In this document: piece after piece, positions 1 through 64,000 of the stretch
Layout of the letters: every line of letters begins with the position of its first letter
How positions within the stretch are numbered: the first letter of the stretch is position 1
Made by a program: the position numbers and the translations under genes
NCBI RefSeq assembly: GCF_041956535.1
Contig: NW_027192219.1
Location: 299,866-363,865 of the forward strand
Direction: 5' to 3'
Length of the DNA: 64,000 nt
Origin: Calcarisporiella thermophila CBS 279.70
Taxonomy: Eukaryota > Fungi > Calcarisporiellomycota
Notes under the pieces: generated by a model
What the model was told of the DNA's origin: nothing
Seen by the model: the letters and a program-made list of their open reading frames with translations, nothing else
Databases searched by the model: none

Positions 1-399
1 CTATTCTGAAAAGGCTTATGTGATGGACAATGGTTCTCTTTTTAAGAAAAAGATAGATAGGAAAAGCCCGCGTTTATTGGCAACGCTAAAGACACTGCAC
101 CTATTAGTTTCGATAACGAGCTTCTCCTTATTAGCGCCTATTGAATACTCTAGGCAAGACATTGGTTATGAGAGGCCTGACCAAATGAATGGTAAAGAAT
201 TTTGTAGAAGAAAGGAAGGAGCGCTGAATAAATTAAGTGCTGGGTAACCAGGGTTGAAGCACAGCCGGTATCGCGATATATGAGATGATAAAGAGGTCTG
301 CTAGTACAAATTTTCTATTTGCTATGGAATAGATAGGAGACTCAATTCAAGGACTGAAGATAAAATAAAATATAGAAAATCCTTGCACAAAATAGCGCG

Positions 400-3300
400 T
401 TGCTGACATGTAATATATTGCCTCTTTGGTTTCTCAGGCTAACCAGCTGCTCTTCAACCGCATGGCATCCTGGTTGATTCGAGACTCTTTGACACTACCC
501 GGGCTTTAATGAGAATTTCATCCTGACGCGCACATGGTGCTGAAAACTGGGTCGTCGATCCGATTCTAAGTTTCCTTCATAAAGAACCATTTCTTTGACC
601 CTCTTGGAGAGTATGAAAAACACGCGTCTGCTGTGCTTAGAGCTTGCTCACTGGATTCCATCGATTTCGAAAAGGCAGTCACGTTCATTCTCCGTTTCAA
701 AGGTTTGTTTACATGTTGAAATTCGGGTATAAAAGTGACCAGATTTTTCACTTATTCTCCTTACTCTCTTCCTCTTCTCTACTTTTTCCTATCTCTTCTT
801 CCTCCATCTCTTTCTATCAACCCCATTATGTATTATTAACTACCCATCCGCGCTAATACTGAATTGAGTATGAGGTAAATAGGCCTGTTCGAATTTTCTA
901 TTTTTTTTTGGGGGGGTGGTTTATGATGAGATTTCAAGAGGACAACGTCTTCTTTCCCCGTCCTCGCCTTAACTTATCGACCATGGTGAAACAAACCACC
1001 GGCGCCCGATTTGTTTGGGTTGTCGGTTGTACTTGCCAGTATTTTTTTCTACTGATTCATCACCCTTTCAGCTCCCACTGCATTCATGTTGCGAATTCAA
1101 GGATGATTACTAATGTTTTATCCTTCATTAGATTGTACATTTCTGCCCTCATCTCGTCAGTACTATAGTATTAGTATACTATTAGGTAATTATCCACTTA
1201 TGCGCAGGGGGGTTTTGGAAAGGGGATTTAGGGGATGATGTTTATTCCTAATTCGCAGTTTCCACCAAAAGAGCTTGACGCTCTTGTGATGGTTAAAGCA
1301 CCTTCCTTGGATGTCTGATAAATCCTTTATCCTAAAACCCTCTGGTTTTCGCCATGGTTGAATCCGTTGACTAATGATTTTACGGTTTTAGGTTTTACGA
1401 TGTCCTGTTTACATCGAGGTTAACGAACTAAATATCAATAAAAAATAATTTAGTCTAAATCGTTCTTTCGAATTACCAAGAGTAAATGTTATTTGACCCC
1501 AATGAACTATCTCCTGCCAATGCTACAGTTAAAAAATTGGGTTCAAACATGAATAATTTTGTGATATCCTCAGAAGCTAGTGATGGCATGGTGTTTATTA
1601 ATGGATTCGCTCGGATGCGATTTCTACATTCTTGTTTCATGGTTGAAATGTATGGTTTAAAGGGCGCATCCCTTGATTTATGAATAATTTTGTATTTTAT
1701 TCAATTATCTTTGCCAAACTTTTAAGCTGTACTATGAGGCGGCAGGGTCAAAAACAAAACAAGCACCACCACCCTGTACAATTCAGAAAATAAACCAAGA
1801 TCAGCATGAATAAACTATTTAAGCCATAGACAGTCGATATAGAGTTAATAAAACAAAGAGTCTTTGGTAATTGGCCAAAGCTTCGCGGGTGAGCATACTA
1901 CTCTGGTATTGCTTGGTATAACACATAAGATCATCCAAGTTCGGAAAACTTAACTAATTTTCATCCTTTAAGGGCTGTTGCGATGAATCAGGGCTTTTTT
2001 TACTTCCTGATCATCTTTGGTGATTCTGCTAGAGTGGGTTTAGGTTTTAAGGGTAGTTCATAGAGAGAAATATTCTTTCCAGCACCTTCGAAGCCCATTT
2101 CCTCAGGATCAGATGCATGCCTATCCTTTGCACGACCTTGCTTATGCAAACCTGTTCTCGAAAAGGAACACTCTGTTACTTCACCCCTCCTTGCTTGCAT
2201 CGAAACGGACGGGAAAATCCGCCTACCTTTATTGGGCTTGGGTTTTGGAAGATTTGCCATAACCATAGGCATATTCATCGGGGATATGCCAATACCCATC
2301 CACGGATACACTTGGACGGGCATCCACATGGGTGGGGGCTGAATTTGAATAGCAGGTTGACTAGGTTCTGGCGCGGGTGCTGTAGTTGCGGCCACGGGTG
2401 GTGCTGAAGCGGGGAGTGAAGGCGCAGGAGGATTGGGAACAGCAGGAAGGGGGAGGAATGTCTGTTAGTTTCCGGTGGAGGCGCCAAAGCTAACACTTTT
2501 AACTACTGGACCAGATACAGGCCGCCCAATAGAGCTAGCTGATATAGGGAGGGGTTGGCAACCTTTGCCAAAGGGCTGCCACCGTGGGGTCATAATAATA
2601 GTGCTAGATTTACGCAGTTTCATCATGATAACGCAGGACAATAGGCCGAGTTTAAGCTCCTCCGTGAACATCCACGTGCAATGAAATAGATCCGAGATGG
2701 ACGCATCCACAGCATGTGCACAGCGCTTGGTTATGAGCGTGCAGGACGCGACGTCTCATAGCGGGGCGGGCATTGGCGAGACCAATTGCACCCAAGACCC
2801 GGAGATTCATGGGAGGGTTTGTTTGCTTGGGGTATCTTAATTTTCCTATAGATTGAGGTGGGTGATGATACAGGAGGAGCAGGCAGCATGGGTTGCCAGT
2901 TATTCTTGGCCCTGTTTTGATAATGAGCACGAAAAGTGCAATACAGAGGGCTGCGCTTTATCGGAGGGAACTGGGGTTAAGATAAAACAGCCTTTCACAC
3001 TCAGTCGATGCCCTCGCCGACTGCGGGTGCGGCGATTTCAAAAGCTCAATGCCAATAGTTTAGGAATGCAATTCGGATGGTAGGCTGGAGCATTCACGGC
3101 CAGTATGAGCTTCTGTATAAACTAGCTCTGCACTCGAATGCCGATGCATTTCAGTCTGAGCCTCAAGAATGAGTCGGGTGGGTCCAGCAATGCCGGGCCG
3201 AGAAAACAAACTAAGGCTAGAAGTCCCAAGCTGTCCCGAAGGCAAATAGAACGGGAATAAAAACGCGTTGAGTGCGGAGAATTGGCGCGCGCTTGTTGCT

Positions 3301-3421
3301 GTGTAACGGAGTCAAATTGGAAGGGGGACTCTCGGGATCGTGCAATTGTGGCAGGTGAGCGCGAGGTACTCTCGGGAGAGGAGGGCGACAATAAGGGGGA
3401 ATCAGGAAAGGCCAAAGACAT
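400..3421 (-). mobile_element. Highly degenerate Ty3/Gypsy LTR-retrotransposon relic (gag-pol fragments)
   Basis: Minus-strand fragments broken by stops and frameshifts occur in gag-to-pol order. They include a gag-like 'KRCAHAVD...HC..FTEELKLGLL...PFGKG' (2465-2720) that continues through a TAA into a Pro-rich ORF ending 'NISLYEL...SPKMIRK' (2000-2395), an RT-start-like 'IQPWRK...KLRIRNKHHPLN' (~1220-1360), an RT/RNaseH connector-like 'FIPEFQHVNKPL...EQALSTA' (566-751) and an RNaseH-like 'VLYEG....RRPSF' (~540-590). No LTRs or intact catalytic motifs were identified, and the boundaries are approximate. Confidence 0.45.
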
Positions 3422-4274
3422 TTTCAGAAAAGCGGAGGCCGGTGTTTGGGATTCCTAAGGGGAGAAACATTCCGGCCAAACTCGTCGCATAAGGAGCGGC
3501 TCTCCTTTTTGGACACACCGGATTGTCTTAATCAAATTCAGGCTTTCCTGTTCTTTTCTCGCCAGCCACAGGGAGAGCCGAGTCTTGTGCCCTTGGGCTG
3601 AGGACGAGCAGCGGCGGGCGGGACAGCGTGAGGCCGAGGTCCCCCCGTGGATGGCGGCGCCTTCCAGCTGCACGGCCGAAGAGCGATGCAGCTGCGCGGT
3701 GGACGCGGATGCCGCTTGGTGCGGGAGGCGCGCCTGGGCCTTGGGGAGGTGCGTGCAGAGCCGCGCGGGCAACCGCTAGTCCCGCGGAGGCTCTCAGACA
3801 CCGGCCAGTGGGCGGGGGAGGCGGGCCGGGGAGTTGGGCCCTCGCGCCTCATCCACTATGACTTTTAAATCGCTAAATTAAAAACTGCCCCTCGCCCCCC
3901 TTCGATTGATTTCTTCCTTATAAGGGCATGCAGATTCTGCCGGCTTGTCACCAGAGTGGTAGAGGGGACAAGCCGCGTTTTGCACACAAAAAAACTTTTT
4001 TTTCCAGCCAGGTTCTTTCGGAGAACCGTGCACCCGCTCCCTTCCCTCCCCCCTCGCTCTCTTTGTTTTCCTTTGCGGCTCGCCCCGTTGCGCTCTCATC
4101 GCACTCTCATCAGCATTTCATCTGCGCCTGCCATCGACCCAGCTGCTTGGCCTGTTCCGGCTCCTGTGCATCCCCGCATTCGCATTGACACGCATTCGTG
4201 GCCCCGTTCCCTCGTTGTTCCCATTCATTCTCCCCCATCCCGCCTCTGCATCCGCCAATTTCTATGTTCTCAGG

Positions 4275-6953
4275 CATCGCCCGGATGCTGGTTACGACAT
4301 AGGTGAATCATGAGAGGTGGGTTGATGCGGAGCTCGCATGCCTGAGCTTGGCCATAACTCTAACTCCCCATCTGCTCCATTTCGTTCTAGAACTAAGATA
4401 CATCACCCCCAACGCAGCCAATGCAATCATCTCGCAGGTCGGCGACTACCGCATCTCGTCGGATGCCCTCCGCGCTATAAACACGCTCCTAGATGAGCTC
4501 CTCTACTCGCTGCTTGTGACAACACGCTCGCTGGATCTCACGCGCATCAAGCAGGCCGTCACCCAGCTGCTCCCCAACAGCCTTGGAAAGAATGCCGTCG
4601 TGGAGGCCGAGCTAGAGATGAAGGACCACCTGGACAGCGGCGCTCCCGTCGACTACGCCGGGCTGGCCCGCACCCGAGACCTGCATCCCCACGCTTTCCC
4701 CCTCGACCAGACCTACTCCGTGCTGCGACGCAAATGCGCATTTCGAAGCGCGCTTGGCGACGGAAGGGAGCTGGAACTCCCCACGGCAACCCCCGTCGAC
4801 GGCGGCGGTGTCGTGACGAGCCTGCATGTGGTCTACGTTACGGCCATACTGGAGCATGTCGCCGACTATGTGTTGACGGCGGTGGCGCGCGTCGCGGATT
4901 TGTACGATGCCGACTTTGTGAGGGTGAAGGATGTGTACGCGGCCATGCTGGACGATCGAGAGATTGGGGGAATGTTCAAACGAACCAAGCTGAAGCTCTC
5001 CCTCGAGGTATGTAGTTCTAAGAGGCGCAGTCTCCGCCCGCTCACGGCTCCCCCCCCCCCCCTAACCTGGTATGCATGCTCTCTCCACGAACCTTGTAGA
5101 AGCGGCTGGGCTCCTCCCCCGACCAGGTCCGCTCCTCGCTCGAGCTTGCCCAGGAGCAATTGTCGATGGACCGGGTGATGGATCTCGTGGATTTCGTCGG
5201 CAACGGCAGCGGCAACGGCAACGGCTTCGGCAGCAAGCGCACCCCGCCCCACTCCCCCACCTCGGCCAACCAACTCTACCCCGACAAATCCCCCACCAAT
5301 CCCTCCTCCGTCACACCCCCCCGCAGCAAGCGCTCCCTCTCCGTCAGCTCGAATGGCTCGGCAGCAAGCGGGCAGCGATCGCTCCCCACCGTGGCCAGCC
5401 ACACCAATAATGCAAAGCTGAACCCGTTGCTGGGGAGGCCGAGCGTATCGAGCCAGACTAGCTTAGCCAGCTTCGGCTCCAACAACACGGCCGGATCCGG
5501 CCGTGGCGGAATCCTCGGGTTCCTCGCAAGAATACGCGTTAAAAAGGCAAGGCGAAGCGCTTCCTTGTCGTCCATCTACCCGGGCATCGATGCTCCAGAA
5601 CAGCAGCAACAGCAGCAGCAGCAGCAGCATCTTCAGCAGCAGTCCCTGCAGCAACAGCAGGAGGAGGAGGGAGAAAGACGGGTGCCGAATTTCGACGAGG
5701 TCCTTCAAAGCGGAGAGACGATGAAAGTCACCCTCACGCCCAATCGCCTGCGCTCCATCGTCCAGCGGCCCATCTCCCCTATGCCCTCCCTGGGCGCCAT
5801 GAAGGCTCCCACCGCCAAAATCACGCCCGCCGCGCCGGTGGGATCGGGCTCTTCGCCCGGCAGTCAACCGCGGTGGGCCAAACCGGGCTCCTCCTCCCCG
5901 GAGCATCCCCCGCTCACGGTGCCCTCTTCGGGGGAGCGCGATCTCCCCCCTATCCCGCAGCAGGGTGAACCCCATCGCCGCCAGTCGGTCCCGATTTTTG
6001 TCACTCCTGCGCCCGACCCGACCGACCGGCCATCCTATCGGCACCTCGGCCCGTCCTTGAACCGCCCTAGCGCCGAGGGAGCCATCCCCGCGGCGGCCTC
6101 CCCTTCCGAGATGCTCGACAAGAAAAAGCATGCGCCCCAACCGCGACGTTCGGGAGCCGACGAGACCCGCACGATGACCCGCTCATTAACCGATCCAACC
6201 TTGTTAACAAGTAGACCCTCGCTGAGGCGGCCTTCGAGCTTAGCTATACCCGACGACAAAGAGCTGGCGGAGGAAGAGGAAGTCGACGAAGCAGACAAAT
6301 CGCGGACAAGCGAGTCAATTCAGCGTCAGCGCGCACAGAAGGTAGCGGCATTAAGGGCGCTCTTCGAAAACGGTCAGGAGCGGAGCGTGAGCCCGCAGGC
6401 GAGTTCCGAGCGACTGACCGCAAGGGTGGAGGAGAAGGAAGCCCCAGAGCTCAAGGAAAACGCAGATGACAGCGGCATGGCCCGGGCTACGCCACCTGCG
6501 AAAGCGCCTGAAGAGGAAAAGGAGGTGGGGAAGGAGGAGACGGGGGTGGGGTTAAGGGAGGAGGAAGGAGAGACAAAGCCTCTGGCCCCCGACGCGATGG
6601 AAGCGAAGCCCACCCATGTTCAACAAAGGCAAGCACCCGAGCCTGCTGATACCAAGCCTGATGGTGCCTTCTCTGCCGACGAGTTGCATTCACTGATTGC
6701 TTGTCTACGTATTGCAGCATCAAGTGTTCTGGTCGGAAATAGCGATCGCGTTGCAGTAGAGAATGCGGTCGATGCGGCATTCAAAAGATTTGTAGGGCGG
6801 AGTAAGAAGGAGGAGGAGGAGGAAAAGGAAGATCATACAGGTAAGAGTGCTTGTGAAGCCGAACAAGGGGAAAAAGTATCGGAGCAGGAGACTCTGGTGG
6901 AGCCGCTAGATATGGGGGAGCGACAGGTGGTCGACTGGCTTCTCTGTTGTTGA
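4275..6953 (+). CDS. Histone-fold domain protein with long disordered C-terminus (multi-exon, true start unresolved)
   Basis: Introns at ~4302-4390 and ~5008-5099 (GT..CTAAC..AG) join ORFs 4303-5178 and 5160-6953. The N-terminal region 'YRISSDALRAINTLLDELL...YVTAILEHVADYVL...VRVKDVYAAMLDD' resembles tandem H2B/H2A-like histone folds. It is followed by polyQ, Pro/Ser-rich and acidic tracts and ends 'VVDWLLCC'. Confidence 0.7.
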
Positions 6954-8518
6954 TTTTGTTTACCATGCAATGTCGTTTAGCGTTCTTTTATATACATATC
7001 TATCTATCTATCTATAAATATGTGTTATTTGGAAATAATTTCTCCTCAACTTCTTGTTATTCCAGTTCTTATTTCTCTATCTATGTGAAAGTTTTTGTCT
7101 TCCTTGTTTCTTTTCGTCCCCCCCCCCCCCCCGATTCCTTGCGCTTTGTAGCAGTAGTTCCATGTTTTTAGTTCTAGTCTTAGTCCTTATCAATAATATG
7201 CACCTTTCGATCCTTACCCAATGCCAGTTGACATAAGAGGAAATTCGGACTAGCTAAAACCTTATTCGACTTAGGCTTTCCCATAGAACATTTTTAGGGG
7301 GAATTTCGTTTGACGGCACGAGGAATTGATTGCGTCGTTCTCATCGATTCTCTTCTCTTCGTTTCACTTCTCTTCATCATCTTGTTCTTTCTTTCCGATT
7401 TTTCTCCTGTCCATTTTGAGCGCATCCGTCTTTATTGCATATATTGAGGTAGGTATATGTGCGCTATATGCGCCCGCCCCCTTATTCCCCTTTTTATAGA
7501 GCTGTTTTATTAGATTGTTTTGTGGTGGTGCGGCTGTTTTTTCCAAGGCTACTATTATTAACTATCAGTGACTTAAAAAAAAAAAGAGAAAGACATGGTC
7601 CATGATTTCTAATCGCTCTTTTTTTTTTTATATTACTCTTTTATTCAGACTGTCGCACTCTTTCGCACCCGGGTGGTTTCTTGGCGAAGTCGCGCTTTTT
7701 CTTACAAGCCTGTCAGGAGCAACTCAAGAGAGAAACCTAGTTGGCTCTATACCTCCTAACAAAAAAAAACCCTTCAACCGCCTAGTGATTAAGGAAATCG
7801 AGAAGAATAGTACAGTAGAGGAGAAGAGGTGCGGAGGGGCTCCCTTAATATCGTTTAATATCCCCTTCTGTTTCTGTACTCTGGATCAATTCACCCTCAG
7901 GGGGAAGGAAGATTATCTTCCATTTCCCTATTGCTTTCTCACTTAACTCCTACACCTTGAGCTCGAGCTTTCGCTTCTCTCTACTTTAAGGTGAGTGGAC
8001 CTTTAGCTAGTGACGCGTCGTCTCTTCTCATCGGTCCTCATCTGGCTTCAATAGGCTCTGCTTCACCTTTACTCTCCTTTACTCAAACTCTATCTCCCTA
8101 ATCCTTCACTTATACCTCGCTAGTGTAGTTGGGCTTTCTTTTGCTTCTCTCTGTTATTTCTTTTGTATCATAGCATATCATTCCTTTTTGTTTTTTTTTG
8201 TTCCTCTTCTTCTACTCTTACTTGATCGATATTCTGTTGTTTTTTTTTTCTGTCTTATTCTTCCATTCCTTTCATCTTTCCTGTACTTTCCTTATGAAAT
8301 ATTGAAGCTTTTACTTTTATTCATTACCATTCTCTCATTTTTTTTTTCATACTCTCTTTTCTATATAACCTCCCTACCATTACTACGTCCATCGCCTCTA
8401 CTTATTTAATTTCATTTCATTCATTTGCCTTGATTTCTTTTGCTCTTCCCCCGCTACGTATTGATTCAACCCAACGCCACGTTGAGAACTCTCCCATCTG
8501 AATATTTTTCCTCTGGTG

Positions 8519-11360
8519 ATGATCGGTCTTCAGCAGCATCTGCAGTCCCCGTCGACGGAGCAAGCGCATCCGCCACAGGAAGAATGGCTGCCTTTTAATA
8601 TCGGCGTGGTGATCGAGGATCCCGCCTCGAAGTACGCGCTGCACTTGCTTGCTCCCCTTGGGCAAGGCTCGTATGCGATCGTGTACAAGGCACGCGACAC
8701 TATCAGTGGGCGCCTCTTCGCGCTCAAGTGTCTCTCCAAGGCAGCTCTCACCACCGAGCAGCTTCACATCCAGATGAATGAGGTATGGCCTGGACGGCGC
8801 TGTGTTCTATGAGTTGGTGGGGGGGGGGAGCCTAACTGGATGCTAACTTTTTTGCAGGTGCACATACACCGGTCGCTTCCCAAAAACCTACGTATTGTCA
8901 CCTTCCACGACTATTTCGAGACGGACGACTGGCTCTTTCTGCTGCTTGAGTACGTGAATGGGCGCGATCTGTACTGGTTCATCACCCAGTCCCACGACCA
9001 ATTTGACGATAGCGGGCGCCGTCTCTCGGAGCGTGAGCGCTACGAGCTTGCCGTCCACATCTTCGTTCAGTGTCTCGACACTGTCGGCACGATCCACGAG
9101 CGGCACATCGCCCACCGAGATCTAAAACCGGAGAACTTCTTGATTGACCGGCATCGGACGGTGTTGCTTACGGATTTCGGCCTGGCAACCAACGAGGCAC
9201 GATGCTACGACTTCGATTGCGGGAGTAAGCCCTACATGAGCTATGGTAAGAGCTAAACCCCTTTTTGCCAATTCACTACCCCAGCTCAATCGGTCGTGCT
9301 TGTAGAGTGCCGTAATGCGGACGCGGGCGACTCTTACGACCCCTTTCAGGCCGACATCTGGTCCCTCGGCATCATTCTCCTCAACCTGCTGTGGCACCGC
9401 TCGCCCTGGTCTGACCCCTGTCCCGACTCGTGCGCATCCTTTGCCGCTTTCCAGCAGGAGGGCGCGGAGTTCTTCCTGGACCGCTTTGACCGGATGCCGA
9501 TGCGCATGGCGAGGTTCCTCGCGAAGCGCGTTTTCTGCCCGGCTGGCGATCGCCGCATCAAGATCAAGGAGTGGAAGAAATGGTGTGGCATCCTTGTGGA
9601 TATGCTCGTAGACCCCGATGCAGACAACGTGATGGACGACGAGTGGACCGCGGAGCCGCCGGTCACGTCGGCCAAGAAGGCACGCTTCAGTCTGGGCCCC
9701 CTCACGCTGACACTTTCGGGGCGAGCCCGAAAACTCAGCGCCACCTCCAAGAAAGAGAAGAAGGAGGAGAAAAAGGCCCAGGCGCCCGCGCCACCCACCC
9801 CTCCAAAGTCCCCCGCCAACACCGCCGTATACCCTTCGGAAGCTGCAGCGAGATGCGCCCCCCCTTCGGCTTGGGAGCTGCTTCGCTCGTCTTGGTCCGA
9901 TGACATCGATAGCCCGATGGCGACGGGGATGATGGATTTTTCCAGCCCAGTGGCCTTCCACGATCAACCCGACGTCCCCAGCACCAGCGGGGACGAGGGC
10001 AGCGAGACCCATGCCCCTTACCAAGCGCAGCCCCAGTTGCCGCATACCCCATCCTCCTCCCTTCCCAACCCGTCCTCGATGGCCGCCATCGAGGAGGAGC
10101 ACAAGCTGGAGCCTGTGCGAAGCGACGCCGACAGCGGCTTCGCGACAGACGACGGGGAGCGCATTGAGGATCGGCGCGTGCCACGCCCCTACCAATCCAC
10201 CCCCTCCCTGCTTCTCTCGAAACATTTCAAAGCAACCCCCTCCCACCTCGTGCCCCCGCCCCCTCCTGTCCACAGCCAGCAATACCCGAGCCACCTCGTC
10301 TCCCCGACGAACCCTCGCCGCCAGCGGTCAGCATTGGGCCTGAGGTTTGGGCAGAAGCGCCTCCACGTGGTCACCGGGAAGCGCGCCATCCCCTATACGC
10401 AGCACCAAACGTGGCTTTCGCTCGAGGATGCTCACTCCGCGTCGCGCGGCACCTATGTGGTCGGCGTGGGGGCGTACGCCTATGGGAGGCGGCCATTCGC
10501 CCCTCCCCCTCCCTGGCGTAACTGGATCGACCGAACCAACCATCACCAGCAGCTGCACCACCACCACCACCAGCACAACCTCTACCACCAGCACCTCCAC
10601 GCGGGACATGGACCCTCTGCGAACGCCCCTCAGGACAGCAGGCCGACCCATGCTCAGCGGGCCCCGCAACAGGCGCAGAAGCCCGCCCCGCGCAATCGCC
10701 GCCGCTCCTCCACCGTCTCCTCCTCGGCCACCTCCTCCTCCATCACCATTTTCAACGGCCCAATGCTGGGGATGACGGTGCGCAGCAACAGCAGCTGCAG
10801 CACCGCCACCCAGCGCCCGCGACGCCGGAATTCCGCGCGCACCCCCGGGAAATCGTCCTTCTCTCCGCCTGCGAAGCAGCACGGATTTGGCGCGGAAAAG
10901 ATGGGGGTCACCCCCGAATATGCGCCCTCCGAGGATCAGATCGAGGCCATCCCCCCCCCTGCCCCAACTGTGCCTGGCGAGCCACCGGGAGCCGGGCCCT
11001 GGCGCCGGCGTAGAAGTGTGCTTGATCCCGCCGACGCCGACTTGCTCCGAATCAGCTGGAACTGAGCATTCGCCGCCGCCGCCGCCCCCGGAGTCGGAAG
11101 AGTGGGCCCAGTGCGATACGGGTGGGTCGGCACCGACCCCGGTGAAAGGCGTCGACACCATCCTTGAAAACGCCGAGCCCCCCTTGGACGACAGCGGCGA
11201 GAGTGCTGACGTGGCGCAGGGTGCCGGCGCCGAGGGAGGCGAGGATCGTAAGCCTCCCAGGGTGGGCAGGTCGACCATGCAACAGCTCGGAAGCCTGTTG
11301 CGCGGCATTGTCGGGTACAATCGTCAAATCAAAGTGGGAGGCCTCCAGAACGCAGCCTAG
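8519..11360 (+). CDS. Ser/Thr protein kinase, Ran1/Pat1-Ksp1-like; C-terminus probably interrupted by a frameshift at C9 (10951-10959)
   Basis: Kinase motifs are GQGSYAIV, ALK, HRDLKPEN, DFG, CGSKPYMSYEC and DIWSLG. Introns are 8783-8857 and 9246-9305. The reading frame stops at 11065, but a +1 frame continues to 11360 with a structured-looking terminus (QQLGSLLRGIVGYNRQIKVGG). Confidence 0.9.
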
Positions 11361-11960
11361 CGCGGATGATGACCTTGATGATGACGTTACTTGTTTTCGT
11401 CTCTCCCTCAGAGACATGCTCTTATTTTATTCTATATTATTCCCTCGCTGTTCTCTTTTTTTTTTTATTCTTCCTCGTCCTTTTATACTCGATAATCCTT
11501 TGTTTTTTTTGCATTTTTTTTTTTCCTCTCTTCTTTTCCCCTTTTCCCACCGAAAAGCGGAAAACAATATACAATTAAGAGGTGAAATAGCGTTTTTTTT
11601 TTCCTTACGATTTTTCCTCTTATTTTCTTGGACATTTTGTTTTTTTAACAATCTGTTTGATTCCTTCTTTGAAAATATATATTATATATTATATATATTA
11701 TAATTATTGCTATAAGAAAAAAAAAATGGGAAAAACAATAATAACAACAATAACAACAACAAAAATAGCGCCATGATGAAGCGAGCGATCTTTGTTGCCG
11801 ACTACAAAACAGAGTGCGTCGAGGAGAGGGGGGGGGGGAGGGGTCAGTCCCGCTGGCAGGGGTGATATTTCTTGATAGTGTATATAGAACAAAAGGCACC
11901 AACACAGCATAGACAGATTCATTGAGAAAAGCTGGGGTGAGTATGCCTAGGCTCCCATCC

Positions 11961-13843
11961 TCAAAGGAGGCCCTTCTCCGGAAGGATCTCCAAGCCCTGG
12001 GTCCGCTGCATCCACCCGGTCTTCAGCCGCTTGAGCTCCCGCTCTTCTCGTGCATCGTCGTCATCGCCGTGGTCTATAGCGGGAGCCTCAGCCAACTTTT
12101 GCTTTTCCTTTTTCACCGCATCATTCCCCCGGCGCCGGCCCCTCTCCCTCTCCCTCTCCCTTGCCCTTTCTCGTTCCCCGCGCTTGGACCTGTGCGCCCG
12201 CCCCTCCACCAGCAGGCTCGTCAAGAGCTCCTTCTCCACCACCAGCTCGTCCACCATCTTCTCGAGCTGCAGCCTGCTCTCGCGCTGCCGCCGGGCATCG
12301 GCTGCCTCCTTCTCCAGCTGCGACAGGCGCAACTCGAGCTCCTCGTTTTTTGTCTGGAGCTCGAGTTGCTCCCGCGAGGGCGACGCCTTCGAGTAGGCCG
12401 AGGAGGAGGTGGAGCTTGAGGCGGATTGGGGCGAGCCGGGGACATGGGAGGGGGGAGGGGGGTGGGAGGGGTAGCATGCGGCGAGGCAGGATGGCGAGAG
12501 CTGGCGTGGAGGGGAGATGCGATCCCCGACCCCCGAGGGGATGTGGATGGGGGCCACGACCGGCTTTTGCCTTCGATGGGCCCCCCCTCGGTCCAGGGCG
12601 GAGAGCGGGGTTTCCCGCTGGGGCGACAGGGCGCCTGCGGCGGGAGAGGAGGCGGTGATGGCGGCGGCGGCTGCAGAGGAGAACGCAGGGGGGTGAGAGG
12701 GGGGCGGTGCGGTTGCCACGGGGGCGTGTCCCGACGCAAGCGTCTCGGGCGACAGGGCTCTTGCGGGCTTGGTCCTTAGGGGCGAGCTAACGCTTGGCGA
12801 GAGAAGGCTCCCGCTCTTTCCGCGGGCGCTCATGCAGGCACTCCGACCCTCCGTGCGCATGTGCCGATTCAGCGCATCCAGCCGCGCGAAGCTGCGGTGG
12901 CACACGTTGCAGACGTGGGGCCGCTCGCCCGTGTGAAGTTTTTGGTGCCGCTTGAGATCGTGCTGGCGGCGGAACTGCTGCTTGCACTCAGAACACTGCA
13001 AAGTAGAAGAGAAAAGAGAGGTCAAAGGCCATGCATGAACAGGGAAAAGACAGGGGGAAAGCGCATCATCGAGCAGCGGGAGAGGCGTGAAAAGGAGAAT
13101 GCGGCGAGAACACTCACCTCAAACGGACGCTCCTCGGTGTGGGTAAGGTAGTGGGATTTGAGATTGTGCTGTCTAGTAAAGGTCAGGTCGCACCGGTCGC
13201 AGGCGTATGGTTTTTCCGCGGCGGATGCCAGCGGGATGCCCGCGGAATTGGGCATCGACATTGGCGATGTCGCGCTTATTGCGATTGGCGAATTCAACCT
13301 CATCATCCCGATTCCACTTCCGAGAGCGGCGGCGCCCGAGCCTACGGTCGGCGTCAGCGGAGAGAAGCGGCCCACCCCGGCCGCGGACGCCGGATACTCC
13401 TGGCCCAGGGGGGTCAAAGCATGCTGGGCCTGCGGCTTCGGCTGGGGATCGGGCGGCGAGAGGGAGGGGAAGTGGGCGGAGGCGAGGGAAATGAATTTCG
13501 AGGGCGGCGGCAGGCGGGGGCGGTCCAAGGAATTTCTGCGCACGGGGGAGAGTGGCGTGGGAAGGGGGGGATTGCAGGTGGAGTAGGAGAGTGGCGGCAG
13601 CATGTGAGGATGGGCCATTGGGGCGGCGTCGGGGAAGGCGGAGGATTGGGAGGCCGGCATGGCCAGGGGCGAGGTCGGGGATGAGGCCGAGGGGAGGCCG
13701 TGGATCAGGGGGGGGATGGCGGGGGGCGGCAGGAATTTGCCCTGGCCGATGGCTCTTGTGTTGGAATGGGCCATGGAGAGCGGCGCGCAAAATGATTCCG
13801 CCCTGTTGTGTAATGGGAACAGAGCAGAAGTAGCAACCACCAT
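11961..13843 (-). CDS. Three-finger C2H2 zinc-finger transcription factor, Crz1-like finger pattern, with C-terminal coiled coil
   Basis: Intron 12996-13117 joins [28 protein letters not shown] to [54 protein letters not shown]. The FTRxxNLxSH, RQHDxKRH and FARxDALxRH pattern matches the Crz1 family. The start could be 13843 or 13774. Confidence 0.85.
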
Positions 13844-15437
13844 AGCCGCGCCGCGTGGCTTGAAATAAGTTGGGCCTTCCTCTTGCGCACGAAATCTTAT
13901 TTCTGGATTGTATTATGCTGGTGTAACCTCTCCATTCCAGAACATTCAAGTGATCTGAGCCCTATCTGCATTGGATGGCGGCCGGCCCCCCACCCATCCA
14001 GCGTGCAGGGGAAAAGACAACACCCGGGGTGGCGCAAGGCCGATGTAACACCGGAAAAATTGGGTTGTTTGGCCGCAAACCTGCTCTGCACGCCCCCGCC
14101 CCGCTGAAACGATCATGGAGCGATGGCCTGATTGATATCTGCAGCCCTCACCCGCATCCGGCATCGGCGCGCCGCCCCCTCTCTCCCTATAAAGCGCCCG
14201 GGGGATTGCGCGCGGGCCCGGGGCTGACCAGACCGCACGGATGGCCGCCAGCGAGGACCGCGAGTTTCTTCTTTCGAATCCCAACCACTCAGCGCCCGCC
14301 CCCCGGGGTTGGTGGCTCTGGTGGCTGCGTTGGCGGCTGACGTTTGGAAGGGGGCAGAGACGCCGAGTCGAGCCGCTACCGGAGGGTTTTGAGGCAGAGC
14401 CTAGGCTGCAAGGCTCACTGCTCCTGGACCGGAAGCTTAGGTTGGGGGCGGAGCGGGGACGGGCGGGTCGACGCGATTAGTCATGGCCAGCGCCGGGGAG
14501 TGGAGAAGGCCTGGCGGGGCCGGAGGAGTTCGAACCTGGATGAAGCTTCTTGGTTGACGGGCCTGCGCGCGGGTCCCGCGCTGCTACTCGCGCCTGCCGA
14601 GGCTGGACGCGAGAAGATTCTATAATGGGCGTGGGGCGGCTCCTCCACTCAAGCCCAGCCAACCCTTGCCCCAATGCATGTGCGAATTCAGGGTTTCAAG
14701 CCCAGCCCCCCCCCCCCGTCCACAAAGCCTTCGCCATGCTCTTTACACAAGCACAATGCGGTGCCACAAATCTTGGCGTGTCGACGTCACTGCCCCGCCG
14801 CCCTATGAGAGCCGGGCACCGCCCGTGGGGGGGAAGAGGGGCACCCTGCCGTCACCCCTCGCCCTGCGCTGGGCCGTCGGAGATGCCACAATGCTCTCGC
14901 CCCCCGGCCCCCATGTCACCGCCATGCCGGCCGCGCCAAGGCATGGCCTGGCTATCCCCCTCTTGGGCCGAATTCATGCGTCCTGCGCGGGCTAACCTGT
15001 AGGGTAAACCGCTCGGGCGCTGACGTTTCTCCCCTCCCAATATTACGTGATGATGCGGCTGGGCTCTCGACCAACCGGCCAACCCCCACGGCGTCCGTCG
15101 GGGCATGGGGGGAGGGGCCATCCACGGCTCGTGGCCGAGTTGATACGTCAGTTTTGAGTTGCAGGGTGACAACGTGCAACGGCCCAGCAGGAATCAGCTG
15201 AAAAGCTTCAGGGGAAGCTTGTGGCCATGTTCTGCTGGACAAGGTTCCCTGAGAAGCTTTCAGGGTTTTTTCCCCCCTGCCCGCCCCCATGCCGCTATTT
15301 CAGGCGGGCGGGCTATTCAGGTGTATATAGAGTATGTCTATATTGGGGAGGAGGCCGCGGCCTGGCTGACAAAGTCATCAAACAAATCTTTGGACACATG
15401 ACAAAAAAAATCAATAAAGTAAATGCATCATGGCTGC

Positions 15438-17368
15438 TCAGGCTATGCCCTGGAAAGAACTCGAGAGGAGTGTTTGAAGCGACCTAGTGTGCTCCCGATG
15501 CGCAAATCGGCGTGATAAATTTCGCGAGCGCATGGCTCGATACGCATCGACCAGATGATGGAACGAGCTCCGGCGGATCGCTGGATTTGGATGATGATGG
15601 GCGGAATAAAAATGAATGCGGCAGGCCAGCATGCTTGCCCCCATTGCCAACGGGTTACAGCCCAGATCGTGCTTGACCATGTCACAGAGGCGGAGAGTGA
15701 TCTTCCCTGCCGCCTTAGCACTCTCATCGAGTGCAACGGCACGCAGAGTGCGCATGATGGGCGTGTCCAGGCGCTCGGAGGACGGTTTTGAACACCTTGG
15801 CTCTAACAGTTCAAACCACGTTTTTGCCCATGCTCCCCAGTACATCATCTCAAAGAAGCAGTCCAGAGATGATCTCGTTTCAAGAGATGCCTCTGCCCTT
15901 GAAAGCAGGCTACCCACCGTGGTGGTGATGGATGCCATGGCGTCCAGCACCTCTTCGTCCGACCCGGCAAAGTCAATGCCCGGGAGTTTGACGAGAGCGG
16001 TGTACCACTCCGCCATCCGCGTCACATACAGCTATGTTATCCACGAGAGTTCAGAGAAACTGCGGCCTAGAGCCGTCGAAAGATTCTCAATCATTACCAA
16101 AGTGTCTCGAACCTCTTGCCCTTCGTGCGAGAGGGGCGACGGTTTGCACTCGTCCAGATCCCGTAGGATCAGGGCCGACGCCGGCTTTCCCCTGTAGAGC
16201 ACAAAAGAGAGCTCCAAAATATAGAGGAGCCACCTGCAGGGGGAATCGTGAATATGGCCGTTGAGAAGGGGTTTCAGGTGAAAGCCAAGTTGCTTAGTTA
16301 CCAGAGTCTCCTTCTTCGCTCCCTGCACGCCGGGCTGCTTTCCTTCGCACTCTCCCAATTCAGGCTCGGCGGTTGAGCCAGTGTGATGGCGAGATTCAGG
16401 TAAGAATAGGCCTCGCGCGCTGAATAGGCATCAAGATAGAGGGTCAAATTATAGGCGGCAAGAACGGTCATTTCGGAGGGGTCATCGAGTCTATCCCTGA
16501 CCTGGCCCATAGCGACGTTGGCACAGGTCTTCTCAAGGGACGAAAGATCGGCTCTAGAATAATCGTCCCCGTGGAAAGTCTTGGCGTGTTGAGCAGCAAG
16601 GGCCATGGCCGAACAGAGAAACGCCATATCGAGTGTGCCACGCAGGAACTGATCCATTAGCATGTCTCTCTCAAAGAGAATATGATTTGAAAAGCATTGG
16701 GGGTCGAGGTATACGCGGAAGAGTCGATTGGCAAGCGGGTTGTAGACGAGTTGCTCATGCTCTAATACGCCACGAGCAGATGTTAACTCTCTACTAATGT
16801 TGTTGGGATGGGTATTGGGCGCCGCTTCAGGAGTGTATCGTTCGAAATCGAGACGCCTATGAGTGGCCAATGTGGATGAAATTAAAGGAAGCTTCAGCGT
16901 GGCAGAAGCTAATCGAGTGTCGAGTGGTTTGTTGATGAGATAATCCCTTAGAAATTCATGAAGATCCCCCAGGTTATTCAGCATGATGTTAATTCGGAGA
17001 CTTTGGTCGAGCAGAGTCGCTTCCAATATTGGTCGACTGTGTTCGGCGTGTAAATTCTCGGGGATTGGATTAGACATCGGCCTAGGCGAAAGTCGTTCGC
17101 GGCACGACTTTAAATTACAATACCTGTTCCGGAGTTCAGCGATGAAGTGATTTGCAAGCTCGACATGGTGACTCAGTTCGGCCACCCGAGCCCAGAGATT
17201 CACGCCGAGGTCCTCAATGGGCACCAGTTCTCCACGCAACTCACCGTCTTTCATTATGCAGGCCTGAGGCTGCGAAAGGAGACATGGGTCAAAACGAGGC
17301 GGATGGCTTTGGCTCAGCTGTATTCGTTGGAACGTGCTCGTGTCACTCGCGAGCAAATCCAATGGCAC
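15438..17368 (-). CDS. Fungal-specific transcription factor (Fungal_trans/middle-homology region) protein
   Basis: Motifs include 'FLCSAMALAAQH', 'PSEMTVLAAYNL...AYSYLNLAITLAQ..LN' and 'RERRRRLWWLLYILELSFVLYRGKP' after splicing (~16300-16234). A second probable intron (~16097-16032) removes an in-frame TAG. The start is uncertain and no Zn2Cys6 cluster was found. Confidence 0.75.
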
Positions 17369-18375
17369 CCTGTACTTTAATAGAATAATGCCTATTTAGT
17401 GTAGGATAGTTTGGGTTCAATAAAGCCGACCATGCTTCCTCGGCCTTATTCTATTAAGCGCAAGCCGCCTATTCTACTACAAAGGAGGAAAAAAAAAGGC
17501 ACCATTGAGTGGTGTGGATCAGTATGCAAATGCATTTAACTGCAGCTAGTGTGGCGATGAAGCCCAGCTGAAATGAATCGGCTTGGATTTTTTCATAATA
17601 TCGCAACCCATCCGATTATGGACCTCTAGCTGCACTCAAAGGGCATAATAGTACAATGATAGACTTGGTACTTTCAAAAAAGGTTATAATGTGAATTCCT
17701 CGCCTGTTCTACTATTAGTAGGAACTTTTGTGATCCATCCTAAGGATAATAGAATGAGCCAGTTCAAGGCAGGGTGGTTCAATGAATATCTGTGATGAGG
17801 GCATTTGGATAGTAAGTCGGCGTTCAACCTCTGTTGTGACCGATAACGCTTGGGCACTGTTTTGAAGAGTAAAGTAGGGAAATGAAATATGAGGCATAGC
17901 CCTAAATAGGCTATTACCTGCACCTTTCACTCATCACTTCTAAATATCTCCCATTGGGTATCATAAGGTGCCCTATTAAAACTTTGGTTCGCTCCATCAT
18001 TGATATGCGTGGCCATTATGTTAAGCAATCCTTTTTACGATTTGGTGTCTACCGTAAAATATGTTTAGAGTGACCCGGAAGTCAACGCGGCTACACATCA
18101 AGGGCCCCGTATTAAACAGCCTAAACAGTGAAAAAATCGAGAGCAGCTGATTTTCTAAGCTCTCAGCTATACCGTTGCTGATGTTTCTTGCAATATCATT
18201 ACGAAGCGACCAATCTATCTGTTCCATGACGCGCAGTTACCTTATATTTTATAATAATTATTGGAATTCCTGTTGTCGTCGACCTTGAGAGATTCTTGCG
18301 GCTTAGATGTTCGACTCTTTTGAACTCAGCAGCAACTTAAGACAGCTTTCTAGCAAGGAATAGTGGATCGGGATC

Positions 18376-19582
18376 ATGATCGGCTATATCATCCTGATAT
18401 CAGCCCTTGTGGTGGCCTACAAGACCAATCCTACGGAAGCATCGTTCCGCAACTACATCTCCAATGCTTCTTCTCAGAATGCTAATCGTGCGACCCTCTC
18501 ATCCTGGCTCAACACCCTCCTCCCAACCCGCCCTGAATTCACGCACACGGACTACGTGTTCTTTAGCATTGTATCGGCGAAGCGGTCGAGTGCAACCTAT
18601 CTTGGCTGCTTTGGGCAATGGTTCCTGGTAAGCGAGATGGTGCAACGACAAGAGGGCGGAAGAGGCGGCAGCGAGCAAGAAAATCTGGAGATGGAGGAGC
18701 GGGCCAATGCTGAGAAGGATGCGGCGGTGAAGGCAAAGGTGAAGCGGGATTACAAGGTCGCAGGCGACAGATACGTAAGCGCGGCAAAGAAATTTGAAAT
18801 GGGGATGGGCGAGTACCAGCAGATGGAGGCGGCCATGTGCTATGAAGAGGCCTACAAAGCATACAAAAATGCAAAGGAGCCCGAGAGCCTAGGTGAGTGG
18901 CCGAATGGTGACTTTGTGATTTCGGGCTAGGTGAGCACTGACGCGCTTTCCATTATTTTTCTGCTTCGCGACTCTAGAAAAGGCCCTAAACTGTCTCGAC
19001 ACGGCCGCCAAGCTCTTTGCCGCCCAAGGAAAACAACTCTCTCGTGCGGCACGGCTCTTTGATACCCTTGCCGAGAACCACCACCATCATCCCTATCAAC
19101 CGAACCTCGACAAGGCTGCCTCCTACTACGCACAGGCGGCGGACTATTATGAGGCGGACGGCGATGGCCGCGCGTTGTTCTCGCTCTCGAAACAGGTGGA
19201 GCTGCTCCTGGAACTGAACCGATACGACCAGGCGCTCAAGCTCCTCGAAAGAGTGGTGGGAGAAGCTGAACGCGATTCCGCGCTGCAATTCAAGGTCAAA
19301 GACTACCTCCTGTGGGGACTCTTGTGTGGGGTCGGTCTTGGAGACTGGGAGGAGGTTCGGAAGATGCTCGACCGGTACGAGACGCAGCAACCGACATTTT
19401 CGGATACACGCGAGTGCACGCTGGTGCGCCAGCTGCTTGTCGCACGAGACAATGTGGATCCTGATGGGTATGGCGAGGCGTGCAAGCGGTACGACTCAAT
19501 CTCGCCTCTGAAGCCGTGGCAGATTACCGCTCTGCTGAGTGGGAAGAAGGAGCTAGAGACGGAAGAAGGGAGTTTACGCTAG
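18376..19582 (+). CDS. N-terminally membrane-anchored alpha-SNAP/Sec17-like protein
   Basis: Intron ~18892-18977. The hydrophobic N-terminus is followed by a 'TNPTEASF...DYVFFSIV...YLGCFGQW' module. SNAP-like TPR helices follow (AGDRYVSAA, AAMCYEEAYKAYK, KAASYYAQAADYYEAD, LQFKVKDYLL, PTFSDTREC, YDSISPLKPWQITAL), ending EEGSLR. Confidence 0.8.
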
Positions 19583-20116
19583 AGTCCCCGCCCCCACCTT
19601 CCATGGACCGCACATTCATAACCCTGTTAGAAATAGTCGATTACCCTCCCCTCCTCTCCCCCTTCAATGTATTATTCTGCGTTAGCTGCTTTTCTATTTT
19701 CTAAAGGAAACTTTTTAATATTTTTATTTCGATTCAAAAAGAAATATGAATAGGAACTCAAAAATAGAAGGTTTGCATAGTGAAGAAAATGAAACATGGA
19801 TAAAAGAAAGAACAAAATAAAAAAGGGCCGGAACAAGGTAGACAAAAAATGGTGGGGGGCGGGGGGAGGCTAGGTGGTTGGAGAAAGTGAGCCAAACATG
19901 ACACCTAGCCATTTTTATCTCAGTCAACTCCTTCTCTTTCATCTATGGACCAGTGATGAGATGGGAAACACCATAAGGAATTGGTGGGAGAGGGGTGGGA
20001 GTAGTATAGACGCGGAGCTGAGAAAGAGAGGAAGAGAACAGAAAAAAGAATTAGAAGACCAAAAATGCTATACAAGGATATCAGGCTATATATTGCGATG
20101 CTGCTGTATGTGAAAG

Positions 20117-21197
20117 CTAGTTTGCGAGATAGTTTCCTCCACGATACCCTGTCATGTCCAGGCACCGCTTTGGAAGCACTCCCTTCACATTGCCTCGTGT
20201 GAGATTGATTCCCTGCACCCAGCCATCGTCATACTCGGTTAGAACGGTGACCTGATCGCCCGGCTGCACTTCGAGCTCGTCTCCGAGCGTGGGGGTATAG
20301 GTTGCCACCACCGTGTAGGTTCCCTTGGGGCGGCCATTGCCCGGCTTGACTTGACCCTTTTCGCGCTGAGAGGGGGAGTCGCCGAACTCGGCCGCCGACT
20401 TTGCGATCAAGGCGCTGGTAATTTCACGACGACGACGGTACCGGGCGTACGAGAAGAATCCCACCGTCATGGCGATAAGGCCGCCCGCGCACCCGAGACC
20501 CGCGATCAGGCCGGTACTGATTCCGGTGGAGACCTGCTGTCCCTCCGCCGCGTTGATCGATTGCATGGTGCTTTGTGCTCTTTGATGATCGGCCAGGGTG
20601 GTGCCGTGCCCTGGCACTTGGGGGCCGGGAGAAAGGGTGGGCATCGCGTTCGGCGGAAGAGCCTTTTGCCCGACTGTATCTGCCACTGAAACAATAAAGA
20701 AAATCGTTTAAAAATACGGGAAAATAAACAAAAAGAGCGCTTTGATGTTAACTACCCATCTTCTGGCCCGGAGGCGGGAGCTGGGGCACCTGCCCGCCTG
20801 GTGGAACTACCGGCCGCTGCACCTGCTGCTGCTGTTGTTGCTGCGGCAAATGGGGCGCCTGCTGCTGCTGCTGCTGTTGCTGTGGTGGTGGTTGCTGTTT
20901 TGCTGGTTCTGGAGCTGCTGCACCTACAGGTTTAGCGACATTTACATTGGCATTGGGCTTGTTTTCACCAGCACCCACGGCCGGCCGGTTGTTCTCCACG
21001 CGAGCCGGCTCTTTTGCATTGCCGGCATCACGCGGTGGCTCCGGACCTCCGGCAACCGCTCTTTCTAAGAGGCGTCCAGCTGGGAAATGGGCTAGATGCT
21101 GGTGAGATGGAACGGTGATATCACTCTGGGTGGCAGAGATCAAAAGGATTGAGTAAGTGGCACAGAGAATAATTACAATACAATAGACTAGACGCAT
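20117..21197 (-). CDS. Type I single-pass membrane protein with Q/P-rich ectodomain and cytoplasmic SH3 domain
   Basis: Signal peptide MRLVYCIVIILCATYSILLISA, polyQ/P ectodomain, intron ~20752-20688, TM 'LIAGLGCAGGLIAMTVGFFSYA' followed by RYRRRR, and SH3 'VVATYTPTLGDELEVQPGDQV....YDDGWVQG....GVLPKRCL'. Confidence 0.85.
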
Positions 21198-22476
21198 AGT
21201 ATAGTATGTCTAAAGATGGAGGCGAAGGGCTACAAGCATTAAGAAAAGATCAGTCAAGACAAAACAAAAACGGTATGAAAGATGGGGGGCGGAAAAAAAA
21301 TCTGATGAGATCCTAAGTTGCAAAAGGAGGGGCAAGATGGGCCTAAAAGATTTCCCCCTGGATTAGGCTTTAATGGGGATGGAATTGACGCGTAAGGACA
21401 CAAAGGGAACAAAAGATGCCTGGCAGTACGAACAAGCAATTTGGTTTCCCAAGAGAGATGGGCAAGGAATAAATAGGGGAATGGCGATGGGGACCAAAGG
21501 AAGGAAGAATGGCGATCGATTGGGGGAGGATGGTGGAGGAGAAGCAAGCTTATAGAAAGTAGAAAACAAAAAAATAGGTACCACTGTAGCAAAGACCTGT
21601 TTTAATTAGGTGTGGCCAATCAACGCAGCCTGCATTCGATTACTTTCCTTAATGAAAACTGGGAATTCGAATTTCTCCCACTGTAGTTATAGAGGGGGGA
21701 TATCCTGACTTTGCCACGATAAAATACTGACTTGGCGGACCACACTGTATTCAAACAAAGGCATGCGTCTCTCCGCCCATCCCATCTGCTTCGTCTGCCT
21801 TCCGGGAGGCGATTATCCTTACGCGTACATCGCGTCTCTGCCCTCCTACGATTCGCATCATGATGGAAAAGGAAACCGGCATGTCCTAAAGAAAGCGAGA
21901 TGGAAGAACTGGAAAATACGTGCGGATTTCCTATTTGGTTGATGGGGATCAACCGTACAAGGATTGGATGATCGCTCCCTTTTCTATGCGTCTATTTTTA
22001 GGCTTATTGGAAGCCATTGAAATATCGGGGTCAACCCGTGTAAAAAAGTTTTCACCACACCGCAAGCATTCAACTACGCCGCGTAGTTTGAAAGAGTATT
22101 CACTCGAATTTACCCTCCAATGCATTTGAACACGTGTAGCTAAAAAAAGCGGCCATTTTCATATACCAGTTTTTCTTTTCTTAGCATATTATAAGGGTAA
22201 AATGGGAACGGTTGAAGAAAACATGGGCGTCGTTCAAGGGAAAGAGACCAGTTTAAGAAAGAAAAGAAAAAAGAAATATCTACAAAAGAACCACCTAGTA
22301 ATATAGAGAAATCCCTGGCCCCAGAAGAAACAAAAATGCAATAGTAAAATAATTAAAGCTACCTATGAAAGCGAAAAGGAAAATAGAAAGATATTTGATG
22401 TAAAAGACATGTAATCAATGAGGTATATAGAAGGAGGAAGAGAAAAATAGAAGGAAAAGAGGATCCACGTTGCCTA

Positions 22477-24501
22477 TTATTCTTGCTCAGCCATTTTTTT
22501 TATGACAATCCCCGGAACATATCCCTCATCGGCCCCGGGAATGGCGAACAGTGCGTCGCTTAGCTCCGCGTTGGGATTGTAGTTCGCAAAGGTGACCTCG
22601 GCCGAGAGGGTGGGAAACACGGGGATCGAGGCACGCACGGGGAAACCGGGCGGGAGTTTTGCGCTGATGAAGTCCCGCAACTTGCTTGCAAGGCGGTTCG
22701 AGCCCATGCCTAGCACCTCCAGCACAGGAAGAAACTGTTCGATTTTAAGGGGGAAGCCGCGCTGGCCCTCCCCGGCGCTCTCGTCGCACATCCACAGTGT
22801 GGCGCCAAGCACCTTGGTGCTCTCCTTCATGGCGAGAGGCCGCCCCAGATGCAGGTACTGCGTATCGTCGGGGTTGAAATAGTCGTCGTAGGACACGCCA
22901 GGGGGAGAGGGGGGAGTCAAGGAGGGGCGAAATGTCCGTAGTTGCTTCAGCTCAGCCTCGGCCTCCTCCATAGCCGTTTCAAAGGAAGTATCATCCACCT
23001 CGTCCACCATCTCAGACCCATTGCATCGACTGGAACTAATGCTCAAGCGGGAGGAAATGTCATCACTGCTGTGCTGCGCAATGCTATCGATATTGTTGTA
23101 GGATTTCTTGCGTGACTCCGCAGGGGTCCTCTTTTTGCGGGGGAGCCGGTGCTTGAGCTGCTCCAGGTTTTCCAGGTGTTCAGTACGCACCCGGGTGCGC
23201 AGCTCAATGCCCTCCATCCGCCAGACGGAGCACTCAAATTCGCCCACTTTCTCTTTGCGATTTGAGCGGAAGCCCCAAAGCCCTGCTTTGGAGCGCACGA
23301 ACCGGATCGCAGACATGGGTATATTGGTAGCGGACTAGGAGGTAGACAGGAGAATAGAGGAGGAGGAGGAGAATGTGAGTTTTTAGTGTTATCCACTAGG
23401 TCACTAGTAAACATCGACATCAACTTACAATTTCGCTATTAAGGTTAAAGGATATACTCTCCGCAAGATCATCCTCCAGCACGGGAGAGAATGTGCCCAT
23501 CGGTGAACAAAACAGTCGTTGAGTATATTTCTTAACATGGTCCACTACCGTCAAAGTTGGCCCTAAAAACGCATAGGCGGTTAGGCGAGTTTCTCTTTGG
23601 GTCAACGGAGGAGGAAAAGCTAAGGGGGAAATACCAGTCTTCTCATCCACTTTAAAAATGAAACTAAGGCGCCCTCGGATCCATTTTAGTTTTTCAAAGC
23701 CAACTAATAAGGAAGGAGAGGGGGGGGAGTGCAAAAAATATGGGTAGAGAGAGGATTAGAGGCCTGCAACGAGTGTGGAAATGCTTGAAATTCATCTACC
23801 TAGGGTGGTATCCATCCGTAAAGAAGAGCCTTTTTTCCAAATCAGATAGGTATCACTTGGGCAGAGACTTGAAACAAAAGGAACTAAAATATTTAAACCG
23901 GATCAATTTGCATCATGTTCAGATAACATATCATATAAGCTTACCCCAACTCTGGAATTGCCTAGAGTAAGGACAAAAAGAGGAGTTCAGTAATGAATAT
24001 ACGGCGAAGATATGAGTTATAGATTTACCAATGCAATTCCATGTAGAAATCATTCAATTCTTTCGATAGGTTTTTAACGAGCTGTGAGGCGCGCTTCTGG
24101 AAGAAGCCGTTGAGTTCCTCCCTTTTTCTTCGCATCTATTGTCGGAGATGTCATTAAGATATCAGGTGTATATCTCCTCTATCTTGTCTGTTCATCCTTA
24201 CCACAAGCTCTATTACAGTTCTATCCCCGTAGCTTGTTGCCTCTTGTAGTGCACTCCAATTTAATTTATTCCGTGACGAGGCTGACGCGCCGGCCTGTAG
24301 TAGTAATTCCACCATCTCCACACGGCCAAGCTGGACGGCTAGATGGAGAGGCGGCATTCCACGATGGTCGGGATCATCAATGCCAGGGTAGGGCTTCTCG
24401 CGGGTATGAAATGCGAGAAGTTTGCGTAGCCGATCAAAATTATTTAGGAAAATAAGACGATGCAGGTGCTCTGGGCCTTCGTTGAGATTGGGCTGTGTCA
24501 T
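22477..24501 (-). CDS. ANKRD13-like protein (ankyrin repeats + GPCR-chaperone domain), multi-exon
   Basis: Ankyrin repeats 'GMPPLHLAVQLGR..MVELLLQAGA...WSALQEATSYG'. The spliced 'DFYMELHWQFQSW..FVSSLCPSDTYLIWKKGSSLRMDTTL.GFEKLKWIRGRLSFIF' and the C-terminal 'KLRDFISAKLPPGFPVRASIPVFPTLSAEVTF' are ANKRD13 signatures. Confidence 0.9.
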
Positions 24502-25084
24502 GAAGAAAAAGAGTGTTTGCAAAAACTATACTTAGTCAGCACTAGTGAGTCGGGGTGTGATTATCGATTAAAACTTAGTGGAAGGATTAACAAGATTAAG
24601 GTGATAGGAAGGGGGAGATGCAATATAAGCTATGGGAGAGGTATTGAACAAAGAATGTCGATTGGAAGGAGAGACCTTTTTTGTTTTGCGACCAAGATGG
24701 AGAATTTAATTGAAACTCAGCAAGCTCATTGTTCTCTTCTTGGATCGAGTTACGTATATGAATGACGTCGAACTTTCGTGATCACTGGTGATAAAGGGGA
24801 AAATCACCGCATATGACCGGCTCATCATGCTCTCCTGATAAAGGTGATAACCACGGCTGTTTTCCCTGCTTAATTCTTTAATTTATTCCATGACATGATA
24901 AGCACATGTATTTGGTAAGAAAGTAGGGGATGTGACTAGAGTTTCGGCGTATTATCCATAAATATACATTAAAATTCTTATCCGATAACTAAAGCCAAGC
25001 AAAAAGGATGGATGCGAAGAAAAAGGTTAAAATACATATTAAACATGGTACAAATTCTCTAATAAAACCAAAGGAAAGTGCCCA

Positions 25085-25408
25085 TTAAACGCCCCTGGTG
25101 CCTGATTTGGTTTTCGGCTCGAGACGAGGAGGCGAATGCACACTTGCCACGGCATGATTGGGATGGAAGGAGCGAAACCGGCGGGTGCGGCGAATAAGAT
25201 AAGGACGAAGGCTCAGCTTTCTCTTAGGACGGAGCCTACATTTGATATCATTCAGTGTGGGCCTCCAGTGACAATCAATATCCTGGATCCTGTTCTGAGG
25301 TAACAGCTCTCCTAACACGACTTCTAGTTTGGTAAGGATATCTTCGTTCCCTTGCGCGACTCCAGCCATGCTGAGAGCCAGGAGAAGTAGGCTAAAGAGG
25401 ACTTTCAT
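25085..25408 (-). CDS. Small secreted protein (107 aa), basic C-terminus, unknown function
   Basis: Signal peptide MKVLFSLLLLALSMAGVAQG, two Cys and an Arg/Lys-rich tail. A TATA-like TATATAAATA lies ~150 nt upstream. Confidence 0.55.
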   Translation of the reverse strand: MKVLFSLLLLALSMAGVAQGNEDILTKLEVVLGELLPQNRIQDIDCHWRPTLNDIKCRLRPKRKLSLRPYLIRRTRRFRSFHPNHAVASVHSPPRLEPKTKSGTRGV

Positions 25409-26441
25409 ATTCAAAGGCAACATTGATTGATCTCAATCTCGAGCTGTTAGATAGCTGAGAAAATTGGATGAATGTATCGTAGAGAATCGAATAAATACAG
25501 ATGTTATATTTGACTAATTTTTCTCTAAGTGAGAAGACCGCCATGGAGTAGAGATATTTATATAAGAATACCCGCTTGAAAATCACATCTTCCATCATCC
25601 TTACTTCTTCTCTATTAGGCGACATGGTATATCAAAATGAGCGATGCCTGCGGCTCTTCGCGTTTTATGTACTTCATAATATTCGACTGGATCAATATCA
25701 AGATGGAGGGTCAATGGTGCGTATGGAGGATGCACTCGGATCGTGAAAAAGAGGCAGCATTTACGTCACATTGGATAGCAGCTTGCACAAAATACTATGC
25801 AACCGTTATGTTTGTCATTAAACATTCAGCACTGTGGCTTTCCCTTCATTAATTCTTTCTGAAGGAAAGATGAATTCTTGGGCGAGGCCAGTGTACTTTC
25901 CATCTCGGAAATAGCTCTAAGTAGCCAATTTCCGATCAACACTGAACTGGGGCAAATCTGCAAAGATTTTCCTCCAAAGATTTAACGTTATCTGACTCCT
26001 GTCTACACTTTGTCGATCCACAAGAAATTGAATGGATTCTTGCATGTCCGGTGTCTTTTTTCTTTCCTGCTGACTTTGTATTTTTATAGTGTGTACAGAA
26101 TGTTTGTTTGATAATTCCGCACCATGGTTGCAAATCTGTATTTGAATCATTGTAAAGCTTATATAGGTTGCACCCTAAGCAATCGATAAACAAGAGTCAT
26201 TGAGGAGATGCATTCTGCACTAAAGGTAATTTAGTATTATCTGGAAGCAACCATGGAGGATAGGCAAACAATGAATTTAGGATAGGTGGAGTATAGCAAT
26301 TGCCAGAATATTGGCTAAGCAGACAACCATCAAGGAAGGGAAGGGGAGAAAATTGGGGCAAAACGCAGCCACAAATTGCTGTCGAAGAGCCCATCGTAAT
26401 TTTCCTGCTAAATAGAGAGTTGAATTATTGTTGAGTGAATT

Positions 26442-27882
26442 ATGGGCAATCGGGAGGAAATCCAGGATCTAATCGCGAAAATCGATCCATTGCACACAGA
26501 GTTCAATGTGCTCCTACCGAAAGAGGCCGAGTATTATAATGCTAGTTGTGAATTCCGTGTTATCGAAGAGGAGCGCGCGCAGCCCCTCCGTAAGGCTGTA
26601 TCAGAGGCAGAAATGAAAACGTAAGTTTTGGGATTAGCATCGGTGCCTCATATTGTTCATCGAATTGGGCATACTGCTGCCCATGTGTTAATGCCATTCC
26701 CGTCCTCACCACTGAATTAACTTTACATTTATCAAACCAAACAATTTTAGAAAATTGTGGAAATTAAAGCAACAGGATTTGCAGCGTTGGAGTCTCGTGT
26801 GGTTTTTTGCATGGATTATGGTACGCTTCAGATTTTGGTTCATTTAATTCATTATCAACTCATCTTATACCCAGTGTGACTGGAAACGCCAATGGGAAGA
26901 ATCAGAGCGAGGATTAAAGAAAGCACAAAAGCGTGAGAATGATGAGCGGGATAATCTTGCAGCCGTGGAGGAAGTGCTCCAGGCGCGGAAAGATAAAGTG
27001 GGTCTAGTCTTTTGTGATGGCATTTTAAGAAAAAAAAATTCGATCTCTCTCATTTCATTTATCTATTGTGTTGGGTAGATGGATCAAATTTCAAATGACT
27101 TTGACCGATTAGAAAGCATCAGGAACGAGGCTCATATCAAACTCGAGCAGGTAATATTTTTTGGATCTGTCTATCCTACCATTGAGCCAGAGCTTAATTT
27201 GTGACTTTAGGTGTTTACTAAGCTCTCGTTAGAGGATGGGAAATCGTCTGCCCTGAAGGACGAGATGGATCGATTGCGAGAGCAAATCCAAGCGGTTTGT
27301 GTACTTTGTGGCCGTATTACTCGCAATGGATGCTAACTCCACACTTTTGCCTCTTAAAAGCTTACCACTGAAAATACTAAGATAGAGCGGGTGGTTGAGC
27401 TACTGACCACGGCTGACAACGCCATCTTAGAGGCCATCCTGGACCATCGCAGCAAGACTGGCGGTGGAGCTAGAGATGGAGGGATCCTATTTCCCGATGA
27501 GGCCTACTATTCCATTCTCGATGCGCGCAAGCTGTTGCCTGAGCTGCCCGCCATCCCCAAGCCGGAATATTACAAGGAGAAGCCGGATGAGACGGGGAGT
27601 AAGTACATTTGCCTCTCGATTTTATTGGAGCCGGGCCGCTGATTAGACTTCTGTGCATGTTTTTTCTTGTTCCTTTTTCAACCAGATTACTATACGGTTT
27701 TACAAAGTTATCTCTGGGATGTGCATGAAAATGGCGTGAAAATGCTCATCCGGTGGTGTCATGATGAAAAGTTGCGAAATTATCAGAGGGCTGCTAAACT
27801 CAGGATCGAGCTCGGGCGCACAATGTGCTCTTTGCTCAATACCCGCTATGAAATTTTACGGGGGCAGACAGAGGCTCATTAA
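26442..27882 (+). CDS. Seven-exon coiled-coil protein of unknown function
   Basis: Six GT-AG introns give a continuous frame from MGNREEIQDL to ...EILRGQTEAH*, with heptad-like E/K/R/L-rich segments. Confidence 0.7.
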
Positions 27883-29184
27883 TGTGCTTATTTTATTTTT
27901 TCCGTTAAGTTTTGATTTTTATTTATTTATTCTTTTTTTTTTTGCGTCTATCTAGTTTATCGCATAGCGTAACTATTTTTAATTCTGACTGATTGTATCA
28001 TAACTCAATGTTGGTGTGTGTGTTTTTTCTTTATCTAGAATGGATATTCAATGAATAATCAGGCTTGTGCCTCTAGAATTCTAATCTCGAATCAAATGAA
28101 TCCGAGAAGTTCTAGTAAAAGAAGGAAATATGCTCTATATTGCTTAGCTCGCACAATCGGCCAAGGTTTGTGTCGTTGGTTGCCCGGCCTCTGCTCTATT
28201 GCTTTTGCCCTTTGCGGGGAAGACGGGCGGACATATGGCCGAAAAAAAAAACATGTGTTGTGATACTTCTCCAGATCTTTTCCTATAACCGCAATTTCAA
28301 GCTCACAAGGAACCAAGGCGGGGCGATGGTCGCTCGAGGGGAGGCAGGGAGAAGGCTCCAGGGCAAAGCCCCGGGGCCCCTCACCCTCCCCCCCAAGAAG
28401 GCCGAAGAGGCTGGCCGAGTGGGCAACGCCTGGTTGGTCAAAGCCAAGGAGGCCAGTATCAGGGTTTGGAAACAGAGTTAATTGCGAGGAATAAGATCCA
28501 GAGAAGCAAGAAAGAAAAATAGAATTTAACAGTCGGGAGTTCCGCTTGAATTGGACTAGTCACCGTAGCGTGATTCTGGTCGTGGCATTTGCTGCACCAT
28601 CGAGGACACAATACGGGCTGAATTTACAGTCACACCAAATGGGTGCGGCGGCAGAAGAAATTCAGTGGCCAGGCCTTTATTGGGAAAAAACGATAGTCGA
28701 TGCGCAATCCCGCCTTTAGAGTCCGAAGTAGATCAGAGGAACCAAGCATTTCCTCTCGCTCTGCCACTAACCTGTATTTTTAGGTTGGGGCGGGCTATTT
28801 TTATTCTCACTAGCCCCCGGCTGGCCGCGCTCATTCGGAGGCAGCGCCTCGAAGATTTATTGTCTAACTTTTTTTCCCAAAAGTTTTCGCTGGTTATGGA
28901 ATATTGGTACTGAGCATTTTTTATTTGAGTTGTACTTTAGTCTTTGATGTGCAACCCAGCACAGCGTTCTCGTTCATCCCGAGGGGAGGCCCCCAGCCCG
29001 GAAGGGAACACACGCATGCTCGCAACCATTAGCGGGTGTTCAACTGCCCATCGCCATTGTTTAAATACCAGTGCCCCTCTGCCCTCCCCCGGCGTTTTCT
29101 CTTTAACCTTTTTCCCTCCTCTTGACTACCCACTCTTTCTTAGCATCTCTCTAATTTCCCTCACCGCTTCTCTCCTTGTCAAAA

Positions 29185-29769
29185 ATGAAATACAACAACC
29201 TCCGCTACATCCTCTTCTTCCTCGCCGTCCTCGTGGTTGCCGTTGCCGCCTCCCCCGCCATGGTTGAGGGCCAGAACGCCGTCGGCATGGTCGCCTTCGA
29301 CAAGCGTGCTCCTCAAGACAAGAAGGAGGACAAGAAGGAAGACGACAAGAAGGACGAAAAGAAGGATGACAAGAAGGACGACAAGGCCGGCAAGGACAAG
29401 CAGGCTGGCGCCTCCTCCGCCGCTGCCTCCGCTAGCGCTCCCGCCTCCGGCTCTGCCTCGGCCTCCAAGCCCGCCACCGGTGCCACCTCCCTCCCCAGCG
29501 CCTCTGGTGTCTCCTCCGTCTCTGCTCCCTCTGGCTCTGCCTCGGCCTCTGGCTCTGCTTCTGCCTCGGCATCCGCCCCTGTTTCATCCGCAGCTGCCTC
29601 CTCTGCTGCCTCCTCCAAGCCCGCCTCCTCGGCTGCTTCTGGCTCCTCTTCTGCTGCTGCCCCCGCTGCTTCTGGCAACCCCCCCAAGTCTTCCTCCGCC
29701 ATGTCCGTCAAGCCCGCCGCCGTTGGCTTCGCCGCCATCGCTGGCTTCGTTGCCATGTACCTCCTCTAA
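29185..29769 (+). CDS. Secreted, probably GPI-anchored Ser/Ala-rich cell-surface protein
   Basis: Signal peptide, KR|APQ Kex2-type site, K/D/E-rich tract, S/A-rich stalk, and a 'SSA' omega-site-like motif followed by a hydrophobic tail (AAVGFAAIAGFVAMYLL). Codon use is strongly biased (GCC/GCT, TCC/TCT, AAG). Confidence 0.85.
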   Translation: MKYNNLRYILFFLAVLVVAVAASPAMVEGQNAVGMVAFDKRAPQDKKEDKKEDDKKDEKKDDKKDDKAGKDKQAGASSAAASASAPASGSASASKPATGATSLPSASGVSSVSAPSGSASASGSASASASAPVSSAAASSAASSKPASSAASGSSSAAAPAASGNPPKSSSAMSVKPAAVGFAAIAGFVAMYLL

Positions 29770-30884
29770 AATATTTAATTTCCTATAGATAATTTTGGTC
29801 GGGTGCCTTAGTTTTTAATTACATGGAAGTGGTTAATGTTTTGTTCTAGGCGAGTAGAGTTTGTTATTATGAGTCGAGGTTCAAGTAGCTCGTAATACTT
29901 TTATTTCGTTCGTACTTTTCTCTTTTGTCCAGAGGAGGCCTGGTTCCTCCTTGATATCCTCTTTTCTTCTCCTTTGTACGTTTTCAATATTTATTAAAAC
30001 CTTTTCTATTAAGACGCTTCAAATCTCAAAGGTTTGTCTATACATTCCCTATTTTTAAGTTTTCTCTTTGCTCCGCAAGTGTATCAATTAAAGCGAGGTT
30101 GCACAAACTCTCGTCTCCCATGACTCGTCAGCGGAGCACTAATGGAAGATGCACGAATGATGGCGGCCCTAGTTTTATTGTTAAGTAACGTTTTCTTGTT
30201 GCGGAGATCTCCGCGCTTTTTCTCACCTCCATTTGTTGTGACGTTTGGTGCGGATCGATAACAGCGTTGCGAAACTACGCTGTGAATGCCTCTAAGTAGC
30301 GGTGGAGGGAAAAGGAGCTCTTCTACGTTGGAATTTGAATTCCAGCCAATTGGCCGGAATTTTTAATTTCTAATTTTTGGAAATCTCTGCTTTATTATGA
30401 CTGTTGCGAACGGTATTTATTTGTAATGGTATGCTATGGAAAGGGTAATTGCCAACCAGGTTCGGGTTGCGTCACGAATGCGCCAGAGAGGGTTTGGCCT
30501 AGAGTTCTGTGGTAATTAAAAACGGTGCATACGTAAATTCTGCGATGGCCGTATTGTCGCCAAAGTCGCGTAAATCCCATTCTGAACGGGATCGTAGCTC
30601 ACTGCAAAGAATGTTATTTCTCTACTTGAAAACGGGAGGAAAGCGCTTTTGTTTCTTTTACACTTCAATTGCTCCCTGGTGGACAGTCTCCCTCATCCTT
30701 CACACACCCCACTTCACCCCCCTTTCCTTCCCTTTGTATTATTGCACTTGGAAGGCTTTAATATCTATTCTATTCATTCATTGCCTTGTAGAAGCGCTTT
30801 GACATAGTTGCCATCCATATACTCTCGCAACATCACGTTTATTTTTACCTCTGGACATATACCATTATATACAGTAATCAGCTT

Positions 30885-31334
30885 ATGAGGAATTTTATTG
30901 TATTTGTGCTGACCGTCAGTTGTATTGCTGGCCTCACCACGGCCGCCTCGCTCCAGTACCAAACTACTGAGCCAGACTTGTTCTCATCGAAAGGGGCTGG
31001 TAAGGTGGCGAATGGTCGGCAGCAGAAGCGTGGGCTACTAGACGGCCTTTTTAACAACCAAAACTTTTTCGATCATATTGACCTATTGGGGTCAGCATTG
31101 AACTCCAATAGTGAGGTGGCGGAGAACCGCAACGCCAACACGAAGGCCACCGGTCCGGGCGACAACGCCATCTATTTGAAGGATGACGGCGAAGGTCACT
31201 ACCGGAAGGACCGTCACCGTCATCACGGACACCATCGCAACCATCGTCATCATCGCAACCGCCATCGCCATCATCATAGGCATCACCATCACCACCATCA
31301 TCCGCATCATGATACAGACTACGGGGAGTCCTAA
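30885..31334 (+). CDS. Secreted protein with His/Arg-rich C-terminus
   Basis: Signal peptide MRNFIVFVLTVSCIAGLTTA, QQKR|GLL Kex2-type site, and 21 His in 37 residues near the C-terminus. Confidence 0.75.
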   Translation: MRNFIVFVLTVSCIAGLTTAASLQYQTTEPDLFSSKGAGKVANGRQQKRGLLDGLFNNQNFFDHIDLLGSALNSNSEVAENRNANTKATGPGDNAIYLKDDGEGHYRKDRHRHHGHHRNHRHHRNRHRHHHRHHHHHHHPHHDTDYGES

Positions 31335-32037
31335 TGTGGAGAATGCTAAAGGTTCTCCATACCACTGCTTTCCCTTCTTTATCTCGTTAATATTATTAGT
31401 AGTGGATGCTTAATGTTTTATATCGCCCCTCCTAAGTTGTTTCCTCCTCCTTCTCTATTCTCTTCGTATTGCAAGTGTACCAATCTAGATGATGGGTTTA
31501 CTTTGCCAATTTCATTCTTCGTGTATGAAAATGGACTGTTATGACTTCTTTTAATAAGAAAGTGCTGTTAAGTTTCATTCCTTTAGGTTTTGGTTTTTCT
31601 ATTGTTACTATTTTCACTCTAGAGTTTATCCAACTAGCTTATGATATACCATTTCTATATAAAAGAAAATTGATACTATTATCGATTGCTTAGAAAGAAA
31701 AGTGGGAGAAACACACCCGATATTAGGTCACATTCAAGTGTTGGAGACAGAAAGTTATGAAAAGCTTTGATATTGTGCTAATCAAAGCGATATCAGATCG
31801 TAATCCTGAGAGGGGCTGGAATTTCCAGGTCTATCTTCACTAAAAATCGCATTGTTTGTGACTATTGTTGTGACTACTAAATTTCGCCGTCCCAAAGTAA
31901 ACAATTTCATTATAAGCTTTTAGAACACTACATAACCGAGTTTGAGGGATCCCATATTGAATCACTTTGTAAATTACTGTAATCCTTACCCGTTCGTTTC
32001 AAGATTATTTTTTACTCTCATTGGTAAATGATCTGAA

Positions 32038-35000
32038 ATGAGCACAGGAAAGGATCTAAATACCCGCGAGGGAAAGAACCGGTTTAAGGTAGGCGATTAT
32101 TTATTGTAGAATCGTTTTCTTCTCCCTGAAATCTCATGCCATGACTCCGTAAATTGATATAGTATCAATCCTTCAAAACTCGCGTTGAGAGCCTGAAAAT
32201 CGATGTAGTGCATCGTGTGCGAAGAAAAGATGACGATCCAGAAGTAAGTGATATTCCAAAATTGTCTAATTTGCACCGAGATATAGATTATTTGGAATAG
32301 AAGTGTTAAAGAAATGACTAATGTCAATCTCCCTCTTACTTCAGGAATTCGGCTCCTATTTCAACGAGGCACTACAAGAATGGAAGGAGCTTAATCTAAC
32401 CCAACATTTTGTTCGCTTCGTACGCGAGATCGAGAAATACTCGCAATCGCTTGCTATGATACTTTACCACAAGGAAAAGATTGTCGACGTTTTAGAACGG
32501 CATATTCAGGTACCAGATAGCTTAGCGATTGAACCATTATTAGAGTAAGTGTGCTTGCAAAGTGGTGCTGGGTTTTTGTGCGTGGATTACCTGAACACAA
32601 TCATTCTATCTTGTTAGCCTTGTGACAAAGTTAGCAAAGGATTTGGGTGAGGAATTTTTCCCATATTATGAGAGAATATTTTCTGTCATTATACCACTTG
32701 TAAAGCATCGAGATGTGAAAATTTTGGAGGTACTCTATTTTTCGCTTATGATTATAGGTAAAGATGGTTCTTACGAACTTTCATTTTCATTTTCTTTACT
32801 TTTATAGTGGACGTTCAACTGTTTTGCGTATCTGTTTAAATACCTTGCAAAACAGCTCTCGGCTGATTTACGACCCACTTACCGGTAAAATAATTCTTTG
32901 CCCCCGAGCTTTACTTAACTATTGACATCGTTCTTATCTTTTCAGTTTAATTGCTCCACTACTTGGAGAGCACCAACACAAGCCGTATATCCGACACTTT
33001 GCTGCGGAGTCGTTTGGCTACCTCTTACGGAAGCCGCGTGCCAAGGAATTAAAGGTCATCATTGCATACATCCTTGAATCCTTGCGTACAACGCCTACCG
33101 AGGATTATGTAGAAGGTTTGTCGATGCTGTTTTTCGAGAGTATTAAGGTAAGCCACATTTCGATTGCATTCATATATTTGCTACCTTTTTCTCATGGGTA
33201 TTTTTTTTATAGCAAGTGGATGGTAGACTGCATTCCCGAGGGTTGGCTTTATTGTCCGAATTGATGGAGCAACTACATCTTGAGCAAGCAACTTCTGAAG
33301 CTATTGGTAATCTCCTTTATTACAAAAGGCTATCCTATGCAAAAAGTTTAATCTCTTTTTGCAACAATGTAGAAAACAATTCAACCTATCGCGTAGTATC
33401 GAAAACATATATTCTCCTAGTGCATCATTGCAAAAAAGAGCACTTTGGTCCGATAACCGAACATCTTTTGGAAGAGGCAACCAGAGCGGCCAAGCAAATG
33501 GAGGAGGACATTAATGAAACTACTGTGATGGGAGTTGCAAAAATTGTATCCATGATTCGAATTTGCGTAGCGGTCCGAAAAGCTAGCCGTATCCAGGGTA
33601 TGTCTATAATGTTTATTTTGCCAAAAATATTCTAACCTTATTTTGTCCCTCTTCCTTATTATCCAATTATAGATCTCAAATCCGTTTTCAATGTTGTAAA
33701 AAATATTTCCCGCATGGTGTTTTCGAAAGAATTCACACCTACGGCATCGCTATCCTTCCTCATTTCACAACTTCACAGACTTACAACGCTACTTTTGACG
33801 CTGGGCAAACTAGAAGAGATTCTTGTGGGTGGAAAAGCAATTCTCAACTCCGTTTTCGAATATAATGACCCCGTTCCTGTAATGGCCTTTACGCTTAATC
33901 TCGCTACATTAAAATGGGAGCATTTCACTCAAGTGATGCTGCCATATATTTTGAAGTCAGTAACCTATTTTATTTTTGTTCGGAATGACTTATGAAAGTT
34001 AAAATTTTATTTTGATAATTTACCAACTAGCTTCATGACTGCTCACTGGAAAACCCACTCCTCGGCCCTGTGTATCTTCTTCGCTCGACTTGTGGCTTTG
34101 CGCGCCCTCACTATCAATTCAGGAATGATTTCATCTTTTGTTACTCAAGATGGACTGATCCGGTTTCCCTCACAAAAGAAGGGGGGTGCATCCCTTGTGG
34201 TTAGTGGTTTGTTGCAGATATTAAAAGAGGAGCGAGACTGGGCAGCCGAGGTTGATTCACTTAGCAAGATGGATGTAACAGAGGTTTGTTCAAATCAAGG
34301 GACACTGATGACTTGTCAATTTGTTTTATTCATAAAATGGTCTTTTAGGCTTCTGTTGAACCGCCAGCCCTCACCATCATCACCTCCGCAATCACCATCT
34401 TACCTCATATTTCTACCCCACTTGATGATACAATTCGCGCACTTAATAGCATATTTAAATCTCTTCTGCATTACCTTAATTCACATCCACCTCATCCGGC
34501 CCGGCGCGGCCAAAAGCGCCCGCTCACACAAGGCCCACCCTCGGTCCTGGCTGAGAGTTTACTCGGCAATGTGATTGAGACTATCGCCCTAATAAGCCGG
34601 CGGTCTGCGAAGAACAATGAAGAATCTCTCGAGAGCATGTGGGAGGATGTCGAAAAAGCGCTGCTGAATCACAGTTCCAATGTGGTCATGCTTCGTGGAG
34701 TGTTTGCATTCCTTGAGGCCATGAAATTAAGGTAACCAGAGTCACTAGATATACGGAGTTATGGATTCCTTTTATTAACGCCTAAAGATTGGTTCCACTT
34801 TAGGCCTGGGGGCGAATCTCGATTTACGGTCGAGCGATTGGAAACCTTTGTTTCCAAGCTCCAGGGGAATCTTGGGGATTTCCGTGGTGAACGTAGGCTT
34901 TACACGCTGAGAATCCTTGATCTCTTCCCCAAACTCCAAATGCTTCAAGCTGAAAACTCTGATTCCTCGAATGAGGAACCTGAGTTGTGCGATATCATTT

Positions 35001-38000
35001 CTCAAGCACTCGTTGTCGAAAATATTCAAACCACCGTACAAACTTATCGTGATAAGACGATGGAGATGCGCAAACTCGGCTTGCTTATTTCCACCCGTCG
35101 TGTTCCCGCACTATATCGTGAAGTTGTCCCTCGAATCTGCCTGGCTTGGCTGACCATTAACTTCAAGCCGCTCTGGTCAGAGGCGATCGATGTGCTAGAG
35201 AAAGTGTCCCAGAGTGATAGCGCGATATTTTGGCAACTAATATACCAGGAGCTCATGCGGTTCGAAGATGAGCCATCGCTTGTTGAAAATGGGCTCTCAT
35301 CCGAGGTACTCACACAATACTTTGAACAGCAAGAGGAGCCTCAGCTTCCTCCCATCAACAAGATTGGCGGGTTGCAATTCGGCTGTCCCACTCTTAACCG
35401 CTACGAGAGCAACTTTGAGCGCTCGATGGAATTTATGGAAACTGAGTTCAGCAAGAGCTGTGTAATGCAGTTTGTAGATATGTGGGGGATGAAGCAAGAG
35501 CGCATTGACTATGCCAACTATTACGGATTGCTGCTGAAGGCCCTGGTTCGTGTGCCACACGTTCCCGAGCAGCGTTCGAAACAATTGGTTCCCCTCTTTT
35601 TCAAATTCCTTGAAAACGAGTACGAGGCGGCGCTTGAGGATGGGCGTGGGGACAGCGGGGACCCAGATGAAATGGAGAACAATGCACCAAAATCCACGCA
35701 GGCTGATGACCAGATGGATGTTGACGAGGAGGATCGGGTGATAGTGCTTGAGCACTCCGCTCGTATGGCCAAAGTGAAGATGGCTCACTTCCTTGAGCTC
35801 TTTGCTAAGTTCAAGGCCATCAAATCCATTTCTCAGAGCGAACGGCTTGAAAATGTGTTCTTGAGATTGTTAACCAAAGGTGATATCAAGCTACAGCGGC
35901 AAGCCTTGGACTGTGTGCTCGCATGGCGCGCAAAATCGCCCGCAGTCACTGGGTATGCGGATCATCTACGAAACCTTGTCGACGAGGTCAAGTTTCGGGA
36001 CGAATTGTCGACCTTCTCCTTTGACCAGGACGAGAGCCCCATCGAGATGGGCCACCGTGCTGAGCTGATGCCCATTGTGATTCGGATTATTTTTGGTCGG
36101 ATGATGGCTCGAAAGGGGAAAGCCTCTGCTACTGCGGGAATGGGCGCGAGGCGCACAGCTTCTCTTGCAGCACTGGCTGGTTGTTCCGAGGCGGAAATCG
36201 GCTACTTCATCGAGCTTATGTTGGAGCCTTTCAGCCACCTGAGGAGTCTGCACGACATGAATGATGGATCCTTTGTAGTAAAGGACGACATCGAGATAGG
36301 GGTAGTGATACGTAAACAAGCCGGTTTCCTACACGTCCTTGGGGATGTAATAAAGCAGCTGGGAGCGTATGTTTTGCCATTCGTTCCAGACCTCATCAAG
36401 ATTGTGATCTATCTCACAGCTTGTGCTCAGAAGAAGCTGGAGAACGAGGCCTCTGGCCAATCTAAGCAGCGGGATGAGGACATGCAGGTTGATGAGCAAG
36501 CCGAAGTGGACGAGGAGGACGAAGATGAAGAAGCAATACTAATCGACAAGGCGTATTTTTCCCGCCTCCGCGAAGTTCGACAGCTAGGCATCCGTCGTAT
36601 TGTCGAGTTTTTCAAACTGCGAACCGCGTATGATTACACCGCTTACCTTCCCGCCATGTTCAATACGTTCATCACCCCTCGTATCCCTCTATTCCATATC
36701 GAAAACACTCAAGCGCCTTCAGTGTTGCTCGAGCTTTTTCTGGCGTGGTCCATGCGGCGCGAATACGTTGGATTCCTGGCTGCCTACAACGACGAAGTGC
36801 TCAGGAAGGTGTATGCTTGTCTCTCTGCGAAGAAAGTGCGGGATACAGTAGTGTCGATGGTGTTGCAGATTGCAGAAAATATACTGCGGTTATGTTCGGA
36901 GGAGGCCGACGAGCTCTCTGCAGCGCATGAGGAGCTACACACTGGCGACATCACTTCCAAGGTCCTGTTGCCTTACGTCCCCTGCCTTCTTAACAACTTG
37001 GAACATCTTCTTTTGAGATCGAGTGAGCAGGCTTCGTTCGGACGCTCCGAGTTCTCTTCCCGCCAAATAGCCATACTCTCTCAGATATCCGAACATGTCA
37101 CCAATGGTGAGCAGGCGTCCCAGATAGTTACGCTGCTTTTGCCGTGTCTGAAGAAGTCTCCGCGCGCTGTTCCCGAACGCACCAAAGCAAATATCCTCAT
37201 TATTATTGGGAAATTCCTCCATATCCTCCCCGGCATGACAGATGGATCGCCCCTCTTCAGTAAACTCTTCACTTCCCTTATGCCACTCTTCGGGACGCTC
37301 GCGACTCGCGAATGTCGGTTACAGATGATACCAGTGCTCCGGGAATTCGCGAAAATCGACTCCACTTTGGAGGTGATCGTCACGGTGGTTGATGACCTTA
37401 ATGCCTACTCGCTGAAACGTCTTGACGAACCCGACTTTGACCGCCGCTTGAACGCCTTCAACAAGGTCAATCTTGAATTGTGTAATGCGTTAAGTGAGTT
37501 GCAATGGATCCCCGTTCTGCACAATTTCCTCTTTTTCATGGGCGACATGGAGGAGCTGTCAGTTCGTACGAGCGCTAGTCATGGTGTTACGCTCTTTATT
37601 GACCGGTGCGCAGATGCAGAATTGGATGAGCAAATACGGCTAGCCTTCCAAGGCCTCTTAACTCACGTTGTCTATCCGGCGATAAAGAGGGGGGTGCGTT
37701 CCAACCACGAACAGGTACGCTCGGAATTCGTGGGTGTGCTGGGCCACGCCGTGAAGAAATGCAGTTTCCTCCCCGCCTTTGCGGATCTGGTCCCACTCCT
37801 TGCCCAAGACGAGGAGTCCAATTTCTTCAACAATCTTTATCATATGCAAATGCATCGTCGAATGCGTGCCATTCGACGCTTGGCCACCGAATGCCAATCT
37901 GGTGTTATTCGCTCGGGAACGCTCTTCAATCTTATGGCCCCACTTGTGATGCATTTCATCTTCGAAGCCGACCGTATTGCAGATCACAATCTCATTCAAG

Positions 38001-41000
38001 ACTCGATCCAGGCACTAGGAGCAATTGCCGGGCAACTACGCTGGGGACAATATCACATGCTGCTGAAGAAGTTCCTAAAGCTACTTCCGAAGAAGACGCA
38101 GCTGGAAAAAGTGCTGGTGCGTACGGTCATCGCCATTTTGGACGCGTTTCACTTTGATTTGCGAAGTGCTACGGTCACCGAAGAGACTCTCGCGGCGATG
38201 GGAAATAAACAGAGATTGGTGTTGGAACCTATGGAGTTGCCTGACGGGGCTGTTTCTGGGCAGGCTGGGGATAATGCAGAGGGCAAGCAAGCCCAACCCA
38301 ATGCAGCTCAAACGGAAGCAAAAGTGGAAGATAAACAGTATGCTGAGGATAAAGTGGAGGAGAAGGCCGCAGCGAAAGGCCAGAGCCAAGCAGAAGAGGA
38401 AGAAGTCGAGGAAGAGGAAGAGGAAGAGGTGGAAGAGCAGGAGGAAGAGGCGGGGGCATCGGCTTCTGCGATGGATGAGACCGCACTTTCGAAAGAGCTG
38501 ATTACTCGCATCCATGACACTCTCGTCACCAAACTTCTCCCCGAGCTCCATCGCTATCTCACCCAGCGGGACGAGACCAGTGTTATGGTGCGCATTCCCG
38601 TTGCGCTGTCAATCACCAAACTGCTAACACAGCTGCCTGAGAGCTCACTGAAGTTTAATCTCCCCGGTCTCCTCACGTCCGTCTGCCAGATTCTGCGCAG
38701 CCGCCAGCAGGAAGCACGAGACGCCACCCGTGATACGCTGCTTAAGATCAGTGAATTCTTGGGAGCCGACTACTTTTCCTTCATCGTGAGCGAGCTTCGG
38801 GGCGCTCTACAGCGCGGCTATCAGCGCCACGTGCTTGGGTTCACGCTGAACTCGCTACTTGTGCATATGGTTCCCCGATTGCAAGTGGGAGACATAGATC
38901 ACTGCCTCTCCGAGGTGGTTGAGGTCTTGGTGGATGATATATTTGGGGAAATAGCCGAAGAGAAGGAGGTCGATGAGCTTCGTGGCAAGATGAGGGAGTC
39001 TAAGTCTGTGCGTAGTTTCGAGTCATTCGAGCTGCTTGGAAAAATTGTTCGTTTCAAGAGCGTTGGGGTTGTGCTGATTCCGATTCGTGACATTATGCGC
39101 GAGACCGAGAGCAAGGCGGTTACTCGAAAGTTGGATGAGGTGCTGCGTCGGCTTGCCGTGGGTTTGAATGGCAACGCGCAGTTTGAAACCAAGGAGATGC
39201 TCGTATTCTGCCACGGTTTAATCTCCCAAAGTCTGCAGTTCACCAAGATCAAGGAGCAGCAGCAGAAGAAGAAGGAAAAGAAGAGTGCGCTCGAGGTCAA
39301 CTTCACCGTGCAACTCAAGCGCGACGTGCGCGAGCCAGTCGATCGGTTCAGTGCGAATGCCCACCGGTTTGTAGAGTTCGGTCTCGGGATTCTGAATACG
39401 GCGTTAAAGCGCGGACGCTTTGACGTTCAGTCGCAGGAAGAGCTCGAAATGCTGGATCCCTTTGTGGATGCAGTAGGAAATGCGCTCTTCTCCAAGAACA
39501 CAAGCGTGATTTCACTCGCCACAAAGGTTTTAGCCATCTTGTGCAAGCTCCCGCTCCCGGGTCTTGAAAAGGCGCTTCCTGCGATCATCAAGCGAGTGTT
39601 CTCGCTTCTCAAGGGAATGTCGGGCTCGACGACCTCTGAGCTGGGTCAAAACTGCTTTAAACTCTTGACAGTGGCCATCCGGGACAATAAGCAATCCGAA
39701 ATCACGGAGCAGCAGCTGGTCTATCTGATCCACCTCATACTGCCCGATTTAGAGGAGCCCGAGCGACAAGGCACTGCGTTCGCACTGATCCGCGCGATCG
39801 TCTCCCGGAAGTTGGTGGCGCCCGAAGTGTATGACATGATGCAAGCCATCGCGGAGATTATGGTCACCTCACAAGATGCTCAGGTCCGTGAGCAATGCCG
39901 GCACGTTTATCTCCAGTTCTTGCTCGACTATCCACAAGGCCGCGGCCGCCTTAAGAACCAGATGGAGTTCCTCGCCACGAACCTCGGCTATCCGCACGAG
40001 AATGGTCGAGTTTCGGTGATGGAGATGCTTAACGTTATTTTTGCAAAGTTTGGCGAAGATATTCTCAACACTTTTGCCGACAAGTTCTTCATTGCCTTGG
40101 TCACCAGTTTGGTTAGCGATGAGTCGTCCCGGTGCCGAGAAATGGCGGGTGCGCTCATTAAATCACTGATGCTGCGGATGACAAAGGAGCGACTTGGGAA
40201 GACCTATGCGATGATGGACAAGTGGTTTGCTCAGGAGGCTCAGAGCGGGCTGCAGCAAGCTGCTGCCCAGGTTTATGGGCTTGCAGTGGAAGCTTTCCGA
40301 GAGGAGTTCCGCTCGCGTCTCTCCGGCCTTTTGGACCAACTAGTAACGGGCTTGACCACCAGCAGCGACCTGATAGAAAAGGAGAACGCCCAGAAGAAGG
40401 CTAACAGCATTAAAGATGAGACCAGAGAGGATAAAGAGATGGATAGTGACGAAGAGGAAAGCATGGAGATGGAAACCTCCTCGCCCGCGGCTAACGATAC
40501 CTGGGAAACCACTCTTCAGATCCTCCTTACTCTCGAGAAGGTCCTTCACCAGTTCCCGCATCTGATCAACTCCTCTAACACAATTACTCACCACTGGCCA
40601 CTGGTCCGTATGCACATTCTCCATCCTCAAGCAAAGATACGCCTAGTTGCTATGAGACTTTGGGGTATTCGCTTTGCAACTATTGATCCTAGCACCCGCT
40701 ATCCTAAGAATCAGGAGGACGACAGCACCAGTGATGAGGCAAAATTGAAGAGAGAAGAGTTACGTGATTTCGTGCAGCTGGGATGTGTGTTGCTTAGAGA
40801 TGTAGAGCTGAGCGAGGAACTTGCTACTCAAGTGGTGAAGAACTTGTTCTTCGTAGGCAAATGCCTGTATCATCTCCCCCCTTCGGAGGATATCGCGCGA
40901 ACTGGTGGTGATGTAGTTGAGGATGAGGAGAATGTGGAGGCTCTCGGAGATTCTAACCCGGATATCCAAGAGGAAGAGAGTGAAGACGAGGAAGATGAAA

Positions 41001-41775
41001 ATGAAGATGGTGATGATGCAAACAAAGAAGAGGAAGAAGAAAATGAGCAGGTTGCGAGTGAAGATCAAAGTTTGGAAATGAATGGGTCTCCAGTCAAAGA
41101 GAAAGCAGGACCCGTATTTATTCGCAAGAGCCTCCTCTGGATGTTCAAGAAGTTTTCCTTCCAAGCCCGTGGGGCGATGATTAAGGACAAGCAAACCCTA
41201 CAGGTAGGTTTTAGTCTGGGAGAAGGGAAGTGTCGGAGCCACTTTTAACAGGAGCTTAATGTTCTATTTGCAATTTTATAGCGTACGTTCATCTTTAAAT
41301 GGTTTGCAGCCATGTCTAACTACATTGACTCGGAGGATTTGGGACCTTATCTGATTCCAATCATCTCACCAATATACCGGATGGTGAACGATGAAACAGC
41401 CAAAGGCAAAGATATAGGTATGTGGGATGCTACAAGCGGCATGTGAAATTTTCAAGACGCTTTAACATTCTTTTTTTTTTTCTTTCAGAGGAATTACGCC
41501 GTCTTGGGCAGGAAGTGCTTGATCTCGTACAGAAGCGAGCTGGAACGACGCGGTATGTCACAGCCTATAGTCAGGTGCAACGCCGTGTTGCCGAAATGCG
41601 ACATGAGCGCAAAGCGAAGCGATCGCTGAGGGCGATAACCGACCCCCAAGCGAGCGCGCGCCGACGATTGCAGAAGAACGAGATGAAGCGCGCCGCGCGA
41701 AAGCGAAAGAATGAGGCATTTGCAGCTGGAAAAGTCCGGTTAACAGTGCGAAAGAAGAGACGGACAGACGCTTAA
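32038..41775 (+). CDS. UTP20: U3 snoRNP/SSU processome component Utp20 (large HEAT-repeat protein), multi-exon
   Basis: Start MSTGKDLNTREGKNRFK|YQSFKTRVESLKID. Motifs include SYFNEALQEWKELNLTQHF, DRIM-region 'NLVDEVKFRDEL', 'RLDEPDFDRRL', 'LQRGYQRHVLGFTL' and 'YLQFLLDYPQG', plus a basic C-terminus. There is a 2136-codon central exon with many short introns at the 5' end and two at the 3' end. Confidence 0.95.
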
Positions 41776-43034
41776 GATAGTGCCCGCCTCCCTCCCCCCC
41801 TCCTTATTTATAGAATACCAAACGGATCGCAAAATTCTTCACCCTTTTTATTTTTAATCCCTTCTCTCTCCTATATGTACATAGAAAGAGTGCTCTCTAC
41901 TCGCAAAAGACGACTATCCAAATATATTTTCTTGTCCCACAGTTATACCATATCTTGGAAGAAAATGCGAATAAAACTAATAAGTTGCGACATTATTGTC
42001 CCGGCCTACTGACAAATCCCGACAAGGCTAAGGGCCGCCTGATACTAGATAGCGATTCCAAGTTTCCAAGGTTCTAAGTTAGGTTATCGCAACAAGGTTC
42101 AAACCTTTCACCTATCGAAACTAGTGTGAGAATGGGTGGCTTTAGTTTTACCACAGTCGAGAGGAATGCAGCACATCCAAGAGCCGCCGGCCACAACACA
42201 CTTTGGCCGCGGACTCACCCGTTTGAGGCATGGCCTCTATTTGCAGCACGAGAGCTCTTTCTCTCCAACCCAGCTTGGCATGATGGCTGGGCCCGCTTTT
42301 CTTGCGTTCATGCACCCGTGGCTATCCACGGCTATTCCTCGCATATCCCGCATTTCGTCAGTCAGCCCGGAAGCGCCTCAGGGCCGAGTTTAGCTTTGTG
42401 AGTGACGGAGCCGGCCCAAATAGGCAACCGCAGGAGGGGCCTGCTGTCTTGATGGCCGCAAACTTTTTCATGACCTCCAGCTCAGCTTTATGCGTGTCAA
42501 GCTACCAAGCCCAGCCCTAAAATTACGCGGCTCGCTTAATTAAATGTCAGCCTGTGGCTGATCCTTGGCCCCATTTGACTCCCCCCGTCACACCCACGCA
42601 TAAACTCAAAGGCAAGACGGCAAGCGAGCGCTCCAGCCGCCGGCTCGGGCGCCAAACCGGGCTCACGGCGGTGCGGAGGGCAAGAGGCAGGGGGTAGCGC
42701 CGGCCGGAGGGGTTGGAAGAGGCAGAGGGAGCGGGTGCGGGGGAACCTAGAGAAACCTAGCGTGCCATGTAAGGTTGGCTGCTCGGAGAAAGATAAGGAA
42801 ATGACGAGCCATGCGAAGTTTCTTGATATGCTTCTCTAATTTGATAGAGAACCAAAGCAAAGATAAAATTGAGTTTCTCCACTTTTCATTCTTCCTTTTA
42901 TGCACCAAAAGAGAGTTGCCACTCCCCCCTTCTTAAAAATTTCGCACGACGCGACCCTCTCTTCGAGATTCTTACTCTTCTATATCCCGGAATTCTTCCT
43001 TTCTGAATAACACCTGCACTATATCACCAAAAGA

Positions 43035-43202
43035 ATGCATTTCATCCTCGATCTCATCAGTCTCGCCTTCCGCAACATGGCCATCGTGACCATCCTCCTC
43101 CCTCTCGTCATCCTCATTGCAACCGACACTTTCGCATTTGCATTGGTGCGTTGCGCAGAGGTCGTCGCCCCGCACAGGTTAACGAGAATAGAGGGTCGCT
43201 AG
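43035..43202 (+). CDS. Putative 55-aa hydrophobic microprotein (below the ORF-track cutoff)
   Basis: ATG in AAGAATG context. The translation is MHFILDLISLAFRNMAIVTILLPLVILIATDTFAFALVRCAEVVAPHRLTRIEGR*, with one long TM-like segment. Confidence 0.45.
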   Translation: MHFILDLISLAFRNMAIVTILLPLVILIATDTFAFALVRCAEVVAPHRLTRIEGR

Positions 43203-44352
43203 GGATGTCGTCATTGCATTTCGTGCTTGCTCCGGTCATGCGAGCCAAAATTAAAAAGAGCGAAATTCTATACTCCTGGGAATTGTTTCATGTTTATATC
43301 GTTATGTTGTCATTTTATCATGTACATATTATATTCTTCGAATTATATTTAATTAAAAAAAAAGCCTTCCTCCGATTCATCTACACGCAAGCAATTGTAT
43401 TGACGGATACAATATTGCTGTTAATAAACACAAGCAGATATACAATGCAGTTAAGGTGATGCAATGAAGGGCAGAGTCTGGTAGTACATTGCTAGAATCC
43501 TTTTACTACTGAGCTGTGTTCGACTTTTCGTGGTCCACTGTGTCTCGAGTTCTTATAATGGACATGGGATACGAATTGGTGGGAAGGGGAGGCAATTTTC
43601 TACCTTACTACATTCACAACTTTGGAAAGGGGAGCCGGCTCTTATTTTATGCTGTCTCCCATCGATAGATTCTGCTGTAGTTCAAGTGGTCCTCAATATC
43701 ATCAATATCACCAAAGTATCATTATGGGCAAAGGCAACTACACTACGAGACTTCATGAATCCATCTCAACAGCCCTTAGGGAAGCAAAAGGTTAGCTCTT
43801 ATATCTGTTTGCGTGATGGGCAAAGATTATGTATTGGTTTTTTATTGAAATGTGAACCAAAGCTGATCGTAAGATGTTATCGTCACTATTGAGGTAGCCA
43901 TTCCTAAAGAAATACGTCTGATTACCTCCCGTATTTACAATACAAGGGAATTGTTCATAACTACATCCAGAAAATAATAGCTTACTAGTTTAGAAAGGCG
44001 GACAATGAAAGGCTCGGCTTTCGATGAGAGCTTTGGATTCAAGGGGGGCACTAGTCCACTCTACTATACTATAGGGCGGATGGGCGGATGGGCGGATGGA
44101 TGGATGGGCATTTAACTTGGATAATCTATAGAACACTCACTTCGAGCCATCCCTACTCCAGGTTACTGCAGCATGCATCCAAGTCGCCCCCAAGAAGGTG
44201 GGATCCGCAAGTAGGTATATTAACCTTGAAGAAGGATGGATATGTCTGAAACTTGCTGCGCCTTTCTGAAATATTGAACACATTGCGTTCTCGTGAACCA
44301 CGCTTCGCTTTTCGAATAAATTTAAGCATCAAAGAATAATGCCCTTCTAAGA

Positions 44353-47300
44353 ATGATGGAGAGTTTTTACATGTATTTTCAGGACAAGCGCCATGAGACA
44401 ATGGCTAGGCCAGCATCTCAGATCGTATCCCAACAAGAATGGCGCATGAAGGAAAGGCTAAAAACCGTTTCGGTGCTAATATTGATCTGCCTCAATATTG
44501 GTGTCGATCCGCCGGACATCGTAAAGACTCATCCGTGCGCGAAATTAGAATGCTGGTTTGATCCTGAATCAACAGCGCGTGGAAAGGCAATGGAAGAGAT
44601 TGCAAAGCGATTACAAAGCCAGTATGAGGCATTACAACCCCGAGCGCGGTATAGATTAGGCTTAGATCCATCCGTGGAGGACGCGCGCAAACTTTGTCAG
44701 CAGCTGCGCAGAAATGCCAAGGATGAGCGCGTACTTTTCCACTACAATGGACATGGAGTTCCAAAGCCAACCACAAGTGGAGAGATTTGGTTATTCAACA
44801 AGAACTTTACACAATATATCCCAGTATCCCTCTATGATATCCAAGGGTGGTTGGGTGCGCCATGCATCTATGTTTACGACTGCTCAGCTGCGGGTAATAT
44901 CCTATTGTCATTTAATAAGTTTGCAGAGCAACGCGATCAAGAAGCTCAGCGTGCTGCCGCAAGGAATGCTTATTCTTCTTCCACTTCATCCCAACAACCA
45001 CCGCAGCTCCAACAGCAGCAACAACCTCAACTTCACCCTCAACAACAGCAGCAGCCACAGCAGCAGCAACCTCAACCTTACCATCCCCACCACCGACAAA
45101 ACCAACCACAGCAAAATGGTGGAAATATACCCCATGCACCTTTTCCGAGTATGAACGATAGCATTCAATTGGCAGCCTGCGGGCCAAATGAGATCTTGCC
45201 TATGCATCCCGATATGCCTGCTGATATGTTTACATGCTGTTTAACCACCCCCATCGAGATTGCCGTCACCTATTTTGTGCTCCAAAATCCACTCAAACTC
45301 ACCAATCTCTCCTTGGCAAAGGTGCGCAAGATTCCCGGGCGAACAGATGACCGACGGACTCCGCTGGGCGAGTTGAACTGGATTTTTACGGCCATCACCG
45401 ATACGATTGCTTGGAATGTGCTGCGTGACGAACCCGAGTTATTCAAGCGTCTGTTTCGACAGGATCTGATGGTGGCCGGCTTATTCCGCAATTTCCTACT
45501 GGCAAATCGAATTATGCGAACCTACAAATGCACCCCGATGTCGTCGCCCGTCCTACCTCCAACCCACAACCACCCGCTGTGGGATGCGTGGGATCTGGCG
45601 GTCGATATGGTGTTGGCTCAAATGCCGGCTCTACTAGAGGCGGAAGCTAATGCAATCCAGCCTCTGCCCTACAAAAATAGCAACTTCTTCGAGGATCAGC
45701 TGACCGCATTCGACGTGTGGCTCCGGAAAGGGGCAGTAACCCGCCAGCCTCCCGAACAGTTGCCCATTGTACTCCAGGTGTTGCTCAGTCAGGTGCATCG
45801 TGTTCGGGCCCTTGTGCTGCTGAGCAAATTTTTAGACTTGGGACCCTGGGCAGTGCACCTTGCGCTCTCCGTGGGCATCTTCCCTTATGTGCTCAAGCTT
45901 CTACAGAGTCCAGCGGCGGATCTCAAACCCGTGTTGGTGTTCATCTGGTCGCGCGTTCTGGCGGTCGACCGCTCATGCCAGATGGACCTGCACAAGGGCA
46001 ATGGCTTCCTCTACTTTGTGAACATTCTTTCACCCAAGCATAACCTCCCGCTCCCAAATGTTGCGGACCACCAGGCCATGTGCGCATTCATTCTCTCCGT
46101 GTTTTGCACGGATTTCCCTCCCGGGCAGCAAGCATGCCTAAAAAATAATGTGATGGGTTTCTGTGTCGAACACATTGGCCATCACGACCCGTTGCTCAAA
46201 CAGTGGGCATGCCTGCTGCTTGGACAGCTGTGGAGGCACCACCCAGAGGCGAAGTGGACCGCGATCCGTGATAATACTCACGTGCGCCTGCTTGAATGTC
46301 TGGCCACCCCAGAGAATGTTCCTGAGGTTCGCGCCTCAATCCTGTATGCATTGACCACCTTCATTGGTGATCTAGATAAAACTGAGCAGGTTGTGGATAT
46401 AGAACGCATGATCGCGGTGACTGCGCTGGTAGCGACCAACGACCAGTCACCCGTGGTGAGGCGCGAACTTGTGATCCTACTTTCGGCCATTGTACACGAA
46501 TATCTGCCCAAATTTATTCTTGCAGCTTACGAGCTCACTGAAGAAGACAGACAGAGAGCTGAAGATCAACGGAGTAAACAACAGCAGCATCCGCAGCAAC
46601 AAGGGCAGCCGCCACAGCAACAAAGACGCGAGCGCCGCCGTATCTCTGATGGAGTATTCCGTTCCCAAGGCCACCACAGCACAATCTATGGGAGCATTTG
46701 GAAAGCACTCCTGACCCTCTCGGTGGATCCACACCCTGAAGTACGCGAGTCGGCAACCAAGATCGTGGACTACGTTCACTACCAGCTCATTTGTCAACCA
46801 CCCTCGGAGAGCATTGTATCTTCCCTCTATCAGTTGGTCAATTCAGCGCCATCCTCAACGCCTACTCTGGCCAATACACCCTCCACGACTTCGGTGGCGT
46901 CTGCCGTGGGAGGAGGGGGCTCGGTCGGAGGAGCAGGAGCAGTAGGTGGAGGAAGACCCGCTCTTCCACCGAATGAGCGATCTCTGTCGTTCCATGGCAC
47001 TGCAGGTGGAAGTGGGGCGGATCCAGTGACAACTGCCGCTTCACGCGTGGCTTCAACTCTAAGGCGTTCAGCCTCGTTTGTTTTCAAAAACTTGTACTCC
47101 CACTCAAACGGGGATACATCCTCTATGGACGAGCACCATCATCCCGAACGGGCGCACACGCCGCCTCCTGTAAGCTTAAAGAGGGTAGGCACTGCGCCCT
47201 CCTCAGGGAGGATATCTCCCGTGCCCACTCCCCTAGAGGGAAGTCGAGGAGGATCCTCCACGGTGTCGACGGATGGCGGGGAAAACTGGGAATCTTTGAG

Positions 47301-48709
47301 GCTACCCCTGAAATCGGAATTTTTCGAGTGGAGCTGCGAGTTCTTTACCGAGCCCCAAATCCAAGTATTTATTCTCATTCATACTATAACATTTTGTATC
47401 TGGGTTATTTATATTTTGTTCGCTTTTACCCTTTTTGCTTTCTCTAAGCCTTCTGAGTCCGACGAGCCCGGAAGCATCACCTATAACGAGCGGTTGTGGC
47501 GACGCAACCGGAATGAAAAGATTATTGCGCAGACACAAACCATAAAAGAGAGTGCAGGTTGGTTGAGTTACTGTTACTAGGATTCGTCTCTGGAAACAAA
47601 AGACACTAACGCTATATTCTGTTCTATTATTCAATAGGAGCGAGTGCATGGGATCGAACTCTTCGGACGATGGGTGTGGACATCATTCCATCCAAGATGA
47701 CATTCCATCAATTCGAACCCCATTTGATATTTGCAGATAATCAGCACACTCTGAGGTAGGTGAATTGGTACAGGGAGGAAACTAAGGGGCAAATACCCAA
47801 GGCTTAACCTTCCACTTCTTATCCTTCAGTGTATACAACTGGGAGGACGGAACCCACCTCAACTATTTCGCCAATGGCAATCCTCCTCGTAGCCATATAT
47901 CATCGATTCGTCTGATCAACGAAGAGGACATTGCCATGCTTATGGCTGGCTCGAGTGATGGCGTTGTACGCATGTACAAACATTATGACCGCATGGGACA
48001 GGCAGAGCTCGTTACCGCTTGGAGAGCACTTCCTGAGATGACTCCAGCTTCGCCCGGAGTCGGACTGGTGATGGAATGGCAGCAGCGTGGCGTGCTCTTT
48101 GTGGCTGGAGACGCCAAGGCGATAAAAATATGGGATGCTGCCAGGGAGTTGTGTATAAGTGATGTCCACACACGCAGTGGGAGCTTTGTTACCTCGCTTA
48201 GCAGCGATCAGATGGGCGGGAACATTTTTGTGGCTGGGTTTGCGGATGGGGCCATTCGCGTCTACGATCGGAGAATGGATCCCCGGGAGTGCATGGTGTG
48301 GCAATGGAAGGAGCACAAGAGCCCGGTGATAAACGTTTCGATGCAGCAAGATGGAAATCGTGAGCTTGTGAGCGGTGGGGCTGCAGGCGACGTTCGCGTG
48401 TGGGATGTTCGGATGGAATCCTCGGTCCACACCTGGGAAGCACACATGTCGTCTCTCTCTGCAATCGCAGCCCATCCAAGTGCCCCCGTTATTTCGACGG
48501 GCTCACAGCACCTCGTCAAGGTCTGGAACACCTCTGGCACACAATTAAGCATCCTACGACAACACACCGGCTTTTTGGGACAGCGAATAGGGCCTGTTAC
48601 AGCTCTGGCTTTCCACCCCCACAAGGCCGTTTTGGCGGCGGCAGGAGGTGGTGACCATTATGTAACCATACAGTGCCCTCATATTAGCGAGGACGGGAAG
48701 AGAGCGTAG
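44353..48709 (+). CDS. KOG1: TORC1 subunit Raptor/Kog1 (RNC + HEAT + WD40); 5' exon(s) unresolved
   Basis: Motifs include WRMKERLKTVSV..LCLNIGVDPPD, ERVLFHYNGHGVPKPT, RTPLGELNWIFTAITDTIAW and PPEQLPIVLQVLLSQVHR, followed by C-terminal WD40 repeats. Introns are at ~47365-47448, ~47558-47637 and ~47755-47829. Confidence 0.97.
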
Positions 48710-49234
48710 GGTTTGGTCGGATGAAGAAGGCATGTGACCTGATTAGACTACAGATTTTTTTGTTGATGTAAAAAAGGATTCTATATATATATAAATATAT
48801 ACATAAATTTATTCTATTTTTATTTTTATTTTATTTTATTTTCATTTTTATTTTTATTTTATTTCTTTTTTTCTTTCCTTCTTTATATTCCTATTTTATT
48901 ATTTGCATTTGAGAAAGTTTTTTCCTCGATCCCCCCTTCTTTCTTCATTGTATGAGTGAGCCCTCTCTTTATTTTGCGTTATGTACCTTTTGATAAGAGA
49001 GTACCCGGTCTTTTCTACTTGTTATAATAAACCCTTCTCTAGAATTTATCAGATTACACTTGCATGGTTTGGCTCGATGCCATTTTAATAAGAGACTAGC
49101 GTTACACAAGATCGCAATCAAACATGTTTATTCCACATTATTGAGAGTCACGTACAGGATATACATTAAATTATCCCATTATATGGTATAAAAGTCATAC
49201 TACACGCCCGTATGCTCTTCGCGTGTCGGTGTGG

Positions 49235-50119
49235 TTATGCTTTAAGCACTCCCTCCTGGAGCACCTTCATTATAACCCAGACCATCTCAACCAAACTCTC
49301 CGGTTGCGGAGCGGTGATTAACCGCCCATCACATACTACGTGAGGCCAAAGAGGGGCCGGCCCTTCTATGAACACGCCTCCTGCCTTGCGTAATTCATCT
49401 TCGATTTGAATCGGCAGAGTGCCATAGGTGCCCAGCTTTTTATCTTCAGCGTTGGTCCATGCGGTGCAGCGTTTGTCAAGTATAAGTGGGGTTGAGTCCG
49501 AAAGTGTGGCGTGTACGAGAGCAGCCTGGCCATGACAAACAGCGCTAACTAGTCCACCGTTTTTCTCATAGACTTTTCGGATGAGGTCGTGGATTGGCTT
49601 GTTATGCAGCATGTCAAAAACTGGGCCTAAAATAAACCAGAAATTAATGCAGTTAATATGACCCATCCACTACCCAAGGGTTCACTAAAACTGCCTCCAG
49701 CATATGGAAGATTCTCTAAATACATACCACATCCTCCCGGGAAATGAATCCCTACCACGTTGCTTAGATCCTCTTTTAAGACCTCGTCCACGCTCCGTAC
49801 GTTATCCCCAGGTTTTTCGCTCAAATACTGTTGACAATAGGGGTAGTTGCTCATGATTTCCACACTGAGGGGGTCTAATGGTATTTTCCCGCCTTGTACT
49901 GAGCATAGCTCAACTGCAAAACCACGGGACTTGAGAAAGTAATACGGGACGGCAATTTCAGGGAGAAAATTACCGAAGTATTTTTCTACAAATATTGGAG
50001 TATCAACGAAGAATAAGAAAGAGAATAGAGTGAATGGATTCATCATACATACCGCCATTCGGATTGTGCGAAAAAGATGTACAAACAACGAGGAACTTGT
50101 GGTTTGTGGAAGGGGCCAT
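49235..50119 (-). CDS. DJ-1/PfpI superfamily, Hsp31-like glyoxalase III/chaperone
   Basis: Three exons: MAPSTNHKFLVVCTS..., 'G.FLPEIAVPY...GGKIPLDPLS', 'FPGGCGPVFDM', the nucleophile elbow 'SAVCHG', and 'HVVCDGRLITA'. Confidence 0.9.
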
Positions 50120-51961
50120 TCTTGAATGTTTTCTTAGTGATATCAAGTGTTTACAGGGGTAATATCGCGTATTAGCAAAGGATGCTCAGGTCAATTTATA
50201 GAAACGATGGCCTCCTTTATGAATCACATTTAGCCGCCCCGGAATTTGCCTAAAGTTTTTAAAGGCAGTATTCCTTGCTGGTTTCAAGGCGGATCAGAGT
50301 ACAAGTGCAATGTTACGTGCGAAGTACAGTCTAAATTTAGTACCAACTTTGGGCACAACTCCATATTAGATTTCGAAATATGATATTTTACTCTTATTTC
50401 GAAATAATGTCCGCTTGTAAATAGATATGAGATATTTTTAGATGCGGCTTTGAGAGAATCTGATTTATAAGCGCATTGTAAAATAGCAGGATTTGAAAGC
50501 AATATCATTAATTACACAGCCCATCTTAAAGTATTCTAATGTGACTTATTTCATGTTTATGATATTTTTTCATCCGAATCCTCGCAAAAACTCGCATTAT
50601 ATTGCAGACTCATGTACATGCTAGAGTGTTTTCAAACGTAATTTGAAATATTGAAAGAGTATGTTAATACATCGAGTGCGCTTTGCATGCCGTATAGCTA
50701 TGCACCGAAAAGCGTCAGATCATTCAGCGAATTTTCGTGACATAAGCTTTTGTGCTAGTGGCGACTATGCTCTAAAGTAAAACTTATGGACATGGTTTAA
50801 AACTCCAGTAAAGTGGTTCTATCTGCAGACAGCTGGTTTGCACTGATTCTACATTAGTCTATATGTACTCTTAGTCGGATTTCTCATTGCTTACTATTAG
50901 ATCAGCAGGCTTTGGTTCTCAATGAACTTTTTGAGGGGTTACTTGTTATACCCTTTTGGGTATATTACTAACTCTCACATCTTCAGGTGTTTTGCATCCA
51001 ATATTTTTCTATAAAAGTATTTCAACTAGATTTAAATCAGGTATAGAATATATTAGCTCACTTCAAACCTAATAAATCGCTTTTTGTGAATAACCAGGGT
51101 CACAATAAAGCGGCCTAGTTACGCTATAAGATGCGTGACTGGCTTTTTTATAGTATATCTACTATTGTCCATATTTTTTAGTTGGCTGTGACTTTATCAC
51201 TATAATGTTGTGTACCGTAACTCGTACTAACCTCTTCGGCAACCTAATCTGCTGGTATTGCACGTGGCTTTCTCGAATATTGACGGCAAATCGGGAGTTT
51301 GAAAGATCTGAATTGAGTCGGATTTGGAGCCTACTTCTGAACAAAAGTATGAAGTATTCCTCTTAAGTTGCATGGTCTATGCGATATTGTTGGTATTAAA
51401 GTCTGAAAGAAACATGCAGAATAGCATAGCTTTAACACTAATTTCATGTACCAAAATTGCTATTGCCTTTCGTCTTGGTTTAGTATTGTTTAGCTACCTG
51501 CTCTAGGTAGGTTCTCAAAAAAAAATCCATTGTTCAGCAAATATTACTATTGTGACCACCACTCAGGCAAATTGCAATCACTGATCAAGCGTGATTTACA
51601 AACCGAACCCGCTCGAAAGATAAAGCTTTAGCTTGGCTGTGAGGCCATCTTCTCTATTTTGAAGCTTCGACTCTTAACACCGGCTCAACGGCTGGGTGCA
51701 TGTTCCCATGGTTGATCGCCAGCAGGTCTCCTTCTAGAACGTTCAAGTAGCTGATAAACGTCGAATATATAATATATAACACGTGCACATTCTCTCAATT
51801 ATTATATCGAGGGTGGCTAAGCCTTGAGCTTTCGATATGAGATTTTATGGAAATATCGCGACATTTTGGGAAGTTAGGCAGTGCTGAAGAATGGACGAAG
51901 GAGTAGTAGGGGTAGTCCTATTTAACTTTCCTATTCTGTCCTTCTAGCCATCCATCGAAAT

Positions 51962-54900
51962 ATGCAAGAGTTTAAGTTGCATGGAGTTATCTTTCATTAT
52001 AATGAAGGTCAAGGCGATGAATTCGAGCCACAAGCTCTCGCGCTACAGCGAAAATCGCAGAACAATGTATTGATGAGAAAGGGAGAATCTGCTTATGGTA
52101 TTGTAGAGAATATTCCTCGGTTTCTTGAACAGGTGCAGTGTACGGAGAAGTTGGAAGATCGAGATTATTATGTTCTTGCCACAGAGCAAGACAATAAGCT
52201 CGGATGGATGGTGGTTGAGTTGCACGTGGTGAATAATCTCTATAGAGGGTCAGTTTTCAGGCGCGATCAATATCCAGAAAATGTAGTCATAAGGTAAATT
52301 TCGAGCTTAGACATAAAAATGACTAAGCAAATTCTTAATTCTTGTTTTTAGATATTTGATGGGGATATACCAGAGAGCAATGCAAAGTGTTTTCGGGGTA
52401 GAATGTGATAATGCATCTGGTTTTGCAGTATCTAGTGCGCATTAACAAGTGGATGAATCTACCGTGAAGCTTTTATTCCACACTGTGTCGCGCCTGAAAA
52501 ACAAGAGTAACCAATTATTAGTATTTGAGAATATACAACAGGAGAAAGCCTTCATCGAAAAGGTAAACCAGCTGACAGTAATAGAGTGAGGCGTTTCGAT
52601 GGTTAAATGGGCTATATTTGTAGCTCCATGAATACATTGAATACGATGATCGAAATCTCAACGAGTGTGCTAATATTTTATATGGAGGAAACCAACCTGA
52701 AAAAAACATGTAAAATGGAAATAGCGCGTTTCGTTTACTTGGAAGCATCCGCAGCGGACACGCAGAATCATTGCTTATGGTCGAGAAGGAACTCGGCGGT
52801 CGCTTTTGTAGTCCGTTAGATCACTTTCCTTTAGTTACCCAGTCAATCTATACAGAAACAGCGGTTGAAGTGCTAAAGCTATTTCCTGTTCTTACGGTAA
52901 GAACGGAACCAACTATAGCGGTGGTACACAAGAATTGGGAGCATGTCATTAATTCATTTGCACCTAATGTTACTAATGGGATATATCCGGTCACGTCCTC
53001 ACTGGTTTCTGGGTCACGGCTACCGCCCTTGAAATGTGTTCCCTTACCTGATGATGGGGAGCTTATTGGCAAAATTCGATCCAAATATCCTCACTGCCCT
53101 AGAATATATGATGTTGTGCAATTCGCAGAAGTGAAGGGACTGAAGTTGCAATGCTATACACCTTGGAATGAACAAGTTCCGGATACATGGGTGTTTCGTT
53201 TTTATCCTAGTACTAGTAGACTGGAGACTACCGAGTGTATGCACGTGAGTCAGGGGAGTCAGATTATCTGGACCTGTGTGCCGATGGACAGCTATGCGAA
53301 TACAAGCAATATGCGCGTCCGTCTGTCGGATACGGTGCCCATACATTCAGGATTCGGGAAACTAGTATTTCGTTGCCTGGATCCAATATGCCCTAAAGAA
53401 ACATATATAGATGAATATGGAGCGAGTTGGCCTTATAACATGTTGCCTTACCTCACCCCACCCGACATGTTATATCGCGTTGTTCATCATGAGGGCCTTG
53501 CTGGTGCCGCTAAGTGGCTTGTTTCGAGGTTATGCGGTCCTGATAGCCGTCAACCCAAGCTCGCATATCTTCCTCTGTTGGACAAATGGGTAGCATGGGA
53601 TGGAGTGGTTTGGAGAAGATATACTGAAATTCCTGCAGAGCTTTCGATGGGGTGCTCACGATATGTCGAACGTATACGTGCTCAACTTCCTGTTCGAGCA
53701 GAAGAGGATGCGGTCACAACCGGATTGATTCGAATCATGGATTTTACTCTCATGCGATTTTAACACTATTTAAATATCCACAAGAACCTGGAAAAGAATG
53801 TGGACAAAATGCTCTATGAACTTCCGGGCGAAATATTCGACACAGCCTCCTCCTTACTTGTCATCAATAATAGATACCTTGATCTTAAGCAAGGTCGTTT
53901 CGTTGAAACGCGACCTAATCATTATATAACTCACAGTGTGCCTACCTACTATGACTCCGAGGTAGATCTCTGTCATGACACAGGTTCGCTACCTCTTGTA
54001 GATGAATTCATGAATTCCTTATTCGAAGATCGTGAAGCCGACGAACGGGTTTCGACAATCTCCTCGCTTCAAACTTTCCTTGGATATTCATTGACTGGAG
54101 AGGCTAGTGAACACCTTTCTCTCATCCTGTATGGCGAGGGGAGAAATGGTAAGGGCGTTTTAACCCGCGCTATTCGTGCGGTATTCGATATAGCAGATGA
54201 GCGACCGATACAGGACGCCTCAAGCACTCAAATTCTGAAGCGTTCGGAATTACGCCAGATGCTAGCATACCCAACTCATGATGAGTTACTTACCCAGACA
54301 TGCCCAATAAAAAGGAGATACTCTGTCGCGACTTCCCAGCATTTCCTCTATACCATTGTCGATAATAAACTCATAGCTAAGACGGCAAAAACTAGCAAAA
54401 ATGCACACACAACACAACCTGTGAGCTTAGTTGGAGCTCGTGTTGTATTAGTGAATGAATTGGATGTGAATGCACAGCTTGACGAGGCGAAGCTCGAACG
54501 ATTGTCGAATGGAGATCCACTTTGCATTCGGAAAATTTATGGAAGGACAACATTTACTATCTCTAGCCCAACTCACACTCTTCTAATTGACACCAGTACC
54601 ATACCTAATAGACTAATTGGGCGATCATTGAGTTCGCATACTCGGGTTCTCAGATTTAACCTATACTTCAATGCGAACAAAAAGCCGGGCGATCCGCTCA
54701 ATACCAATGAGCGAGTAGCGGACACTTGGATGGAAACTAAAATTTTGGATGTATCGTTTCGACGTCAACTCTTGCGATGGCTTTTACGCGGTGCCCATCG
54801 ATATTATCAACAAGGGCGTTTACGCTGGGCCAAATCCATTGAGCAGGACACGCGTGCATTTTGGGGCGAAGATGACTATTTCGATCGATTTCTGATTGAA

Positions 54901-55155
54901 AAATGCGAAATGGCCAAGAAATTGCTTCCGTTAGAGGAAGCCATCCAACGCAAACTATACACACCAGCGTTTAGCCTCTATGACAGGTTTCGTAACTATG
55001 TGCGAGAGCAAGGCAATGTCGATAGTGCCAATATACTGAGTAAGAAGGCCTTTATTTGCCGTCTAGGGAGCCAGCCATATATATTTAAGAAACGCACAGC
55101 CCAAGGGGAATTGAGTCGTCAATGGCATTACTTTGGTTTGCATGTCTTAGAATGA
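51962..55155 (+). pseudogene. Intron-containing AEP(PrimPol)-Zn ribbon-D5/SF3 primase-helicase, virus/mobile-element type, with 3 in-frame stops
   Basis: Exons 51962-52293, 52352-52562 and 52624-55155 give 1025 codons in one frame, with TAA at 52443, 52711 and 53761. AEP-like motifs are 'YYVL..QDNKLGWMVVE', 'KLLFH', 'VFENIQQEKAFI' and 'M*NGNSAFRLLGS'. Downstream are a Zn-ribbon-like 'FRCLDPIC', D5N-like 'KWVAWDGVVWR' and 'INNRYLDLKQGRF...PNHYIT', Walker A GEGRNGKG (54133-54156), Walker B 'RVVLVNE' and 'LSNGDPLCIRKIY'. Confidence 0.85.
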
Positions 55156-56296
55156 AATGCCTAATACCTCGACTTATAATGAATTCGAACGAATGCTGCG
55201 TGTGTCTCCCCCTGAAATTTCAAGTCACAGACTTCTGTTGTCTCTATCAGAAAAAAAATGTTCGAGAGTTCTTATTTCATATAATTTAATCTACATTTGA
55301 ATACGCCTTATTTTTTTTCTGCTTCCTTGATCAATGAAACCAAATCCAATTCGTTGTATTTTTCCATTCGAATTAATCCAAAATATTTTATAATTGATTT
55401 ATCTATTTTGAAACTGACAAGTGCTAAGTTTGCCTCTCATGAACACGGCATGTGAACAAGAAACAACAGCACATCGATATTTTTAACCTCATTCTTCTCG
55501 AACCTGGTAGATTATGGATGAGAATATAGTTTAAAAGTGACCCAGAACTAGCATTATTCATAGTTGTAACCTTAGTTTATTATTAGTATGCAATCATAGA
55601 ATCGACGGGGAGTCAAAGTGATATGCAAATATAGATTTTGCTTTGTATTACCATATTTACATAATACAATATCAATACAATAACCATTTTTTATTTTGAT
55701 TCTACTTTCTCGCTAAATGAGTGATTGAAATTTCTTTGCAATGTACCTTCACACTCGTTCCTCAGTAATAAGGTCAGGCTGTTGTCAAGGAGGATCCAAC
55801 AATTATCATTTTTTCATCCATATTTTGGAAATGGGAACAGTGTGATTGGAACTATTGCTATTTTAGCTAATCAATTTTGATATATCGACCCCATATTACA
55901 TCGTTGTCGTGAGACGAATATCCCAACAAAGTAAGTTACTTTCCTAATTTTCCTCTTGAACTCTAATATCAATCATATTCTTTTATTAGGATGCCTCCAA
56001 TAATGAATTCGCCATTGGTGTTTATTTTCCACATCCTTGTTCTAACTTTGCAAATATTCTCATCGCACAGACGCAAATGGTTAAGTGCATTTCATTCTTC
56101 TTCAGCAGCTTCAATAAATTACTGCCTATGGTATGCTAAACTATAAAAAATCTTGTATCATTTCACTGAGTATAAATAAAGTTTATTCACACTGCCAATA
56201 TTAAAAAAAGATCATAAATACAATTCAACCAGCTAGTATTCCAGTTAGAATGAGCTGAGAGTTGCTTCAATACCAGTGAGTATTGCTTTGGGGAAT

Positions 56297-56614
56297 CTAT
56301 TTAGGGCAAGTTTGCTTCACTTCGGGGGTGCCCTTGGCCTGCTTGCAGAGCTTGGAGAAGTTCTTCTCCTGACTCTTGCAGTCGCCTGAACCTTTGTAAA
56401 CGCATTTCCAACCGCGGATGGAATACTGCTTGCAATCATATTCACCAGACAAAGAGGTGGCCAACTTTCGACACTGCTCTGTGCCTGTACCATAGCAGAC
56501 TGAATTTTCTTTGCCGTACTCGCCGGTAAGCCCGCATGCTGCCTCGCCTAGGGCCACGCAGATCAAAAATACGGCCGCTACGAAGAGTAGCTGCGAGATG
56601 CCCATTTTAGCCAT
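56297..56614 (-). CDS. Small secreted cysteine-rich protein (105 aa, 8 Cys in mature part)
   Basis: Signal peptide MAKMGISQLLFVAAVFLICVALGEA. The mature part is Lys/Gly-rich with 8 Cys. An upstream TATA box supports this ATG over the 214-aa ORF start. Confidence 0.8.
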   Translation of the reverse strand: MAKMGISQLLFVAAVFLICVALGEAACGLTGEYGKENSVCYGTGTEQCRKLATSLSGEYDCKQYSIRGWKCVYKGSGDCKSQEKNFSKLCKQAKGTPEVKQTCPK

Positions 56615-56743
56615 TATTGAAAAAGTAGAGTAGCGTTTGTGATGAAGACAAAGATAATTATCGGAAAGTACCAAGCGTTTGCGGAGGTAAAGGTATAAAA
56701 CTAGAAAAACATGATGATGTTTTTTGTGAAGAATTTGAGGGCC

Positions 56744-56750
56744 TTTTATA
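56744..56750 (-). promoter_or_regulatory. TATA box of the Cys-rich secreted protein gene
   Basis: TATAAAA on the minus strand, 130 nt upstream of ATG 56614. Confidence 0.45.
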
Positions 56751-58717
56751 CTGTGGTGATTGCAAATGCAATATACTAAAAATAGCGTTTTCCTGAAACC
56801 CGGAGTAAAATTATTTTTAACAGTCTCAAAAAGAGATGCCAGTGTGGGTGGGCGTAAACGAGTAGGAACCAGGTTTGCGCTGCGGTGTTGGATTGTATTA
56901 AAATCATGCGAAAAATCGAGGCTTGTGTGACTGAGTTTCATAAATAATCATTAAAAATAAATCCACCCTGTAATTAGCCGTTGCCCAATCAGGGCGGCCC
57001 GTCGGTTCTGGAAACCAAGTACTTCAATTGGGTGTTCTCGCTCTGCCTAATCCCTGCAGAGCTCTCATGCGTGAGAATTTTGCCGTTAAGTCCACATCAC
57101 TTCCGCTATTTTTAGGCATTCTTGTCACTCCTGAACTGGGGAAACTGACATGAGCAGGATGAAAATAGCCCTTAACCTTATGCGACTTTCTATGACGGAC
57201 ATTTGTGCAGCATCTTCCATCCTGGGTTGGTCGCATGGCCTCCTTGGCACTATGCAAAGCAAACTTGCCCGCGTGCTTTGGAGAGACTACAGCGAGCTCT
57301 GATCCATGCTTTCTATCGCTTCACCGAGTTAAGACCAGGAGAGCGCAAGTGTCTTCTTAGCACCTCTCTTGATGCGCTTTACAATGTTGGCTGCACATTT
57401 TCTATATAGAGTATCGTTTTGACTTTTCTAATGAATACTGTGATACCAAAATGACCTCTATTGGCACGTTAATGAGGCGCTTGGACCTCCTCTCTTTCGA
57501 CCAATCATCAAAGTAGTAAATGGATATGCACTACGTCATCAGCATCGGCCTTAATTCCTGAACTTAATGTTGCATTCCCACCTCCAAGCGGGTCGGTCTA
57601 TACTTGTAATTTTAGCCTTATGAGATTACTATTGCTTAGAGGATCTATTTGGTTTACCAATAGGCTAGTTTTTCATATTATTGAAAACTTTATTGGATGC
57701 AATACCATTTAATGCTGTAAGTTGGTGGATATGTGTCCCTACGGTCATATTTTCCTATGCGAATATGAAAATTTATCACTTGGTTGGCGATACTTATTTC
57801 AACCCCTTGTCATAGGAGATACCAACAATTCTTATTGAATACTTATGAAAAATTCTTTGGCGTAATATACCTACAAGTTGGACCCTGGGATCGATTGGTA
57901 TTTATATATTACGAGCAAATATTTATTAGGATCTTTCGACCGATATGAAGCAGAACATTCACAACTTTCACAAGAGCGAATAACTGGATAAGAGTTCTTG
58001 AAATATCTCCCGATTTCTCAAAATACCTCTCTAGCTGTTCAGTCTTGGGTGATTCTGAGGCTCTTGAAAACGCACAAATGACCGCTAAATTGTATTTTGG
58101 CGGACTAGTCCTTGAACCCTTATTTGGGGATCCATTGCGCAAAGCATGAATCCCAAATATTTTCGCCCAACAAGGATTTAGAGTCCAGTTGTGCAGCCGA
58201 TCAGAATATGAGGCTGACCCTGGTTGTCAATTGATGAAAGCAAGGATGGAAAGTCTCTTTTTAATTTGAGACACCGAGCTCTGGTTTCATCTCTGCCCAC
58301 AATAACAAGTGCAAAATGGCTCAGCTACTTCATTTTTCACGAGAAATAGTGGAAATAGGAAGTCACTACGATGTCGTTGAAGAGCTTAGCGCCTTCGGGT
58401 TTTTTTTCTCATTAATCGGCGAATTTGAATTTGCTGGGTTGAGGCCAACTCGTCTCTTGAAAGACTACCTAAGGGAGGCGGTTAGATTGCCAAATGTTAG
58501 ATACATTTATTGCACGACTACAGATCTTTGCCGACAAGAACGTAGGCACATCGTTCTATTTTGGAGACTGTTTTTGCAGACCTCATTTGCAAATGCACAA
58601 AATGCGCCCTTTGGACACACCTTTTGCTAGCGAATTATCATAAAGATTGGGCATATCATAAAAATTTTTATTTGTTTGGACTTTTACAGGGGGAGGCGTA
58701 ATGGCCAATTTCAATCT

Positions 58718-60975
58718 TTAAAATATTCCACCACGTCCACCTGGTCCGAATTGGGCCCCACGTCCTCCTGGTCCAAATGGGCCCCCGCGTCCTCCTGGTC
58801 CGAATGGCCCACCGGGCCCACCTGGTCCAAATGGGCCTCCACGTCCTCCTGGTCCAAATGGGCCCCCACGTCCTCCTGGTCCAAATGGGNNNNNNNNNNN
58901 NNNNNNNNNNNNNNNNNNNNNNNNNNNNNNNNNNNNNNNNNNNNNNNNNNNNNNNNNNNNNNNNNNNNNNNNNNNNNNNNNNNNNNNNNNNNNNNNNNNN
59001 NNNNNNNNNNNNNNNNNNNNNNNNNNNNNNNNNNNNNNNNNNNNNNNNNNNNNNNNNNNNNNNNNNNNNNNNNNNNNNNNNNNNNNNNNNNNNNNNNNNN
59101 NNNNNNNNNNNNNNNNNNNNNNNNNNNNNNNNNNNNNNNNNNNNNNNNNNNNNNNNNNNNNNNNNNNNNNNNNNNNNNNNNNNNNNNNNNNNNNNNNNNN
59201 NNNNNNNNNNNNNNNNNNNNNNNNNNNNNNNNNNNNNNNNNNNNNNNNNNNNNNNNNNNNNNNNNNNNNNNNNNNNNNNNNNNNNNNNNNNNNNNNNNNN
59301 NNNNNNNNNNNNNNNNNNNACGTCCTCCTGGTCCAAATGGGCCTCCACGTCCTCCTGGTCCAAATGGGCCCCCACGTCCTCCTGGTCCAAATGGGCCCCC
59401 GAGTCCTCCTGGTCCGAATGGCCCACCGGGCCCACCTGGTCCAAATGGTCCACCAGGCCCACCAGGTCCGAATGGGCCTCCGCGTCCTCCTGATCCGAAT
59501 GGCCCACCACGTCCTACTGGTCCAAATGGTCCACCAGGCCCATCTGGTCCGAATTGGGCCCCACGTCCTCCTGGTCCAAATTGGCCCCCACGTCCTCCTG
59601 GTCCAAATGGTCCACCAGGCCCACCTGGTCCGAACGGCCCGCCGCGTCCACCACCTAATTGCCCATTATTTCCACCACTAGCCGACTCACCACGTCCACT
59701 TGGCGCGGACTGTGGTTGTCGAGCTTGTTGCTGCTGTCTTGCACGTTGTTGCTGTATTTGTTGGTTTTGCCGCGCCTGTTGCTGCTGTTGTGCTTGTTGC
59801 TGCTGTAGTTGTTGATTTTGCCGTGCCTGTTGATTCTGCGTTTGTTGTCTATTATTTTGCTGTGCTCGTGTACTTCCAACATTTGGTTGTGCGGTTTGCT
59901 GCCTACTATTTTTCTCTTCTTGTTGTTTTGAGTTCACTTGTTTACGTTCAGCGTTTGATTGTGTTTGTCGCCCACCCTCTTGCAGATTCTCATTCTGCTT
60001 TGCTTGTTGTTCTGAGTTCACTTGTGTACGTCCAGCGTCTGATTTTGCTAGTTGCTCGGCGTTTTGCGGATTCTCACCCTGATCTTCTTGTTGCTCTGAA
60101 TTCCCTTGTGTACGTCCAGCGTTTGATTGTACTTGTTGCCCACCGTTTTGAGGAATATCATTCTGCTCGGCTTCAACACTGGTGGAGTTCTCGCGTGCGT
60201 TGCTACTAGCATCATTGCAAGTAATCTCAGAAGATAAAAATCTATTTCCCTCAATTATATTCTTCAAATCTTCGATTTGCTTCACTGAAGCTTGAAAAGT
60301 GCACTCTTCTTCATCGGGTAGAGGAGTAAGATTATTCCTAATTGCAAATTCTCCTATCGTTCTGAGGCTAGTTTCACCAAGGAAGTCCTCACCTCTACCT
60401 CCTAAAACGTTAACTGAACAAGAGCTACCATTTGGCTGTTTGAAAACAAACTGCCTCGTATTTTCGCATTTGTCAACGCGATTTGCAGAAGCACGAGGTG
60501 TCGGATCGTCTGGGAAAACAAGTCTATCTTCATTTGCTCCTGCTGCTCCATTATTGGGTGCTCGGGTTCCGCCTCCAGATAATTTCGCAATTTCTTCAGA
60601 ACTACCTGTATTTAGTATTCTATTCATTTCGAAGGAGTCAAGTTCAACTCCAGCGCGACCACCCAGCTTTTCGCATGTAGCCTTCCGACCTGCCGTTGTT
60701 TCATTTTCTGCGGTACATTGAGCCGGTATTTTCGGATTCCTGGATTTACCACAGGTTACACCATTTATAGTTAAAAGTTTCGGCCGACCTGTGCCGACTG
60801 TTGCCTCACAAATTGATCCCTGAACTTCGCAAGCAAGTTCAGGTGTTTCACCTGCACTTCGAAGCCTTCCAGCAATAGGAACTATACATCTTCCAGTATT
60901 ATTCTGGCCTTTTACTTGAGCTGAGAAGAGGGTTACAGCAAGGACATGAGTAAGCGTAATGATAGAGAATCTCAT
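58718..60975 (-). CDS. Secreted modular protein: Cys-containing N-terminal domains, Q/N-rich repeats, (GGPFGPGGR)n Gly/Pro tail
   Basis: Signal peptide MRFSIITLTHVLAVTLFSAQVKG, 6+4 Cys, ~28-aa repeats, polyQ/R and 9-aa Gly/Pro repeats on both sides of the N gap. The natural end is ...GPGGRGGIF* with the stop at 58718-58720; the ORF track loses frame across the gap. Confidence 0.85.
58727..59655. repeat. 27-bp coding tandem repeat (minisatellite), interrupted by assembly gap
   Basis: The unit ~CGTCCTCCTGGTCCAAATGGGCCCCCA is repeated on both sides of the N-run. Confidence 0.95.
58890..59319. other. Assembly gap (430 N)
   Basis: Run of N inside the 27-bp repeat array. Confidence 1.
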
Positions 60976-61062
60976 GGTTTACCGATTGAAATGAGTGTAT
61001 AAAGAGAAGAATAACGAAGTTGTACCAGACAAAGATGGATTATCACTGTTGTTATCTAAGCC

Positions 61063-61070
61063 TATTTATA
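61063..61070 (-). promoter_or_regulatory. TATA box of the Gly/Pro-repeat secreted protein gene
   Basis: TATAAATA on the minus strand, ~90 nt upstream of ATG 60975. Confidence 0.45.
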
Positions 61071-62681
61071 TTGTTTCGATATCACCTAAAATACATCGTT
61101 GAATTCCACAAACACGAACCAGTAATCATGATGTTAAACTACTTGACATTTTCTCAATATATTTGATTGGTGTTTACATGAATAAAGTAACTGGTTGATT
61201 AAGTATTTAATTAACTAGTAATCCTTAATGAGAATCGGATGTGATATTTTATGAAGCTTTAGGTAATCACTCCTGGTTGCAGATTGATCCATCTTATTTA
61301 GTCCAACATTGTCCCTTAAATTTGAAACCATTAAAATAGAGAGGTGGAAACGTTTCCATCGAAGTTAGTGAATTATGGAAACGGAAATAGTTATGTTACC
61401 ATACATTCTAATATATTGATTTATCCACTGAAGATTGTATCGAGAACGGGTTTTCCGAGTTATTAATTATGTCATATTGAGAGGGTGAGTGGTTGGCTTG
61501 TTTATTAACGGTTGATGTCACTCATCTTAGTATGAATTATATCTATTTTATAGTATCTAATCTTTATAATACCATTTCATATTTTGCCTGTTGCCATAGG
61601 GAATAGGTTCTCCTGATTATTATCTATCGAAACATTAAAAGTCTTCCTAAATTATAGAAAAAGGATTATATTCTAATTTGCTATACTACACTGGAGGTAA
61701 ATAGCTATATATTGTTTAAATACATTCCAGTTAATATTACTATTTAATTATCTTAATTTGTGGTACTTATAATTGTTGGAGTGAATAAATCATCTTATTA
61801 TCCACAAGTATTAGACATCATAATAGAAATCTGAAATTCGAATTTATAGTAAATTTAATTTATTTCCAACCCAAGGTGGCTTATAGAATCCACAATAAGG
61901 TTTGGATCACCCCCCATTTAAAAATTATCCTCTCACCCAAGGGATTGCCATTACGGATAAATATTATATATAAATGTAGTTATTTAATAATATTCATCAA
62001 TACATTAATATAGTAGATTATTGAAGCAAAATGTTCTATAGAATATTTAGCTATTATTACTTAATGCCAAAAGCAGGAGAGATAGATATAATTTCTGAAA
62101 ATTCATTGGACCTAATTTCAGGATAGACTCATAGTCAAATAAAGAAAAGGATGCTGGCCGAGCTTGGTCTTTCTATATTATATTTATCCATTGACATATC
62201 TAGCAGTAAGGTAAGGTTTCGGTTTGTTAGAGTCACATAGTCATGATGAGATGAACGAGGGTAAGAACCAGTAGTTTCAATCCATTAGTTCTACATAATT
62301 TATGTCTAGAAATTATAATAATGATTTGTTTGAAACTATGAAATCCATCATTTTAAACGGAGCCAACATAGCCAGCAACTATAAAACCAAACGTTTAGTT
62401 ACACATATCGCTTGCATAGTAATTACAAATGTTGTGGGGGTCAGCTCTCATAATTGTTATTCAGATCAGATGCAGCGCATGATAGCTGCACCGCTTCCGG
62501 TTACTTCAAGTTATTTCTTTCTTTTCTCATTCACCTATTATAGGCTGGGAGATTGGCAGCTGAAATTCAACACATCGGACTGGAACTAGTAATAAATAGA
62601 AAACAGATATGATTGGGAACAATTGAGTGAATGTTTACAGCTGGTTTGCGTCATAATTCAGATCCACTAGTACTTATTTAA

Positions 62682-62956
62682 CCCTATAAGAAGTGGGCAT
62701 AGGGAAAACATAGGGAAATAATATGGAACTCATGCGCAATACCTCACTTTCCCTATAATTTCCTTACCATTTCCTTATATTTCCTTTAATTTTTCTATAA
62801 ATTCCAAGTCCTTACCCATATAAAAAATCCATATAAAAATCATTAAAAATTATAGCAAATCTCAGGAAATCATACGGAAAATGAGGTGTTCCCTGTGTTT
62901 TCCACATTATTCCCCTATGTTTTCCCTACTTTTTCCCTATGTGACTTCCTATAGGG
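62682..62956 (+). mobile_element. MITE copy 1 (275 bp), CCC-terminal TIRs, probably CMC/CACTA-derived
   Basis: The ends are CCCTATAAGAAGT...ACTTCCTATAGGG, with subterminal TAGGGAAA/TTTCCCTA motifs. It has no coding capacity and is near-identical to the reverse complement of 63318-63591. Confidence 0.85.
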
Positions 62957-63317
62957 CCGGAAATTCCTTAATATTGCAAATAATAAGGAGTATATTTCCA
63001 TTTAGATGGATGCAGTCAATGTGATATCGATCAAGTATGATTTTAGGAATACAAATTCGTAGTACTCTCTACTTTTGATTTCAATTTAGAGACAGTAAAT
63101 TATCTGAAGAGTTCATTGAAATGAAAATAAAATAGGGCAGATACCCCTTATTCACATATGATTTTAAGGCATGATTAAATACATTATAAACTCCTATATG
63201 GTATTATTTTAATATGAGAATTTGATAGTTCTTATTCCAAAACAAGTATGACAAATGGTTGAGTTTCCTTGTGAATAATATTTCATGCATATATATACAA
63301 AATAGTGATATCGTTTA

Positions 63318-63591
63318 CCCTATAGGAAGTCACATAGGGAAAAAGTAGGGAAAACATAGGGGAATAATGTGGAAAACACAGGGAACACCTCATTTTCCGT
63401 ATGATTTCCTGAGATTTGCTATAATTTTTAATGATTTTTATATGGATTTTTTATATGGGTAAGGACTTGGAATTTATAGAAAAATTAAAGGAAATATAAG
63501 GAAATGGTAAGGAAATTATAGGGAAAGTGAGGTATTGCGCATAGTTCCATATTATTTCCCTATGTTTTCCCTATGCCCACTTCTTATAGGG
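63318..63591 (-). mobile_element. MITE copy 2 (274 bp), inverted relative to copy 1
   Basis: Reverse complement of copy 1; the only difference noticed is a 1-nt indel (GGAACTCATGCG vs GGAACTATGCG). Confidence 0.85.
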
Positions 63592-64000
63592 CGGGGCCAA
63601 TTCACAGAGCAACCCTCAATGCACATTATCTTATTTTTCAGATTTAATGGGCAGTTTTCATGCTTGGAGTGAGGGCTCCATTTAAAGCTAGAGAGCCTGT
63701 AAGAGGATACGTTCCATTATGGATATGCTCATAGCCCCACGACGATCTTTATGCAACACTATCTATGTCTTCACTGTTTCTTACTCTTTTGTTTCATAGC
63801 CACTTAGCTAAGCCATTAGCCACTGCATTATTCTTTTAACCTTTTAGCTTATAAATATGTACTATTTTCCTTAGTTTATTTTAATAACAATAACCATAGT
63901 TTTTCCTCCTTAATTTTCCACTGAACACTGACACATCGACTCCAGTTACAGAGCCAGTAGAGGCTGATTGAGAGGAAGATAATTCTTACTTAAGCCTAGC

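What the first reader, a model, noticed from the sequence alone, without database searches (positions are those of the whole stretch)
51962..55155. Hidden ~1024-aa AEP-PrimPol / Zn-ribbon / D5-SF3 primase-helicase: a viral-type replication gene in a fungal chromosome
Seen: three ORF-track fragments (51962-52297, 52771-53763, 53800-55155) and unlisted sequence between them join into a single frame of 1025 codons. The domain order is an AEP-like catalytic region, a C..H...CxDPxC Zn ribbon (FRCLDPIC, 53374-53391), a D5N-like region, an SF3 helicase (Walker A GEGRNGKG, Walker B VVLVNE) and a winged-helix-like C-terminus (FSLYDRFRNYV...SKKAFICRL). The AEP-like motifs are I-like YYVL..KLGWMVVE, II-like KLLFH and III-like M*NGNSAFRLLGS, compared with PrimPol YEV..KLYFDLE, KxSxH and VYTRNRNFRL..SSK. 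Established: AEP fused to a D5-type SF3 helicase is the replication module of nucleocytoplasmic large DNA viruses, some Polinton-like viruses, phages and plasmids. Cellular eukaryotic PrimPol has no such helicase. Inference: this is an endogenised remnant of a fungus-infecting large DNA virus or a self-replicating mobile element, possibly an undescribed lineage. Standard annotation would report only the helicase half.
Basis: partly seen in the sequence, partly recalled or inferred. Interest (0 to 1): 0.88.

Follow-up and report, generated by a model that had tools for sequence, protein, structure and literature searches.

The report
Broken virus-type primase-helicase gene in fungus
A lone, broken gene for a virus-type DNA-unwinding enzyme, with a likely primase front half, sits between ordinary fungal genes; it belongs to a small, distinct gene family of early-diverging fungi that likely came long ago from a DNA virus or virus-like mobile element.

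Summary
The gene is real but broken. It is not one frame: 1,024 codons appear only after two predicted introns (58 and 61 nt) are removed, and three in-frame TAA stops remain. The D5_N/SF3 helicase half is certain. The PrimPol-type primase (AEP) half has moderate support, and the UL52-like zinc finger is supported mainly through relatives. The helicase groups (100/99) with proteins from Basidiobolus ranarum, Entomophthora muscae and a spliced, open-frame metagenomic copy; a Calcarisporiella fragment is 58% identical. The family has a private insert after Walker A. No member was found in viral contigs or prokaryote genomes. Its origin is unresolved between giant viruses, Polinton-like viruses and phage/plasmid primases. 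No terminal repeats or other viral genes flank it. This copy has lost 4 of 15 near-invariant helicase residues (motif C asparagine, arginine finger) and its AEP motifs are altered, more than three stops would predict. Verdict: a pseudogene of an apparently undescribed, intron-bearing D5-type family of early-diverging fungi. D5 relics in such fungi are already known as a class.

The parts
51962..52293 (+). Predicted exon 1 (ATG start); holds the AEP motif-I-like stretch, with VELH (52214-52225) where PrimPol-type AEPs have DxD/DxE
   Evidence: alignment; on its own not significant by hhalign
52294..52351 (+). Predicted intron 1, 58 nt
   Evidence: splice signals and frame only; boundaries not fixed by homology
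52352..52562 (+). Predicted exon 2; AEP motif-II-like KLLFH (52467-52481); internal TAA at 52443-52445
52563..52623 (+). Predicted intron 2, 61 nt
   Evidence: best of 127 alternatives; gap-free alignment across the junction to a viral PrimPol-like protein
52624..55155 (+). Predicted exon 3, one frame without frameshift to the final TGA; internal TAA at 52711-52713 and 53761-53763
52699..52746 (+). AEP motif-III-like stretch EKNM*NGNSAFRLLGS (catalytic Asp position is Glu; contains a stop)
53230..53391 (+). PrimPol/UL52-like C-H-C-C zinc finger, degenerate in this copy
   Evidence: alignment; relatives P0020 and P0014 beat 1000 of 1000 shuffles, the window copy is matched by 39 of 1000
53530..54024 (+). 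D5_N (collar) domain, interrupted by the third stop
   Evidence: Pfam PF08706 E 1.8e-11
54133..54639 (+). SF3 ATPase core: Walker A intact (54133-54156), family-specific insert of about 50 aa, Walker B VVLVNE (54442-54459), motif C Asn replaced by Ser, arginine finger replaced by His
54874..55152 (+). Winged-helix-like C-terminal domain
   Evidence: AlphaFold model confident here; aligned as part of the D5/C962R match; weak RFX5 hit E 0.053

Best explanation
This is a broken gene copy, with three stop codons and altered catalytic residues, of a small family of D5-type primase-helicase genes of early-diverging fungi that likely descends from a DNA virus or Polinton-like element and has likely lived in fungal nuclei long enough to gain introns. 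An intact member would be expected, from poxvirus D5 and ASFV C962R, to form a hexameric ring: the D5_N collar and SF3 ATPase would unwind DNA, and the AEP domain with its zinc finger would lay primers. This copy cannot make that protein (shown: stops; inferred: no ATPase or primase activity). It probably lost catalysis before its frame broke, and it stands alone between a DJ-1 gene and a secreted cysteine-rich gene, with no element around it.
For: Helicase identity. Distinct top tier of 7 relatives among 1.84 billion representatives (six at E 2e-62 to 1e-21, P0141 at 2e-15); the 3 named ones are Basidiobolus ranarum, Calcarisporiella thermophila and Entomophthora muscae. Monophyly 100 (7 of 266 rows), 99 (6 of 56), 100/99 (5 of 41). 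Walker A to B spacing 83-106 aa in 5 of 6 measurable members against at most 56 in 195 of 195 measurable outsiders. Metagenomic relative L001 has two GT-AG introns, one splitting Walker A, and a 441-aa open spliced frame. AEP profile 17.5 bits, 0 of 2000 shuffles as high. Loss of 4 of 15 near-invariant helicase residues, a level reached by 1 of 259 outsiders, against about 5% drift expected from 3 stops (p 0.02). No repeats or viral genes in the flanks. GC3 0.40-0.42 against 0.50-0.78 in 11 host ORFs.
Against: The donor is not resolved: the family's sister has 45/82 support, and neither giant viruses (p-AU 0.37; 0.70 with a higher likelihood) nor the PLV-like group (p-AU 0.47) is rejected. AEP support depends on the profile: of 5 valid profiles 2 were clear (0/1000, 0/2000), 2 marginal (16/1000, 3/2000) and 1 negative (248/1000); the positive ones were composed after seeing which sequences resembled the query, and the seed set came from a recalled motif-III pattern. 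hhalign probability is only 40%. No relative with an N-terminal AEP half was obtained, and that region could not be folded. The 15 sites were chosen after seeing the data; over all 36 conserved columns the window keeps 23, like its relatives. Poxvirus, asfarvirus, iridovirus, Pitho-like and fundsalphavirus D5s were not in my trees.
Confidence: 0.55

Rival explanations
1. Scattered relics of a still or recently mobile element or virus of early-diverging fungi (Polinton-like virus, fundsalphavirus-type giant virus, or a linear plasmid-like element), each inserted separately and decaying; the gene never served the host.
For: Patchy distribution and fragmentary gene models; low GC3; D5 genes are part of fundsalphavirus insertions in Basidiobolus heterosporus and Mortierella verticillata (PMC7017919); AEP-SF3 fusions are common PLV replication modules and PLV genes occur in fungal genomes; best Atlas structural match of the B. 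ranarum protein is a Preplasmiviricota cluster, TM 0.70 against 0.63-0.67 for the others; an earlier AI note on another genome reached a similar reading (untested).
Against: No terminal repeats or partner genes here; no member in IMG/VR; introns at different sites in two members; no named Neocallimastigomycota or Mortierella protein among the 7 top-tier relatives, although 4 of the 7 are unnamed.
Confidence: 0.25
2. A chimera made in a fungal ancestor: a cellular PrimPol (AEP plus UL52-type zinc finger) fused to a phage/plasmid P4-type helicase taken from a bacterium, for example an endosymbiont.
For: The N-terminal half resembles PrimPol-like proteins more than C962R-type D5 N-termini (mean z 1.65 over 41 vs 0.49 over 75 proteins; zinc finger); the best non-family hits are mostly P4-type primases; the careful tree places the family among them, weakly.
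Against: No member found in the scan of one genome per prokaryote species (two short patterns only); poxvirus D5 already has primase, Zn-binding, collar, AAA+ and C-terminal domains in one chain (PMC9611036), so no new fusion is needed; no eukaryotic PrimPol was in my comparison.
Confidence: 0.12
3. The gene is still in use: the stops are assembly errors or are bypassed, and the product is a catalytically dead DNA-binding ring, or the two annotated ORFs (328 and 448 aa) are expressed separately.
For: No frameshift in the 2.5-kb third exon, splice signals intact, Walker A intact; catalytic loss exceeds what the stops predict.
Against: Host genes in the window end in TAA (DJ-1, UTP20, ANKRD13-like), so TAA is a stop here; the third stop cuts D5_N in the middle; three independent errors are unlikely.
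Confidence: 0.06
4. Contamination or a chimeric join with a viral or bacterial contig.
For: GC3 differs from host genes; no reads could be laid.
Against: The locus lies on a 382-kb contig; the only N run of the window is at 58890-59319; the gene has short AT-rich introns like those of the neighbouring DJ-1 gene (67 and 101 nt); its relatives are fungal.
Confidence: 0.02

Closest known systems
Poxvirus D5 / mpox E5 primase-helicase
   Same: Same five-part order (primase, Zn-binding, collar, AAA+, C-terminal; PMC9611036); best PDB sequence hit of the family profile (E 3.6e-4); fold match
   Different: 13-15% identity; spliced nuclear gene; about 50-aa insert after Walker A; catalytic residues altered; likeness of the two zinc modules not tested
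Giant-virus D5-like / ASFV C962R primase-helicases
   Same: D5_N + SF3 + winged-helix fold (Foldseek E 1.6e-20; BFVD)
   Different: The sampled ones checked with Pfam carry PriCT-2 between AEP and D5_N; this family has a CHCC finger there; it falls outside their clade
Fundsalphavirus D5 genes in fungal genomes (Gong et al. 2020, PMC7017919)
   Same: D5 helicase-primase relics in early-diverging fungi, including Basidiobolus and Mortierella
   Different: Those flank a viral PolB with RNA polymerase and SNF2 genes; none is seen here.
Polinton-like virus / virophage AEP-SF3 replication genes
   Same: Single-gene primase-helicase module; sisterhood to an unnamed group with such architectures is not rejected
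   Different: No capsid, A32 ATPase, recombinase or terminal repeats; no member in IMG/VR
PrimPol (CCDC111; herpes-pox primase family)
   Same: AEP motifs I-III region followed by a UL52-like CHCC zinc finger (definition from PMC5295015; tests)
   Different: Fused to an SF3 helicase; DxE, SxH and xD motifs not conserved in this copy

Membership tests
D5/P4-type SF3 primase-helicase | D5_N domain before the ATPase | tested here: met
   Pfam D5_N E 1.8e-11
D5/P4-type SF3 primase-helicase | SF3 AAA+ fold and C-terminal winged-helix-like domain | tested here: met
   model pLDDT of 90 or more for 292 of 842 residues; Foldseek
D5/P4-type SF3 primase-helicase | Intact Walker A, Walker B, motif C, arginine finger | tested here: not met
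   Window copy: Walker A and Walker B Glu kept; motif C Asn and arginine finger lost. L001, P0011 and P0014 keep them
PrimPol / herpes-pox AEP family | AEP domain homology | tested here: inconclusive
   17.5 bits, 0 of 2000 shuffles, but profile-dependent; no Pfam hit; no usable fold
PrimPol / herpes-pox AEP family | Catalytic motifs DxE/DxD, SxH, xD | tested here: not met
   aligned residues are ExH, LxH and Glu
PrimPol / herpes-pox AEP family | UL52-like CHCC zinc finger | tested here: met
   met at family level: P0020 15.6 bits and P0014 9.2 bits, 0 of 1000 shuffles each; window copy 39 of 1000
Endogenous nucleocytovirus (GEVE, fundsalphavirus, Mycodnaviridae) | Linked viral hallmark genes (PolB, MCP, A32, RNA polymerase) | tested here: not met
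   28 of the window's ORF stretches scanned with Pfam gave host families only; six-frame scans of three flanking stretches gave 0 of 18 hits; rest of the genome not held
Endogenous nucleocytovirus (GEVE, fundsalphavirus, Mycodnaviridae) | D5 nests within a nucleocytovirus clade | tested here: inconclusive
   outside the sampled clade; sister position not rejected; several viral families unsampled
Polinton / Polinton-like virus | Terminal inverted repeats, integrase or tyrosine recombinase, capsid genes | tested here: not met
Domesticated host gene | Single-copy syntenic orthologues under purifying selection, expressed | not testable with these tools
   no genome held; only one 1.9-kb locus of a relative could be fetched

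The most novel reading that the evidence does not exclude
Early-diverging fungi (Mucoromycota and Zoopagomycota) keep a spliced, host-resident PrimPol-helicase: a one-protein virus-type replisome tamed as a cellular gene, intact in some lineages (L001, B. ranarum keep the ATPase residues) and passing through a catalytically dead stage before loss in this one.
Probability: 0.22. Interest if true: 0.78.

Novelty: new variant of a known kind. Interest (0 to 1): 0.5.

Why it matters
D5-type primase-helicases are hallmark replication genes of large DNA viruses, Polinton-like viruses, phages and plasmids. A separate, intron-bearing clade across two fungal phyla points either to an undescribed DNA virus or element of these fungi, or to a domesticated replication enzyme. 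Either is testable by synteny and selection analysis in public genomes. The copy in this window is dead, which limits its own importance; the value lies in the family.

Tried and rejected
Sequencing runs: none was listed; no evidence either way. Word-based protein searches missed the close relatives; only the HMMER search found them. Viral-contig scans with the window protein and two family alignments found no relative; the eight-row alignment was too divergent for patterns. Prokaryote genome scan negative. Single-sequence fold of the middle ORF was useless (pLDDT 36); the N-terminal 265 residues of the larger model were also unmodelled. The profiles held one wrong-strand row (L023) and are discarded; redone. 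Exon 1 alone gave no significant match. RIP: no signature. TAA reassignment: rejected. Replitron_C hit on P0015 (E 0.011): below cut-off, 1 of 7 proteins, not pursued. Zymocin-type killer plasmids: the paper's text has no occurrence of 'primase'. Atlas look-up of the P0020 N-terminus gave scores under 0.9 only. Grouping with P0122 is probably long-branch attraction; it was among 16 of 57 rows dropped for the careful tree (long, partial or redundant rows). Literature: 7 searches listed no description of this family; the library lacks most subscription papers.

Full report
Observation. The stretch 51962-55155 is not a single frame. The first 110 codons lie in one frame, 70 further codons in a second, and the rest in a third. 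Removing two short AT-rich GT-AG segments, 52294-52351 and 52563-52623, gives 3075 nt, that is 1024 codons and a final TGA, with three internal TAA stops. The neighbouring DJ-1 gene has introns of 67 and 101 nt. Intron 2 is the best of 127 alternatives against an AEP profile; intron 1 rests on splice signals only, and at least 5 of 253 alternatives score higher. TAA ends host genes here, and there is no RIP signature. Public annotation holds two products of the locus, 328 and 448 aa, on a 382,455-nt contig.

Helicase half. Pfam D5_N matches across the third stop (E 1.8e-11; 3.4e-7 for the downstream ORF alone). Eight PHROGs families match, best E 1.3e-37; 566 phage records match at low identity (22-24% for the 20 listed). 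An AlphaFold model from a 38-row alignment is confident over the helicase half only and matches ASFV C962R and mpox E5 and many giant-virus, virophage and phage D5 proteins about equally, at 11-17% identity.

Primase half. No library profile matches it. I collected viral PrimPol-like proteins with a short pattern recalled from PrimPol motif III (16 loci, 11 distinct PrimPol-like and 2 D5-fused ORFs used; many relatives carry Pfam Herpes_UL52) and 75 distinct giant-virus D5 proteins. The spliced N-terminal 260 aa were scored against five valid profiles: PrimPol-like only, 16 of 1000 shuffles as high; C962R-type D5 N-termini, 248 of 1000; mixed, 0 of 1000; D5-fused PrimPol-type, 3 of 2000; combined, 17.5 bits, 0 of 2000. 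Unspliced frames reach at most 5.8 bits. The alignment is collinear from the motif I region to motif III. The catalytic positions read ExH, LxH and Glu instead of DxD/E, SxH and Asp (motif definitions from passages of PMC5295015). I rate AEP homology as likely, not proven: the profiles were partly chosen after seeing the data. The zinc finger is supported through relatives: P0020 and P0014 beat all 1000 shuffles against a PrimPol-like finger profile, the window copy does not (39 of 1000).

Family. Among 1.84 billion representatives, 9294 proteins score at E 0.001 or better; besides the locus itself, five score below 1e-30, and P0020 and P0141 join them in trees. Named members are from Basidiobolus ranarum (33%, 3.7-kb contig), Calcarisporiella thermophila (58% over 158 aa, 1.25-Mb contig) and Entomophthora muscae (666-kb contig); four are unnamed. 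The one locus I could fetch, L001 (1897 nt), has two GT-AG introns, one splitting Walker A, and a 441-aa open spliced frame; the window gene has no intron at those sites. The family is monophyletic in three trees (the short Calcarisporiella fragment was not in them). It has a long Walker A to B spacing in 5 of 6 measurable members and replaces a glycine that 96% of 259 outsiders keep. No member was found in IMG/VR or in the prokaryote genome set; these scans use short patterns and can miss distant members.

Origin. The careful tree (41 of 57 selected rows, out of 266) puts the family outside the giant-virus clade (100/100) and outside an unnamed group with PLV-like architectures (93/94; my label, from domain content), with no supported sister. 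AU tests reject neither grouping; on the 56-row set the tree joining the family to giant viruses had the higher likelihood. The Atlas's best structural match for the B. ranarum protein is a Preplasmiviricota cluster, by a small margin. D5 genes are already reported in fundsalphavirus insertions of early-diverging fungi (PMC7017919: parts 1-2 of 3 of the text, supplement searches and part 5 of 7) and in Mycodnaviridae (PMC13533422, passages); AEP-SF3 fusions are common in PLVs (PMC11296320 and bioRxiv 10.64898/2026.06.19.733378, passages; the preprint's supplements were not seen and may hold related sequences).

State of this copy. It differs at 4 of 15 near-invariant helicase sites, among them the motif C asparagine (259 of 259 outsiders) and the arginine finger (257 of 259); L001 differs at 1, P0011 and P0014 at none, and 1 of 259 outsiders loses as many. 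Three stops imply about 5% neutral amino-acid change (range 1-14%); a common rate is rejected at p 0.02 (sites chosen after inspection). The Walker B Asp to Asn change is not counted, since 13 outsiders have Asn there. With no frameshift in exon 3, this suggests that catalysis was lost before the frame broke. Over all 36 conserved columns the copy is no worse than its relatives, so this is an inference.

Context. Upstream is a divergent DJ-1/PfpI gene, then Raptor and UTP20; downstream a small secreted cysteine-rich gene. There are no terminal repeats around the gene, no second copy in the window, and no viral family in the flanks. The host lineage was not determined.

Verdict. A pseudogene of an apparently undescribed, spliced D5-type primase-helicase family of early-diverging fungi. 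It works like (in its intact form, by inference) poxvirus D5 (PMC9611036, passages). It cannot be filed as an endogenous giant virus or Polinton on the features tested. New variant of a known kind; interest 0.5.

Noticed in passing
window 62682-62956 and 63318-63591: Two 275-bp units in perfect inverted orientation, 361 bp apart; each unit begins CCCTATA and ends TATAGGG and has internal 11-bp repeats. Looks like a MITE pair or a non-autonomous DNA transposon; TTAA on the far left only.
   Followed up: partly
window 58711-60978 (-): Secreted-looking protein with 28-aa and Gln-rich repeats followed by a 27-bp Gly/Pro tandem array that spans the only assembly gap, 58890-59319.
   Followed up: no
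window 56297-56617 (-): Small secreted-looking cysteine-rich protein of about 105 aa with no Pfam or PHROGs match.
   Followed up: partly
window whole: GC falls from 0.50-0.68 in much of the first 16 kb to 0.29-0.45 beyond 50 kb; the D5-type gene lies at the start of the AT-richer, gene-poor part.
   Followed up: no
L001 1639-1896: An unidentified ORF starts about 270 nt after the relative's stop codon and runs off the contig; no PHROGs match.
   Followed up: partly
L010-L024 (IMG/VR): A large family of stand-alone PrimPol-like proteins of about 350 aa (AEP plus UL52 finger) on large viral contigs; 159 relatives found.
   Followed up: partly
proteins P0031, P0065, P0081, P0132: Unnamed Prim-Pol (PF09250) plus cysteine/histidine finger plus D5 helicase fusions on 3-35 kb contigs, grouping with AEP-PriCT2-D5 proteins; possibly PLV or virophage genes.
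   Followed up: partly
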